Positions 1 to 64,000 of a stretch of 64,000 bases of DNA are shown here, piece after piece. The position numbers were made by a program, and so were the translations under genes. Under the pieces are notes generated by a model. It did no database searches. It saw only the letters and a program-made list of their open reading frames with translations, and was not told the origin of the DNA. The stretch's first letter is position 1. The number at the start of each line of letters is the position of its first letter. This DNA comes from a virus, in the IMG/VR virus record IMGVR_UViG_3300025435_001056, positions 64,001 to 128,000 of that record; one strand, 5' to 3'.

Positions 1-2
1 AA

Positions 3-260
3 CGTACAGCCTATTGCGTGATTGAAAATATTCCCTTAGAAGAAATGCCCGCAGTCAACACTCTTAGAGATTTACATGCTGGACTAATGCTGGCATACCA
101 AAATCAAGATTGGGCACAATGCGAAACAATAATTGGGCAACTCAAAGGCAAATGGGGCGGGGAAATGGATAGCTTTTACATAGAACTAGCCAGTCGTATT
201 GGGGTATTAAAAACTCAAATACTTGGTGCTGATTGGACTGGGGTTATTGAAAAATCTTAA
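3..260 (+). CDS. 3' part of a hypothetical protein, open from the window start; resembles the C-terminal helical tail of adenylate-cyclase-like proteins
   Basis: Frame open upstream of 18; Y..QDW...C...L.GKW.GEMDSFY...RI......DWTGV pattern. Confidence 0.5.
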   Translation, partial: RTAYCVIENIPLEEMPAVNTLRDLHAGLMLAYQNQDWAQCETIIGQLKGKWGGEMDSFYIELASRIGVLKTQILGADWTGVIEKS

Positions 261-266
261 AAATTA

Positions 267-1583
267 TTAAAGATTTTTAATTGTTTTTAAAACCCAGTCG
301 ACTTCAGATTTTGTAACCAATCCTACAGATTCTGGATTTGCAATAGACTCTAAATCTGCCTGTTCGATACAATCTCTAACTTCTTTAAAAGTCAATAAAT
401 ACTCCAAACGATTAACGAACTTATCAGCATGTGATTGAGATTTTGATTGACTAATACCTATTATTAAATTGTCAGTCAGCTCTTTTGTGATTGAATCAAA
501 AAATTCCTGGCTAAAAAACCATTGCCGATTGTAATCCGCAATTTCCTGTGCCTGTGACATTTTGATTTTTCGTTCATCTAGACTCCAATTAGCAATGTGT
601 GACATAAGATCTGTAACGGCATGTAATCGTTTTTGAGGATCTTCTATAGAATCGTAATTTTCATCCCAAATATTGCCAAAAGTTTTAAATCCGTAACTGT
701 GTAAATATTTAAGACTACCGTGTGTTCCAGCTAGTATAAACGGTTGCCCACAAGCAATAGGTCTTAGACTTTTTTCAGTTAAATGTAGTCGATCGTCATC
801 AAACAAGGTTTCTAGTACTACCTCTATATCAGTGGATTCGTAATCTTTTATATCAAAATCGGCACTGTAGTTACTTGACGCTGTGCTAGTATTAAAATAA
901 TTTTCTAGTATGGATTGAGGTGTCCAGATTGGATTATCAAATTTATGTTGGGCGTAATGAGTATTTGTTTCGGCATCAATTGGATTGACCCAAGTCTGAC
1001 ATAAATCTTGCAAATTTAATTTTAACAATAATTCAGAAAAATATAAACGATATTCGCGAGTACCAGTCCACGCCCGATTATAAATTAAAAATATTTTTTT
1101 AACCTGTTTGAGTTGTTGAATATGTTGAGCAAAACGAAACCAATCCAGTGCTATTATTGCGTGACTCCAGTAGTAAACCAATACACATTGGTCATTTTGA
1201 TATTTAACTAGATTTTTTGATCTTTTTTCGCTATGTACTATACAACTTTCGTATATACCATAATTTCTTTGAAGATTATTTGTATAGGGATTTCCTATTA
1301 AAGAATCTGTCAATTTTGCTAGACGATAATTTTTCATTTTGTCAAAGCGATTTTTTGATTCTTTTTCACCCTGATACAGATTGTAATTTAAAGGTTCCTG
1401 ATCGTGGCAATAAATTCCCACTCTCAGTACTGCATTAGACCAATTTATTGGGCCGTTTATTGGTCCTAAATTTTCTATTTTTTTTGAACCATGTGGCCAA
1501 AAACGATAAATTACTATATCCTTATCAATTTTTTTGGCAATACTTTCAATATAATGATATAACCGATCTAATGGAATAGTCAT
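267..1583 (-). CDS. Glycosyltransferase-like (GT-B/GT10-like) phage protein
   Basis: 438 aa; LETLF..DRLHLTEKSLRPI..GQPFILAG...GFKTF..IWDE.YD motif; TAAATA 7 nt before ATG. Confidence 0.55.
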   Translation of the reverse strand: MTIPLDRLYHYIESIAKKIDKDIVIYRFWPHGSKKIENLGPINGPINWSNAVLRVGIYCHDQEPLNYNLYQGEKESKNRFDKMKNYRLAKLTDSLIGNPYTNNLQRNYGIYESCIVHSEKRSKNLVKYQNDQCVLVYYWSHAIIALDWFRFAQHIQQLKQVKKIFLIYNRAWTGTREYRLYFSELLLKLNLQDLCQTWVNPIDAETNTHYAQHKFDNPIWTPQSILENYFNTSTASSNYSADFDIKDYESTDIEVVLETLFDDDRLHLTEKSLRPIACGQPFILAGTHGSLKYLHSYGFKTFGNIWDENYDSIEDPQKRLHAVTDLMSHIANWSLDERKIKMSQAQEIADYNRQWFFSQEFFDSITKELTDNLIIGISQSKSQSHADKFVNRLEYLLTFKEVRDCIEQADLESIANPESVGLVTKSEVDWVLKTIKNL

Positions 1584-1622
1584 AGGAAACTATTTAGTTT
1601 ACAGATCAATTTGCAATAAAAT

Positions 1623-2141
1623 ATGACAAAAAATACTATAATTAAATACAATCTAGCAGTATTTTGGGACAACGAGTATAAACATCTCAACTACATAAAC
1701 GAACCCTTTAATGATATAATTAGCACAGAACGGTGGATACAACAAGGATATTCGGGCAACTTTACCGGCGATATGTGTGACATGCGCAGTCAACAACCTA
1801 GATGGAATAATCAATTTATTAAACATTTTGAATTGCTGGGATGGAAAAATGTCGGCACTAGTTACTACAGAATGGGTACTGGAACAATATTACCAACTCA
1901 TGGAGATTTATATCTAAAATATATAGATTTATTTAATCTTAAAGGTCGGGAACATGCAATCCGTAGAGCTATTGTGTTTCTTGAAGACTGGAAATCGGGT
2001 CATTATTTTGAAGTCAACGAGGTTCCTATAGTTGATTGGTCTGCCGGTACAGTAGTAGAATGGACTTATAATACACTACACATGGCAGCCAATATTGGTT
2101 TAGAGCCCAGATATACCTTACAAATAACAGGACATGTATGA
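1623..2141 (+). CDS. 2OG-Fe(II) oxygenase-like / cupin-fold protein
   Basis: H-x-D (THGD), distal His (LHMAAN), RYTLQIT strand. Confidence 0.65.
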   Translation: MTKNTIIKYNLAVFWDNEYKHLNYINEPFNDIISTERWIQQGYSGNFTGDMCDMRSQQPRWNNQFIKHFELLGWKNVGTSYYRMGTGTILPTHGDLYLKYIDLFNLKGREHAIRRAIVFLEDWKSGHYFEVNEVPIVDWSAGTVVEWTYNTLHMAANIGLEPRYTLQITGHV

Positions 2142-3064
2142 TTAACAGTTGTAACGAGTGGGATCCTTTAGAAGTTGTTATTGTAGGAGATGCTACCTCA
2201 GCTAATTGGCCCACGACCGATCCGGTGTTTGCTAAAGAAGCACATAACAGCTTATGGAAAGAGACTCCGGCGCCCTGTGGTCCGGTTCCGCAACCAATTG
2301 TTGATCAGTCAAATTGGGAATTAGATATTTTATCTGAAACTTTGATTCGGTATGGTGCTACAGTTTATAGACCCAAACCAATGGACTTTTCTAAACGACA
2401 GGGCATGTACAATTACTGTCCGAGAGATCGGTTGTTGGTCGCTGGAGATGTTGTGGTAGATGTTAACATGATGTATCCGTGTCGAGACCAAGAGATAGAA
2501 AATTATGGCCGTATTTTAGATCAAGCTAAAACTGTTTTAACCATGCCCAAAGATCAGGGAATGACCTTGGATGCAGCCAATATTTGCAGACTAGGCAGTA
2601 CCTGGTTGTTTTTAGAATCAGCCTCGGGCAACAGAGCCGCATATGAATGGTTGTGTGCGCAGTTTCCCAAGATTACAATTGAGTTGGTAAATTTTTATGC
2701 AGGTGTGCATATTGATTCAACCATAACTCCTTTGCGTGAAGGACTGGTCATGCTGAATGCTAGTCGAGTTACGGAATCAAATTGTCCCCAGGCATTTAAA
2801 GATTGGGAAAAAATTTGGGTCACAGAGGATCAGATTGTGCCACAGGATTTTTATCAATATCCTTATGCATCAAAATGGATTGCCATGAACATGCTGGTAT
2901 TAGATCCAGAAACAGTAATTATCGATGCTGCACAAACTGAACTGATCAACATATTAAACTGTCATGGCATTGATTCAATCCCGCTTACTTTAAGTCACAG
3001 CCGGACCTTGGGTGGAGGATTTCATTGTGTAACATTAGATACTCGGAGACGGCATGAATATTAA
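2138..3064 (+). CDS. Amidinotransferase (glycine / inosamine-phosphate amidinotransferase family)
   Basis: NEWDPLEVVIVG, CPRD, DAAN, HIDST, GGGFHCVTLD (Asp-His-Cys triad motifs); ATGA overlap with upstream gene. Confidence 0.9.
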   Translation: MINSCNEWDPLEVVIVGDATSANWPTTDPVFAKEAHNSLWKETPAPCGPVPQPIVDQSNWELDILSETLIRYGATVYRPKPMDFSKRQGMYNYCPRDRLLVAGDVVVDVNMMYPCRDQEIENYGRILDQAKTVLTMPKDQGMTLDAANICRLGSTWLFLESASGNRAAYEWLCAQFPKITIELVNFYAGVHIDSTITPLREGLVMLNASRVTESNCPQAFKDWEKIWVTEDQIVPQDFYQYPYASKWIAMNMLVLDPETVIIDAAQTELINILNCHGIDSIPLTLSHSRTLGGGFHCVTLDTRRRHEY

Positions 3065-3611
3065 TTGGGTATTGTCGGATTCCGTGTCTATTGGCCCTGA
3101 AATAGCAGTCGAACAGCTTAAACGCCTCGGAAGTTTTTGGGGCAGTTGGCGAACCTGGAGGAGTTGTGGAACTGACAATGTGGTCTGTAACGATCTAACA
3201 CGTGCAAGCGAACTAGTAAAACGAAATTTTCAATCAGAATGCAACCTTTATCTACCGACCAACAATTATCAAACTCTAGGTCGACCAGTCGGTGTACGCC
3301 TGTATGAAGGTGAATTTGTGCATGATGTTGACCACCAAGAAGAAATAGTGGCCATGCATCTAGTTGCTGGTTTCAGCGACATAGTGCTATTGTTCGGATT
3401 TGATTTATCAGAGCCCGCAATTAACACAGACAAGATATCAGAAATCCGTGCCAGAAATTGGCGTGGACTGGTGCGGCAGGCCATTGTAGACAACAGCCAT
3501 GTACAATGGGTATTGGTAAATCATGACAAACCGGTTATGAAGGCCATGAGCGATTTAGAAAATCTTACAGTCGATACCATGTCGGCGGTGTTGGCTCTAA
3601 ACGAAGAATAA
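3054..3611 (+). CDS. Hypothetical protein, possibly Maf/DUF115-like transferase fold
   Basis: 185 aa; VAMHL....DIVLLFGFD motif. Confidence 0.45.
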   Translation: MNINWVLSDSVSIGPEIAVEQLKRLGSFWGSWRTWRSCGTDNVVCNDLTRASELVKRNFQSECNLYLPTNNYQTLGRPVGVRLYEGEFVHDVDHQEEIVAMHLVAGFSDIVLLFGFDLSEPAINTDKISEIRARNWRGLVRQAIVDNSHVQWVLVNHDKPVMKAMSDLENLTVDTMSAVLALNEE

Positions 3612-3629
3612 TTTTAATAAAGGAAATCA

Positions 3630-4727
3630 ATGACATATTTTTTTACCAGTGAAAGTGTAAGTGAAGGACACCCGGATAAAGTAGCAGATGCTATCAGTGA
3701 TGCTGTTTTGGATTTGGTTATGCAAGAAAAAAATACAGCACTGCGGTGTGCATGTGAAACATTGGTTACAACCAATCGCGTGGTAGTAGCCGGCGAGTAC
3801 AAGGGTGTATTAGATCAAGAAGAAGTTGATGGTGTTATCCGTAAAGTTATTAAAGACATCGGGTACGAACAATCAGGTTTTGATTGGCGTACAGTGGAAA
3901 TTACTAATCTGCTACATGGACAAAGTGCAGATATTGCCTTGGGTACAGACTCTTTTGGTGCCGGCGACCAAGGACTCATGTTTGGATATGCTTGTAACGA
4001 AACTAACGATTACATGCCCAGTGCTATCTACTGGAGTCATAGAATTGTAGAAGGACTTACACAAGTAAGAAAACAAGGCATACTTAATTATCTTGGCCCG
4101 GATGCCAAGAGTCAAGTCACATTCGAATACAGCGACGATGATAAACCAGTTCGTATTGCCAAAGTGGTTTGTAGCACCCAACATGCGGCTGATGTTGACA
4201 TCGAAACTGTAAGGAAAGATGTGGGAAATATTATTCGTAACATATTGCCAACAGAATATATTGACAATGCAACAGAATTTTATATTAACCCTACTGGCAG
4301 ATTTGTAATTGGGGGGCCAGATGGGGACACCGGCTTGACAGGTCGCAAGATCATTGTAGACACCTATGGTGGTTATAGTCCACATGGTGGCGGTGCGTTC
4401 TCTGGCAAGGACCCTACCAAAGTAGATCGTAGTGCTGCTTACTTAACACGCTATTTGGCCAAAAATATTGTAGCAAGTGGGCAAGCTACCTGGGCCACGG
4501 TACAGATCAGCTATGCCATTGGCGTTGCCGAACCAATGAGTTTTTATGTAGAGAGTAACGGCGATAGTTGTGGTTTGACCAAATGGATACAGTCCAATGT
4601 TGATCTGACTCCAAAAGGCATTATTGAGCGTTTTGATTTATTCCGCCCGATCTATACAAACACAACCAATTATGGACATTTTGGTAAAGCTAATTTGCCG
4701 TGGGAAAAGATTAATTTGTTTGATTGA
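3630..4727 (+). CDS. metK: S-adenosylmethionine synthetase
   Basis: SESVSEGHPDK, GAGDQG, GGGAFSGKDPTKVDRS; AAGGA RBS. Confidence 0.97.
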   Translation: MTYFFTSESVSEGHPDKVADAISDAVLDLVMQEKNTALRCACETLVTTNRVVVAGEYKGVLDQEEVDGVIRKVIKDIGYEQSGFDWRTVEITNLLHGQSADIALGTDSFGAGDQGLMFGYACNETNDYMPSAIYWSHRIVEGLTQVRKQGILNYLGPDAKSQVTFEYSDDDKPVRIAKVVCSTQHAADVDIETVRKDVGNIIRNILPTEYIDNATEFYINPTGRFVIGGPDGDTGLTGRKIIVDTYGGYSPHGGGAFSGKDPTKVDRSAAYLTRYLAKNIVASGQATWATVQISYAIGVAEPMSFYVESNGDSCGLTKWIQSNVDLTPKGIIERFDLFRPIYTNTTNYGHFGKANLPWEKINLFD

Positions 4728-4752
4728 CACAAAAAGCCTTTAGTTGTATAAT
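4724..4752 (+). promoter_or_regulatory. sigma70-type promoter; leaderless start for uvsE
   Basis: TTGACA-17-TATAAT, ATG 6 nt after the -10. Confidence 0.8.
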
Positions 4753-4758
4753 AGCTGT

Positions 4759-5790
4759 ATGACTACACTAAAGCGTATTGGTTTCTGTTGCAAGTGGCTC
4801 AATGATCCGTCTGAATGTGGCGGCATGAAGGTCAATGCAATGGATCGTGATCTCAACGGCCGTAGCACTACCATGCGTTGGTTGCGAGAACATCCTGATC
4901 AAGCTGAACAGCGTCAGTGGGATATCATGAATCACAATACGGCGGCCGCTGTGCGCTTGATTGAACGTGTGGCCACCTTGCCGCCTGAACGGCGTATGGT
5001 GCGACTAGGTAGTGAAATGCTACAAGGCTATACCGAGAAGGACTGGAAAGCCTGGTGGCAACAAGCAGATGTGCAGAATCACCTGGAGCAAATCTTTGCA
5101 CCCATCGGTGAAACAGCTCGTAGGCTTGATGTGCGTCTCAGTTTTCACCCTGGACAGTTTTGTGTCCTAGCGTCAGAGAATCCTGGTATTGTAGAACGAA
5201 GCTTAGAGGAGTTTGAATATCATGCGGATATGGCCAGGTGGATGGGTTATGGTAAATCATTTCAAGACTTCAAGATCAATGTTCATATTTCAGGCAAGCG
5301 TGGTCCCGAAGGTATTAGAGAAGCCTACAAGAAGCTGTCGCCTGAAGCTCGTAACTGCATCACTATCGAAAACGAAGAAAACTCATGGGGGTTGAATGAT
5401 TGTCTTACCATTTCTGATCTTGTACCTATTGTGCTCGACGTTCATCATTATTGGATCCGCGAAGGAGCCTATCTCCAGCCAGACGACGAGCGTGTTAAAC
5501 GAGTTGTTGATAGCTGGCGTGGTGTTCGCCCTGCTATGCATTATAGTATCAGCCGGGAAGACATACTTGTGGGACATGATGCACATCAAGCCCCCGACTA
5601 TGCGGCGCTTTTGGTAGAAGGCCACAAGAAGCAAAAGTTACGAGCACACTCAGACTTCTACTGGAATCAACCGGTCACTGACTGGGCACTCAGCTTCTGG
5701 AACCAGTTTGACATACAGTGCGAATCAAAATCTAAGAACCTGGCCAGTGAACAGGTTTACAATCGTGCAGTAGAACTAGGTTTGGTATAA
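4759..5790 (+). CDS. uvsE: UV DNA damage endonuclease
   Basis: RIGFCC, RLSFHPGQFCVLAS, TIENEE, LDVHH, HYS, AHSD motifs. Confidence 0.92.
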   Translation: MTTLKRIGFCCKWLNDPSECGGMKVNAMDRDLNGRSTTMRWLREHPDQAEQRQWDIMNHNTAAAVRLIERVATLPPERRMVRLGSEMLQGYTEKDWKAWWQQADVQNHLEQIFAPIGETARRLDVRLSFHPGQFCVLASENPGIVERSLEEFEYHADMARWMGYGKSFQDFKINVHISGKRGPEGIREAYKKLSPEARNCITIENEENSWGLNDCLTISDLVPIVLDVHHYWIREGAYLQPDDERVKRVVDSWRGVRPAMHYSISREDILVGHDAHQAPDYAALLVEGHKKQKLRAHSDFYWNQPVTDWALSFWNQFDIQCESKSKNLASEQVYNRAVELGLV

Positions 5791-6089
5791 TGGATTTTAT
5801 TTTTGTAGGTGCAACCAATGCTTGGCAATACATTAGAAACGATTGGCAAAGCAACCGTGTACGTTTTTGTGCCGAAGTGTTTGCCTGGGCCTGTAGTGTT
5901 ACAAGTGCCGTGATATTTGCGGTCACGGTGCCCAATATTCCGGTGGCGCCACTTTATACCATTTTCATCTCGGGCTGTTGTGCCAGTTGCTGGGCTTGTT
6001 GGACTCGACGCAGTTTTGGCTTGATGGCCAATTCTGCGTTTTTGGTCACAATTGATGGAATCGGTTTGATCCGATTCTTATTGCATTAG
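5790..6089 (+). CDS. Small membrane protein (about 3 TM segments)
   Basis: Hydrophobic segments; TAATG coupling to uvsE. Confidence 0.65.
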   Translation: MDFIFVGATNAWQYIRNDWQSNRVRFCAEVFAWACSVTSAVIFAVTVPNIPVAPLYTIFISGCCASCWACWTRRSFGLMANSAFLVTIDGIGLIRFLLH

Positions 6090-6307
6090 GCCTTGGGAGC
6101 CTTGGGAGTTCTAGGCTTGCGTGTCGCTTTTGGCTTGTCTGCAACTACTGATTTTGCCTTGGTAGCAGGCTTTTTAGTTGGTTTAGGCGCTGGAAATGGC
6201 AGAGCTGGTTCGCTAACTGCTGTTTCCACAGGTGTTTCTACCTTGTAAGGTGCCGTAGCCAGTGGCTCTTGTCCAATTCCTAATAATCTTTTAATATGCT
6301 TTAGCAT
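6086..6307 (-). CDS. Small basic Lys/Pro/Ala-rich protein
   Basis: AAGGAG RBS and upstream TAAATA (plus-strand tattta 6327-6332). Confidence 0.7.
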   Translation of the reverse strand: MLKHIKRLLGIGQEPLATAPYKVETPVETAVSEPALPFPAPKPTKKPATKAKSVVADKPKATRKPRTPKAPKA

Positions 6308-6367
6308 GGTATATCTCCTTGTATATTATTTACCGAATTGACACAGGTGTCATTAAACTTTAATATT

Positions 6368-6383
6368 ATTGCGGCGTCGCAAT
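6368..6383. promoter_or_regulatory. TGC-rich palindromic operator (PhaR-like)
   Basis: ATTGCG-gcgt-CGCAAT immediately before TAAATA. Confidence 0.45.
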
Positions 6384-6437
6384 GATAAATATCTCAGTAG
6401 AAACCATGAGATTCTACACAATCAAAGGAGACACAAA

Positions 6438-6602
6438 ATGTCAACAGTATTCAAACGTATCAAAGAGTTTTTTAGTCTAACGGGTAGCGTAAGCCGCGAC
6501 CTAGAATCTTACATTGCCAGTAAGAATCCACAATCAATCAATGATGTAGAGCGTCTAACTAAACTCTACATGACCGGTGGTGTATGCAGGAGAATTGTAT
6601 AA
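6438..6602 (+). CDS. DUF3563-like small protein
   Basis: AAAGGAG RBS; LESYIASKNPQSINDVERL motif. Confidence 0.65.
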   Translation: MSTVFKRIKEFFSLTGSVSRDLESYIASKNPQSINDVERLTKLYMTGGVCRRIV

Positions 6603-6691
6603 TGTTATTGTTAATTTCAAAAGTTGCAGAATTTTTAAGTAAGTATGCGGCCAAAACCAGCCGTCACGAATCATACCTAGGAGGCCTATAA
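6602..6691 (+). CDS. 29-aa small protein
   Basis: AGGAG RBS, TAATG coupling; MLLLISKVAEFLSKYAAKTSRHESYLGGL. Confidence 0.5.
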   Translation: MLLLISKVAEFLSKYAAKTSRHESYLGGL

Positions 6692-6783
6692 TGCGCGAAT
6701 TTATCAAAGAAATTATCGAGGCTTGGCAAGAAGCACGACAGGCTTATGTAAAAGCACACATGGTAGATGGCCACTGGCTCTAA
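6691..6783 (+). CDS. 30-aa small protein
   Basis: AGGAGG RBS, TAATG coupling; MREFIKEIIEAWQEARQAYVKAHMVDGHWL. Confidence 0.55.
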   Translation: MREFIKEIIEAWQEARQAYVKAHMVDGHWL

Positions 6784-6784
6784 C

Positions 6785-7339
6785 ATGATTACTACTCAAT
6801 TCCTCCCAGTTCAGGACTATTACAAGTTCCAAGGCTGGCTGGAACAGCAGGATGAAGAGACCCGCCAGTTATACTTTGGTATAGCTGGCAGTCAGCATCT
6901 AATTCAGTCCTTGGTAGAACGCATAGTAGAAACGCCTTGTGGGCACCACTTCCTGGTGGCCAAATCTGGCGAAAATTGGGTAGGCACCATACACATTGCC
7001 GCACATGCTGACTCTGTTGAGTTTGGCGTGATTGTGGGTGCTAAACATCGTGGACAGGGCATAGCTGGTCGCATGATGGACGAGGCCTTGATCTGGGCTC
7101 GAAACCGCGGTTACAAAAAACTGTACATGCATTGCCTGGGGTGGAACAAGCCCATACAGCACCTGTGTCAAAAACACGGGTTACAAACCACCAACATGCT
7201 GGGCGATACTGAAGCTGAACTGGCTTTACCACCGGCTACCTGGTACACAGTCAACCATGAATATATGACTAAGATAAAGTCTTTTTATCAAGCCTGGTGG
7301 AAAAATACTAGTATGTTATACCAAGAAATCTACAGCTAA
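6785..7339 (+). CDS. GNAT-family acetyltransferase
   Basis: VEFGVIV...HRGQGIAGRMM; MHCL..N..IQHL..K.G. Confidence 0.88.
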   Translation: MITTQFLPVQDYYKFQGWLEQQDEETRQLYFGIAGSQHLIQSLVERIVETPCGHHFLVAKSGENWVGTIHIAAHADSVEFGVIVGAKHRGQGIAGRMMDEALIWARNRGYKKLYMHCLGWNKPIQHLCQKHGLQTTNMLGDTEAELALPPATWYTVNHEYMTKIKSFYQAWWKNTSMLYQEIYS

Positions 7340-7347
7340 GTAACTGT

Positions 7348-8058
7348 ATGAACATAATCGTCGCCACCATGGTGATGACACACATCACCATAATGTGCGT
7401 CACCCTATACTTGCATCGCAGTCAAGCACATAGAGGGGTTACTTTTAACCCCGTCATAGCACACGCCATGCGTTTTTGGCTTTGGCTTACAACTGGCATG
7501 GTTACCCAAGAATGGGTAGCCACGCATCGTAAACATCACAGATACACCGAAGAATCCGGAGACCCACATAGTCCACATGTGTCGGGTTTTTGGACGGTAA
7601 TGATCAAAGGTGCCCTGCTATATAAACGGGCTGCCAAAGACCGTGCTATGATCCAGGCCTACGGCACCGGAACGCCCATGGACTGGATTGAGCGTAATTT
7701 ATATTCCAAATACACAGTCTTGGGCATACATTTCATGCTGATCATAGACCTGTACCTGTTCCAGCTATGGGGTCTGGTGGTCTGGGGCATACAGATGTTG
7801 TGGATTCCGTTTTGGGCAGCGGGAGTTGTTAATGGTTTGGGTCATTGGTGGGGATATCGCAATACCGATACCGCCGATCAAAGCCGTAACATATCACCCG
7901 TTGGCATCATAATTGGCGGTGAAGAACTGCACAACAATCATCATGCCGAGCCTGGCAATCCAAGACTCAGCAGAAAATGGTGGGAATTTGATATTGGGTG
8001 GATGTATATTACCATCTTGCGCTGGTTGGGGTTGGCCACCATACGAGCAGAAATTTAG
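7348..8058 (+). CDS. Delta-9-type membrane fatty acid desaturase
   Basis: His boxes LHRSQAH, HRKHH, GEELHNNHH. Confidence 0.93.
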   Translation: MNIIVATMVMTHITIMCVTLYLHRSQAHRGVTFNPVIAHAMRFWLWLTTGMVTQEWVATHRKHHRYTEESGDPHSPHVSGFWTVMIKGALLYKRAAKDRAMIQAYGTGTPMDWIERNLYSKYTVLGIHFMLIIDLYLFQLWGLVVWGIQMLWIPFWAAGVVNGLGHWWGYRNTDTADQSRNISPVGIIIGGEELHNNHHAEPGNPRLSRKWWEFDIGWMYITILRWLGLATIRAEI

Positions 8059-8076
8059 CCAAAATCCGTAGGAAAA

Positions 8077-8126
8077 TGTGCGGTCGCACAATATAATACT
8101 AAATAATATTGTTGCAGTACAGCAAT
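8077..8126 (+). promoter_or_regulatory. Composite TATAAT/TAAATA promoter flanked by TGC palindromes
   Basis: TGTGCG-gt-CGCACA (8077-8090), TATAAT 8092, TAAATA 8100, ATTGTTG-cagta-CAGCAAT (8108-8126). Confidence 0.55.
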
Positions 8127-8145
8127 TTAACCCAAGGAGAAAACC

Positions 8146-8385
8146 ATGTTTCAATTTAAATCTGTAGTAGACCAAGTAGCACAAGTTTCCAAAATGCCTT
8201 TGACCTTTGTTGAAGACAAGACCTTACGCGGCAGCTTAGAAGCTGTAGTTGACGCTCAAACCAAATTTGTAAAAAGTTTTTACGATACCAATTTGGATTT
8301 GGCCAAACAAGCTGTTGAAAAAGCCAAAGAATACGATTATTCCAAGCCATTTGCTGAATTAGCGTCTGAATTTTTGGTCAAATAA
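8146..8385 (+). CDS. Phasin-like amphipathic helical protein
   Basis: AAGGAG RBS; 79 aa helical, VDAQTKFVKS pattern. Confidence 0.55.
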   Translation: MFQFKSVVDQVAQVSKMPLTFVEDKTLRGSLEAVVDAQTKFVKSFYDTNLDLAKQAVEKAKEYDYSKPFAELASEFLVK

Positions 8386-8438
8386 TAGTAACATATCCTG
8401 TATGCCTCTCTAAAGAAGCACACTTTATAGGATCTTCG

Positions 8439-8460
8439 AGCCCGGGCAACCGGGCTTTTT
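8439..8460 (+). terminator. Rho-independent terminator
   Basis: AGCCCGG-GCAA-CCGGGCT-TTTT. Confidence 0.85.
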
Positions 8461-8546
8461 CTTGCTCAAAACTATGTAGCCATAAATAGTTGTAGAAAAT
8501 TATAGTTCTTGCTATAATATATGTAGTTAATAACACTGTTGAGATT

Positions 8547-9125
8547 ATGGCCCTACTTCCCGAAACAGATACCTCTGAAAAAGATCACTCCAAGCTCTTG
8601 CAAGATGCTGGCATGTATGTTTTCATGGACGAAGTTACGGATGAAACCATCAAGCCTATTATTGAATGGATCCTGGTTGAGAACCATGTGACCAAGAAAA
8701 AGAAAAAAGAATTGTTGTTAATGATTTGCAGTGAAGGTGGAAGTGTAGAAGATGCCTTTGCCTTGATCGATGTGATGAAGAGCAGTGCCATTCCAATCAA
8801 GACTGTGGGATTGGGTTGTATCGCTTCGTCGGGTCTTATGATATTCTTATCTGGCACAAAAGGTCGACGCTACTTGACCCCCAACACATCAATCATGAGT
8901 CATCAGTACAGTCACTATGCTGATGGCAAGCATCACGAATTGTTTGCCATGCAAAAAGAACACAACTTGATTCAAAAACGCATGTTGCTACACTATCGTG
9001 AATCAACCGGCCTGGACGAGGCCACTATCATGACCAAGTTGTTGCCAGCATCAGACCAGTATCTGTCGGCAGAAGAGGCTCTTGAGCTACACATCTGCGA
9101 TGCCATTTCAGATTTGAAACGATAA
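8547..9125 (+). CDS. Divergent ClpP-family protease subunit
   Basis: ICSEGGSV..AFALID, G.IASSG (Ser), MSHQ (His), D.YLSAEEAL..HICD. Confidence 0.85.
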   Translation: MALLPETDTSEKDHSKLLQDAGMYVFMDEVTDETIKPIIEWILVENHVTKKKKKELLLMICSEGGSVEDAFALIDVMKSSAIPIKTVGLGCIASSGLMIFLSGTKGRRYLTPNTSIMSHQYSHYADGKHHELFAMQKEHNLIQKRMLLHYRESTGLDEATIMTKLLPASDQYLSAEEALELHICDAISDLKR

Positions 9126-10721
9126 TTAACCGCGACGCCGACGGCCCAGGCTCTTGTCAGTGCCTAGCCGTTCGGGTTCTGATCCGGCCTTGACACCGCT
9201 GCGTTGACCCGACACCTGATCTAACTGGGTGGCAGATAGCTCGGCTTCGGGTTCATCTGCCTGATTGTCCACTGGATCTAGATCCGAATCTGTAGCACCA
9301 TTCTTTAAGATCTTGAATGTAAAGTTGCCCTTCCCTTGGGTACTCATGTAGGCCTTGCTTGCATCTAACAAGACACCAGTAACAGTGGCACTGGGATACA
9401 CAGCACGGAAGCCGGTAATGCTAATCGTATCTGCAGATTCTGTAGCTTCGGTATACATTTGAACCAGTGCTGAGTGATTTAAAATTTCAGAAGCCGCTTG
9501 TCCAAAGTTTGTATTTTCATTGACATAGTCAGCAACCTTATATGCTACAACGCTGAGCATGTGTTCAAACGGAACAATTTTAGCCCAGTCCTTTGGTGTG
9601 CGACTTTGATATAATGTGTTTAAGTTTTTATTCTTAAAGTTAATTTTATCTTGTGGACCTTTGTTAGTCAAGCTCATTATATCGCGGGCTTCTTCTGTGG
9701 TAATAATCTTATACTTTACACCTAACTCTAATGCGGCACCAGCGTGACCACCGTTACTGATTGTTTTTAAAATTTCAATAACATCTTTATGTTTTTCTAA
9801 CAGCTTCTTGCCCTTAGGAGCCACAGATAATTCTTGAATACTCTTTAACAAATTAACTACACTTGCATTAGCACCGCTCTTGCCTTTACTTGACAATTTA
9901 ATCTGCTTACCGCCAGGGCTGACCAACAAGCTATCGTATAAGCCGCCAGTGACATTATTGTTAAAACTGATAGTAGCATCACCGTAGCCCGAATCAGGAC
10001 CAAAGAAAATAGTAGCCGCTTCTTGAGCATTGCCTTTAATAGGTTTACCCATTACTAAGGCCACTGGTTGTAGCATTTCGCAGAAATAGTCACGGAACGC
10101 AGTAAAGTTAATCGAGCCTTTAGGAAAAGTAACAGGGAACTTGGCGGCCTGCATAAACGTAGCAGCCGCAACTACTTCGTCACTGCCTTCACCAAACTTG
10201 GCCACAATTTGTTCCATGATTGTTTCGGGGGTATTATTTTGGAATTGAGTTAGGACTTCACTGGGCTTGTAACCTGTATTTTCTTTTGCGCCCACTTTAC
10301 TTGCAAATTTGAATCCGCCTGGAATATATTCGTGGGCAAAATTGTTCTTTACTCGATTGGGACTAATGTTTTTAAACCAGCGACCCAAATAGTAGTTTTG
10401 GTTGGTAGCTTGATCGGTAAATCGAGCAATACCAAAGCCGGCATAACCACCGCCTTCGTCGGCTAGCTGTCTACGTGCAGGGGGCTGATTGGTCCAGGCT
10501 ATTTGTTCTGGTGCAATACCAAGGCCCGTACACACTTTTGCAACTGCCGCGTTGGCATCTGTTAAATCCTTGTAAGAACCTGAATCTGGATAAAAATCCA
10601 AACTTTGAAACGCAATAACATCGCCTTCGGGATTTTTAAATAGATCACCTGGCTTGCGATTGGCAAGCCCAACACCTTCGGTTATAACAACAGAGTCAAG
10701 TAAGTTTAGAATATCACGCAT
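9126..10721 (-). CDS. Hypothetical late protein, possible internal head protein with a degenerate nuclease-like motif
   Basis: 531 aa; N-terminus MRDILNLLD..ITE; YDS....QIKLSSKG; TAAGTA 6 nt before ATG. Confidence 0.55.
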   Translation of the reverse strand: MRDILNLLDSVVITEGVGLANRKPGDLFKNPEGDVIAFQSLDFYPDSGSYKDLTDANAAVAKVCTGLGIAPEQIAWTNQPPARRQLADEGGGYAGFGIARFTDQATNQNYYLGRWFKNISPNRVKNNFAHEYIPGGFKFASKVGAKENTGYKPSEVLTQFQNNTPETIMEQIVAKFGEGSDEVVAAATFMQAAKFPVTFPKGSINFTAFRDYFCEMLQPVALVMGKPIKGNAQEAATIFFGPDSGYGDATISFNNNVTGGLYDSLLVSPGGKQIKLSSKGKSGANASVVNLLKSIQELSVAPKGKKLLEKHKDVIEILKTISNGGHAGAALELGVKYKIITTEEARDIMSLTNKGPQDKINFKNKNLNTLYQSRTPKDWAKIVPFEHMLSVVAYKVADYVNENTNFGQAASEILNHSALVQMYTEATESADTISITGFRAVYPSATVTGVLLDASKAYMSTQGKGNFTFKILKNGATDSDLDPVDNQADEPEAELSATQLDQVSGQRSGVKAGSEPERLGTDKSLGRRRRG

Positions 10722-10726
10722 ATTGT

Positions 10727-11596
10727 TTACTTATCATTACTAGAAGATAAAACTATTGCTTTCCAGCCCTTGTATGTTTTGTTATTTTTTGCAGTGGTTA
10801 TTAAATTAGCATACTGTAAATTGTGTTCTCTGCAAAATATTTTTAATTCACGACTGTAAATTTCAGTCTGATTTCCTATTGGATCAATGATGTTATACAA
10901 TACTCTTTGTGCTAGATAAAATTTTTCCTTAGCTTCGGCTGATCTAGTTTTATTTTTTTGTTGAGCTAGCTTCATATTTGCCCGAGCTTTTTCTGTTTGT
11001 TTTTTGCCTTTGCGTTGTGCAATATGTTTTTCAACTCGTGCTTTGTTATCTTTCCAAGTTTTGCCGGTCATCTTTGCTGATATCTTGGCTGCTACTTCGG
11101 GACGCTTGGCCGGATTTTTATCCCCTTTCATTCTTTCGCTAGCATATTGGAAATATTCTGGGCCGCGCTTCTTAGTCCAATCTTTTGATAAGTTTGCACG
11201 ATGTTCTGGGGTTTTAGAAACACCGGTCATTGTTTTGCTTTGTTTTTGTCTTGATTCTATAGTCCTTTTGATGCCAGCATTTGAATTAGCAATCTTACGA
11301 ACATTAAATCCGCGACCTTCATCGGCGAACGGGCGGATTTTATTCAGCCATGATTGTTCTTTTTCTAGCAATAATTCTGGATCGCACTGTTCCAGTATTA
11401 TCCAATCAAAATTGTCAGGGCCATATTTTGCCAGGGCTCGAGCTATAACTTGTTTAGGGCCAGAAGAAACAGAGGCCTTACGATGATTATACCACCGTTC
11501 TTTTATACTCAATGCGCTACCAATATAGGATCGCCCATCCTCTTTTAATATAATTTGGTAGATACCAGAATCTATAGACCTTTGTGTAGTTTTCAT
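10727..11596 (-). mobile_element. Free-standing GIY-YIG (Seg-like) homing endonuclease with NUMOD3-like repeats
   Basis: SGIYQI...GRSYIGSA...RW..H; basic repeats (KTPEHRANLS, KISAKMTGK). Confidence 0.88.
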
Positions 11597-11645
11597 ATAT
11601 ACTATTTATTACGCAGACAACACACTCTTTCAGAAGGCAAATAGC

Positions 11646-12236
11646 ATGAATTTAGTTCCGATGGTAATTGAAAAAACCGCCAATGGCGAACGGGCAATGG
11701 ATATCCAGTCCAGACTGCTTAGAGACAGGATCATTATGTTAATGGATGATGTTAACGAACACTCGGCCAGTTTGATTGTAGCGCAGATGTTGTTTTTAGA
11801 GTCAGAAGACCCTGATCGCGATATCTTGTTTTATATCAACAGCCCAGGCGGCGTAGTCACAGCCGGAATGGCTATCTATGATACCATGAACTTTATCAAG
11901 CCCGATGTTTCAACAGTGGTCATGGGTCAGGCCTGCTCTATGGGATCGTTATTGGCTCAGGCTGGAGCTGCAGGCAAGCGTTTGATTTTGCCCAACGCAC
12001 GACACATGATTCATCAACCGTCAGGCGGTGCAAGAGGTCAAGCAACAGATATTCAGATTCAAGCACAAGAGATCTTAAAGATGAAAAAGTACCTGACTGA
12101 GATCTATGTCAAACACAACACAGCTGGCAAGATCTTCGACGAGCTTACAGCTGATATGGAACGCGATTTTTTTATGAGTGCGGAAGAATCTGTGGCCTAT
12201 GGCTTAGCTGATCGGGTTATTGCCAAGCGAGTGTAG
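11646..12236 (+). CDS. clpP: ATP-dependent Clp protease proteolytic subunit
   Basis: [37 protein letters not shown]. Confidence 0.96.
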
Positions 12237-12253
12237 TACTGCTAAATATTGTC

Positions 12254-12823
12254 ATGTCAACTATTGAAGTAATTTCCCCTGTGTCCATGCGCATCAACCA
12301 GGATTGGTCCAAGATTATATCGATTGCTGAAGATTTGATTAGCAAAAGTCGAACCAGATATTCAGAAATTGTACCCTATGGTAATGCAACATTTTATCAT
12401 ATAGGGCTGTTGGGTAGTGTAAGTCACCATCATATCAGTGAAAATTGGCACAATGTTTCGGGTATTTGGATAAACAAATATATTCCTTGGATCAAACAAA
12501 TGGAAAAAGACATGGTCGAATTAGAACCTACTTACCAGATGAGTATCATGAATGGCAACGGTGCCGAGCACGTTGATTTTCCTAATCTTCCAACGGCACT
12601 TAACTATCCTATTGAAACCACAGATGCTATATCATACGTGCTAGTTGATGGTATGGAACACACTTACCCAAGTATTGCCGATCAGCCGTGGTTACTCAAC
12701 ACCCAATATCCGCATGGTGTTCGAAATACACAATATCGACTGGTGTTTAACATGCATTTTGGACGGCCTTATGACGTGGTCAAATCATGGTTTAATGCTC
12801 ATCCCGCCTTGGTTTACGGCTAA
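12254..12823 (+). CDS. 2OG-Fe(II) oxygenase-like / cupin-fold protein
   Basis: EHVD, LNYP, NTQYPHGV, RLVF; TAAATA 5 nt before ATG. Confidence 0.55.
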   Translation: MSTIEVISPVSMRINQDWSKIISIAEDLISKSRTRYSEIVPYGNATFYHIGLLGSVSHHHISENWHNVSGIWINKYIPWIKQMEKDMVELEPTYQMSIMNGNGAEHVDFPNLPTALNYPIETTDAISYVLVDGMEHTYPSIADQPWLLNTQYPHGVRNTQYRLVFNMHFGRPYDVVKSWFNAHPALVYG

Positions 12824-12886
12824 GTTAGTACATACTAACCTACACAACTGAAATCGGTTGACCCAAAATGCCCAATTTGCTATAAT
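12824..12886 (+). promoter_or_regulatory. Early promoter with upstream palindrome
   Basis: GTTAGT-acat-ACTAAC; TTGACC 12858 -17- TATAAT 12881. Confidence 0.8.
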
Positions 12887-12915
12887 ACTTGTATAGTAAC
12901 TAAAAAGGAGTAGCA

Positions 12916-13314
12916 ATGAAAGACCCAATCATTTACGCAGGTTATAGCCGGTTGGCAGATGGAACCATAAAGTTTCGTACTGCTACCAACGAAGCACGAG
13001 TTAATCAGCTAGTCTCATTTGGTGAAGAAGTTTACGTGATTCTGATCAGTCCGGTTTACTCAAAGTCAGCAGCGGCCAAAGAACTGCTTCGCTTGGATCA
13101 TGCCAACGGTGCCAAAGAGTTGGAACAGTTTTACAGCCGTCAGGTTCGTGATGAGAACCCGTTCCGCGTGGTCAAACTAAAAGTGCCGTCAGTGGCTATG
13201 CAGGAGTTGACCGGCGCCAAAATTGAAGAAGAGCCCATGACTTGCAAAGAAGCCGCTCGCCTACGTGCTGAGTGGAATCGTAAACACGCTCATTTATCTT
13301 ATGATGGAGAATAA
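12916..13314 (+). CDS. Early hypothetical protein (paralogue of 52644-52967)
   Basis: AAGGAG RBS; shared AG.....DG..K.R.A....R...L...G motif. Confidence 0.7.
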   Translation: MKDPIIYAGYSRLADGTIKFRTATNEARVNQLVSFGEEVYVILISPVYSKSAAAKELLRLDHANGAKELEQFYSRQVRDENPFRVVKLKVPSVAMQELTGAKIEEEPMTCKEAARLRAEWNRKHAHLSYDGE

Positions 13315-13315
13315 C

Positions 13316-13501
13316 ATGTCCAAGTATCGTAAAACCGATTATCAATCCATCGTTCGCAACATGCCTATCCAAGAAATTGAAGGCCTGTTCGAAACTTTCC
13401 AAAACAGTACTACTCGTACCGCTTTAGAAACCGAAATCATGAACATTCTCGAAGCCGAAATTGAGCGCAGAATCGCCAACTGGGAAGTTGCGTATGTCTA
13501 A
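13316..13501 (+). CDS. Small hypothetical protein
   Basis: GGAG RBS, 61 aa. Confidence 0.65.
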   Translation: MSKYRKTDYQSIVRNMPIQEIEGLFETFQNSTTRTALETEIMNILEAEIERRIANWEVAYV

Positions 13502-13522
13502 CAAACCGACTTAAATAACCGT

Positions 13523-14599
13523 ATGAAAATACGGTTGATTGGTCAAAGAAACGACTCTGGTATAGGTAACCACTATGCCAGTTTTTGTGATGCCTTGCGG
13601 CAGGTACGGGTGATCGGTAGCATGGTAGAAGAGGTCGATGCTGAAGATCAAACTTCTTTAATGCAGGCTGTGGCTCAAAGTGAGTCAGGCGACATAAACA
13701 TTTCGTTTGTGGCCATGAACATACACGAACATTTTCGCGGACACAACATACAGTGGATTGTGTTTGAAAGCACTAAAACACCCAGCCATATCTTGCCAGT
13801 ATTGCAGGGCGCCGACCAGGTCTGGGTTCCCAGTCACTGGGGCCGTGATATCCTAATCAACAACGGTGTCAACAGTGACCGTATTTGGATTGTGCCCGAA
13901 GGCATAGATGGCAAACAGTTCCATCCCTACGGTCGTGAACTGTACAATCAAAATCGCCCATTTCGTTTTCTCAGCGTGGGCAAATATGAACTTCGCAAGA
14001 GTTTTGACGAAACCCTGCAGGCCTTTGCGCAGGTATATGGCAACACACCTGGAGTTGAATTGGTCATCAAAAGCAATTATTTTGTTGACCAAGACATAAA
14101 AAGTCAGACCTTGCAACGCAAAATTGATGATCTGGGCTTGACCAATGTTACAGTAATATGGGGCACTGTAGAACATGACCGAGTGGCTGATCTTTACCGT
14201 AGCTGTGATGTATTTGTATTTCCGACCAAGGGAGAGGGCTGGGGATTCCCCTTGATTGAAGCTGCTGCCAGTGGCATGCCCATCATCACGGTTCCTTATA
14301 GTGGACACACTGAATTCCTAAACACCATTCCGGATTCGGTGCTGAATGTGGACTATGTACTGACACCCATCACCTGTCCTGAATATCAGGTCTATTATCC
14401 TGATGCCAACAACCAATTTGGTCTCTGGGCCAGACCCGATGTCTACAGCATAGCCGAAGCTATGCGCCAGGCCCGTACCAACCATGCAGTATTGGCCGAA
14501 CGAGCCTTGAAAAACAGCGCACAAATACGCAATCAGTTCAGTTGGACTCAAAGTGTGGACCAAGCTCTAGTGGCCATGGAAGCTCTGGTCAGCTTTTAA
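13523..14599 (+). CDS. GT4-family glycosyltransferase
   Basis: WVPS.W, FLSVGK...RK, FVFPTKGEGWGFPLIEAAASG.P. Confidence 0.9.
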   Translation: MKIRLIGQRNDSGIGNHYASFCDALRQVRVIGSMVEEVDAEDQTSLMQAVAQSESGDINISFVAMNIHEHFRGHNIQWIVFESTKTPSHILPVLQGADQVWVPSHWGRDILINNGVNSDRIWIVPEGIDGKQFHPYGRELYNQNRPFRFLSVGKYELRKSFDETLQAFAQVYGNTPGVELVIKSNYFVDQDIKSQTLQRKIDDLGLTNVTVIWGTVEHDRVADLYRSCDVFVFPTKGEGWGFPLIEAAASGMPIITVPYSGHTEFLNTIPDSVLNVDYVLTPITCPEYQVYYPDANNQFGLWARPDVYSIAEAMRQARTNHAVLAERALKNSAQIRNQFSWTQSVDQALVAMEALVSF

Positions 14600-14621
14600 T
14601 GTGGCATAAAAACAACGGTTT

Positions 14622-14646
14622 AAACCCCCGTAACTGGGGGTTTTTT
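14622..14646 (+). terminator. Terminator stem-loop, part of the repeated element
   Basis: AAACCCCC-gtaact-GGGGGTTTTTT. Confidence 0.8.
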
Positions 14647-14663
14647 CTGGCCTGTCCAAACGG

Positions 14664-14692
14664 TTGACCCAAAATGGCAGACCGCTTATAAT
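14664..14692 (+). promoter_or_regulatory. Early sigma70-type promoter
   Basis: TTGACC-17-TATAAT. Confidence 0.8.
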
Positions 14693-14722
14693 CTATGTAT
14701 AGTGATAATAAAGGAGCAAAAA

Positions 14723-14983
14723 ATGAATTTTACAGTTATCAAAGGCGACGTAATTCGTGCATATGACTTCAAGCCAATGGCAGGCCGTGAAGACTGTTTT
14801 ATTGAAGGCGAAGTGGTTGATGCCCACAATACTGAGCAAGGTTACCAAGCATACAAGATTGTGGTTACTAAAGATTCATGGTCCGATGCCACTGACAAGG
14901 GTCGTGTTGGTATTGAAATGTTTGTTCCCTGGAGGGTATCGTTTAACGAGTTCCGAGGCCGTATCATGAATCTGAGCAGATAA
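14723..14983 (+). CDS. Small early hypothetical protein (beta-rich)
   Basis: AAAGGAG RBS. Confidence 0.7.
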   Translation: MNFTVIKGDVIRAYDFKPMAGREDCFIEGEVVDAHNTEQGYQAYKIVVTKDSWSDATDKGRVGIEMFVPWRVSFNEFRGRIMNLSR

Positions 14984-14986
14984 GGA

Positions 14987-15202
14987 GTGGGAATGAAAAG
15001 TATGTATAGCTACCTAGGCTATGAATATTGTCCTTGGGACGATGTCGAGGAAGACAATATCAAGATATTCCACGAGTGTTACAAAGATGGTGTTCGTGTC
15101 AAGATGCCTGAAGCATTTTACTGTCACAGTCCTTATGATCTTGTGCCGTTTGAAAAATTTGTCAAGTATGTTCAATCCATAGAAGTGTTTATTCAGGGAT
15201 GA
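14987..15202 (+). CDS. Small hypothetical protein
   Basis: AAGGAG RBS; start may be ATG 14993. Confidence 0.6.
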   Translation: MGMKSMYSYLGYEYCPWDDVEEDNIKIFHECYKDGVRVKMPEAFYCHSPYDLVPFEKFVKYVQSIEVFIQG

Positions 15203-15477
15203 AAGCACCAATTGAACATTTTGACTTTTTAGGCCAGCCTATCCGGGTTGGTGATTATGTTTCGTTTACCTGGGCACATTGTCGTGGGATTCGTGTTGGG
15301 GTTGTAACCAAATTGACCAAGCAACGAATAAAAATGACTTGGTCTAATTCTTATGCTCATGATGGGGTTAAGACTTATTATACAGGTAACCATATTGCTC
15401 GTCCTGCTGATTGTTTGGTATTGGGCGATACGCTACAGCAACACCTAACCATGGCCGCACTACAGAAAAAGATATGA
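15199..15477 (+). CDS. Small KOW/SH3-like hypothetical protein
   Basis: DFLGQPIRVGDYV...VGVVTKLT; ATGA overlap. Confidence 0.65.
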   Translation: MKAPIEHFDFLGQPIRVGDYVSFTWAHCRGIRVGVVTKLTKQRIKMTWSNSYAHDGVKTYYTGNHIARPADCLVLGDTLQQHLTMAALQKKI

Positions 15478-16109
15478 TAGAAAATAAAGCACCCTGGTAT
15501 TATCAATACCTTGATTTGCCCAAGGTTCCAGACCAATTTGTGCAAGAGGCCCTGGCGCTTGCACACAATAGTGAAAAAAATAAATTAGAAAACAGCAACG
15601 ATTTAGACGTGTTGCCGGTCTACAATAGAACCATTTATATAGATGGAAAGCCAGCCAAAAGCCGAATGACACCACGTTGGGATTTAAGTCAAGAGTTTGT
15701 AAACTGGGTGCGTGATAATATCTGTGAAGAATTTATAGATGTTGCGGTTAGCATCAGTAAGGGTGATCCTGATGCAGTCAACACAGGAGTGCATACCGAT
15801 AATGTGCGTCATTACACCTTGATATATCTATTAGAAACCAGCAATGACGATCAAATTACAGCATGGTGGCAAGAACCAGGTTTTCCTATACAGCGATCCG
15901 AAAGAGGTTATTATAAAGAAAGTTGGGATTCGCTTGTTCCCTTGGAAAAAGTAGTATTTCCCAAATTTACTTGGTTGGTTTTCAATGCAGGTATTTTACA
16001 CAGTATTCACAACATTTACGGACATCGTATTGCAATACATGTAAGTTTGCCTTATGATCCATTTACCAAAGACAACTACTTTAAAACTAAACAAAGAATT
16101 GATGAATGA
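15474..16109 (+). CDS. 2OG-Fe(II) oxygenase-like / cupin-fold protein
   Basis: VHTD, T.WW, LHSI.N, RIAI; ATGA overlap. Confidence 0.55.
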   Translation: MIENKAPWYYQYLDLPKVPDQFVQEALALAHNSEKNKLENSNDLDVLPVYNRTIYIDGKPAKSRMTPRWDLSQEFVNWVRDNICEEFIDVAVSISKGDPDAVNTGVHTDNVRHYTLIYLLETSNDDQITAWWQEPGFPIQRSERGYYKESWDSLVPLEKVVFPKFTWLVFNAGILHSIHNIYGHRIAIHVSLPYDPFTKDNYFKTKQRIDE

Positions 16110-16112
16110 TTT

Positions 16113-16478
16113 ATGAAAGCATTTCAAGAAATTACCAAATGGGCAACAGAGTTTGACATGCCCAACCATGTTTACTTTCTAAGTGACAGCAAAGATAAAA
16201 TGTATGGCTATGTTAAAAGTAGCACTGGTGAGATTCAAGAAATGACGACTCCATATAAGTTCAAAGCTGGTGGTCGCAAGTTCAAAGAAGTCAATAACAT
16301 CTGGGGATTCTTCCCCAAGGAGGAATTGATCCTAGTTGGTGAAACTTTTAAAGTGCCTGGTAGTAAAGGTGCTGTTTATACTGTGACTAATGATCGCGGA
16401 TCATGGACTTGCACTTGCCCGGCCTCAAAATGGCAAAAGGGCGAGTGCAAGCATATTAAAAATCTACAGACTTCTTAA
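16113..16478 (+). CDS. SWIM zinc-finger protein
   Basis: GSKG..Y.V....WTCTCP......CKHI. Confidence 0.8.
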   Translation: MKAFQEITKWATEFDMPNHVYFLSDSKDKMYGYVKSSTGEIQEMTTPYKFKAGGRKFKEVNNIWGFFPKEELILVGETFKVPGSKGAVYTVTNDRGSWTCTCPASKWQKGECKHIKNLQTS

Positions 16479-16522
16479 ATTTATATCCAGCTCGTTGATC
16501 CAACAAATATCAGGAAATACAA

Positions 16523-16822
16523 TTAGGTAGTTGGGAAAACTGTGGCTTTGAACAGATAGATATAGCCAGGCTCAAAAGAACCAGTGTCAACAGAAACAGT
16601 ACCGGCCGCATTGTCAATGGCAGTGACCACAGAATTGAATGCGCCTGGGCCCCATACATACCAACCGACCTGCACATCATTCCAGCCTGGTGTAGTAGTG
16701 CTGTTGGCAGCTGCATCTGAAAATAAACCGTCGCCGCTTTCAGTGGCATAGTTGTTGAAACTTTGCGTAGAACCAGCCTGTTCACTTTCAACTGTGGTAC
16801 TACCGTCAATAATAAAGCTCAT
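16523..16822 (-). CDS. Small acidic late protein, probably virion-associated
   Basis: AAGGAG RBS and upstream TAAATA. Confidence 0.6.
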   Translation of the reverse strand: MSFIIDGSTTVESEQAGSTQSFNNYATESGDGLFSDAAANSTTTPGWNDVQVGWYVWGPGAFNSVVTAIDNAAGTVSVDTGSFEPGYIYLFKATVFPTT

Positions 16823-16847
16823 GGTGTTGCTCCTTTTTGTTGATATA

Positions 16848-17555
16848 TTATTTATTGCTGAAAGACTGGAATATGCGGATCACAGGGTCTAAATCCATGG
16901 TTACGGTCTGGAACACCAAGTTATCCATGGTGCTCTGTTTAATCTCTAAGCCCATGGCCGCATAATGATCTTCAAATTTTACATCATCACCGGCCAAACG
17001 GTCGCCAAACCGTACCCAGGCCGCTGGTATGCCGTAGGCATTGGCACAGATCAGGCCGTGTAGACTACTGCTGATCACTGAGCGACACTTGGTTATTTCC
17101 TGTGCCACTTTCAAAGGATTCTCATTTAGTAGATCCACTACAAAATAGTCCGGATACTGAGCCCGAACTTCTTTGTAATCAATGTAGTGTGGCACTATGC
17201 CCACATCATATTCCTTGGCACTTTCTTCAATCAACAAGGGCAGGAGCATGCCAGGGTCACCGTAGATTTCAGGACATGAACCGCCCATGGCCAGGATGCG
17301 TTCTCTAGTTTTAGGACCACGCACAAAACGCCAGTCAGCCTCAGGGTTGGGTCGATCGGTTCGGCTCATGATGCCGGCACCCAGCACTGTAACACCGGGT
17401 CGAGCATGATCGGCTATACTGCCAATACAGATCATGTTCCAGTCTTCATACACCTGTTGATAAGCAATACCAAAATGGTCTAAGATCTTGGGAGTTAACA
17501 CATCTCCAAAGTTGCCTGGATGCGGCGCATAGGGCCAATATACTCGGCGGGTCAT
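16848..17555 (-). CDS. Polysaccharide pyruvyltransferase (ExoV-like)
   Basis: NFGD, IGSI, VRGP.T, YGDPG, SSSLHGLI.A.AYGIP, KF.D. Confidence 0.88.
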   Translation of the reverse strand: MTRRVYWPYAPHPGNFGDVLTPKILDHFGIAYQQVYEDWNMICIGSIADHARPGVTVLGAGIMSRTDRPNPEADWRFVRGPKTRERILAMGGSCPEIYGDPGMLLPLLIEESAKEYDVGIVPHYIDYKEVRAQYPDYFVVDLLNENPLKVAQEITKCRSVISSSLHGLICANAYGIPAAWVRFGDRLAGDDVKFEDHYAAMGLEIKQSTMDNLVFQTVTMDLDPVIRIFQSFSNK

Positions 17556-18454
17556 TCTATCACCTCTAACCAGGCGTCAATTACTTTACTCCAATCGTAG
17601 TTGTCTCTGGCATACTGCTGTATGCTTTCACACTTGAGTCTATACTGGACCGGATTGTCTCGGTAGTAGGACAAGTGTTCTTGGGTCTTGGCCACAAAGG
17701 CCTCGGGTTCAACAGGAACCGTGATGCCACCGCCCTGATCACCGTTGTGTTCAAAATAGCCCACCGGTGTGCCGATCACTAGTCGTCCGGCCGCAGCCGC
17801 TTCCATAGCCGGGAGTCCGCCGGCTTCTTCACTGGAGCTGACCACCAGGCCGTCTATGTGTTTGTAGTAGGCCGGCATGCATAAATGATTGTAGAAGCCG
17901 TGTGTTTGTAAGGTCAGGCCGGCCACACCCGACACAGCAGTTTCTACCAGGTGTCCACGCTTGATGTCTTCACCGGCAAAGTTGGCACCGGTAGGTGCGC
18001 CAGCATAGCCCACAGTTCTCAAGGCCGGAGCGATGTCGGCACTGAACATGTCAGTGTGTATGCCCAAGGGAGTGATCTTAGGTTGTCTGACTATGCCTAT
18101 TTCGGCGGATTTGCGGGCCAACACATCACTGATGACCGCATAGTTTCTGACTTCACTTAGGAACTCGGTGCCACCTTCGGCCTGGGCCTTCAGTAGATCC
18201 CATTGGGCATGTGCTATGACCACAATCTTCTTGCGATCGAATCCCCACTTGGCCAAGTATAGTTCTACCGCCTCAGGGTTGGTCACTATGATGTCATAGG
18301 TGCGATCTATTAAGGCCAGTTCTTCCATAGAATAGTGTTGCATCCAGTCTAAGAGATTGGCATAGATGCCGTGCTGATAAAGTTCTTTGCAAAGGGCATG
18401 ATGGATAGAACCAAAGGCCCAACGGTTCTGTGTGTAGAACAAGACTCGCTTCAT
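17552..18454 (-). CDS. Glycosyltransferase (GT4-like)
   Basis: [31 protein letters not shown]. Confidence 0.85.
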
Positions 18455-19575
18455 GGCATACGAGGGTAGGTTCGGGACAACCAGTTGAGGTTTTCTCTTT
18501 CAGGATGACGCTGATACCAGCCCTCACCGCCATGCACATCTAATACGGCTTGGAAATATTCTTCATACATGGGTGCTACTCGTTCTAGGCTAAAGTTTTC
18601 ACCCCAGGTCCTGCAGGCTTGCGGATCGATATTTGAAATATTTTCGGTGGCCCACACAAACTGATCAAAGGTTCTGCAACGATAGCCGGTTACACCTTGT
18701 ATGTTGTTTTCAGGGAAACTTCCCCAATCGGTGGTGATGGTGGGTGTGCCGGATAGTAGCATTTCAATCTGCACCCCACCAAATGGTTCCACATACTGTG
18801 ATGCTACAAAAGCACCCTTGGCGCCCGACATCAGCTTCTTACGCTTGGTCACATCGGCATAGCCCACAAACTCCACATGGTCGGGGAAGGTTCGGTTCTC
18901 GGGATTTTGTCCGGCAATGATCAAGCGTTCGCCGGCGGCTTCGGTGGCCTGTATGGCAATGTCGATACCCTTGCCCACATACACACGACCCAGGAACAGG
19001 AAGTAGTCTTCTTTCTTGACCTGGAACTCAAAGTCATCCAGATCAAAATAGTTGGGTATGACCGCATCATACCAGTCTTGTTTGCAGGTGCCTACGGCTT
19101 CGAGTCCGCAGTAGGCATGATAGATTGCATAGCTCTCAAAGATCTTCCAACGGGCCCAGTGGCCGCCAGCATAGCCAATGCCGGGCTCTACTGTGATTAA
19201 GTCTGGATGTGCGTCACAAATGGGTCTGACACCTGATCCCCAGAACGGCAGGATAAAGTCGTTTTTCTGTTTGCGTAGACCAATTTCACGGATAGCGTTG
19301 GCGTAGAAAGTTTGATAGGCATGATCGGCCACATCATACTTGAAAAAGTTGTTGCGCCAGTCATAGTCACCGTAGGCCTTCTTCCAGTCCGCGTTAGTGA
19401 TCACTGTCACATGTTCATCACACACCAGGTCTGAATCTTCGTGTCCGTAGTGTATGATGGTGTGTCCGCGGTCTCGCATCATGCGGCCGAATTTGACAAC
19501 TTTTTGGGTGTAAGCACAGGCATTGAATTCCTTGCTTGTTACTGTGTGGGGGAGTCCTAGGATATGAAAGCGCAT
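18451..19575 (-). CDS. GT4-family glycosyltransferase
   Basis: FLGR...[21 protein letters not shown]. Confidence 0.9.
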
Positions 19576-19587
19576 CAACTACTTATT

Positions 19588-20259
19588 TTAGCGCAGATCG
19601 AACAGGATAATTTCTAATTCAGTAGGGCGGGTGATTTCTAAAAATGTTTCGGATTCTATAGCTAGTCCATCACCTTCTGTGACTGCGGTTCCATTTATGT
19701 CTGCAGATCCCAACACCACATAGGCATAGTAGTGTCTGGCCGGATCCAAGTAATAGCCAAAGTAATCGGTAAAGATACCGGCTAAGAGGCGGGCATCTTG
19801 ACGGATGGGTAAGCGTTCAGTGATATTGCAAAAACGGTTTAGTTTATCCTCTCTGCTAAACTGATGCCACGCATAACCAGGTTCTGTATCAGTTACACTA
19901 GGACGGATCCATAACTGTAGGTAACGATTTGGAACATTGCTGGTATTGCCTTCGGTGTGACTGATGCCCGAACCACAGGTCATTCTTTGCACAGCACCGG
20001 CAGGAACTTCTACATTGTTACCAAGACTATCCACATGATGGCTAGATCCAGAAACCACATAGCCAAAGATTTCCATGTTTTTATGTTCGTGCCAGGGCAC
20101 TTGCCAAGCATATTGCACACGGTCATCATTGATGGTTTGCAAATCGCTGTAGTTTGTATAGCGAGGATCGTGATAGCCAGGAAAGCTGAAGGTTCTGCGA
20201 CTGTCTATAAAGTCGGCTCTAGGATTACCGCGTGTGTCGGCAGGCCTTAGGCAGATCAC
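19588..20259 (-). CDS. Pirin-family protein (YhhW-like)
   Basis: INDD, H.H.NMEI, QRMT.GSGI.H.E.N, LQLWI. Confidence 0.92.
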   Translation of the reverse strand: MICLRPADTRGNPRADFIDSRRTFSFPGYHDPRYTNYSDLQTINDDRVQYAWQVPWHEHKNMEIFGYVVSGSSHHVDSLGNNVEVPAGAVQRMTCGSGISHTEGNTSNVPNRYLQLWIRPSVTDTEPGYAWHQFSREDKLNRFCNITERLPIRQDARLLAGIFTDYFGYYLDPARHYYAYVVLGSADINGTAVTEGDGLAIESETFLEITRPTELEIILFDLR

Positions 20260-20841
20260 TTAGCACCATTGGGTAGGATCGCCGATAGTTGGGCTGATCA
20301 GTCTAAAGGTAGCTGGGAAGTTCCAGGTGCCAGGCAAGGTATAGATTGGCCCATACTGGTAAGTGTTGGAGCCCGGAGTCTGCCACGCCGTGGTGTAGGT
20401 ATTGACCACGCCCATGTTAAAATATACATAATCGGCATTTTCATACCACATGCCAACCAAGGCCACACCACCGGTCAAGGTGCTACCCGAGCCCCAGGTC
20501 ACATTGAACATATAGACCGTGTTGTTGGTAGTGTCCAGACCGTGCGTGTCAAAATAAGCCTTGATTTCGGCCAGTTTGGCTGGATTACCACCTTGTGCTG
20601 CGCCCAGTAACGGAGTGTAAAATTCTCTACCAGGTCCGTATGTGGGTTCTCCGGCGGTGGCAAATCCCAAGTTGCTGTTGGGGGTAACGCCGCCACCATT
20701 GTTCCAGGCAGTAAAATCCGAGGACGACAGCACAAATCCTCTGGTGCCGGCTGTGATGTTGGCCGGACCATTGGACTTGAGTGTGACGCCGCGGGTAGGG
20801 TCTTGTTGTGCTAGACTGATTCCTTGATTGTTTACGCTCAT
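20260..20841 (-). CDS. Hypothetical virion-associated protein
   Basis: G/T/N-rich; AAGGA RBS; within fibre operon. Confidence 0.6.
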   Translation of the reverse strand: MSVNNQGISLAQQDPTRGVTLKSNGPANITAGTRGFVLSSSDFTAWNNGGGVTPNSNLGFATAGEPTYGPGREFYTPLLGAAQGGNPAKLAEIKAYFDTHGLDTTNNTVYMFNVTWGSGSTLTGGVALVGMWYENADYVYFNMGVVNTYTTAWQTPGSNTYQYGPIYTLPGTWNFPATFRLISPTIGDPTQWC

Positions 20842-20850
20842 TGTTTATCC

Positions 20851-21660
20851 TTATACTCCAAAGAATCCGCCAAACTCCACCGCACGATAGCGATAGTAGG
20901 CCGTGGATGCTGTGGCATCTGTTGTGGCATATACCTGTAGTAATCCACTGCCGTTGACATTGGCAGTGTAGGTTGCATGTGGTATAGATCCACTTGTAGT
21001 AGATACTGTGCCCACGGCCACATTGGCAGTGCCGCCTTGATTTTTAGTAACATAAATCGCGGCCAGTTCTGTGTCGCTGTCACTGGTAGTGCCGTATTGG
21101 TAGTTGATTCGTAACTCCAAGGCTATAATGGTAGGGTCACTCACAGTATAGACCAAGGTCGGCGTGTTGACGCCAATGGTAGGATCTACACTCTTGCCCG
21201 GAATAATGTCGGCCACACCGGCGTTGCCATTGCGGATAATGGTTCTGCTGATATAGATATTGCCAGTGTCGCTGGGTGATCCCAGGCTGAAATCCACAGC
21301 AGTATTAGCTGTGGTAATACCCGGAATAGGCAAGTCATTGGGTTGATCACTAACAGTTAATCTACCCACAAATACATTCTTGTCCGCGGTGATTTCACCG
21401 CCTGTGGCATATAGATTGTCAAACACCGCATGTATGGTGCCATCCACTGTCAGGGACTGTGTAAAATCGCCACCCACGCCCACAGTCACATTGCTGGTAG
21501 TGCTCAAGGTGCTGACATTGCTGATGTTGTAGCCGTTGCCATCCAGGTTAGCAGTGAGTGTGCCGCCAAATGTGCCGGTTGGACCGGTGGCACCTTGTGC
21601 GCCAACTATGGCCAGTTGCCACGATGATGTTCCTGAGTCCCAATATTTTAATACTGACAT
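20851..21660 (-). CDS. Fibre protein with a short collagen-like segment
   Basis: LKYWD....W, GAQGATGPTG, LTANLDGNGYNISNV module. Confidence 0.7.
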   Translation of the reverse strand: MSVLKYWDSGTSSWQLAIVGAQGATGPTGTFGGTLTANLDGNGYNISNVSTLSTTSNVTVGVGGDFTQSLTVDGTIHAVFDNLYATGGEITADKNVFVGRLTVSDQPNDLPIPGITTANTAVDFSLGSPSDTGNIYISRTIIRNGNAGVADIIPGKSVDPTIGVNTPTLVYTVSDPTIIALELRINYQYGTTSDSDTELAAIYVTKNQGGTANVAVGTVSTTSGSIPHATYTANVNGSGLLQVYATTDATASTAYYRYRAVEFGGFFGV

Positions 21661-21676
21661 TTTGTTTTCCTATTCA

Positions 21677-24667
21677 TTAACTGTTTGATATGTAGGTTAT
21701 GGTTCCACCTATGCTGAGATTGGCACCCAGATCCGCAGCCGTAGCCCGTTTCAACTGCAAACTACTGCCTGTTACATAGTAGGCATACAGGGCAATGGTT
21801 GAGCTGTTGCTTGCAATAGTGCCGGTATAAACTTCAAGTTGCCCGGCACCAGCATAGTCCACACTCTGTAACGATCCTTGATAGCCGGGTTGATTGGCTG
21901 ATGTAAATGGCAGTCCAGTGATGGTGGCATTGCCCACGCCTGTATTGACACTGGTAACAATATCAAAGTTCAACACAACCAAGTTACCGGTCTTGATATA
22001 GTTACCAATCTGTGTGACATAGGTCTGGCTTCCTTGTGTGTTTGCAAACTGTAAGGTTGGTGTCCACGAACCTTGACTTTGTGTGGTAGCCGCGGTATAT
22101 TGTGTGGTAGCATCGCTAAATGTAATAGAGTTAGCTGTGACAGAATTGATGTTGCTGATACTGTAGCCTTGGCCATCTATGTTGGCAGTCAATATACCAT
22201 TAAATGCGCCGGTTGCTCCTGTGGCACCGGGTTCACCTGGATTACCTTGGACGCCAGTAGCACCAGTTGCGCCATTAGTTCCGGGTGTTCCTGTGGCTCC
22301 AGTAGCACCTGTAGTTCCTTGACCACCTGGCAAGCCCGAAGGTCCTGTGGCACCTGTGGCACCTGGGTTACCAGCCACGCCAGTGGCACCTGTAGTGCCC
22401 ATTACGCCTGTAGCACCTTGTGGGCCAGTAGCACCAAATCCACCTGCGGTCCAGCTCAATACGCCTGTGCCATCTGTGGTCAAGACCTCCCCGTTGCTAC
22501 CTGTATCAACCGGCAGGGTCAATGTGTAGCCAGCTGTGCCCGCGTTAGGCTGTAGCACAACATTGTTAGATCCTAGGCCAGTGCCAATGCTTGATACATT
22601 GGCTATGGAGAAGCTTTCACCATCCATGTTCTGTGTCAAAGTGCCGGCAAATACTCCAGTGGCACCTGTTGCGCCTTGAACACCTGTAGCGCCTTGAACA
22701 CCTGTTGCGCCAATAAAGCCCTGTATGCCAGTGGCTCCATTAAAGCCCTGTATACCAGTAGCACCAACAAATCCTTGAACTCCAGTGGCTCCATTAAAGC
22801 CCTGTATGCCGGTAGCACCCTGAATACCCTGTATGCCAGTGGCACCAACAAATCCTTGTATGCCTGTAGCTCCATTAAAGCCCTGTATACCAGTGGCGCC
22901 CTGAATACCTTGAACTCCAGTTGCTCCAGTAGTTCCTTGAATTCCGGTCGCTCCAACAAAACCTTGTATGCCAGTAGCTCCCTGAATACCTTGTATGCCA
23001 GTGGCACCAACAAATCCTTGAACTCCAGTAGCACCCTGGAAGCCCATTACACCAGTAGCACCATCGAGTCCTGGCAAGCCATCATTACCAGCATTGCCCA
23101 TAACACCAGTGGCTCCCTGGAAGCCCATGATGCCTGTAGCACCTGTTGTGCCCATTACACCTGTTGCACCTGTGGCACCAATTCCGGTAGCACCAGTGGC
23201 GCCTACTGCGCCCACTGCGCCATCCAAGTTCACTGTCCAGGTTGTGGATGGTGTGGCTGTGGCATGTGACGCATCAGTTATTATAGCACTCAAAGCGCCA
23301 GTGCCTGAATCGTAACTGCTGATCGTGCCTACTGTGTAATCGGTGTAGTCATATAGATATGCAATCACGATGCTCTGTGCTGGTGTATAAGCAAGTCCAG
23401 TTTCAACAGTCAAAGTAATGGTGGCTCCATTTACATAATCGCTCAAACTCAAAAGTGAGCTTGAAGTGGTTGAATACTTGTCACCATTGGTTCCAGCTAC
23501 ACCTGTTGCACCAGTGGTTCCTTGGACTCCGGTAGCTCCCTGAACTCCGGTGGCTCCAACGAAGCCCTGTATGCCAGTGGCACCTGTAAAGCCTTGTATG
23601 CCGGTTGCGCCAACCAAGCCTTGAACACCAGTTGCCCCTTGGAATCCTTGAACTCCAGTTGCCCCAATAAAGCCCTGTATACCAGTTGCGCCAACCAAGC
23701 CCTGTATACCAGTTGCGCCTATAAAGCCTTGGATACCGGTTGCTCCTTGGATACCGGTTGCTCCTGTAGTTCCGTTTATGCCTGTAGCACCTGTTGTGCC
23801 CTGAATACCCGTTGCACCAGAGAATCCCATTACTCCAGTGGCACCAGTTGTGCCTGAGATACCAGTGGCACCAGTTGTTCCATGTATGCCAGTAGCACCC
23901 TGGAAGCCCATTACTCCTGTTGCTCCAGTAGCACCAGCACCGGTAGCACCTGTGGCTCCTACTACACCTGTTGCTCCTGTAGCGCCAACACCTTCGATGC
24001 CAGAAATACTAGTATCAAGCCATAATATATTGTGGTCAGCAGGTGCTGTTGATTGAGCAACAATACCCTGATCTCCAGTGGCACCCGTGGCTCCTGTAGT
24101 GCCTATGCCAGTCGCGCCAATCGATCCCATAACACCAGTAGCACCAGGGAATCCCATTACACCGGTAGCACCTGGGAAGCCCATAACACCTGTTGCACCT
24201 GTAGTGCCAGCGATACCTGTCGCGCCAGGGAATCCCATGACGCCAGTAGCACCAGTAGTTCCTGCTACGCCAGTGGCGCCTGTTGAACCTATGCCAGTTG
24301 CACCAACAAATCCTTGAACACCAGTTGCTCCATTAAATCCTTGAATGCCTGTAGCACCTGAGTTTCCTTGTATGCCGGTAGCACCTGTTGTGCCCATTAC
24401 ACCGGTAGCACCTGGCAAGCCCATCACTCCAGTGGCACCCGTTGTTCCTTGTGGTCCTGTGGCACCTGAGAATCCCATCACTCCCGTGGCACCTGAGTTT
24501 CCTTGTATGCCGGTAGCACCTGTGGCCCCTACTGATCCCCCAATACCGGTGATGTTTGAACCGTCACCATAAAGATAACTTCCTGCGGTACCTATTACAT
24601 TGCCTACAATGTTACCGGTAGTGCTAAACCCGCCGTCCGAGTTGAATGGTGTTATGTTTGCTGACAT
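21677..24667 (-). CDS. Collagen-like tail/capsid fibre protein (996 aa)
   Basis: Long G-X-Y runs (GAT GIQ GFx); C-terminal Y.K.GNLV...ITGLPF fibre-tip domain. Confidence 0.85.
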
Positions 24668-24677
24668 TTATTTGTCC

Positions 24678-27600
24678 TTAGTCGTATGTCTGGTTAAATT
24701 CTACAACATCAAATGTAAAGTAGTATGATCCATTGCTGGCTGTTCCGTTACCAGTAGCAGTGGCATTGATGAACATGGTGCCGTAGATGGGATCATAGGC
24801 AGGAACAATCACCACATCATCTTCGGTTGGATCTGTTTTGAGTCGATTGGTTATGCTGTAAGTTATGTCGCCAGAATCATTTCTGGCGGCAAAAATATCG
24901 GCCATCTGCATGTTTTGTGGTGTGCCGGCTCCGTGTTGGATACGCATGGTCATCCGAAATGCCCAGACCTTTGCGTTGTATGCGGTGTAGACCACCTGTG
25001 GAGAGCCAAAATCAGCACTCTGTATGAGGGTAGAAATTGTAACTTGATTGGTGCTGCCCGAGTTAGGTGATATGATTCTGCGTGTGCCGTATAGGCCCAG
25101 CTGCTCACCTTCGTAAGGGTTACCTGGATCGTAACTATTTTCTGTGCCAATCTTGACTGCGGGCAATATTACCTGACCGGATTCGTTGAACACGGTGGCT
25201 TTTGAGTTGACAGTTAGAGTTATATTTCCCCAGTCACCGTCGCCTTGCCCGGCATTGATTAGCACACTACCACCTACGGTCGCACAGCCAGTTGCGGTGC
25301 CACCATTCAATACCAAGGCTCCACCGGCCGAAGGAAGTCCACCTATACCGTTGGTTGTGCTGCCGCCACTCAAGACCAATGCACCAGCTATACGGTCAGT
25401 ATTGGCAGTTGCCCCAGTGATATACATTGTATTACCAAAATTGTTGCTGGTGATATTACCACCAACATTTAAGGTGCCGGTATTATCAAACTGCCAATAA
25501 CCTTGTGATCCAGTGCCATCACCATAGGTTGTGATATCAATATTACCATCTGGATAGGCTGTGAGACAACCAGCATAGTTTCCGTTGGCATAGAAACTGG
25601 TAAAGCTGGTTGGATTACCATTGCCACCATCCAGGCCTGTCCAGCCCTTGCCAGCAAAGCCTAGGCGGCCGCCACTTGGTAGGTATATCTCGCCATCTGC
25701 ACCAAAAGTCCAAAATCTGGTTGTGGTATTGGCAGTGTCATAAGTTTCAATGACAACATTGCTCAGGGTATTGACTGTGCTGATTGTGGTATCACTAAAG
25801 GTAATATTGCCAGTGTTGGCTGTGCCACTGCCCAGACTGACCTGAATGCCGTTGGCATAGTTTACAGCAAAAGTGTTGCCCGGTAATGTTAGGTTACCGG
25901 TTGGGTCAAAGGCCCAGGTCTTAGGGCTGGTGCTGTTGCCGGTAAGGACCAAGATGTTGCCATCGGCATATGAGTTGAAATCTATGGTGGCTATGTTGCC
26001 GGGACTGAAGGCATTGGTTACCCAGCCTACAGTGGCTGAAGCATTGGCACCTGCACCATATATTGCTAATACATTTCCATTATTGATCAACACTGATCCT
26101 GGTGCAATACCTATATCTCCAAGGTAGAGATTACCGTTGGTTTGGAATGAGTTGGCTGTGATATTGCCAGTGGTGCTGACGGAGTTGCTACCAAATGCAC
26201 CCAGCAAGGAAACCACATTTGAATCACCGTAGTTGCCGGTAACTCCATTCAAAATACTAACACCATTGGCATAGTTGATATTGCTGGTATTCAATGGTAG
26301 GGTTAGGTTGCCGGTGGTATCAAATGTCCATGTGTTGGCTGTACCGGCTTTGTTGCTTTGGATGCGCACATTGGTGGCGGCCATGAAGTCGGAGTTAGTA
26401 TCAGTGACAGCGATTCTATCCTGACCAGCTCGTTTCACATAGAAGTTGGCCGCGGAATTGATCGTCATGTTGGTTCCGCCATCTACTTTGATGTAACCGT
26501 TGTTGGTTGTACCGCCATCACTGCTGAATACGATCTGATCAAAAGCATCGGTATTCAGTAAGGTGATTGCGTTGGAGAATACATTGCCCACAACACTCAT
26601 GACAGCTGGGCCACCAGTAGAGGCCACAATAAACTGTCCATTGTAGGGTGATAAAGTTACAACACCAGCTTCAGATTCAAAAATCGTGCTGCCACCGCCA
26701 TCCCAGACAATAGCACCACTGGTAGCACCGGTGTTTTGACCGATATGCACATTACCGGCACCGTCAAAGGCCAAGTAGTTGATATAACCGTCGTTATCTA
26801 CACCGTTGACAAATCCTACCACATTGCCTACGCCTGACAGACCGCCTAAGCTCACATTGCTGGCCACCAACTGAGCACCTGTTAAGTTGAAGTTAATGTT
26901 ACCGGTGGTATCAAAAGTCCAAGAATAATCTGTGCCTGCATTGGTATTGATTGTGACATTGCCGTTGGCCATAGGAATGGACACATTGCTGAGACCATTA
27001 TAAATTGTGTTGGCTGTGCCGCCGCCTGCTGGTCCATAAGTTAATTCGTTGGTCGTGCTGTTGAAGTAAACAGCATTGGCAGTGTTGCTGGTATCATTGC
27101 GAACAGGATTAACATAGAATCCTGAGTTAGTTGGGTTTTGTGCCATAACAGCACCAGAGCCGTTTAATACAATGCTGTTTGCTGGTTGATTTGTGTAGCC
27201 AGCATAATATCCAATGGCTATAGCATTATCGCCTTGAGTTTCACCGCCAGCATAGTTACCAATGGCTATGGCATTGTTGCCTTGCTGGTCATAGGCTGCT
27301 GAGTAGCCAATGGCCACAGCAAAATCATGTTGGTTAGTTTGACCGGCGTAAGGACCAACAGCTACTGAATATTGTCCTTGTCCTTCGCTACCAGCACTAT
27401 CACCGACAGCAACACTGCTAGCACCTTGATTATTACCAGTCAAATAGCCAATGGAAATATTGTTTGGACCATACAAATTGTTGATATTGCCAATATTGGC
27501 CCAGGCTACTGAAATTCCTGTGAGGTTTGAACCGTCGCCGTGTAAGTAAGCACCAACAATGTTGCCAGTGGTTTCTATGTTAGCACTTCCTGTTAATGCA

Positions 27601-29489
27601 ACATTGCCGGTATTGATCACCCATGGTCCAGGACCACTACTGTTTACATCGAATTCGATATTGCCACCGCTGCTACTGATGTAAAGAGTTGGAGTGGCAT
27701 CAAAACCAATATAACCTAGATTGTTACCATTTTGAACAAAATACAAATCAGCATATGGGTCAACATACACACTGGCTGAAAAACCAGTTATGCTGTTAGA
27801 CAAAGTAGAGGTATTGCCCCAGCTTAGTATGCCTGTGCCATCTGTAGTTAATACCTGTGTGTTGCTACCAGTATCAACTGGAAGTGTAAGTGTGTAGCCT
27901 GCTGTGCTAGCATTGGGTTGTAGCACTACATTGTTGGTGCCAAGGCCTGTGCCAATACTGCTGACATTGGCGATTGAGAAACCTTCACCATCCATGTTTT
28001 GAGTAAGTTGGCCACTGAATACTCCAGTGGCGCCTGTAGCACCTATTCCAGTGGCTCCAGTTATGCCTGTAGCACCTGTAGTTCCTGCTACGCCTGTGGC
28101 ACCTGTAGTGCCTTGAATACCTGTAGCACCAGTTGTGCCCATGATACCTGTCGCGCCCTGGAAGCCCATGACGCCAGTAGCTCCCTGGAAGCCCATAATA
28201 CCAGTTGCACCAATCACACCTTGTATGCCAGTGGCTCCCGCAAATCCTTGTATACCAGTTGCACCTTGGAAGCCCATGATACCAGTGGCACCAGTAGTTC
28301 CTTGAACACCAGTTGCACCAGCAAAGCCCATGATACCTGTAGCACCAATCAAGCCCTGTATGCCGGTGGCTCCCTGAATGCCCTGAACTCCAGTTGCACC
28401 TGAAAAGCCCTGTATGCCAGTAGCTCCCGTAAATCCTTGAATACCTGTAGCACCGGTTGAACCTATGCCAGTAGCACCAGTAGTTCCTTGAACACCAGTA
28501 GCACCTGTTGAACCAGTTGGCCCTTTGATTGTGCCCACATCAGTCCAGGTTCCGCCAGCATATACCCATAGGTCGCCGGTAGTTTGATCTATAACGCCAT
28601 CACCATTGACTGCACCTGGGAAAGCGGCGTTTAATGTTGCCTGCGGATCACCGCCCACAGTGGGCACCGATCCAATAATTGTTACACTGGTTCCTGTAGC
28701 ACCTACAGGGCCAGTGGCTCCACGCACACCTGTAGCACCAGTAGGTCCTGTAGCACCCGAAGCACCAATGCCTGTGGCTCCAATAAGGCCGGTAGCACCT
28801 GTAGCACCTGTGGTGCCTTGTGGTCCTGTAGCACCTGTTGTGCCAACTCCAGTGCTGCCTGTTGCACCACGAATGCCTGTGGCACCAATAAAGCCCTGTA
28901 TACCAGTGGCACCCGAAGCACCTCTAACGCCTGTGGCACCAATAAAGCCCATGATGCCCGTAGCACCCGGTGTTCCTTGTGGGCCAGTTGCTCCAGTAGT
29001 TCCTTGAACACCTGTTGCACCCGAAAATCCCTGAATACCAGTGGCTCCCTGGAAGCCCATAACGCCAGTGGCACCTGTAGTGCCAACTCCGGTAGCACCT
29101 GTGGTTCCACGAATGCCTGTTGCTCCTGGTGTGCCTTGTGGGCCAGTGGCTCCAGTAGCACCAACTCCAGTTGCTCCTGTAGTTCCCGGTGATCCAGTAG
29201 CGCCAGTGGCACCTGTTGTTCCCTGTGATCCTGTAGCTCCCGTGGCACCTGTGGTTCCACGAATGCCTGTTGCGCCTGTAGCACCTGTATATGAGGGTCC
29301 AGAAGCACCTGCTGCACCTGTAGCGCCTGTAGCGCCGGCTGAACCTGTGGCACCTGTGGCACCTGTGGCACCATTGACACCACCTGTGGCCACCCATTTG
29401 GTGCCGTCATAAGTGTAGGCCACACCATTCGAGGCAGTATACATGTCGCCTGGGTTGGCTGGGTAGGGAAAAACGATGTTTGTAGTCAT
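24678..29489 (-). CDS. Collagen-like fibre protein with YadA-head-like repeats (1603 aa)
   Basis: G-X-Y runs; AVAIG..A...QG.NAIAIG repeats; FD.TGNLTLP repeats. Confidence 0.85.
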
Positions 29490-29528
29490 GGGACCAATCC
29501 TGTTATCTTGTATTTAGTTTGATTCGTA

Positions 29529-30914
29529 TTACACACCGTATCTACTCCTTACAGCGGTATAATTTTGTTGTATTTCTGCTGTGGTCAAGGCACGATTATA
29601 GATCAAGGCCTGGCCAATTTTGGCATTCAAGTATTCTGAATTGTTGGTAACGCCAATGCCTAGGGCACTGGTAGTAACATTGTGACTGCCGCCCGGAGTG
29701 TCAGACGAGATCTGTGTGCCGTTTACCCAAAGGCTACGAGTAGTGCCGTCAAATTTGGCCACCACATTGAACCATTGTGTTACTGGGCTGAGACTACTGC
29801 TACCCACTAAATCATTGCCCCACCAATAGTTGTATAAACTATTATTTCCATTGTTTCTGAGTGCGTTTACCAAGTTGGTGTTGCCCCAGGCACTACCAAT
29901 ACCAATGATACCGCCATTACCCCAACTGCCGCCCATTTGAATCCAGGCACTCAAAGTATATGAGCTATTACCAGTGGGAATTCCAGTGGTAGTGGCTTTA
30001 TTAAAGTAGCCGTTACTGGTTAGAGTAAAGTAGCCGCCGCCCGAAGCGGTATATGTGATATTACTGGAATTCTGCATGACCACATTGTTGTTTTGACCAC
30101 TGAGATCATACCAAGTGGTGCCAGATCCTGGGTAACTTGCGGTGCTGTTGGCGTCAAGATACAACTGTAATCCACTGCTAACCGTGCCAAAATACTGGTT
30201 GTAAACAGCGTTGTAGTTTTGCTGTATTTCACTGGAGTTCAAGGCTCTCCCATAAATGGCCACAACGCCAATGTCACCATACCAATAGTTATCAGACAGT
30301 GCCACAGCTTCCCCACCGTTGGTGGCCCACTGACTCAGTGTCTGTCCTGGAGTAGTTCCCACAGCTTGTCCATTCAGGTAATAAGTCACCAGTCCAGCTC
30401 CAGTTTCAGTTACAGCTACCACGAACCATTGATTGGCTGTAATTGAAATATTGTTAGATAATCCTCCACCGCCAACTGCACTGAAATGTATTTGATAATT
30501 GTTTGATGTGTCGTGGTGTATATAGGTATTGAAGTTCCTGTTACCGCTGACCGAGCCAAATAAACAACGATACTGATCAACACCTGCGGTCCAGGCACTG
30601 GCGTTCATCCTGGCCACAATAAATGTGGTCTTGCCTGTATAGGTTTGATTGTATTTGGCAGTAGGGGTGCTGGCATACTGTGAGCTAGTGCCATTGAAAG
30701 AGAAGTAACTGGCTGTGCCAACATTGGTAAATGCAGGACTTCCGACCAGGGTGGCATTGTTGGTGTTGGTTGACAGATCAGTCCAGGTAGTGCCTGATCC
30801 GGCGTAACTGGCTGTATTGCCAGCGTTTAGGTATAACAGAGCACCGGCGGAATTAAACGATGAGTCATACACATTAAAGCCTTGTATGTTTATACCTTGA
30901 ATTATTGTTGTCAT
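29529..30914 (-). CDS. Tandem LamG/concanavalin-like lectin protein
   Basis: Two copies of LYL(D/N)A...SY.GSGT.W.DLS ... IY.RAL...EIQQNY. Confidence 0.85.
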   Translation of the reverse strand: MTTIIQGINIQGFNVYDSSFNSAGALLYLNAGNTASYAGSGTTWTDLSTNTNNATLVGSPAFTNVGTASYFSFNGTSSQYASTPTAKYNQTYTGKTTFIVARMNASAWTAGVDQYRCLFGSVSGNRNFNTYIHHDTSNNYQIHFSAVGGGGLSNNISITANQWFVVAVTETGAGLVTYYLNGQAVGTTPGQTLSQWATNGGEAVALSDNYWYGDIGVVAIYGRALNSSEIQQNYNAVYNQYFGTVSSGLQLYLDANSTASYPGSGTTWYDLSGQNNNVVMQNSSNITYTASGGGYFTLTSNGYFNKATTTGIPTGNSSYTLSAWIQMGGSWGNGGIIGIGSAWGNTNLVNALRNNGNNSLYNYWWGNDLVGSSSLSPVTQWFNVVAKFDGTTRSLWVNGTQISSDTPGGSHNVTTSALGIGVTNNSEYLNAKIGQALIYNRALTTAEIQQNYTAVRSRYGV

Positions 30915-31615
30915 ACGCCAAATCTACCTTTCAACCCATAGTAGTTTTGTTGTATCTGTTCTACTGTGAGTTTGGTGTTATACAGTTCTAAATTGGCCAC
31001 ATAGCCCCAGGGCTGATCATTGGCCGTTTGTATATTACCCCAGGCATAGTGATACTGCCCAGCCACTGATTTGGCCACACTGGATCCAACCTGTTGGCCG
31101 TTGATATAGAATGTCTGACCTGAGGCATCGCCTACTGTGGCAAATTGGGCCCAGACATCACCATAGGCCGCCATGTTGTAGCCCGAACTGTTGAATCCAG
31201 TGTTAGCAGGAAGATTATCCCACATGCCCAACAGATTAGTCCCTGAATTAACAATGATGGCGTGACCGCCTGTTCCATAACATCTTAGCAGGGTTCTAAA
31301 AGGTGTTGTAGTGGATCTTACCCGCACCCAGCTGATGTAGGTAAAGTTTGTGGGTATCTGTATTGTAGTTGAGTTGGCTAGGATAACCTGCCCAGTGGCA
31401 CTACAGTTAAAACATTTTACGCCACTCAGCGTAGTATAAAGATTACTATTGCTCAAGGTATGTGTGTAACCATTTCCTGACAGGTCGTTTACAGTAGTTC
31501 CTGTGCCTGAATAGCTGGCAGCATTGTTGGCATCGAGATACAGAACCAGCCCAGTGGGCATGACGCCACCATCCACAACTCTTATTCCACGGAGTGCGAC
31601 ACCTTGTACGATCAT
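30911..31615 (-). CDS. LamG/concanavalin-like lectin protein
   Basis: GLVLYLDA...SY.GTG...DLSG ... LYN..L...IQQNY; ATGA overlap at 31612-31615. Confidence 0.85.
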
Positions 31616-34600
31616 AGATACTCTAGGGCAACATGACAACACAACTGGCTGGAAGTACTACCGCCAGTTGAAGCACCTACAGCAATCCAGGTTCCTGCTG
31701 GAGTCCAACTAGTAATATCAATAGCATTGTCACATACTCCGGTGTCGCCAGTATACACATAGGCATATCGCTGTGCGCCTACTTTTCTAACCATGATACG
31801 GCTGGTTTGCCAGACGCCTTGATACACTACACCTGCTCTAAAGCTGACAGCGTTGCCGGTGGTAGCACCATTGCTATACCACTGTGTTCTAAGGTTAGTA
31901 TAAGTCAAGTATCTCAAGCCAACGGCACCGTTGGTTACACCTAATGGTTGCGAGGCACCGCCGTTGGTGTTGCCACCAAATGTGGCCCAGACACCATCTG
32001 CTGGATTAGATCCGCTATTGCTGGTAAACCAGGACCATTCCATGACAAAATCTTTGGTAAAATCAAAAGTAGTGGTATTCCAGGCCACCGAACCACTCTT
32101 GGCGGTGGTGTTGGCGGTGAGTTGAACACCGTCACTGAAGTTTGAGTAAGTAGCATCACCTAAGATCGATCCTGTAATTGACCCACCTGTGGCAGGTGTG
32201 CCGTGAATCATTGCAGTCCAGTCAAACTTGCGTTGATTAGCAAATATGGCCGGAGTGCTTGAAGACAATACAATATTACCAGCAGTGGTAATGATTGATT
32301 GGGCGTTGCTTAAAACAATATCACCACCGGCCGGTATGGTCAAATTACCGGTATTGTCAAAGGTCCAGGTATAACTGCCGGCTACAATGCCCACATTGGC
32401 CTGCGATCCTACAATATTGCCAGCGGCACTGTAAGTCACATTGGTCAGGCCAGCACCATTGCCAATGAAGTTACCGGCTGATATGTTACCTGTGGTAGAG
32501 ATGCTGTTACTGCCAATATTGGCCAAGTTGGCATTGCCATAACTGGCTGGTAATCCAGTAAGTTGGCTACCATTACCTATGAAGTAGTTGCCGGTGATAT
32601 TACCAGCGGCACTGATCACAGACTGTGTGTTGGCCAACAAGATGTCGCCTCCTGGCGGAACTGTTAGGTTGCCAGTGTTGTCAAAGGTCCAGGTATATGC
32701 GCCTGCTACCAGTTGAACATTGGCGCTGGTTCCGGTCACATTGCCGGTGATGTTTATGTTGCCAGTTATGTTGCCGGCTGTGATATTGCCTGTGGTGCTG
32801 ATCGTGTTGCTACCGTAGGCGGCCAAGAATGTTGCCACATTGCTATTGCCATAGGTAGCTGGTAATCCAGTGAGTTGGCTACCGTTACCAAACAAGTAGT
32901 TGCCGGTAATGTTGCCAGTAGTGCTAATCGTGGCCACATTTGAGATTGAGTAGCCTTGCCCATTGAGATTGGCAGTTAGGTTACCACTGAAACTTCCTGA
33001 GGCACCCGAGGCACCTGTGGCTCCTATGACACCTTGTAATTCTGTAGCACTAATAACTGGAGCAGTGCTTTCGCCCCAAGTAATAGTGGCACTTGCTCTT
33101 GGCATTTTCCAAGAATATGTGTATGTGCCAGCCGGTGGGTTATCTATGAAAACTTGGCATACGCTTTGATTTTCGTTGGCTGCGCTGGATTCAAAGAATT
33201 GTGGATTGCCCAGGGCCACAGCACCACGATACCATTGAACAGTTCCAAAAAATGCCGCAGAATTATTGACAGCATCACCCGAACCTACCAGTTCAACTGG
33301 ACCGCCGGTGGTTGTGATGGTCAGGCTCAATATTGTGCCATTGGCATTGACCACCGGAGGACTGGAAACATTGCCCAAGACCTGAACATAGTTCAATGAA
33401 CTCAATGCTCCGGCTCCGGTTGCACCGACTGGTCCTTGTAGGCCAGTTGCTCCGGTTGCGCCATTTGCGCCCGCTGTGCCAGTTGCACCTGTGGCACCCG
33501 AAGCACCAGCTGAACCCGAAGCACCTGTAGCACCATTGGCTCCTGCTGTGCCTGTTGCTCCACGAGCTCCGGTGGCACCTGTAGGACCAGTTGCTCCTGT
33601 GGCACCTGGTGTGTTGGGTGCGGCATCTACCCATTGGCTGCCTGATCCATCGGTATACCACAGGTATAATCTGCCAGAAACTTCATCCCACCAGAGTGTA
33701 GATGCTGTGGGACTGGTTGGTGCTGTGTTGCTTTGTATGATACTGCCCGAACCGCCACCTCCATTGCCAGTGCCCGAAGGTGCGGCCTGCACCCATTGGC
33801 TGCCGGACATGTCGGTATACCAAACAAAGAATGTGCCTGATACAGTGTCCCACCACAAGGTACTGCTGGTTGGTGATCCTGGCGCTGTATTACTCTGTAT
33901 GACTCCGCCGCCGGTGCCGCTGATGTTGGTCAGTTGACTGCCGTCGCCGATAAAATAGTTGGCTGTGATGTTGCCTATGTTGCTGATGCTGAAACCATTG
34001 CCATTGATGTTGGCAGTGAGATTTCCGTTAAACGCACCAGTAGCACCTGTGACGCCTGTGGCACCAGCTACACCTGTAGCACCTGTAGTGCCAGCTACAC
34101 CCGTGGCTCCAGTCTGTCCATCAACACCAGTGGCACCTTTAACGCCTGTGGCACCAGCTACACCTGTAGCACCTGTAGTGCCAGCTACACCCGTGGCTCC
34201 AGTGGTGCCTTTTACACCTGTGGCACCTGATGCACCTATGCCGGTAGCACCTGTAGGGCCTTGAACGCCTGTAGCACCTGGTGTTCCCTGTGGTCCTGTA
34301 GCACCAGTTGATCCACGAACACCTGTGGCACCCACAGTTCCTGCAACACCTGTAGCACCTGCGGGTCCTTGTGATCCAGTGGCACCGGTTGATCCACGAA
34401 CACCTGTGGCTCCTGGAGATCCAGTGACACCTGTAGCACCTGTGGTTCCACGAACACCCGTAGCTCCAGTAGAACCTATGCCAGTGGCACCTGTGGTTCC
34501 TTGTGGTCCTGTGGATCCCTGAACACCAGTAGCACCAGTTGTGCCAACACCAGTGGCTCCTGTGGTTCCACGCACACCTGTAGCCCCTGTTGCTCCACGG

Positions 34601-36507
34601 ATGCCCGTAGCTCCTGTGGGTCCTTGGATACCAGTAGCACCTGTGGTTCCTTGTGGTCCTGTGGCACCCGCTACTCCAGTTGAGCCTTGAACACCTGTGG
34701 CTCCTGTTGGGCCTTGTATTTGCCCCACATCATTCCATAGGGCACCGTCATAGACCCAAAGATGGCCAGTGGTTTGATCCAGCACACCGTCGCCGGCTAC
34801 TGCACCTGGGAATGCCGCATTTAATGTGGCCTGAGGATCACCACCCACTGTGGGTACTGATCCAATGATAACAACACTGGTTCCAGCTGGTCCAGTTGCT
34901 CCTGTAGCACCTGGCACTGTGCTATCAGCACCGGTTGCACCTGTAGTTCCTTGTGGTCCTGTTGCACCTGCAACACCAGTTGAACCTGTGGCTCCCATGA
35001 CCCCTGTAGCACCTGTAGGGCCTGTGGTGCCTTGAACACCAGTGGCACCAGTAAATCCTTGAACGCCTGTGGCTCCTTGCACACCAGTAGAACCAGCTAC
35101 ACCTGTAGCGCCAATTCCAGTAGCACCTGTGACACCAGTAGCACCACGAACACCGGTTGCTCCAGTGTCTCCTTTTAATCCTGATGCTCCTGATGCTCCA
35201 GTAGCACCACGAACACCTGTGGCTCCTACCACACCTGTGGCACCAGTTGCCCCTTCTAGGCCTGACGCACCTGTGGCGCCAGTTGATCCACGCACACCAG
35301 TGGCACCTGTTGTACCAGTGGCACCTGTGGCACCTTCTATTCCTGTAGCACCTGTAGCGCCAGTTGTTCCTGCGTTTCCTGTGGCACCTCTTACGCCTGT
35401 AGCACCAGTGGCTCCATATATACCAGTTGCACCTGTGGTTCCTGTTGCTCCTTTAACTCCGGTAGCGCCTTGCACGCCAGTAGCACCAACGGCACCACTT
35501 GCGCCTGTGGCACCGGTTGATCCCAATGATCCTGTGGCACCTCTTAAACCCGTTGCACCTTGTAGTCCCGACGCACCCGTAGCACCTGTAGCACCTTGTA
35601 ATCCAGAAGCTCCTGTAGCACCTGTGGCACCAAATCCGGTAATTGGCGTGCCATTGGCATAGTTTACTGCAAATGTATTGCCCGGAAGTGTCAGATTGCC
35701 GGCGGTATCAAAGATCCAGGCAGCACTGGCGCCGCTGTGGATTTGTACATTGCCATTGGCAACGGGAATAGCCACATTGCTAGTGCCGTTAAAAATGGTG
35801 TTGCTGGTGGTATTGATACCGGTCAGTTGACTACCATTGCCCAACAGATATGCACCCGAAATATTGCCGTTGGCAGTGATGTGTCCACCAACTTGGATGT
35901 TGCCCGGAATGGTCAGGTTGTCAACAGTGATGTTGCCGCCGTTATAGTCTACATAATCGGCATAAACGGTATTCCATCTCAGGGCAGGAGAACCCAGATT
36001 TCTTATGTGTGCCTGATCGGGCAAGACATGAGCATTGGCTATGACATTGCCAATTCCGTTGGGATTCAACACCAAGTTGCCGTTGGTATTGGTGGTTTGA
36101 ATGGTGTTGTTGGCAATGACTACATTGCTCAAGACCGGACCTGCGGCAAAGATCTGGTCAAAGTTCACATTTACGGCAGTGAAGGCTTGATTCAGTGATT
36201 CACCGGGTGGCACAGTGGGTATGATCTGTTGACCGCCTTGATTGATGGTGGCCAACATGGTGCCCGAACCGTTGGAGACCGCATAGGTGCTGCCGCCAGG
36301 CAAGGTGGTTAAGGTGATGTTGCTGGTAGGGTATCCAACTGTGATGTTACCGATATAGTAGGTGGTATTGGCAGTGATGTTGCCAAATGTTGTGCCGCTG
36401 AAAACGATCGGCAATCCTGGGAACATGTTGGCGGTGGATGCGACAGCAACGGCGTTTCCAATTGAAAATGTGGCTGTAGCCGTGGTTGTAAAAATATTCG
36501 AACTCAT
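31612..36507 (-). CDS. Collagen-like fibre protein with a gp9/10-like anchor motif and C-terminal lectin-like domain (1631 aa)
   Basis: [12 protein letters not shown]; long GAT G-X-Y runs; LWWD..SG repeats; AVGASTGG C-terminus; upstream TAAATA. Confidence 0.85.
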
Positions 36508-36564
36508 TAGGTATCCTGGTTAGCCTTTTTAGTTATTTATGGCTAAATGCTTATCCAAACCTTG

Positions 36565-36598
36565 TTGCGTATTGTGCAATCACATGCTATACTAGCAT
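36565..36598 (+). promoter_or_regulatory. sigma70-type promoter with a palindrome over the -10
   Basis: TTGCGT-17-TATACT; ATGCTA-tac-TAGCAT. Confidence 0.55.
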
Positions 36599-36639
36599 CA
36601 TGCTGTTGTTAAACAGCGTTTAACATAGAAAGGTATCAC

Positions 36640-36903
36640 ATGAAACATTTTAATCCAGAAACAAAAACTTTTAAAGTATTTTCCGCATTGCAATCTGGCA
36701 AGGCTTTGACAGCTAGCCAGGCAAGCAAATTAGGAGTTAAGAACTTATCAGCTGAAATCACCCGTATCCGCCAACATGGATTTGCTGTCTATACGAATTC
36801 TCGTAAAGCTGGCAACGGTGTGCAGGTCACAGAATATGTGCTTGGAAAACCTTCAAGAAAGATCGTAGCCGCCGGTTACCGTGCCCTTGCGTTGGGTCTT
36901 TAA
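36640..36903 (+). CDS. Winged helix-turn-helix DNA-binding protein
   Basis: L.SG..LT..QA...GVKN..A.I..IR..G..VY ...Y.LG. Confidence 0.75.
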   Translation: MKHFNPETKTFKVFSALQSGKALTASQASKLGVKNLSAEITRIRQHGFAVYTNSRKAGNGVQVTEYVLGKPSRKIVAAGYRALALGL

Positions 36904-37562
36904 TCTAACGCAGTAACACTCCGTTCGGTAGTGTTACTATGGCCCTCGTGCAATGCGAGGGCTTTTTTACGGGCCCAATATTCCTTCATTGTTTGACTTG
37001 TTTTTGTTTTGTGCTCTTCAGTCATCTTCCGACCCTTTAATGCGGCACTTAATTTGGCTCTAATTTCTGGAGTATTTTTATGCCCATGACGGCCTTTTCG
37101 TGTAGCACTCATCTTGGCTCGAGTTTCATCCGTTACTATTCGAGTGCGATTTGCTTCACTAATCTTAGCTCTGGTTTCTTTGCTTAATACACGCCCTTGA
37201 TTTGATTTGCTTATTTTGGCTCGAGTTTCTGCGGAATTTATCTTACCTTTACTAATTTTACTAAGTTTAGATCGAGTTTCTGCGGTATGAGTATATCCAG
37301 TAACACCTTCGCCGCCATCGGTCATATTGCGTAAAATACCAGTTTGTAAATCTTTTCGCCCATACCAACGGATCATTCTGCGTTCAATAGCAAATGCACC
37401 CAATTCAGTTAAATTGGTTTCAAGCATAACAATCCGTTTTTTATCTTTAGGAACTGGAATATTTCGATGCCAGTCCCAAGCACGATTACCGTGCCCTTTT
37501 CCAATATAGTAAGGTGTGCCATCTTGTCTAAGGTAGGCGTAAACATAATAAGTATTGTTCAA
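36900..37562 (-). mobile_element. GIY-YIG-like homing endonuclease with NUMOD3 repeats (TTG start)
   Basis: YYVYAY.R.DGTPYYIGKG...RA; LRNMTDGGEG; multiple (H/S)T.ETRAK(I/L/M)S repeats. Confidence 0.85.
36942..36968 (+). terminator. Rho-independent terminator
   Basis: GCCCTCGT-gcaat-GCGAGGGC-TTTTTT, preceded by GTAACACT..AGTGTTAC hairpin. Confidence 0.85.
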
Positions 37563-37626
37563 GCTGATGCTCCTCCTGAGCGTTAGAGTAGTTGGGGTTC
37601 CAGCCCGCGAACTACACCTATATTTA
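37563..37626 (-). promoter_or_regulatory. Late promoter plus two-hairpin leader occluding the RBS
   Basis: TAAATA; GTAGTT..GGG/CCC..AACTAC; GCTC-AGGAG-GAGC. Confidence 0.6.
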
Positions 37627-37630
37627 CCAG

Positions 37631-37659
37631 TTGACCAGTAAATCCATTTCAAGTATAAT
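37631..37659 (+). promoter_or_regulatory. Early sigma70-type promoter
   Basis: TTGACC-17-TATAAT. Confidence 0.8.
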
Positions 37660-37687
37660 AGTAGTATATTAAAAATTTAGAGGTTGT

Positions 37688-37942
37688 ATGGATATTACTT
37701 CGTCAATTTATATTGTTCAGACTTATGCGAAAGATCAGGGTTTACGAATTTCGGAAGCCTTGGCAGAATTAGATCATTTGGCCTCGGAGGATTGGATCAA
37801 TACCAGCCCCGGAGCCCCCAAAGGATATCAACGCAAAACTACTTTGGCTCAGGATGAAGCAGTTACTACTTTCTGTAAAAATAGAGCCAAGTGGAGAAGT
37901 CAAGCTGTTCTTGCTGGGTTGGATCTTAGCGATTGGACCTAA
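37688..37942 (+). CDS. Small hypothetical protein
   Basis: GAGG RBS; resembles 52225-52389. Confidence 0.65.
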   Translation: MDITSSIYIVQTYAKDQGLRISEALAELDHLASEDWINTSPGAPKGYQRKTTLAQDEAVTTFCKNRAKWRSQAVLAGLDLSDWT

Positions 37943-37981
37943 CAAAATTGTTTATTAATCTAAAATAAGTAAGGAGTCAAC

Positions 37982-38500
37982 ATGCCCAACTGGTGTTCAA
38001 ATCGTGCCACAATCACCGGACCTGAACCGGTAATTGACGAAATCAAACAAAAATTAACTCAGGACAATCCAGAACTCTTGTCTTGGATGGTTCCACAACC
38101 AAACTTTGAAGGTGATCAAGACTGGTATAGTTGGAATATCAACAACTGGGGCACCAAATGGGACATCTGTGATGTCTACATCGACAATGCGGCGGAACAG
38201 GACAGCGTCAGTTTCAGTTTCAGCACAGCCTGGGCTCCACCCATACAGGCCTTTGAAACCTGGGCATTTGAGGATGGGCGTGTCGAGTTTGAACTCAGCT
38301 ACTGGGAACCCGGTGCTGGTTTTGTAGGAACCACTAGCTATGATGGTGAATACATGAATACCGACGAATGGGACTGCGGCCGTGATCCAGATCGCTATAA
38401 AGAAGTGGCCTCCGCAGAATGGGGCTACGAAGAATGGGAAGAACCCGAACCGCTTACTGAATGGTATACCCAAGGTGTCACAGACAAGGGTCTAGCATGA
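37982..38500 (+). CDS. YubB/DUF1281-like ferredoxin-fold protein
   Basis: MPNWCSN, DWY.W...NWGTKWD, F.TAWAPP, Y.EPG..F.G. Confidence 0.8.
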   Translation: MPNWCSNRATITGPEPVIDEIKQKLTQDNPELLSWMVPQPNFEGDQDWYSWNINNWGTKWDICDVYIDNAAEQDSVSFSFSTAWAPPIQAFETWAFEDGRVEFELSYWEPGAGFVGTTSYDGEYMNTDEWDCGRDPDRYKEVASAEWGYEEWEEPEPLTEWYTQGVTDKGLA

Positions 38501-38862
38501 TTGAACTTGACGTAGGAGCAGTGGTCATTGGCATGGTTCTTGGTGTAGTGCTGATTGGTGCGGCAGCCTGGTATGAAGTGCATCGTTTTGAACGCCAGCT
38601 GACACGCATGATCAAGACTGCCATGAAAGACACCATGTTTGGTCTGGAAGTTGAACAGGATCACGGTGTATTTTTCTGCTACAGCGCCGAAAACAAACAG
38701 TTTGTGTGTCAAGGTGCCGACCTGGAGCAGGTGAGATCTGCGTTTAGACAACGCTACCCAGATCGTGTGGCTTATATCGTAGGTGGTGATCCTGCCGCAG
38801 TAGAACAACTACAGGCACAAATTGCTCAACAGGAATCCCATGAAACTAGCCCTAGCATCTGA
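38497..38862 (+). CDS. Membrane-anchored hypothetical protein
   Basis: N-terminal TM segment; FVCQG motif; ATGA overlap. Confidence 0.65.
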   Translation: MIELDVGAVVIGMVLGVVLIGAAAWYEVHRFERQLTRMIKTAMKDTMFGLEVEQDHGVFFCYSAENKQFVCQGADLEQVRSAFRQRYPDRVAYIVGGDPAAVEQLQAQIAQQESHETSPSI

Positions 38863-39760
38863 CATACATTTAGAATTTGGTCCTATCACCCTGACCAATG
38901 ACGAGTCAGCTGATGTGTTGATTCTAGCTGGCGATATCTGTGTGGCTCGACACTTTGCAGATGGCAAGCCCACTTACCAGCAAACCTTGGCCAAGGAATA
39001 TCGTGCGTTCTTTGACCAAGTCACTCGGGAGTTTCCGCAGGTGATCTACATCATGGGCAATCATGAACACTACTCGGGCGATGTGGCTAAAACATACGCA
39101 ATTCTACAGGAGCATTTGGACTACCCTAACCTGCATATTCTTGAAAAAGAAACCTGGAAGTATCAAGATGTAACATTTATCGGCGGAACCTTGTGGACCG
39201 ACATGAACCAGCTGGATCCACTCACTCTAAACTACACACAGGGCGCAATGAACGACTTCCGTGAAGTCGTCAACAGCAATAGAATGGTAGTGCGCAATGT
39301 TCCCATCTATGAGCGCAATCCCTTATGGACTGCGGATGGGCAGAACGGTGGACAGTATAGCAAGGATGCGACAGGGGCAATGATCAATATCGGCTACAAG
39401 AGCAAAGAAGAACCGGCTAGGTGGACTCCTGAAGACAGTGCTCTTGATCATGCTAAAATGTTGTCATACATTGATCATGTGACTCGCGATCCCGGTAGCT
39501 ACATTGTGGTCGGCCATCATTGTCCTAGTGAACAGAGTGTAGCGGCACAATACAAGGGCGACCTGTTGAATGGTGCATTCCGTAGTAAACTAGATGATTT
39601 TATTGAGGCTCGTCCACAGATCCGGTATTGGTTACATGGGCATACGCATCACAACTTCAACTACTGGATTGGTGAAACTCGTGTGGTATGCAACCCACGC
39701 GGCTATGTGGGCCACGAGTCCAGTGCAGATTTTTTTAAATTGCAGTATTTGGAGGTATGA
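38840..39760 (+). CDS. Calcineurin-like metallophosphoesterase
   Basis: SDIHLE, LAGDI, GNHEHY, GHH.P, HGHTH, NPRGY. Confidence 0.92.
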   Translation: MKLALASDIHLEFGPITLTNDESADVLILAGDICVARHFADGKPTYQQTLAKEYRAFFDQVTREFPQVIYIMGNHEHYSGDVAKTYAILQEHLDYPNLHILEKETWKYQDVTFIGGTLWTDMNQLDPLTLNYTQGAMNDFREVVNSNRMVVRNVPIYERNPLWTADGQNGGQYSKDATGAMINIGYKSKEEPARWTPEDSALDHAKMLSYIDHVTRDPGSYIVVGHHCPSEQSVAAQYKGDLLNGAFRSKLDDFIEARPQIRYWLHGHTHHNFNYWIGETRVVCNPRGYVGHESSADFFKLQYLEV

Positions 39761-39939
39761 TGAACTGGATTCGCTACTCAGGCATCACGGTTAGCCTAAA
39801 CTTAAATCCACTTCACTGGTACTGGCGTCCTATCGCCCGTGCTGAACACAACTCAGAATGGGGATCACCATGGCGTCAGTGTCGAGCAGGTTGGTTGTTT
39901 ATAAGTGTTCTGTTATACTTGGATGATGGGAGTTGGTAA
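39757..39939 (+). CDS. Small Trp-rich hypothetical protein
   Basis: GGAGG RBS, overlap coupling. Confidence 0.6.
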   Translation: MMNWIRYSGITVSLNLNPLHWYWRPIARAEHNSEWGSPWRQCRAGWLFISVLLYLDDGSW

Positions 39940-40130
39940 TGATTGTAGGTATGCAACATGCAGGTGAAGAACATAGGTGTAATGTATGCTCATGTGAGTT
40001 TACTGACGACGAAGGTGGTGTGGTAGGCTATTTTGGTATCTTGCCTGTGGCCTTTTGCCCAACCTGTTACAGCAGCATGGTCGACATGGTGCAACAAGAT
40101 CTTGACTCCGGAGAAGAACTGTGCGAATAG
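39939..40130 (+). CDS. Small zinc-finger protein
   Basis: CNVC ... CPTC. Confidence 0.65.
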   Translation: MIVGMQHAGEEHRCNVCSCEFTDDEGGVVGYFGILPVAFCPTCYSSMVDMVQQDLDSGEELCE

Positions 40131-40345
40131 AATCGGCCGACGGCCAGGAAGGTTATCTAATCTGGTGTGGCGGAGATCGCTATGTGTTTAGAATCTACAG
40201 CAATGCGCCGCATGACTTTGTTGACTACGACCTGCGACATACCGACATGAAAGTTCGGATTGTAGACTCAGATGCGTTCTTTTATAGCGACGACAAGGGC
40301 GACTGCATTGACCATAGTCCTGCAACATTAGGAATCAAATCATAA
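40121..40345 (+). CDS. Small hypothetical protein
   Basis: GGAG RBS, GTG start; F.DYDL.H.D, DHSP.TLG. Confidence 0.65.
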   Translation: MRIESADGQEGYLIWCGGDRYVFRIYSNAPHDFVDYDLRHTDMKVRIVDSDAFFYSDDKGDCIDHSPATLGIKS

Positions 40346-40728
40346 TGGGCATGTTTGATCAACTGTGGTTTGAGGGAGAGGAGTATCAAACAAAAGATAC
40401 TCCAAGTCAGCTGTTGGATAATTACAAGATAGAACAGGAACCGGTTTCAGGTAACTGGTATCTGTGGCATGAAGAATACGACACCGACTGGGTCGAACAG
40501 CCCGGTCGATGGAGTAGCGGATACCTGAAACAGTCAAACCAGCGTTGGGTCCACTGTGCGGACTTTACCGGCACCATTCGCTTTTATCGTAGAGATAGTG
40601 AAATCGAACAGTGGATTGAATACGAAGCGGAATTTGTTGATGGTGTCAAGATTACAATCAAACCTGTGTATGATGAACCGTTCACACGCTGGTATGAGGC
40701 CGGCGTAAAAGACAAAGGACTAGAATGA
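40345..40728 (+). CDS. Hypothetical phage protein
   Basis: MGMFD...YQTKD...G.IRFY...W.EY.A.F.DG. Confidence 0.7.
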   Translation: MGMFDQLWFEGEEYQTKDTPSQLLDNYKIEQEPVSGNWYLWHEEYDTDWVEQPGRWSSGYLKQSNQRWVHCADFTGTIRFYRRDSEIEQWIEYEAEFVDGVKITIKPVYDEPFTRWYEAGVKDKGLE

Positions 40729-40922
40729 ACGAACGGATTAGACAACTTGCTAAACAGGCTGGACTATTAGGTCCTAGTAGCCGAGTAGGAAATTCACACG
40801 AAGCCACAGAAAAGTTCGCCGAGATGATTGTTAGAGAATCTGCCCATGTTGCTTTAATGAGTAACGGAAACAATCTACATGTCTGCGAGTTGATTAAACA
40901 ACATTTTGGAGTTGAAGAATGA
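40725..40922 (+). CDS. Small hypothetical protein
   Basis: MNERI..LA.QAG...EKFAE.IVRE...IK.HFGVE. Confidence 0.7.
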   Translation: MNERIRQLAKQAGLLGPSSRVGNSHEATEKFAEMIVRESAHVALMSNGNNLHVCELIKQHFGVEE

Positions 40923-41560
40923 AAATTTGGACCTCGAAATACAGAAATCACTGGATCTCACCGTATGTGATCCTCAAGACCATTTGTTTTTGGGAGAAAG
41001 ACGAAGATCGCATCTACAATCTCACGGATGACCCCAGCAATCCATACGACCGTTGGGTCAAAATTCTAGATCCCATTTGTAAAGGAATACAATGGTTCCT
41101 GGATCGAATTCACCCACGCTGGACTTATGTTCGCGTTGATCCATGGGATACCTGGAGTTTTGATCATACCTTGGCAGACATTATCTTACCAGGACTAAAG
41201 CAGTTACAAGCTACCAAACACGGTGCACCACACACCGATGATGAGGATGTGCCAGAATACTTGCGTAGCCACATGGCACAACCCAAGGAAAATGAGTGGG
41301 ATACTGATAGTCTTTGGTTTATGCGTTGGGACTGGATTCTTTCGGAAATGATCTGGGCCTTTGAGCAAAAGGTCACAGATGATGCTGACAGCCAGTTCTT
41401 TGATCATTCGGAATGTGGTGATGAAAAATTGCCATGGAATCGGGATGGTCAGTATGTGAGCAAGATCAAGTATGATCGAGAAGGACATGCGGCATGGCAG
41501 GCTCGCAAGGACAACGGTTTCCGCCTGTTTGGAAAGTATTTCGAGGCGCTTTGGACCTAA
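40919..41560 (+). CDS. Conserved phage hypothetical protein
   Basis: D.WDTWS.DHTLA.II.P.L.QL...KHG.P; GF.LFGKY...LW. Confidence 0.7.
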   Translation: MKIWTSKYRNHWISPYVILKTICFWEKDEDRIYNLTDDPSNPYDRWVKILDPICKGIQWFLDRIHPRWTYVRVDPWDTWSFDHTLADIILPGLKQLQATKHGAPHTDDEDVPEYLRSHMAQPKENEWDTDSLWFMRWDWILSEMIWAFEQKVTDDADSQFFDHSECGDEKLPWNRDGQYVSKIKYDREGHAAWQARKDNGFRLFGKYFEALWT

Positions 41561-42057
41561 TGGCCAAAAAGAAAAAGCCCAATTCAGCCGATGGTCGCGA
41601 CAGCTACGACTCAGAGTCCACGGGTGAGTTGATCCAGTTCTTCAACAAGAATGTCACACCTTATCCAACCGAAGTAGGTGGCCCTAGTTTTGATCTCATA
41701 CCGGTTGAGAAGCAAAAGGACATCATGGTCAACGTGGCCCGCATGCACGGCCACCAAGAGTATAATCGTATCATGGAACTGGTAGCAGTGCTACAGCGCC
41801 AGGCCGATGATGTGCGCCGTCGTTTAGATATAACCGATCTGGTGCATGCGGCCCGTTACCAGTTTCAAATCTATCATGGTCAGTGCTATTGGCTGGCCTT
41901 GGATCATAGAAAAGGTGGTAGCATTTTGGTCCAAACCGGACCGACCGAATGGGCCACCGGAATACCTGAAGGTTATGAGTATATCTGTAGAGTAAAATGG
42001 TTGGGTGATTACACCTGGATTGAGGTTGATCTAAATGGCGAAAGTGTGTTAAAATAA
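41560..42057 (+). CDS. DUF2452-like protein
   Basis: PYPTEVGGP.F, A.Y.F....G..Y.L, GP.EW, D.TW. Confidence 0.65.
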   Translation: MAKKKKPNSADGRDSYDSESTGELIQFFNKNVTPYPTEVGGPSFDLIPVEKQKDIMVNVARMHGHQEYNRIMELVAVLQRQADDVRRRLDITDLVHAARYQFQIYHGQCYWLALDHRKGGSILVQTGPTEWATGIPEGYEYICRVKWLGDYTWIEVDLNGESVLK

Positions 42058-42060
42058 TAT

Positions 42061-42309
42061 ATGACAAGAAAAACCGCAATGGAACAAATTGTAGCTTTTG
42101 CAGATCGAACAGATCGAGTTCATGAACCCGTTACCCGAGAGGCATTTGAGCAATGGAAACAGGACTTTACCTTTGAAGCCCTGCAAGGACAACGATATGG
42201 ACAGAGTTTCTGTAACACCTTTGGTATCACAGACAACTTACTGTATTATACTCAGTGGCCCGCAGATCAGGTCAACGACTACATTGTGAGATATTATCTT
42301 GCAGGATAG
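42061..42309 (+). CDS. Small hypothetical protein
   Basis: RYGQSFCN.F.I.D..LYY. Confidence 0.65.
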   Translation: MTRKTAMEQIVAFADRTDRVHEPVTREAFEQWKQDFTFEALQGQRYGQSFCNTFGITDNLLYYTQWPADQVNDYIVRYYLAG

Positions 42310-42706
42310 AACACTCTACCTGGCCTATGGGGCCAACATGCACCCGGCGGCCATGTCATGGCGATGCCCTAAGGCTCTGGGCGTAGGGTCATTTGTTCTG
42401 CGTGATTGGGAACTACAGTTTTACAACCATGCTACCATTGAGCCCAAGCGCGGCGCGGCCACACACGGAGTCTTGTGGGCCATCACCGAGGAATGCGAAG
42501 CTCATCTGGATGCGTTTGAAGGATTCCCCAGTTACTATACCAAACGCACCTGGATACAGGATGGCCAACAGTTTTTCTTTTACGAAATGACCGATCCCAA
42601 GTCAGGCCGTCCCAGCCCAGGCTATGTGGCCGACATCAAGGAAAGCTATGAATTCTGGCAGATGCCTGTACAGGCCTTATTTTCCGCACTCAATGAACCT
42701 GCGTAG
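42299..42706 (+). CDS. Gamma-glutamylcyclotransferase (AIG2-like) family
   Basis: YLAYGANM...M..RCP, GVLW.I, LD.FEG.P.YY, PS..Y. Confidence 0.85.
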   Translation: MQDRTLYLAYGANMHPAAMSWRCPKALGVGSFVLRDWELQFYNHATIEPKRGAATHGVLWAITEECEAHLDAFEGFPSYYTKRTWIQDGQQFFFYEMTDPKSGRPSPGYVADIKESYEFWQMPVQALFSALNEPA

Positions 42707-42953
42707 AGAAACCGGACCCCTGTTAAAAAGTCCCATGGACTATATGCGGGATCGCGACAGCTTTCCTTATGCTCAGGAAATAGTCAAACCGTTTGGCCAG
42801 ATAGAATCGATTCTGGACTGGTGCAAGGAAGAACTGGTAGCCGAATGGCGCTGGCAGTTGATCAGTGCCAGTACCGATACCCGCCCGGGTCGCTACTGTT
42901 TTTTCTTTGATTCCGAAAGAGATTGTCTAGCATTTACCATGAAATGGGCCTGA
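42693..42953 (+). CDS. Small hypothetical protein
   Basis: WC......W.W.......G.Y.F.FD.E.D..AF..KW. Confidence 0.65.
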   Translation: MNLRRETGPLLKSPMDYMRDRDSFPYAQEIVKPFGQIESILDWCKEELVAEWRWQLISASTDTRPGRYCFFFDSERDCLAFTMKWA

Positions 42954-42982
42954 TTGACCAGTAATGATTTTTTTGTTACAAT
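42954..42982 (+). promoter_or_regulatory. Early promoter
   Basis: TTGACC-17-TACAAT. Confidence 0.7.
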
Positions 42983-42991
42983 ACATATACT

Positions 42992-43342
42992 ATGAAAAAT
43001 TACAGATACCTAGGTGAAACAGCAGAAGTTTTGGGCAATAGATTAGATGCGGCTCGTGAGGCTAGAGATCGAGCTCGATCAGTCTGGGCCCGTAACTATT
43101 GGAATCAGGCCGTGGAACGACTCTTGTTCCAGTGGCATCAATTGCCCATCCTACATGATGCAGACGCCCGCATGACCATCATTCCTCGTTGGAACATAGA
43201 CTACAATTTTTATGAAGGTGACTATGGCAACGAAGGCTATGGCATCACTGACCGCGTGTTTGAAAAATTATTTAAACACGGCAACGACCTGACCGCAAGT
43301 TGGGAACGCAACAGAGAACGCAGATTGGCACGGGCACAATAA
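42992..43342 (+). CDS. Hypothetical protein
   Basis: 116 aa ORF directly after promoter. Confidence 0.65.
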   Translation: MKNYRYLGETAEVLGNRLDAAREARDRARSVWARNYWNQAVERLLFQWHQLPILHDADARMTIIPRWNIDYNFYEGDYGNEGYGITDRVFEKLFKHGNDLTASWERNRERRLARAQ

Positions 43343-43518
43343 TGACATATACTAAACAAGCAAGATTTACTTCAGCTGACGGAAAAATTTTCCTAGTAGA
43401 TGAAGTTGTACAAGGACCAGCCGGTCTTACAGTGTACTATCACAACGAGGCCACCGAGGAACAATACAGTTGCCTGTTGGAAGCATTCGCAGAACGATTC
43501 CGAGAGCTGGTGCAATGA
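43342..43518 (+). CDS. Small hypothetical protein
   Basis: TAATG coupling; YSCL.EAF..RF. Confidence 0.6.
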   Translation: MTYTKQARFTSADGKIFLVDEVVQGPAGLTVYYHNEATEEQYSCLLEAFAERFRELVQ

Positions 43519-43706
43519 CCGACGATCGCCTCATGGTGGTACAGGCTGTGTTTGATGGTAAATTGAGTCAAGACTATCTTACACAGGACGAAATTGACGA
43601 GTTTGCTATCTTGGTTGCAGACGTGGCCATGGAACAGCTCATGAGCGAAGCTGAGTCTCGTGGATGCAGTGTTTTTGAAGGTATAGATGGAGATCCTGTA
43701 CACTAG
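43515..43706 (+). CDS. Small acidic hypothetical protein
   Basis: ATGA coupling. Confidence 0.6.
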   Translation: MTDDRLMVVQAVFDGKLSQDYLTQDEIDEFAILVADVAMEQLMSEAESRGCSVFEGIDGDPVH

Positions 43707-43707
43707 G

Positions 43708-43736
43708 TTGACACAGTAATAGTTTTGTTGTAAAAT
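43708..43736 (+). promoter_or_regulatory. sigma70-type promoter
   Basis: TTGACA-17-TAAAAT. Confidence 0.7.
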
Positions 43737-43798
43737 AGTAGTTAATTGGCAATAGATGAATAAAAACTTGCGCCAAATACAATTTGAAAGAAAATAAA

Positions 43799-45025
43799 AT
43801 GCAATCAGTAAGTAATCTTGTCGTAGATAGCACAACAGCGCCACAGTGCGTTCCTCCACAGACCTATGCTCAAAAGGTCAATTCCAAATACAGTAATTCA
43901 GACTCATTCTTTGTAGATCTCAAGAAAAGAATTGACGATACCATAAACGGATTACCACATTTCAAACAGATAGGGTTGCGTGGTAGCCTAAAAAATGCCA
44001 TGGATATTTGGCAAAAAAACTTTTCTCATATTAAACAGTTTTCAGATTTGCAATTGGTCAATTGTCACTATCGACCTCTCAGCGATATATTGATCGATAC
44101 AACCATGCAGAGAAAATTAGATTTATCCTGGGTCATGTATTTGTTGAAAAAGTTTTGTGAAGTGCAGGCAGTACCAATTCAAGTCTATCAAGTAATCAAA
44201 GGTGAAGCTGAACTAAATTACTGTCCTGTAGGCGAAGAGTTATATGCTAGCTGGGATGGTCAACACACCGCTGTGCTATTTTATTTCATTGCTGTTTGGA
44301 TACTGGGTGAAGATCCTACCAAAGTTATGATTCCAGTAAACATTTATCCAGTTAGTAAAAAAAGCGTAATCCGTCAGGTGTTTGTTGGCAATAACAGTAG
44401 CGATGGCAAAAAACTTTTGGAGGAAATCGACCTATTCCAGCAAAAAGTCTATGGTGTCCGCATTGACGAAAACAACAATCCAGACTGGGTGTCTGCCGAG
44501 CTCAAGCAACAGTATCTTGAACAGGCAGATTTATTTGTTACAGCAGAAAAATTTGGAGATACCCAAGAACCCGGAGCTATCAGTCGTATGCAAGAAATAA
44601 ATGGCTATTCTAGCGACATCATTCGTAAGTTTGCCATATACACCACAACCATTCCAGTAGCTCGACCAATTGCCAGTCAGGAAATAGAGATCATGTGTCG
44701 TTTCTTTGATGTTGCCAAGTCCAGTGCAGTAGATTACACTGACGAGGAAATAGTTGATCTAGGACAACATTTGCATGGATTGTTTGACGCTAATTTTCAC
44801 GAAAGTAGTCCGCTTTGGGACAAAGTACGCACAGCCTACAATAACTGGTGGGATGATTTTTATGACGGAATTCCAGAGGACCGTAAACCTACTCGCAGTC
44901 GTGTTAGCAAGAATTGGACCACAGGAGGACCTTTTTTATGGCATCAATTGAAAAAAACTTGGGATGGCCGTTTGCCAAGAATGATCAACAGTCCATTTCA
45001 ACCATTTGCTAAGGATCTGTATTAA
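43799..45025 (+). CDS. ParB/Srx-superfamily (DGQHR/DUF262-like) protein
   Basis: ID.TMQR.L, PI.V, WDGQHT, F...N. Confidence 0.65.
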   Translation: MQSVSNLVVDSTTAPQCVPPQTYAQKVNSKYSNSDSFFVDLKKRIDDTINGLPHFKQIGLRGSLKNAMDIWQKNFSHIKQFSDLQLVNCHYRPLSDILIDTTMQRKLDLSWVMYLLKKFCEVQAVPIQVYQVIKGEAELNYCPVGEELYASWDGQHTAVLFYFIAVWILGEDPTKVMIPVNIYPVSKKSVIRQVFVGNNSSDGKKLLEEIDLFQQKVYGVRIDENNNPDWVSAELKQQYLEQADLFVTAEKFGDTQEPGAISRMQEINGYSSDIIRKFAIYTTTIPVARPIASQEIEIMCRFFDVAKSSAVDYTDEEIVDLGQHLHGLFDANFHESSPLWDKVRTAYNNWWDDFYDGIPEDRKPTRSRVSKNWTTGGPFLWHQLKKTWDGRLPRMINSPFQPFAKDLY

Positions 45026-45026
45026 C

Positions 45027-45590
45027 ATGAAAAATACTCAATCCTTGGTGGAAGGATTTGTCAAACCCAGTAGAGGACGCGGTGTCAAACGCGACGATTT
45101 GGCTTATGAACAGGCCCTAGAAACCACAACTATAGAATTAGAGCGACTATTAGATATCTATCGCACCACTGTATTTGTGGAGGACATGCGAGCCCGATTG
45201 TATCGCGATAGCATTGATCACTGGATTCGTCGTTATCACGGTTATGCAATTGAAGGAAAAATTAAAAGTCATTATCGCGAAATTGGAGTAGACGAAAAAG
45301 ATTCGGTATTTGAACACGTGCTACCGGCTAGTAGTGTGGTAGACATGCTGATACAGGATCGATTGACCATTAATCAAGCTCTGAATACCCCGACCTGTCT
45401 GATCAAAAAATCTAGTGACCTAGTGTTAAAGGACAATGGTCTGACCAAACAGAGCCCAGATAATTGGCGTTTTTTTCGACGTTATTCAGTTTTAAATTCT
45501 AGTTTTGTAACGTATGACGGGAAAGCAATTACCAATATCAATGACTGGACATTGGATAATCACTGGAATTTATTTGGAATAACACTATGA
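45027..45590 (+). CDS. HNH-like (His-Me finger) protein
   Basis: FEHVLP ... PTCLI ... F.RY. Confidence 0.45.
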   Translation: MKNTQSLVEGFVKPSRGRGVKRDDLAYEQALETTTIELERLLDIYRTTVFVEDMRARLYRDSIDHWIRRYHGYAIEGKIKSHYREIGVDEKDSVFEHVLPASSVVDMLIQDRLTINQALNTPTCLIKKSSDLVLKDNGLTKQSPDNWRFFRRYSVLNSSFVTYDGKAITNINDWTLDNHWNLFGITL

Positions 45591-46645
45591 GCTATCTGGA
45601 CGAAATACGAAAAAAGTACGACATACGGGACCATGTAGAGTCCCCAGTAACCATACCCAATTTGCCCAAGGAAGGAATCGTACTGATTGTGGGTACTTCG
45701 GGGTCGGGCAAAAGTACTATACTACGCAACCTAGGTATTGCTAAGTCTCCGGTGGTAAACAATGACCGCACAACCATTGAAAACTTTTCCTCTCCCGAGC
45801 GTGGTGAAGAACTCTTGTTGGCCTCTGGGCTTAGATCAATACCTGCTTGGTTCAGACCTCCTGGCACCTTGAGCAATGGTGAATATCACCGCTTTGAAAT
45901 GGCTCTGTGCCTGGACCAAGGCATTGGTGTGGTCGATGAGTTTACCAGCGTGGTTGATCGAGACACTGCCAAGAGCCTGGCCTACAGCATGCGCAAGTAT
46001 TATGATCAGCGTGGCACTGACCAGCCCTTGTACATAGCATCATGCCACAGAGACATTATTGACTGGTTAGATCCTGATTACATCTACGACACTGACATGC
46101 AGGAATTAACTGCAAGGGGGTCGCTTCATCTTCGATTGGGGCGAAGACCCGAACTCACACTCACCATCAAAAGCACAAGTGTCGACCATTGGCGACATTT
46201 CCGCCGTCATCACTATTTAGATACTGCTATCTCACGAAGTGCTCACTACTATGTCCTACTGCTGGGTGACAAGCCCATCGGCTTTCATGCCGCCATACAC
46301 TCAACCAACAGAGATATTCACTCCTACTGGCGTGGGCATAGAACTGTGATCCTGCCCGAGTTTCAGGGTATGGGCATAGGTACTGCCTTCTCAGATGCCA
46401 TTGCTGAGATCTATGTGAGTCACGGATTTAGATACTTTAGCAAGACAGCACATCCAAGTTTTGGTGAACATCGTCAAAAGAGTCCGCTCTGGCGAGCCAC
46501 CAGTACCAACTTGAAAAGTCGCTTAGGCAGTTACCTGCTGAAAGATGGCACTGCTAGAAAGATGCCCGGCTATGGTGGCACCACTACTGCCAGAGATGCT
46601 GGTCGACTTTGCTACAGCCACGAATACATTGGCAAAAAATCCTAG
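45587..46645 (+). CDS. ABC-type ATPase fused to a GNAT acetyltransferase
   Basis: GTSGSGKST, LSNGE, VVDEFTS, ASCH; R.VILPEFQGMGIG. Confidence 0.88.
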   Translation: MSYLDEIRKKYDIRDHVESPVTIPNLPKEGIVLIVGTSGSGKSTILRNLGIAKSPVVNNDRTTIENFSSPERGEELLLASGLRSIPAWFRPPGTLSNGEYHRFEMALCLDQGIGVVDEFTSVVDRDTAKSLAYSMRKYYDQRGTDQPLYIASCHRDIIDWLDPDYIYDTDMQELTARGSLHLRLGRRPELTLTIKSTSVDHWRHFRRHHYLDTAISRSAHYYVLLLGDKPIGFHAAIHSTNRDIHSYWRGHRTVILPEFQGMGIGTAFSDAIAEIYVSHGFRYFSKTAHPSFGEHRQKSPLWRATSTNLKSRLGSYLLKDGTARKMPGYGGTTTARDAGRLCYSHEYIGKKS

Positions 46646-46673
46646 ACCTCTATAAAAAAATATTCTTTGCAGT

Positions 46674-46726
46674 ATAGATAAAATCTATTAAAATTGTTTG
46701 ACAATAGAGATATATAATTATACAAT
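46674..46726 (+). promoter_or_regulatory. OxyR-like half-site plus sigma70 promoter of ahpC
   Basis: ATAGataaaatCTAT (46674-46688); TTGACA 46698 -17- TACAAT 46721. Confidence 0.6.
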
Positions 46727-46779
46727 AAACTATCAGTACAAACACTGATCCACCAATTTTACTTTGAAAGGAAACAAGC

Positions 46780-47322
46780 ATGAAAACAGTAGGACACAAA
46801 TTAGAAAAGTTTACAGTAACCGGCGTTCGTCCAGGACAGCCAGAGGATGCATTTTTTGACATCACCGACGAGTCATTCGCCGGCAAGTGGAAGGTAATTG
46901 TTTACTATCCAAAAGATTTTACATTCGTATGCCCAACTGAAATTGTTGCATATGACAAATTGAATCAGGACTTTGAGGATCGCGATGCAGTCCTGTTGAC
47001 AGGTTCAACCGACAACGAGTTCTGTAAGGTCAGCTGGCAAAAGAGCCACCCAGACTTGATTAATATCAAGCACACACAGTTTGCTGACACACAGCGTGGC
47101 GAGTTATCATTGATTGAGCAGTTGGGAGTATTCTATGCTCCTGCCGGTGCCGCACTTCGTGCCACATTTATTGTTGATCCAGACAACACAATCCAACACG
47201 TTACAGTCAACAACTTGGATGTGGGTCGTAGCCCAGAAGAAACACTTCGTGTGTTGGATGCGTTACAAACAGGCGAATTGTGTGCTTGTAACCGCACCGT
47301 AGGCGGAGCCACTTTATCGTGA
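46780..47322 (+). CDS. ahpC: Peroxiredoxin (alkyl hydroperoxide reductase C)
   Basis: YYPKDFTFVCPTEI, RATFIVDP, GELCAC. Confidence 0.95.
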   Translation: MKTVGHKLEKFTVTGVRPGQPEDAFFDITDESFAGKWKVIVYYPKDFTFVCPTEIVAYDKLNQDFEDRDAVLLTGSTDNEFCKVSWQKSHPDLINIKHTQFADTQRGELSLIEQLGVFYAPAGAALRATFIVDPDNTIQHVTVNNLDVGRSPEETLRVLDALQTGELCACNRTVGGATLS

Positions 47323-47522
47323 GCGATGATGCTGTACGCAGTCTGGCCAAGGCCGTCAGTTGGCGGGTCACCGGAACCATTGATACTTTCATTATCAGTT
47401 GGATCATAACCGGTGAACCCTTGATTGCCAGTGGGATTGCGTTTACAGAAATCATGACCAAAATAGCATTGTTTTGGGCCCATGAACGGGTCTGGAACCG
47501 AATACAATGGGGAAAGAAATGA
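47319..47522 (+). CDS. DUF2061-like membrane protein
   Basis: RSLAKA.SWR..GT.DT ... HERVW.RI.WG. Confidence 0.8.
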   Translation: MSDDAVRSLAKAVSWRVTGTIDTFIISWIITGEPLIASGIAFTEIMTKIALFWAHERVWNRIQWGKK

Positions 47523-48037
47523 GTTGGATAGATACTATCAAGGAAGCATTACCAGATTATGCCAAAGACATAAAATTAAATCTGGATTCAGTTATTAAAA
47601 GAAGTACCTTAACAGATGAAGTTGCTAATGCGTGTGCGTTAGCCGCGGCGTTTGCTACAGGTAATGGTAAATTAATTACATTTGTTAGCAGTAATTTTAC
47701 AGACGAACAAACTGTTGTTCGTGATGCCGCACTTACAGCGGCAAGTTTAATGGCAATGACAAATAGTTGGTACCCCTATGTTGAAATGGCCGACGATCCT
47801 GCGTTAAAAGGCTTACCTGCTCAACTCAGGATGAACGCTATTGCTAGCCACGGTGGTACAACTAAGGCTAATTTTGAAGCATTTAGTTTGGCCGCAAGCA
47901 TTGTGGGCAAGTGTCATTTCTGTGTCAAGGCACACTACGAAGGTCTCAAAAAGATGGGTTACACAGTAGAACAGTTGCGTGACATTGGTCGTATTGCCGC
48001 GGTAATCAACTCGGTGGCCAAGGTGTTGAATTCGTAA
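47519..48037 (+). CDS. ahpD: Alkyl hydroperoxide reductase D
   Basis: PDYAKDIKLNL, MAM.N.WY, S.VGKCHFCV.AH. Confidence 0.93.
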   Translation: MSWIDTIKEALPDYAKDIKLNLDSVIKRSTLTDEVANACALAAAFATGNGKLITFVSSNFTDEQTVVRDAALTAASLMAMTNSWYPYVEMADDPALKGLPAQLRMNAIASHGGTTKANFEAFSLAASIVGKCHFCVKAHYEGLKKMGYTVEQLRDIGRIAAVINSVAKVLNS

Positions 48038-48069
48038 CACAAATGTAACAATTGGGTCGTAAATACCTT

Positions 48070-48285
48070 ATGGTACTAGAAAAAGATCACGACCGAGTAG
48101 CTCGGTGGAATCACGACAACAATTGTTGGTTCATTCAAGATCGTATTATCTATCGTTGGTGCGATCTACGAGGTCGCAGTGTCACCGATTGGTATGATAA
48201 TCTTTCGGTGGCGTTAGAATACGCTATAAATCGGGCACAAGATAAGGTGAACGCTGGATCCGTAACCAGCACTAAAGAGCCGTAA
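48070..48285 (+). CDS. Small hypothetical protein
   Basis: TAAATA 4 nt before ATG. Confidence 0.5.
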   Translation: MVLEKDHDRVARWNHDNNCWFIQDRIIYRWCDLRGRSVTDWYDNLSVALEYAINRAQDKVNAGSVTSTKEP

Positions 48286-48297
48286 GGCTCTTTTTTT
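48274..48297 (+). terminator. Rho-independent terminator
   Basis: AAAGAGCC-gtaa-GGCTCTTTTTTT. Confidence 0.85.
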
Positions 48298-48364
48298 ATT
48301 ATCATAATTTTTGACTTGCTTTTTGATATATAATATGTTACAATAATATTACAAAGGAGACGCC

Positions 48365-48496
48365 ATGAAGGTTAAAAAATTAATTGCAAAGCTATATCGT
48401 GCTGAGATCGAGCACAACATGGCCCAGGCCAAGAAGTTTTGGTTAAAGCTATTGAAAAAGAGCCTTAAGGGCAAGCACACCGAAGCAGTCAAGTAA
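48365..48496 (+). CDS. 43-aa basic protein
   Basis: AAAGGAG RBS; MKVKKLIAKLYRA...KKFWLKLLKKSLK. Confidence 0.6.
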   Translation: MKVKKLIAKLYRAEIEHNMAQAKKFWLKLLKKSLKGKHTEAVK

Positions 48497-48539
48497 TACA
48501 GTATTTTGATACCTAAAACCAAGGTCGGTAAATATTGGT

Positions 48540-49424
48540 ATGAGTGTAATCATACTGACAAAACTGGATCGTAACGAATACGAATCGACTCGTTTAGTTG
48601 AAAGTTTTGCGGCCAAGGGCATTGAAGCTCGTATGTGCCATCCCGACGACTTTGATATCATTGTGGATCTCGACATACATAAGGGCATCAAGTACAAGGG
48701 CGAAGATCTAGAACTGCCCAAACTGGTCCTGGTGCGGTTGGGTGCCGGCATACTGCCATTCCAACTGGCAGTGGTGCGTCATTTTGAACAGGCTGGGATT
48801 CCTTGTATCAACGGTAGTTTGCCTATAGAAACGGTCAAGGACAAGTTGCGTAGTAGCCAAATCTTAAGTCGATCAGGTATTCCTATTCCCAACACCATGA
48901 TGGTGCGATTACCCATAGACGATGGACTAGTGGAAACAAACATTGGCTTTCCCTGTGTGGTCAAGGTTGTAACCGGTTCGTACGGTGAAGGTGTTTATCT
49001 TTGCGAACGAAAACGCGACTACAAGAAGTTGATGGAGTTTGTGGACAACCTGGGCAACAAAAAAACCATGATAGTGCAGGAATACCTGGGTGAACGACCT
49101 GGTGAAGACCTGCGAGTCTTGGTCATAGGCGGCAAGGTCATAGGTGCCATGCGCCGTACCGCACCCGAAGGTGATTTCCGTGCCAACATCACCAACGGCG
49201 GCACTGGCGAAAACTTTGAAGTCACAGAAGAAATCGACTACATTGCCAGAAAAACAGCTCGATCTCTAAATTTAGACATTGCTGGTGTTGATTTGTTGTT
49301 TGACAAGCGTGGATTCCGTGTGTGTGAAGCCAACTCAAATCCTGGTTTTATTGGCTTTGAAAGATTCTGTGGCGTAGATGTAGCAGATTTAATCACGGAA
49401 TATATCAAGTTCCGCACACAGTAA
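48540..49424 (+). CDS. RimK-family ATP-grasp alpha-L-glutamate ligase
   Basis: DKL, P.VVK...GSYGEGV, QEY, DLRV.VIG, FRANI..GG, GVDLL, EANS.PG. Confidence 0.92.
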   Translation: MSVIILTKLDRNEYESTRLVESFAAKGIEARMCHPDDFDIIVDLDIHKGIKYKGEDLELPKLVLVRLGAGILPFQLAVVRHFEQAGIPCINGSLPIETVKDKLRSSQILSRSGIPIPNTMMVRLPIDDGLVETNIGFPCVVKVVTGSYGEGVYLCERKRDYKKLMEFVDNLGNKKTMIVQEYLGERPGEDLRVLVIGGKVIGAMRRTAPEGDFRANITNGGTGENFEVTEEIDYIARKTARSLNLDIAGVDLLFDKRGFRVCEANSNPGFIGFERFCGVDVADLITEYIKFRTQ

Positions 49425-49430
49425 ATCTAT

Positions 49431-49513
49431 AAACAACATCAATTGACCCCGTTTAAACGGGGTTTTTGTCTATTAACTAAACGGTTGACCCAAAATGATC
49501 AATTTTGTATAAT
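49431..49513 (+). repeat. Terminator plus early-promoter repeat, left copy
   Basis: AAACAACATC..TTGACCCCG..CGGGGTTTTT..GGTTGACC-17-TATAAT. Confidence 0.8.
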
Positions 49514-49538
49514 ACAATATACAATCATCGGAGTCATA

Positions 49539-51263
49539 ATGAGCAATACGGCCATAAAAAATATCTTGATTGATTTAAGGACCGATCCAACCAACACAGC
49601 AGATGTAAATGGCATTGCCATAAACTCACCTGCACAGATTAATCCCTTACTCGATCATCTCAAAACAGCGGGCTACAACACAGTAACCTTCAATGTGGAT
49701 GTGGGTATCGACATGAACACCGGCAAGATCGATCTGAATCCAAGTCCTGGGTTGAACACTTTGCCATCGGCACATCTTTGGCAAGACGTGGCCTACGCTC
49801 ATAGCATTGGACTATCTGTCAATATTTTGACAGTGCCCACAGTGATCTATAATGCCAACGGAACTCCAAATTTTTCAGATACACCGATTTCATCAGCTAC
49901 ACCCTTGGCCGCAGGTGTTAGCATCGATACTGTATTTAAAAATATAGCCAGCTACGAAACTACCTTAGCTACTCTGGCTCAACAAAATCATGCGGAAACT
50001 TTTTATATAGGTAGCAACAATTTTGGATATGATTCTGCAACCTACGCACCCGAGTGGCAACAAGTAATCAATGCAGTTCGATCTGTTTATTCTGGAACCA
50101 TCGCCTATCAGGCCTGTTATGATAATGCAGTATTTGGCATGGTTAATCAAATTGACTATTTGCCAAATCCTGTGGTTTCAACCACACCAATTTATAATTT
50201 GGCCCAGATTGTAGAAGGGTATTATCACACACCGGTATGGACCAACGGGCCCACGTATTTTCAAGAAATTGCCGCAATGGTGCGAGAGTATGGCGCAACG
50301 CCAATTGTATTGGATGCTTTTCAGGCACAGGCTTCGAATACCGGTATAGGAAATCTGACCTATGCATTTTCCACATTGATGGACAACGGATCCAATGCAT
50401 TGACCAGTCTTCCACAACCAAATCATGTTGAACAGGCCCTGGCATATCAAGCATTTTTGTATGTGGCTCAACACTTAATGGCTTCCCAAGTGTCCGGAGT
50501 TGGCATAGACGGCTACATGCCCTGGGCACAGGCTGCATGGTTACAAAATCCTGGAACTAACACCAATGGACAACTTTGGAACTTAATGAATCAACTTGGC
50601 AATAATCTTTGGGGAGATTCCACAGTCGAAGCCGTCATTGCCCAATCTTTTGCAAACAATCCATTGCCCAATTATTTTTTTAGTACTCCAGCGAACGATA
50701 CTGTCACAGGTAATCCCGGAGTAGTTAACACCGAAGTCTTCTATGCCAGTTCAACTGCAAGCACAGTTACCAAGACTTCTACAAGTCTCACAGTCACTAC
50801 ACCAATGGACGGTACAGATACACTTGCCAACATCCAGCGACTTGAATTTAGTGACACCGTGATTGCGTTCGATTCGGCCCCGGGACAGATAGCCGGAGAA
50901 GCCTATCGTTTATACACCGCTGCCCTGGGTCGCACTCCTGATACCGGAGGACTGGGGTTTTGGATCAATGCCTTAGATAAAGGTGAATCATTACATGACG
51001 TGGCTGGCGGTTTTGTAAACAGTCCAGAGTTCCATAACAAATTCTACGGTGATGGCTCCAATGGTGTTTTTGTTACAGCATTGTACAATAATGTGTTGCA
51101 TCGTGCTCCGGATGTGGATGGTTACAATTTTTGGGTTAACAGTCTAAATCACGGTGCTGATCGCGCAGATATATTGGTTGGATTTTCTGAGTCTCCAGAG
51201 AACGTAGCACAAACTGTTGGCCTTGTGGGGCAAGGCATACACTATGATCAATATTTGGGTTGA
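49539..51263 (+). CDS. GH113-like TIM-barrel plus DUF4214 surface-protein domain
   Basis: A.A.S.GL.V, IGS, W..VI.AVR.VY.G.I.Y.A; G.DTL.NI.RL.F.D; YRLY.AALGR.PD.GG..FW; FV..LY.NVL.R.PD..G..FW, FSES.E. Confidence 0.75.
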   Translation: MSNTAIKNILIDLRTDPTNTADVNGIAINSPAQINPLLDHLKTAGYNTVTFNVDVGIDMNTGKIDLNPSPGLNTLPSAHLWQDVAYAHSIGLSVNILTVPTVIYNANGTPNFSDTPISSATPLAAGVSIDTVFKNIASYETTLATLAQQNHAETFYIGSNNFGYDSATYAPEWQQVINAVRSVYSGTIAYQACYDNAVFGMVNQIDYLPNPVVSTTPIYNLAQIVEGYYHTPVWTNGPTYFQEIAAMVREYGATPIVLDAFQAQASNTGIGNLTYAFSTLMDNGSNALTSLPQPNHVEQALAYQAFLYVAQHLMASQVSGVGIDGYMPWAQAAWLQNPGTNTNGQLWNLMNQLGNNLWGDSTVEAVIAQSFANNPLPNYFFSTPANDTVTGNPGVVNTEVFYASSTASTVTKTSTSLTVTTPMDGTDTLANIQRLEFSDTVIAFDSAPGQIAGEAYRLYTAALGRTPDTGGLGFWINALDKGESLHDVAGGFVNSPEFHNKFYGDGSNGVFVTALYNNVLHRAPDVDGYNFWVNSLNHGADRADILVGFSESPENVAQTVGLVGQGIHYDQYLG

Positions 51264-51265
51264 TC

Positions 51266-51359
51266 TGTTGCCAAAAAACAACATCTTTTGACCCCGTAAA
51301 AAGCGGGGTTTTTACGATTTTACCAAAAGGTTGACCAAAAATGCCCAATTTGTTATACT
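51266..51359 (+). repeat. Terminator plus early-promoter repeat, right copy
   Basis: TGTTG-N8-CAACA, TTGACCCCG..CGGGGTTTTT..GGTTGACC-17-TATACT. Confidence 0.8.
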
Positions 51360-51389
51360 ATTATTATAGTGAACATAAAGGAGCAGAAC

Positions 51390-51662
51390 ATGTCAAAACT
51401 TACAGCATACACAGTAGAAATTTATAAAGCAGATCGTCGTGTTACCGCGGGTCGTAGATTGGTTGAGAAGCGTGACTTTGATCCGGTTACCCGTGACTAT
51501 ATCGACACAGTGGTTGAAAAGCTTCAAACCAAAGGTATCACAGTTGAACTACACGAAACCTTTGTGACCAAAAAAAACCTAATGGGCGGTCGAGAGTTTA
51601 CCGAGCGTTACGACACTCCGTATTTTTGCTCGCCTGCAAGTGAATCTTACTGGAGCATGTAA
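51390..51662 (+). CDS. Small early hypothetical protein
   Basis: AAAGGAG RBS; KNLM.G..F.E..DTP..CSP.SE.YWSM. Confidence 0.75.
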   Translation: MSKLTAYTVEIYKADRRVTAGRRLVEKRDFDPVTRDYIDTVVEKLQTKGITVELHETFVTKKNLMGGREFTERYDTPYFCSPASESYWSM

Positions 51663-51667
51663 TTCGA

Positions 51668-51696
51668 TTGACCAAAAATACCCAATTTGTTATAAT
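51668..51696 (+). promoter_or_regulatory. Early promoter
   Basis: TTGACC-17-TATAAT. Confidence 0.8.
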
Positions 51697-51726
51697 ATTA
51701 CATATAGTTAGAAATTAGGAGCAGAT

Positions 51727-51882
51727 ATGACCCGTAAACATTTCGTAGCAATGGCCCAAGAAATTGCCCAAATGCCAGATCGTGAATCAGCTCGTATTGC
51801 AGCCGAGGCCTTTGCGGCAGTGGCCAGAACTGTAAATTCTCGTTTTGATACCGAACGTTTCTTGACCGCGTGTGGAGTTTAA
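51727..51882 (+). CDS. 51-aa early protein
   Basis: AGGAG RBS; MTRKHF..MA..I ... N.RFD..RFL.ACG. Confidence 0.7.
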   Translation: MTRKHFVAMAQEIAQMPDRESARIAAEAFAAVARTVNSRFDTERFLTACGV

Positions 51883-51883
51883 T

Positions 51884-52225
51884 ATGAACTATACTGTAGA
51901 CCAAATTAAAACAATCGTAGCCGAAGCTCGCCACGAAGCATACCTAGCCGCAGACAAGTTCTTTAAGGACAAGCTAGGTGGTCAAGACAAATATTCCTGT
52001 GGCTTTGCCTGGGTAGACATCTTTGGTATCAAAGGCAATACTCGGGTAGGTCGTGCCATGAAAGAAGCCGGCCTTCGCAAGAGCTATACCGGTAGTTACC
52101 AAATTTGGAATCCAGCCAGTTATGCATGTCAGAATATCGACACTCTTGAAGCAGGTGCTGAGGCAGCTGCAAAGGTATTTGAACGATATGGTTTCAAGGC
52201 CTACGCCGGATCGAGGTTAGACTAA
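51884..52225 (+). CDS. Hypothetical phage protein
   Basis: GGAG RBS; CGFAWV, Q..D..EAGA.A.A.V...G. Confidence 0.75.
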   Translation: MNYTVDQIKTIVAEARHEAYLAADKFFKDKLGGQDKYSCGFAWVDIFGIKGNTRVGRAMKEAGLRKSYTGSYQIWNPASYACQNIDTLEAGAEAAAKVFERYGFKAYAGSRLD

Positions 52226-52389
52226 TGACCTTAGATCAAGCCTGTGCTAGAATTGTTGCCTACAGTGTGGTCAACGGTATTGAAAGTCTAACAGCGGTAG
52301 AGCGTATGGTCAAATACTATCGACTCTTATCCACCGAAGATCAACAAGCCGTTACAGTATTCATGGACAAAACAAAGGAGACAGCATGA
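52225..52389 (+). CDS. 54-aa hypothetical protein
   Basis: GAGG RBS, TAATG coupling. Confidence 0.55.
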   Translation: MTLDQACARIVAYSVVNGIESLTAVERMVKYYRLLSTEDQQAVTVFMDKTKETA

Positions 52390-52514
52390 AAGCATTCGTA
52401 TTAGGAACCGTTTTTGGTATTTTGATCTGTACCGTTGGTCTATCCGGAATTGCCAAGATGCTAGACAACGGAGTAGCCAAGGTCCAGGAAGTATCCAAAG
52501 AAGCCGCCAAATAA
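52386..52514 (+). CDS. 42-aa single-TM protein
   Basis: AAAGGAG RBS; MKAFVLGTVFGILICTVG. Confidence 0.6.
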   Translation: MKAFVLGTVFGILICTVGLSGIAKMLDNGVAKVQEVSKEAAK

Positions 52515-52548
52515 GGCTCTTTTGGATAACCAAATATAGCAATTATGG

Positions 52549-52577
52549 TTGACTTCAAACCCGAATTCAAGTATAAT
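52549..52577 (+). promoter_or_regulatory. sigma70-type promoter
   Basis: TTGACT-17-TATAAT. Confidence 0.8.
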
Positions 52578-52643
52578 AGTTATTGTAGTGAGAAGTAAAG
52601 GCAGTTTAAATCAACTTAATAGGCAACTTAGAAAGGCAACACA

Positions 52644-52967
52644 ATGTCACAAGAAAAATTATTTACAGTAGCAGGTACAGCAACTAACGCCGATGGCACA
52701 GTTAAGGCACGTTTTGCAAACGACTTGGTAGCTCGGATCAAGATCCTAAACAAAGCAGGTTGCACCAATATCAACCTTATGGAATTGCCACAAGCAATGA
52801 CCAAGCTCCAGGCTCTTCAGTACCTGACAGAGCAGGGTGTCACAGGTGATGCGGGTTACGCAGTAGCCAACAAACTTGCAGAAAAGACCAAGATCGCTAA
52901 AAAAGCCGAAATTAAGGTTGCAGGTAAGGCTATTAAGTCTGTTAAAGTAGAAAAAGTAACAGCCTAA
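52644..52967 (+). CDS. Basic hypothetical protein (paralogue of 12916-13314)
   Basis: F.VAG......G..K.RFAND...R.K.L.K.G...I.L.ELP..MTK..A. Confidence 0.75.
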   Translation: MSQEKLFTVAGTATNADGTVKARFANDLVARIKILNKAGCTNINLMELPQAMTKLQALQYLTEQGVTGDAGYAVANKLAEKTKIAKKAEIKVAGKAIKSVKVEKVTA

Positions 52968-53012
52968 TAGGTAGTGGGGCAGGTGCAAACTATAAGTCCC
53001 CTAACTTATATC

Positions 53013-53306
53013 ATGACAAAGATACTGACCGTATCTTTTCTCTTTTTATTATCCGGTTGCGCAGCGGCTCCGTTGGTATTAACCGGACTCGGAGTCACTG
53101 GTGTAGCAGTAAACGAAACCACAGGCAAAACCCTTACAGATCATACAGTAAGTTCAATCAGCGGGCAAGATTGCAGGATTGGTAGAGCATTTAAAGAACA
53201 ATCGGTTTGCCAAGATTTGAATCAAGCTCAAACTCAAATACAAATAATCAATACTGGCACCAAACCATCAACTGTAGAAGAAATTCAAGCTCGTTATCGC
53301 TGGTAA
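53013..53306 (+). CDS. Lipoprotein
   Basis: Lipobox LSGC; TGKT.TDH.VS...GQDC. Confidence 0.7.
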   Translation: MTKILTVSFLFLLSGCAAAPLVLTGLGVTGVAVNETTGKTLTDHTVSSISGQDCRIGRAFKEQSVCQDLNQAQTQIQIINTGTKPSTVEEIQARYRW

Positions 53307-53334
53307 CTTGGCCATTTTGGCTAAGTATTTTGAT

Positions 53335-53565
53335 ATGTTTGACGAACTTGATCTTACCATTAGAACTGCAATTCATAATCTCATGCTGGTCTTATACGAT
53401 CAAGGCATCACCGAAATCCATACCGGCGGCCTCATGCGCCTGTTGGGTGTGTCCAATGATGTAGCCCAGGAGTATGATGATGAACGGGTGATCTTGGATG
53501 ATAATTTTGTCAGATATGTGGAAGAAATCAACACACCAAGACCGCCTGATCAGCTCCTGCATTAA
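53335..53565 (+). CDS. Small hypothetical protein
   Basis: Upstream TAAGTA; H.GGLMRLLGV. Confidence 0.6.
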   Translation: MFDELDLTIRTAIHNLMLVLYDQGITEIHTGGLMRLLGVSNDVAQEYDDERVILDDNFVRYVEEINTPRPPDQLLH

Positions 53566-53807
53566 TGACAGTACCTATTTTCAAAAACGGAGATGCCCTT
53601 TATACAGTAATTCTGCGAGAGTCTGATGCTCGAAATCGATTGGTTAAATGGTCCACTTCCAGTCGTAGTATCCAAGCTCGTGTTGACGAAAACAAGATGC
53701 ATATCTATGATCACAATACCCTAAGCCTGTTTATAGTGACCTGGACACACGGATGGGATAATGTAACAGTTTGGGATCCTTGGCTCAAACGGCATATTAC
53801 AATTTGA
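53565..53807 (+). CDS. Small hypothetical protein
   Basis: TAATG coupling. Confidence 0.6.
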   Translation: MTVPIFKNGDALYTVILRESDARNRLVKWSTSSRSIQARVDENKMHIYDHNTLSLFIVTWTHGWDNVTVWDPWLKRHITI

Positions 53808-53837
53808 CAAATGCAATTTACACTGTATAATAACAGT

Positions 53838-54350
53838 ATGGATCCTAAAGATTATACCACATTTGAAAAAATATTAGACAGTTCGATCGCAACTGATTGT
53901 ATCACTATTCCTAATGGATACGGAGCCGAAACGGTTACAGTAAACAATGCCATTGACACAATCACTTTGTCTGAGTTTGACTTCAATTTACAAAACACCA
54001 TGTCTACTTATAGTAATGTTACTGTCACTAGCCCATACATTGTAAGTGGTGGCACTGGTCTTTATACTACAGGTACAACTGCTTCTCCGTGGGCTACTAC
54101 ACCCAGTTCAAAGATCCAACTGAACGGCGAAGACGCCGATATCGAAGTTAATGGATTAAGTCTAATGGATGCGATACAAAAGATTGAAGAACGCTTAAAC
54201 ATACTACATCCAAATACTGAATTAGAAGCGGAATGGGCAGAACTACGCGAATTGGGCGAGCAATACCGCAAACTTGAGCAACACATCAAGGACAAACAGG
54301 CTACATGGGACCGTTTGAAGGCCATGCCACCACCGGTGACTGATCAATGA
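53838..54350 (+). CDS. Hypothetical protein with C-terminal coiled coil
   Basis: TTGACA-16-TATAAT, ATG 6 nt later; IEERL.IL.PN..LE..W.EL..L. Confidence 0.65.
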   Translation: MDPKDYTTFEKILDSSIATDCITIPNGYGAETVTVNNAIDTITLSEFDFNLQNTMSTYSNVTVTSPYIVSGGTGLYTTGTTASPWATTPSSKIQLNGEDADIEVNGLSLMDAIQKIEERLNILHPNTELEAEWAELRELGEQYRKLEQHIKDKQATWDRLKAMPPPVTDQ

Positions 54351-55738
54351 CAACCTGGTCTGATTTTTACGATCAAATTAGAGATTCTTCCTGGCCCGAC
54401 TGCACAACTGAAGATCAGTTTGCCTTGTTGCCTGAACACATACAACAAGAATGCCAAGAAAAATTTGGCTATGTGCCTGGTGCATTTTCCAAGATCTCCA
54501 AATTAAAAAATCAAGTTTTCCCAATAAAAACAGCCACGGCCTGCCAGCTGAAATGGAATTGGAGTACCGTATTTCTTACTACAGAGGAAACCGCCAGTTG
54601 CCATAGGACCAATCATCACAAGTTTGATACCGATCTATTTGATTTTCATAATACTCCATCAAAATTAGATGATCGAAATCGCATGTTGGCTGGCAAATGG
54701 CCTCAGGAAGGATGTACATATTGTCACAACATTGAACAAGCAGGGGGGCAGAGTGATCGTATGACCAACCTGAACTTTTCGGGTATACATGCTCCGCCTG
54801 AATTAGACAATAATCCTCAAGCCATACAAGTTACCCCTAGAATTTTAGAAGTGTATTTTGATAATACCTGTAATTTGAAATGTCTCTACTGTGGTCCACA
54901 TTTTAGCAGCCTATGGGATGCCGAAAATCGACAGTTTGGACAACCGGCCTTTATCAAAAGCAAAAATATAGACAAAAACAAACAACAAATTTTTGCCTGG
55001 TTACGAGTCAACGGACAGTATTTGACCAATTTCAATATACTGGGCGGGGAACCCTTGTACCAGAGCGAATTGGAAGAGTGTTTAGATCTGTTTGAACAGT
55101 ATCCTGCCTCAGAACTCAAGTTGCAAATTTTTACTAATCTTAATACCAAACTTGATCATTTAAAAAAAATAGTTTCCAGAGTCAAACAGTTAGTCAATCA
55201 AAATAGTATTAGAGAATTTGAAGTTACAGCCAGCTTAGACTGCTGGGGTGCGGCACAGGAGTACGTTCGTTATCCTTTGAATTTGGAATCTTGGCAGAAA
55301 AATTTTGAATATCTACTGTCAGAATCCTGGATCAATTTGATTATAGGCAGTACCGTGACACCGTTAACTATAAAAACTCTGCCAGATTTATTGGAAAGGA
55401 TCAATCAATGGAATCAAGTTCGACCAGTTCATCATTATCAAAACAGTGTTAATGGACCCAGTTACATGTTTATTGATATGTTTGGTGATATTTTTCAGTC
55501 AGATTTTGCTTGTGCATTGGAACTCAAACCCGATGCTACCCCAGAACAACAGGCCAGCAAAAATTATCTATTGGGCATTGCCAAGCAATCGGTTGCCGGC
55601 GCTCCAAACTTGCCTGAAATAAAAAAACTGTTTGATTTTTTGAATGAAATAGATCGTCGTCGAAAGACCAGCTGGCCCAAAGTATTTCCTTGGTTAGTTT
55701 TGGAATTTAGCAAACATGGATTTAATATACCTACTTAA
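54347..55738 (+). CDS. Radical SAM protein with an extra Cys-rich region
   Basis: CNLKCLYC, GGEP, TN, SLD, YVRY; N-terminal W..FY..IRD.SWP.C. Confidence 0.88.
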   Translation: MTTWSDFYDQIRDSSWPDCTTEDQFALLPEHIQQECQEKFGYVPGAFSKISKLKNQVFPIKTATACQLKWNWSTVFLTTEETASCHRTNHHKFDTDLFDFHNTPSKLDDRNRMLAGKWPQEGCTYCHNIEQAGGQSDRMTNLNFSGIHAPPELDNNPQAIQVTPRILEVYFDNTCNLKCLYCGPHFSSLWDAENRQFGQPAFIKSKNIDKNKQQIFAWLRVNGQYLTNFNILGGEPLYQSELEECLDLFEQYPASELKLQIFTNLNTKLDHLKKIVSRVKQLVNQNSIREFEVTASLDCWGAAQEYVRYPLNLESWQKNFEYLLSESWINLIIGSTVTPLTIKTLPDLLERINQWNQVRPVHHYQNSVNGPSYMFIDMFGDIFQSDFACALELKPDATPEQQASKNYLLGIAKQSVAGAPNLPEIKKLFDFLNEIDRRRKTSWPKVFPWLVLEFSKHGFNIPT

Positions 55739-55816
55739 TGGCAAAAAGTATCAAAAATTGTAGATTTTAAACCAGACAAGTTATATAATACTAAGTATTT
55801 TAGAGAGTAGAAAAAA

Positions 55817-56076
55817 CAACCAGGCTAACATTGCGTTTAGCGGAGGATTACAAATCAAGATCTACTCCACAACGGACGGGTCAGTGCCGCAAAGCTGACC
55901 GGTATTAAAGAGGACTTCGGAAATCCTCTTCATTGACAAATGGTATGGGCAAACTGGAAACAAAGGTTTGCTTAGAGAGTATGGCACTGAGGCCCGAGGT
56001 CTTGATCTGTCTAAATATCTACCCACCGCCATTGTCTGTGCGCCCATTCCGGGCATCCGCTGAAACGGTCCAGTTG
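55817..56076 (+). ncRNA. Candidate large structured RNA / leader with pseudoknots
   Basis: At least 7 complementary segment pairs (see findings); TATAAT/TAAGTA promoter at 55784-55797. Confidence 0.6.
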
Positions 56077-56094
56077 AACCGAAGGAGGACGACA

Positions 56095-56781
56095 ATGAAG
56101 CGTATCTTATTATCGTTATTACTAGTAGTCAGCAGTTTGGCAACAGCAGCAGAAGTACGGCAGGATCAGGTAGTGTTGGCAGACAACACGACTTTCAGCG
56201 GTCAGATGGCGGAGCATGCCGCTAGTTTCGTTCGAAGCACTGCCAATACCTTAACAGCACCATTCTTGTCACAGCAGGATGTTGAGTGCTTGGCCCGTAA
56301 CATATTTTACGAAGCCGGATCGGAACCCTTAGAGGGCAAGGTGGCCGTGGGCATGGTCACAATCAATAGAACCCAGGACGATCGATACCCACAAGATATC
56401 TGCGGAGTAGTAAAACAACGCACAGTGATCACAGTACCACAACAGGTCACTCAAGTCAAGACAGTCAAAGAAGGTTGGCTACTACCACCCCGGCAGGTGG
56501 TGGAAACTCGAACTCAACGGGTAACTCGTGCCATATATCAGTTTAGTTGGGTAGGACAACGCAATCTGCGCATACGCGAAGATGATCCGCGCTGGATCGA
56601 AAGCCGCGCTGTGGCCGAAGAACTGGCCCGCGGCGGCTACGAAACATGGCAAGAAAAGTATAGCGAAGCCATGAATTTCCATGCGGTGTATGTGAATCCG
56701 GGCTGGCGTTTAAAGCGCATTGGCCGGGTAGGAAATCACATATTTTATAAAGGAAACGCACCTGTTCAACAGGGTGGTTGA
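56095..56781 (+). CDS. SleB/Hydrolase_2 cell-wall hydrolase with signal peptide
   Basis: AAGGAGG RBS; CLA.NIFYEA.SE...GK.AV..V..NR, ICGVV.Q, QFSW, FHA.YV.P.W, GNHIFY. Confidence 0.9.
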   Translation: MKRILLSLLLVVSSLATAAEVRQDQVVLADNTTFSGQMAEHAASFVRSTANTLTAPFLSQQDVECLARNIFYEAGSEPLEGKVAVGMVTINRTQDDRYPQDICGVVKQRTVITVPQQVTQVKTVKEGWLLPPRQVVETRTQRVTRAIYQFSWVGQRNLRIREDDPRWIESRAVAEELARGGYETWQEKYSEAMNFHAVYVNPGWRLKRIGRVGNHIFYKGNAPVQQGG

Positions 56782-56839
56782 CCAAAAACTCGCAAGGTGT
56801 TATAATTGTAGTATGAATAACACTTGCGAGTCGAAATAA
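56778..56839 (+). promoter_or_regulatory. Early promoter with leaderless 8-codon mini-ORF
   Basis: TTGACC-17-TATAAT; ATG 56813 MNNTCESK*, TAATG overlap with next start. Confidence 0.55.
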
Positions 56840-57234
56840 TGGCATTCCATCTTGAAGGACCGTGGTTAAGCACAACTGGCAAAAAGCGAGGCCCCCGTAA
56901 ATGGGCCAGTTCCGAAGCCAAACAATTAGCTCAAAAACGGCAGGCTGAATGGGATCGTAAACTGATTCAGTTTGAAAAGATGGCGCCTAAATTTAGTACA
57001 GGACCTTATAATGCTCCAAGAAAAACAATACACGACTTTATACCAAAAACTCCACCAGGGCGCGAAACAGTTGCTATCCCTAGTCAGGATACTGGTTGGG
57101 TTGCCTGCGTAAAAGCACAAGATACCGAATATACCGGTACCAAAGTAAAAGGTATTGGCACCATGCACAAATCCAATGCTGTGCCTATTTTCTCCGATGA
57201 CGAAGCAAAAGATATAAGTAAAATGCGTCGCTGA
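56839..57234 (+). CDS. Conserved T4-like hypothetical protein
   Basis: YTG...KGIGTMHKSNAVPIF...A.DI..MRR. Confidence 0.75.
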   Translation: MAFHLEGPWLSTTGKKRGPRKWASSEAKQLAQKRQAEWDRKLIQFEKMAPKFSTGPYNAPRKTIHDFIPKTPPGRETVAIPSQDTGWVACVKAQDTEYTGTKVKGIGTMHKSNAVPIFSDDEAKDISKMRR

Positions 57235-57250
57235 AAAAGGAGATAGTGTC

Positions 57251-57469
57251 ATAGCAAAAGAAGAAGTAATCAAAATGGACGGGTTAATAGCCGAAGTGCT
57301 ACCCAATACCCAGTTCCGTGTGGAAATTGAAGGATTTGAACGAGCTATCTTGGCTACTTTAAGTGGACGCATGCGGCAAAACAATATCAAAGTGCTAGCC
57401 GGTGATACGGTAGAAATGGAATTTAGCCCTTACGACCTAACTCGCGGTCGTATTACCCGACGCCGATAA
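57251..57469 (+). CDS. infA: Translation initiation factor IF-1 (probable ATA start)
   Basis: (M)AKEEVIKMDG...E.LPN..FRV, SGRMR.N.IK.L.GD.V..E.SPYDL.RGRI..R; AAGGAG 8 nt before ATA. Confidence 0.92.
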   Translation: MAKEEVIKMDGLIAEVLPNTQFRVEIEGFERAILATLSGRMRQNNIKVLAGDTVEMEFSPYDLTRGRITRRR

Positions 57470-57477
57470 ATATCTGT

Positions 57478-58020
57478 ATGCGTGAAATAATTGACCTAGT
57501 AGAAGCTTCTACCCGACCAGCCAAGCTGGAAACCACAACCTTGCCCTACACTCACAAGGCCTTGGAACCGGTTATGAGTGCAGATACCATTGAGTATCAT
57601 TACGAACATTTGGCCAAGGGCTATGCAAAGAAATACAATGCAGGCGAAGGCGACCCTGACTTTAATCGTGCTGGAAGTTTCCTGCACAACAAGTTCTTCC
57701 CACAGTTGCGTGAACCTCGCGGTGCCAATAGACCCAAGGGTGCAGTATTGGAACTGATTGAAACCAAGTTCAAAACCTACGAAGACTTTAAAGCAGCAGT
57801 TAAAGAAGTGGCCATGAAGATCCAAGGAAGTGGTTGGATATATCTATCAACCGGTGGCGAAATCAAAACCATTCGCAATCATGCTGTTCGTACCGATATC
57901 TGTGTCTTGATTGACTGGTGGGAGCACTCGTGGAGTTTGGATTATCAATGGGACAAAGAGAAGTATTTGGATAACATCTGGAAGATTATCAACTGGGATG
58001 TTTGCAACGAACGGTTGTAG
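57478..58020 (+). CDS. Compact Fe/Mn superoxide dismutase
   Basis: LPY...ALEP.MS..T..YHY, LH..FF, GSGW, DWWEHSW..DY...K..YL..IW..INW. Confidence 0.9.
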   Translation: MREIIDLVEASTRPAKLETTTLPYTHKALEPVMSADTIEYHYEHLAKGYAKKYNAGEGDPDFNRAGSFLHNKFFPQLREPRGANRPKGAVLELIETKFKTYEDFKAAVKEVAMKIQGSGWIYLSTGGEIKTIRNHAVRTDICVLIDWWEHSWSLDYQWDKEKYLDNIWKIINWDVCNERL

Positions 58021-58048
58021 TCATAAATACTCGTGGGAACACGCAACC

Positions 58049-58516
58049 ATGAGAACAACCAAAAAACACAGACGCATTTACGAAGATTATTATAATGTAA
58101 GATTGCCAAGCATTATTGAAATACATCATATTGATGGCAATCACGATAACAATGATATCACAAACTTAATGGCAGTTACTATCGAAGAGCACTTTGAAAT
58201 TCATAGACAACAGGGCGATTACGCTGCGGCATTTAGAATATCACAAAGAATGGAAGTTAGCAAAGAGGAAAAAAGTAGATTGGCATCCTTAGCCGCAACC
58301 AAAGCCAATGCAGAAGGAAAATGCGGGTTTAAATTGGGTCATGCTTCGATCGCTGGAAAGGTAGGCGGCAAAAAAGGTGGCGCCTATGCTAAGGAAAACC
58401 GTACAGGAATATTTGCATTAACACCCGAACAGAATAAACAACGACATTTCAATTCTGTAGTAACCAAAATGATTAAAGCCGGCAAAGCAAGTGCTTGGCC
58501 AAGAGAGGAAATATGA
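58049..58516 (+). mobile_element. Free-standing HNH homing endonuclease
   Basis: EIHHIDGNH.NN...NL......H...H; upstream TAAATA. Confidence 0.85.
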
Positions 58517-58839
58517 TTACAATTACAGATTCAGCAGTATCAAAACTCCAAGATATTCTGATAGAGGAAGCCAACCCTAATCTTAAACTTCGTGTGTTTG
58601 TACAAGGTGGTGGATGCAGTGGTATGCAATATGGTTTTACTCTGGACGAAGAGCAGGCCGAAGATGACTGGGATCTGGATGTCAATGGTGTCCATGTGCT
58701 AGTTGACAGCATGAGTGGTGGGTATTTGCAAGGAGCCACCATAGACTATCGAGAAGATCAATACGGCAGCAGTTTCAGCATCAACAATCCCAACGCTCAA
58801 ACCACCTGCGGTTGCGGTAGTAGCTTTAGCCCTTACTAA
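58513..58839 (+). CDS. erpA: A-type Fe-S cluster carrier (ErpA/IscA)
   Basis: [30 protein letters not shown]. Confidence 0.92.
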
Positions 58840-58893
58840 CCAGAATACTCTAGCTTAACCCTATGCTAAATACAGTATAGGGGTCCTGAATCT

Positions 58894-60933
58894 ATGAGTC
58901 AAGTATACATCAATGTAGGAGCAACACCAAACGACGGTGATGGCGATCCCATCCGCACGGCGTTTATTAAAACTAACACCAATTTTAGCACACTTTTTAG
59001 CATACCGCAAGCCAGTCCTCCTCCAACATTGGTAGGCAGCCCCGGTGATTTTGCTGGCATGTATGCCTATAGCGGTTCTTATTTTTACTATTGTTTTGCT
59101 AACTATACCGGCAATACAACAATTTGGGCACAAATTACACAAGCTGGTAATGTTTCAGTTTCGGCCATTAACAATGGAACCAGCAATATATCAATTGCAG
59201 GAGTCAATGCCAATGCCACAGTCAATATTAATGGCACCAGCGATGTGGCAGTTTTTAGCAATGCCGGCATTTTTCTCAGTGGTGTAGTCAGTGCCACTGG
59301 TAATATACGCGGCGGCAACATTAATACAGCCGGAGTAGTCAGTGCCATTGGAAATATTTCTGGAAATTATATACTGGGAAATGGAAGTCAACTGACTGGA
59401 TTACCGGCCACTTATTCAAATGCCAATGTGGCTAATTATTTGCCAGTATATTCGGGCAACATATCAAGCAACAATTTATCAGCTACGGGCAATATTGTTG
59501 GCAATAATATTTTTTCCAGCAGTATCATCAGTGCCACAGGCAATATTGTTACTGCTGGATATTTTGTTGGAAACTTTGCCGGCAATATCACTGGAAATTT
59601 GGTGGTACCTGGTTCAAACACTGAAGTGTTGTTCAATACCAATGGAAACTCTGATGCGGTAGCTGGCATGACCTACAACAAAGGAACCAATACTTTTGCA
59701 GTATTGGGAACTGTTAGCTCACAAGGTAATATCATTGGCGGTAACATTGTCACTGTGGGACTAATCACTACCGCAGGAAATGTGTATGCTGCTAACATCA
59801 CAGGTGGTAATCTATTAACCGGTGGACTGATTAGTGCGGCTGGATCACTCAATACCAACACTAGTGTCATTGCTCAAGGTAACATACGTGGTGGAAATTT
59901 GATCAGCAACGGATTGATCACATCCACCGGTAATGTTACCGGTGGCAACTTGTTGACAGGCGGTCTGGTTTCAGCCACAGGCAACATAAGTGGTAACTAT
60001 ATTCGTGCTGGGCAAGATATCAATGCTGGCGGCAATGTCACGGCCGTCAATGTCAATGCCAATATAGCCAGTATCATTGGCAATGTCTACGGCGGCAATA
60101 TTTCAACTGTTGGTCTAATAAGTGCTGTAGGAAATGTCTCTGGCAATTATTTTATTGGCAATGGAAGACAGCTTACTGGATTGCCAACTTCATACAGCAA
60201 TACTGATGTGGCCTCCTTTTTATCTGCGTACGGTTCCAACACTGTCAGCACTACCGGCACTGTAACCGCAGGTAATATCACAGGTGGCAATGTGTTAACT
60301 GGTGGAGTTGTCTCTGCCATCGGCAATGTCATTGGCAACTACATACTTGGTAACGGAAGTCAACTAACCGGATTGCCAGCCAATTACGGAAATTCAAATG
60401 TGACCACTTTGTTGGCGGCATTTGGAAGTAATACTATATCGACCACAGGAAACATTACAGTTGGCAATATTCTTAATGCCAACGCAAATGCCCAAGGCAA
60501 TATTGGATCGCCTGGTGTATATTTCAACACAGTTTTTGCGCAGGCTACTTCGGCACAGTATGCTGACTTGGCTGAATGTTATCTAGCTGATGCCGACTAT
60601 ACCCCTGGAACTGTAGTTAGTTTTGGGGGTACTGCAGAAGTTACCACTAGTGATATAGATGCAGATCCTAAGATTGCTGGTGTAGTAAGTACTCATCCGG
60701 CTCACCTAATGAATTCTAAGTTATCTGGAGATCATGTGGTAGCTGTGGCTTTGGTAGGTCGTGTGCCATGTCACGTAATAGGACCTGTTACTGCAGGAGC
60801 CATGATGGTGTCGGCCGGTAATGGTCGTGCTAGAGCTGAAGTTGACCCAGCAATGGGCACAGTAATTGGCAAGGCTGTACGGGCATTTGATGGTGCAACA
60901 GGTACTATTGAAATAGTTGTTGGAAGAATTTAA
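58894..60933 (+). CDS. Baseplate-anchored fibre protein with C-terminal autoprocessing chaperone-like domain
   Basis: T4 gp9/10-like INVG..PNDG.GD..R.AF.K.N.NF; GN(I/V) repeats; AQYADLAE.Y ... VALVGRVP. Confidence 0.8.
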   Translation: MSQVYINVGATPNDGDGDPIRTAFIKTNTNFSTLFSIPQASPPPTLVGSPGDFAGMYAYSGSYFYYCFANYTGNTTIWAQITQAGNVSVSAINNGTSNISIAGVNANATVNINGTSDVAVFSNAGIFLSGVVSATGNIRGGNINTAGVVSAIGNISGNYILGNGSQLTGLPATYSNANVANYLPVYSGNISSNNLSATGNIVGNNIFSSSIISATGNIVTAGYFVGNFAGNITGNLVVPGSNTEVLFNTNGNSDAVAGMTYNKGTNTFAVLGTVSSQGNIIGGNIVTVGLITTAGNVYAANITGGNLLTGGLISAAGSLNTNTSVIAQGNIRGGNLISNGLITSTGNVTGGNLLTGGLVSATGNISGNYIRAGQDINAGGNVTAVNVNANIASIIGNVYGGNISTVGLISAVGNVSGNYFIGNGRQLTGLPTSYSNTDVASFLSAYGSNTVSTTGTVTAGNITGGNVLTGGVVSAIGNVIGNYILGNGSQLTGLPANYGNSNVTTLLAAFGSNTISTTGNITVGNILNANANAQGNIGSPGVYFNTVFAQATSAQYADLAECYLADADYTPGTVVSFGGTAEVTTSDIDADPKIAGVVSTHPAHLMNSKLSGDHVVAVALVGRVPCHVIGPVTAGAMMVSAGNGRARAEVDPAMGTVIGKAVRAFDGATGTIEIVVGRI

Positions 60934-60936
60934 ACA

Positions 60937-63399
60937 ATGTCTCGACCAGTTTGGATCACTCCTCCTGGCAGTTTAGGAACCATACCCGAGGGTGTTTTTT
61001 ATTCGGTTCCTTTGGCTGCCGCAGCTGACACCACGGTATACTATCAACTGATTGCTGGAAATTTGCCTGCAGGTATGTTCATTGACGAAACCGGTGTATT
61101 GTCTGGTAATCCTATGGCCAAGAGCACGGCTGCTGGTGTTCCGTTGCCGGTGGTTGCTGATACTACCAGCCGATTTGCTGTTAGAGCTTATACCAACACT
61201 CGACAATTAGCTGACCGTACTTTTACCATTACGGTTACAGGACAAAACACAGTAAACTGGGTTACACCGCCCGGCAATATTGGTAACTATTATGATGGCA
61301 ATCAAATCACCGCGTTGGCTGTTGATTATCAAGACACTGACATTTATGCCAAGCCCGTGGTAACTCTGATCAGTGGTGCTTTACCACCTGGACTTGCTAT
61401 ATCCTCTACAGGCGTGATTTCAGGCTATATAGAACCGGCCATACCGCCAGGGGCTACTCCAGGTTTTAGCTATGCCGGAACACAGGGCTATGATGTGTAT
61501 GCTTTTGATTTTACTACAAGCAGTGTCACTACCAATTATGAATTTACTTTAAAAGTTACCAACGGCCAGTCCACAGATACCCGTACTTTCAGTATCTTGG
61601 TGTATGCTCTGGAGACCATGACTGCAGACACTACAAAGATAACTGCCGACAACACATTTATCACAGCTGATGTATCACCACCAATTCCGCCTATTATTAC
61701 CACACCTATTGGCACAATTGGCTCTACACGCAGCGACAATTTCTTTGCATTTCAGTTTACAGGCATAGATTTCAACTACAATCAGTTTCAATTTGTAGCC
61801 AATACAACATTGCCACCGGGCTTGACTCTGGATCCAAATTCAGGATGGCTGTATGGTTATATACCAGCTGGCGGCATTGTCTCGACGGTGTACCCTTTTA
61901 GTCTGTATGCACAAGAAGTCAACAATAGATCAGTAGTTAGCCCTGTTTACAACTACAGCTTGACTATTACCAGCCCAGTTGGGTCAGATGTAACTTGGCT
62001 TACACCCAGTTACCTAGGATCTATCTTTAATGGATCAACCAGCACTTTTTATGTGTCTGCAATTAGCTCAGGTGGACAAAGTCTCAGCTATCAGTTGTTA
62101 TCAGGCAGCGACAGCAGATTGCCGCAGGGACTAGAACTGTTGCCCAATGGGTTGATTGCAGGTCGAGTCAGCTTTGACACTTTTGCTGTGGACGGTGGCG
62201 CCACCACATTTGATTCCACAACCAATGCCGATACTACCGTGGTTCCCAAACCCACTACGTTTGATCTAGTATGCTCATTCACAGTGCAGGCCACCAGTGT
62301 CAACGGTGTGGTCAATGCTACCCAGGTATTTTCAATACGGGTGATCCGTAAATACAACCAACCCTACGACAATCTCTACGTGCAGGCCATGCCGCCTGAA
62401 TCAGACCGTGCTCTAGTAACCAGCCTGTTGCAGGACACACAAATATTCCCATCTAATTTGATTTATCGATTCAACGATCCTAATTTTGGAGTGGCCAATC
62501 GCGTGATCTATCGTCATGCCTACGGACTCACAGCGGCTACGTTGGATACCTATGTAGCTAGTTTAAATCTCAATCACTACTGGAAAAATTTGACCTTGGG
62601 CGAAATCAAAACAGCCAGAGCAGTCGATCCGGTTACTGGTGCGGTCATATATGAAGTAGTTTATAGTGAAGTTATAGATGACCTAGTCAATAATGAAGGC
62701 CAAAGTGTCGGTAAGTCGGTGAATTTGCCATATGTAGTTGAGGGTGACGTGCAAACGGTATATCCTAATGCCTTGACTGACATGCGTACACAGGTAATCG
62801 ATGTGGTTGGCCAGGAAAGCAATATTTTACCCTTGTGGATGTTAAGTAAACAGTCAGACGGATCGGTCCTGGGATTCACACCGGCCTGGGTCATAGCTTA
62901 TACCAATCCAGGACAAAGCGGACAAATTGCCTACAACATAAGAACACATTTCGGCCAACAGTTGAATCTGATTGACTTTGAAGTGGATCGTTACGAATTA
63001 GATGGCCTGTTGACTCGTAATTGGAACAGAGAATTGCAACAATGGACACCAACACCTCCTCAGTTGACCACTTTTGATCTGAATCATCGTTTAGGAACCT
63101 GGGTGAACAATTATAGCGAAATAGTATCTTGGACCAATAATACCGGAGGTTTAGTCTATTGGACTTATGGATTCCCGTCTGGTACTACTTTTGACGGCGG
63201 TAGCATGCAGTTTGAGGCACCGGTAGACATGTACTCAAATACCACCGCCTATGATTCGTATCTGCTGTTCCCGCGCCGTAATATCCTGCAACGTGTGCCA
63301 CAGATAAATCCTTTGTTGTTTGTCAACAGTTCTGGTTCTGCAATTGAATGGCACAGTACTGACGATCGCCCCTTAGTTTTTACCGGTACCAACGCATAA
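60937..63399 (+). CDS. Baseplate wedge-like protein with Ig-like repeats
   Basis: Repeated W.TP...LG, G.LP.G(L/M)....G.(I/L).G units; LP.WM...Q..G..LGF..A. Confidence 0.7.
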   Translation: MSRPVWITPPGSLGTIPEGVFYSVPLAAAADTTVYYQLIAGNLPAGMFIDETGVLSGNPMAKSTAAGVPLPVVADTTSRFAVRAYTNTRQLADRTFTITVTGQNTVNWVTPPGNIGNYYDGNQITALAVDYQDTDIYAKPVVTLISGALPPGLAISSTGVISGYIEPAIPPGATPGFSYAGTQGYDVYAFDFTTSSVTTNYEFTLKVTNGQSTDTRTFSILVYALETMTADTTKITADNTFITADVSPPIPPIITTPIGTIGSTRSDNFFAFQFTGIDFNYNQFQFVANTTLPPGLTLDPNSGWLYGYIPAGGIVSTVYPFSLYAQEVNNRSVVSPVYNYSLTITSPVGSDVTWLTPSYLGSIFNGSTSTFYVSAISSGGQSLSYQLLSGSDSRLPQGLELLPNGLIAGRVSFDTFAVDGGATTFDSTTNADTTVVPKPTTFDLVCSFTVQATSVNGVVNATQVFSIRVIRKYNQPYDNLYVQAMPPESDRALVTSLLQDTQIFPSNLIYRFNDPNFGVANRVIYRHAYGLTAATLDTYVASLNLNHYWKNLTLGEIKTARAVDPVTGAVIYEVVYSEVIDDLVNNEGQSVGKSVNLPYVVEGDVQTVYPNALTDMRTQVIDVVGQESNILPLWMLSKQSDGSVLGFTPAWVIAYTNPGQSGQIAYNIRTHFGQQLNLIDFEVDRYELDGLLTRNWNRELQQWTPTPPQLTTFDLNHRLGTWVNNYSEIVSWTNNTGGLVYWTYGFPSGTTFDGGSMQFEAPVDMYSNTTAYDSYLLFPRRNILQRVPQINPLLFVNSSGSAIEWHSTDDRPLVFTGTNA

Positions 63400-63428
63400 A
63401 TATTGCATAAACTACCAACAGGACCCAA

Positions 63429-64000
63429 ATGACCGTTCCATACACTTTTGCTAACCAATCAGGCCCAGTGGCAGCAGCCGAACTTGATGCTAATTTTGCC
63501 GCTGTAAGCGGTGCCACTGGATCAACCGGTCCTACAGGCGCCACTGGTCCCAGTGGTGGTCCCACAGGTGCCACTGGTGCCACGGGTGCAGGAGCAACAG
63601 GTGCCACGGGCGTTGCAGGTGCAGATGGTGCAACAGGCGCAACAGGCGTTACAGGATCAACAGGTCCACAAGGCGATCCTGGGGGTGCCACTGGTGCCAC
63701 AGGTGTTGTTGGATCAACCGGCGCTACAGGTGCAGGAGCAACAGGTGCCACTGGAGTTGGAGCCACTGGAACAGCAGGTGCAAATGGGGCGACAGGTGCT
63801 ACTGGAACATTTAGCGGCACATTGACTTCCAACATTGCTGGTGCCGGTTACAGTATTAGTAACATTGGCACACTAACAGTTGGTAGTATTGTCAACAACA
63901 ATGCCAACGGTGTGGGCAATATTGGCTCAAGCACAACATATTTCAAAACTGTATTTGCCCTGGCTACCTCGGCACAGTATGCGGACTTGGCAGAAAACTA
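63429..64000 (+). CDS. Collagen-like fibre protein, truncated by window end
   Basis: TAAATA 63397, AGGA RBS; [12 protein letters not shown]...LDANF, GATG repeats, AQYADLAEN. Confidence 0.8.

Follow-up and report, generated by a model that had tools for sequence, protein, structure and literature searches.

A conserved pseudoknotted RNA directly upstream of cell-wall hydrolase genes in uncultured jumbo phages, a putative translational leader of the lysin mRNA

What is the biological role of a long non-coding gap in front of a cell-wall hydrolase gene in a jumbo phage genome? The window analyzed here, 64,000 nucleotides of viral DNA, covers positions 64001-128000 of the IMG/VR virus record IMGVR_UViG_3300025435_001056, which is 176.6 kb in length, and its source is taken to be a jumbo phage because CheckV rates the completeness of the 176.6 kb record at 51%. 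Among public sequencing runs, the DNA runs containing the stretch are freshwater metagenomes, and no RNA runs containing it are listed. In this window, 356 bp of non-coding sequence extend from the end of a radical-SAM ORF (55738) to the hydrolase ATG (56095), which confirms the gap of about 350 bp that the initial annotation had singled out as unusually long. No tRNA or tmRNA was found in the window by ARAGORN. By inspection, the hydrolase ATG is followed by a signal-peptide-like N-terminus, and relatives of the hydrolase in cultured phages share at most 34% identity with it and are annotated as endolysin or SleB. The hydrolase that follows the gap is presumed to be a secreted endolysin. The window also encodes a phage IF-1 homologue (57275-57466).

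The segment 55735-56094 on the + strand is one member of an uncatalogued RNA family of 122 copies. In a relative with 68% protein identity, the gap can be aligned with visible compensatory changes. Viral contigs were then searched by pattern; the UUCG hairpin yielded 30 of them and the invariant block AGTATGSCA...CCGAGGTCT yielded 47, many of which are 200-350 kb in length. More than 100 metagenome contigs were added to the family, the profile searches for the RNA being performed using nhmmer, and 122 copies were left after filtering. Ninety-three of them are unique and full length. The copies come from IMG/VR and JGI metagenomes, mostly from jumbo-phage contigs. The RNA occurs in several size classes, namely subtype C (~243 nt), subtype A (~300 nt, including the window copy) and subtype B (~333 nt), in addition to two longer forms and to short forms of ~200 nt (L023, L012 and L221) in which the whole 5' domain, including GGAGG, is absent.

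Is this RNA already known from other sources? Searches against Rfam 15 (4227 models) gave no match in the whole window at gathering scores and none in 55650-56200 at E ≤ 10, including ydaO-yuaA (RF00379), and eight other family members returned only three scattered chance matches with E values of 4-10. No description of the RNA was found in the literature searched, which did not extend to the list of 10,006 candidate viral RNAs from a large viral-RNA survey (PMC10690425). No blastn match to the RNA was found in 50,697 cultured-phage records, and a profile search of 185,579 species genomes located the RNA on one 2.4 kb contig only. That contig belongs to a Dehalococcoidia MAG and was rejected as a clue to the host, being most likely mis-binned phage DNA. 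Among the best 80 hydrolase homologues in IMG/VR, only the 7 closest carry the RNA, and the RNA is therefore confined to one phage clade.

The structure of the RNA was evaluated using an 11-helix model of 65 pairs in an alignment of 60 close subtype-A copies (alignment A3). In these copies, 94.9% of the cells are paired, and both-sided changes are observed in 29 of the 65 pairs (323 cells). The covariation score of 0.249 exceeds that of the shuffled alignments (0.111 ± 0.004; reached by none of 500), and slid controls attain a maximum of 0.065. Compensatory changes within subtype A are located in L1, Pa, Pb, Pd, Pf, Pg and stem 1 of PK2 (Table 1), and Pc, PK1, L2 and H3 are conserved. Pc, PK1 and L2 were analyzed in a cross-subtype core alignment (A5), where they are 97.3% paired with a covariation score of 0.124, compared with 0.071 in shuffles (0 of 500 reach the score). 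The junctions and loops GAGUAUGSC...CCGAGGUCU, UUGACAA and GAAACAAAG are invariant across subtypes. G-U pairs are frequent, as exemplified by U-G in 58 of 60 copies at one PK1 pair and G-U in 40 of 60 copies at the base of Pd, and their abundance indicates an RNA that is read from the + strand, consistent with the initial view of G-U mismatches as an RNA-level signal. A comparison with shuffled sequences, by which the initial annotation would have judged the fold, gave MFE z-scores of only -0.67 on the + strand and -1.22 on the - strand, no better than shuffled sequence. Such z-scores neither support nor refute a pseudoknotted RNA, and support for the predicted structure comes from comparison with relatives and not from folding energy. 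The central proposal of that annotation, an unrecognised large pseudoknotted non-coding RNA upstream of the hydrolase gene, agrees with the strong covariation, the empty Rfam search and the linkage to the hydrolase gene described below. We are almost certain that the segment represents a real, phage-specific structured RNA that has so far escaped cataloguing.

Table 1. Features of the RNA and its flanking genes (positions refer to the window; paired fractions and both-sided changes refer to the 60 subtype-A copies)
Feature	Position	Strand	Description
Radical-SAM ORF	54347-55738		Stop codon overlapped by box-1 AUG as TAATG
Box 1	55735-55758	+	TTAATGGCAAAAAGTATCAAAAAT; in all subtypes; holds AUG 55738-40
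TATAAT	55784-55789	+	Possible local promoter
Box 2	55791-55797	+	CTAAGTA; near-invariant start of main RNA body; invariant in A3; in all subtypes
P0 (candidate helix)	55798-55801 / 55753-55757	+	U-run with A-run; register ambiguous
L1	55805-11 / 55861-67	+	GAGTAGA/TCTACTC; encloses Pa and H3 5' strand
Pa	55824-28 / 55837-41	+	Hairpin GCTAA/TTAGC; 96% paired; 4/7 pairs changed on both sides
H3, 5' strand	55842-46	+	GGAGG, SD look-alike; proposed partner, the anti-SD stretch 56056-58
Pb	55879-55900	+	Hairpin GGTCAG/CTGACC; 99% paired; 4/5 pairs changed on both sides
Pc	55908-55930	+	Hairpin AAGAGGA/TCCTCTT; invariant within subtype A
PK1, 5' strand	55915-20	+	CTTCGG in the loop of Pc; pairs with CCGAGG 55994-99
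L2	55935-39 / 56032-36	+	GACAA/TTGTC; TTGACA/TGTCAA in the family
Pd	55947-55973	+	Hairpin GGGCAAAC/GTTTGCTT; 8/9 pairs changed on both sides; conserved loop GAAACAAAG
PK1, 3' strand	55994-99	+	CCGAGG, inside the family-wide invariant block GAGTATGGC...CCGAGGTCT (55977-56002)
Pf	56042-56054	+	Hairpin GCCC/GGGC; 96% paired; 3/5 pairs changed on both sides
Anti-SD stretch	56056-56058	+	TCC in the window, CCTCC in most relatives; between Pf and PK2
PK2	56060-56081	+	H-type pseudoknot; ends 2 nt before the SD
PK2 stem 1	56060-62 / 56071-73	+	CTG/CAG; 100% paired
PK2 stem 2 (Pg)	56066-69 / 56078-81	+	CGGT/ACCG; 5/5 pairs changed on both sides
Shine-Dalgarno (SD) and start codon	56084-88; 56095-97	+	GGAGG and hydrolase ATG, read from sequence
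SleB-type cell-wall hydrolase	56095-56781	+	228 aa; Pfam Hydrolase_2, E = 5.9e-17; PHROG endolysin families

The hairpins Pb, Pd and Pf had each been proposed from the initial sequence, and all of them covary in the 60 relatives. The same applies to L1, which had been listed as an alternative pairing and is 99.5% paired with 3 of 7 pairs changed on both sides (GAACAG/CTGTTC variants; 60 copies). The loop of Pb is conserved as GUGCCGYAAAGC. Pc, also part of the initial set, is invariant in subtype A, and its top pairs covary between subtypes, the stem variants being AGAGGA/UCCUCU as well as AGAGAC/GUCUCU and AGAGAUC/GAUCUCU in subtypes B and C. Three elements had been overlooked: the pseudoknots PK1 and PK2 and the conserved module at 55735-55790. 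PK1 is 99.7% paired in the cross-subtype core, where one of its pairs is found as U-G in 44 copies, C-G in 13 and A-U in 1. The Pc loop variants CUUCGG, UCUCGG and CCUCGG are all complementary to the invariant CCGAGG, and copy L279 combines the loop CAUCGG with the partner CCGAUG, a true double change in PK1. A plain helix, GGACUUCGG/CCGAGGUCU, which RNAalifold predicted from the first alignment, was re-read as the Pc hairpin plus the loop pseudoknot PK1. Within L2 lie Pd, the invariant block and a segment of variable sequence that is 15-40 nt in length (56003-56031). L2 is 91-94% paired and shows one compensatory change, from U-A to A-U in copy L007; of the longer helix GACAAATGG/CCATTGTC drawn initially, this core, GACAA/TTGTC, is the part that stands.

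PK2 occupies the 3' end of the RNA. In stem 1, one pair is C-G in 41 copies versus G-C in 19, and another is U-A in 59 versus G-C in 1. Its variants comprise CUG/CAG, GUG/CAC and CGG/CCG, in addition to CCG/CGG in L003, and subtype B carries CGU/ACG at the matching site by inspection. The distance from the end of PK2 to the SD is 1-3 nt in the aligned type-A copies (by inspection). PK2 is an H-type pseudoknot with covariation support that is located within a few nucleotides of the SD. A kink-turn closing the SD, which would combine a 3-nt bulge with conserved tandem sheared G-A/A-G pairs, was also considered and rejected. The 3' strand before GGAG is GA in some copies and AA, UG or CG elsewhere, and the supposed bulge plus G (CUG) covaries with the Pg loop, in conflict with PK2. 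In the region of PK1, a further hairpin, Pe (GGC/GCC or GCC/GGC, 55983-94), is only possible, given that the subtypes place it in different registers and that it shares nucleotides with PK1.

Other pairings of the initial annotation were not supported by the relatives. The proposed 14-bp helix (55850-63/55997-56010) and the crossing pair TCAGTGCC/GGCACTGA have a covariation score of 0.048, compared with 0.050 in shuffles (421 of 500 reach the score), and only UGCC/GGCA is widely kept; copies L032 and L033 differ on the 5' side of the 14-bp helix only. For the suggested TACTC/GAGTA pair, the copy at 55977 stays fixed when TCTACTC changes. The partners in CAAC..GG/CC.GTTG, in ATGG/CCAT with TGGG/CCCA and in GTCC/GGAC are variable or covary elsewhere.

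Where does the RNA begin? The spacing between box 1 and box 2 is 54 nt in nearly all copies, 53 nt in the window and 33 nt in subtype C. The order of the A-run and the U-run in the candidate helix P0 is reversed to U-run/A-run in subtype B and L050 (column pairs 27-29/71-74) and, by inspection, in subtype C as well, and this swap hints that P0 is a helix and that box 1 belongs to the RNA. Boxes 1 and 2 were considered as general phage promoters and dismissed, given that each is unique in the window and is not repeated in the 176.6 kb genome. A TTGACA-N16-18-TATAAT promoter with at most one mismatch is located just 5' of box 1 in 52 of 82 unique upstream regions. In 47 relatives, the sigma70 -10 box ends 11 nt 5' of the box-1 AUG, and the transcript in most phages should therefore begin at box 1. 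The window itself lacks a box-1 promoter, and its nearest consensus promoter is at 53804. The TATAAT at 55784 that had been read as the promoter may act locally, but it is common only to a few close relatives (e.g. L016 and L034), and most family members have no TATAAT at the matching place. Since a near-consensus promoter (TTGACA-17-TATAAT) is found ~55 nt further upstream in most copies, the 5' end of the RNA is probably near 55735 rather than 55791.

The initial annotation also noted a TAAATA inside the element (56012) and suggested a possible analogy with T4 gene e. In such a two-promoter arrangement, long early transcripts would hide the SD, and an internal late promoter would free it. 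The strong early-type promoter upstream of most copies and the possible pairing between the anti-SD stretch and the SD are compatible with this arrangement. However, the stretch around TAAATA 56012 varies more than any other segment of the RNA, no promoter-like motif is conserved inside the RNA, and a simple hairpin would suffice for the purpose, leaving over a conserved knotted structure of ~300 nt. We thus see very little chance that the locus operates in this manner. T4 gene e mRNA, whose inhibitory hairpin was reportedly reviewed by Uzan and Miller in 2010, has an SD, in front of a phage lysis enzyme, that can be hidden by an upstream complementary stretch, as may also happen in the present system. 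It differs in using one simple hairpin with a late promoter inside, whereas a large covarying fold with no conserved internal promoter is present here.

How tightly is the RNA linked to the hydrolase gene? A hydrolase homologue is located directly downstream in 106 of the 106 copies that have at least 450 nt of downstream flank, none of these copies placing the RNA away from a hydrolase gene, and Pfam Hydrolase_2 was matched downstream in all 10 subtypes tested. The upstream neighbors of the RNA, by comparison, are of at least four different kinds. The copies all belong to related phages of a single clade, and the linkage between RNA and gene could partly reflect inherited gene order. In an alternative explanation, the RNA is an independent non-coding RNA, such as a decoy, scaffold or ribozyme, and its only ties to the hydrolase gene are a common promoter and the gene order. 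The very strong promoter directly upstream of most copies and the varying upstream neighbors would suit an independent RNA, as would a size and complexity like those of large orphan RNAs. The constant adjacency to the hydrolase gene argues against it, as do the single RNA copy in the 176.6 kb record, the lack of a terminator between the RNA and the SD, the fixed placement of PK2 next to the SD and the 185,579 species genomes that lack the RNA apart from one mis-binned phage contig. An independent RNA therefore appears quite improbable. GOLLD, ROOL, HEARO and raiA are similarly large RNAs that occur in phages, contain several pseudoknots, covary strongly and have unknown biochemistry. They are, however, mostly free-standing genes, whereas the phage RNA invariably adjoins the SD of genes from a single family.

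Could the conserved segment instead encode a protein? Two forms of this explanation were considered, an N-terminally extended hydrolase starting at TTG 55933 and a gene for a small basic protein. In the window, a frame is open from 55933 into the hydrolase, and long open frames occur in relatives. Nevertheless, variation across ORF 55933 is flat with respect to codon position, and its synonymous fraction equals that of the other frames, as anticipated for a non-coding element in the initial annotation. Furthermore, the window contains 7 stops in the family frame, compensatory base-pair changes are found throughout, and a canonical SD, an ATG and the signal peptide begin at 56095. The frame in which the conserved nucleotides would be read also differs from copy to copy. 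We consider the chance that this segment is protein-coding to be close to negligible.

The frame that starts at the box-1 AUG deserves separate consideration. In about 55 of 86 unique copies, this frame is open through the RNA for 81-133 codons with 0-2 stops, versus 5-13 in the other two frames, although these counts come from related copies and overstate independence. It ends between -52 and +32 relative to the hydrolase start, and its stop often overlaps that start as UUGA or AUGA. Of the 36 copies with a UUG hydrolase start, 32 retain the frame, versus 24 of 50 copies with AUG or GUG. In the window, the frame closes after 10 codons (55738-55770), indicating that the open-frame feature is dispensable in this copy, and L003/L257, L156 and further copies have a closed frame as well. 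The entropy by codon position is flat (subtype A, 0.456/0.418/0.424; subtype B, 0.179/0.178/0.162), and the box-1 frame has a synonymous fraction of 0.25 versus 0.29 and 0.27 in the other frames. Only substitutions that involve stops are depleted, with 38 in the box-1 frame versus 57 and 85 in the others. To judge from these substitution patterns, it seems to be the frame rather than the peptide that is kept, which would fit translational coupling through the leader.

Such coupling forms the basis of a translated-leader explanation, in which ribosomes that start at the box-1 AUG unfold the RNA and terminate on or close to the start codon of the hydrolase. Translation of the leader would thereby be coupled to lysin synthesis, and the fold would set the ease of ribosome passage. 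The long frame that ends near the hydrolase start, its preferential retention with UUG starts and the depletion of stop-involving substitutions argue for this explanation, and in 47 copies the position of the -10 box puts the AUG at the very 5' end of the transcript. On the other hand, the frame is shut in the window and in the other copies named above, protein-level constraint is absent from both the entropy and the synonymous fraction, related copies inflate the counts, and no SD precedes the box-1 AUG. A translated leader is thus rather unlikely. Its nearest known counterparts are overlapping stop-start coupling and the monitoring leader ORFs of SecM-secA and MifM-yidC2, which unfold an SD-hiding structure. 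In most relatives of the phage RNA, an upstream ORF likewise passes through structure to the start of a secreted protein, but the phage leader peptide is unconserved and has neither an arrest motif nor a signal sequence, and the ORF is broken in the window.

What, then, does the RNA do for the hydrolase gene? Sequence comparison establishes how the RNA folds, that the fold is conserved and that it is located exclusively upstream of hydrolase genes. On balance, we propose that 55735-56094 (+) is a cis-acting translational 5' leader of a secreted lysin mRNA, a reading to which we give somewhat better than even chances. According to this proposal, the leader would fold into a compact RNA of about 300-360 nt, with a 5' domain made up of L1, Pa and Pb, a core knotted by PK1 inside L2, and the 3' PK2 adjoining the SD. 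The anti-SD stretch, (C)CUCC or UCC, may pair with the 5' GGAGG as helix H3, which would close the whole fold and leave the SD free, or it may pair with the SD at 56084-88 and shut it. Alternation between the two pairings would then set the time and amount of lysin synthesis, and it might be triggered by a ligand, by a phage protein or by the passage of ribosomes through the leader.

The two pairings on which this switch would depend were compared directly. In the window copy, H3 can also be drawn as GCGGA 55840-44 / TCCGC 56056-60, the conserved core of the originally proposed helix CGTTTAGCGGA/TCCGCTGAAACG. This core is 91% paired in the 60 copies and changes on one side only, so that the helix is retained as conserved and compensatory change is absent. 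In full-length MFE folds, H3 forms and the SD is free in 3 of 5 copies (window, L026 and L005; H3 duplex, -12.8 versus -3.7 kcal/mol). In isolated 3' segments, CUCC or UCC pairs with the GGAG of the SD in 3 of 5 copies folded (window, L017 and L013). H3 and the anti-SD:SD pairing both need the same CUCC and are conserved; because neither contains a compensatory change, neither pairing is proven. Moreover, the short forms of ~200 nt have no 5' GGAGG, so that the core function cannot depend on H3. A pure RNA switch also does not explain why a frame stays open across the RNA in most relatives.

A ligand-sensing riboswitch was considered as a rival explanation. The knotted core would be the aptamer for a small molecule, for example an alarmone, a cyclic dinucleotide or a precursor or turnover product of the cell wall, and the timing of lysin synthesis would be set by an expression platform made up of PK2, the anti-SD stretch and the SD. 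The invariance of junctions and loops across subtypes, the several pseudoknots, the conserved and covarying aptamer-like fold and the SD-adjacent platform with two possible pairings point in this direction. However, the RNA has no similarity to any Rfam riboswitch, ydaO included, the gene context gives no clue to a ligand, and at more than 300 nt the RNA is far larger than most aptamers. We accordingly regard a riboswitch, with any of these ligands, as an unlikely solution, about on a par with the translated leader. We know of no riboswitch for any phage lysis gene. In bacteria, cell-wall hydrolase genes are targets of the c-di-AMP (ydaO) riboswitch and of the orphan lysM/M23 motif RNAs. The ydaO-yuaA and lysM/M23 RNAs are, like the phage RNA, structured pseudoknotted leaders before peptidoglycan-hydrolase genes, but they are bacterial and shorter, and the phage RNA matches none of those in Rfam 15 at E ≤ 10.

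SD-adjacent pseudoknot operators provide another comparison for the proposed translational leader. The leaders of T4 gene 32 (also cited in PMC10690425), E. coli rpsO/S15 and the alpha-operon/S4 are 30-100 nt in length and are bound by the product of their own gene. They share with the phage RNA an H-type pseudoknot by the ribosome-binding site and, in our proposal, cis control of translation. The phage leader, in contrast, is 300-360 nt in length and contains two further long-range or knotted interactions, and RNA binding is improbable for the secreted hydrolase encoded downstream of it. By analogy, the RNA would work most like an SD-adjacent pseudoknot operator or a translational riboswitch and would resemble the T4 gene e hairpin in its role, while it appears to be a member of none of these groups.

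The timing of lysis is central to the life history of a phage, and so far it has been ascribed almost entirely to proteins, namely holins, antiholins and SAR endolysins. If the proposed leader function is true, an RNA whose conservation and knotting match those of a riboswitch or ribozyme would add a further layer to lysis control in a clade of uncultured jumbo phages. A more far-reaching but tentative possibility is that the RNA is a sensor deciding the timing of the giant-phage lysin, either as a new riboswitch or ribozyme class that responds to the state of the cell or of the infection or as a fold that is read through from a 5'-terminal AUG. Whichever applies, the family constitutes an orphan RNA resource, for which about 100 sequences have been aligned and three natural size classes and two covarying pseudoknots are at hand. 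It is also unusual, and open to experiment, that a frame should stay open in the absence of protein-level constraint. If the read-through version is true, a knotted RNA and an overlapping, sequence-unconstrained frame would together serve as a lysis timer.

The frame that starts at the conserved box-1 AUG remains open through the entire structured RNA in ~55 of the 86 unique copies, where it closes at or next to the start of the hydrolase gene. In the window, this frame is broken soon after it begins. Across the family, the box-1 frame was examined for codon-position bias and for an excess of synonymous changes, and neither was found. A box-1-like motif (CTTAATGACAAAATAAG, TTTTAATGGCAAG) is also located 5' of more distant hydrolase genes that lack a detectable RNA core. 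Because the motif precedes hydrolase genes even there, box 1 may be older than the remaining RNA or independent of it.

The copies at loci L032 and L033 are nearly identical; a swapped block (ACACCCAAGCTCT versus ACAAATCAGATCT; columns ~85-97 of alignments A2/A3) sets them apart and falls in the single-stranded stretch 5' of the L1 3' strand. The swap suggests that subtypes recombined within the RNA. A full copy of the RNA is also present on a 2370-bp contig (L427, CAITCX010000170.1) that had been assigned to a lake-sediment Dehalococcoidia MAG and is most likely a mis-binned phage contig.

The hydrolase gene is accompanied by a phage-encoded homologue of translation initiation factor IF-1, positioned two genes 3' of the hydrolase gene in the window and three in contig L024, and the neighborhood around both genes is kept at the two loci. 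The IF-1 homologue could conceivably be connected with the use of UUG as a start codon or with the box-1 AUG, which is near-leaderless. The phrog_27048 gene, which encodes a basic protein of 136 residues with no known function, adjoins the hydrolase gene despite differing gene order and lies 5' of it in contig L276; its product is a candidate partner or regulator. Further downstream, the 3' end of the superoxide dismutase ORF overlaps the HNH endonuclease ORF, which may represent a homing-endonuclease insertion.

Coordinates of features in the window and at compared loci
Feature	Window	Other loci
Box-1 AUG frame	55738-55770 (broken)	Open, e.g. L024:5350-5691, L026, L041
Box-1-like motif without RNA core, upstream of hydrolase genes		L281:~1250-1420, L286, L296
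IF-1 homologue (Pfam eIF-1a, E ~1e-18)	57275-57466 (+)	L024:7073-7288
phrog_27048	56824-57234 (+)	L024:6627-7037; L276
104-aa membrane protein, holin-like by position	No counterpart	L024:6265-6579
Fe/Mn superoxide dismutase ORF	57478-58020 (+)	
HNH endonuclease ORF (PHROG 'intron-like DNA endonuclease')	57911-58516 (+)	
TTGAC[AT]-N16-18-TATAAT	4724, 52549, 53804 (= G000:C1 68724, 116549, 117804)	G000:C1: 18814, 51998, 68724, 116549, 117804, 147072 (+)

The whole viral record (G000:C1) contains six promoters of the TTGAC[AT]-N16-18-TATAAT form, all on the + strand, against a chance expectation of ~0.06 per strand. For a group of its genes, the phage seems to depend on the sigma70 RNA polymerase of its host.
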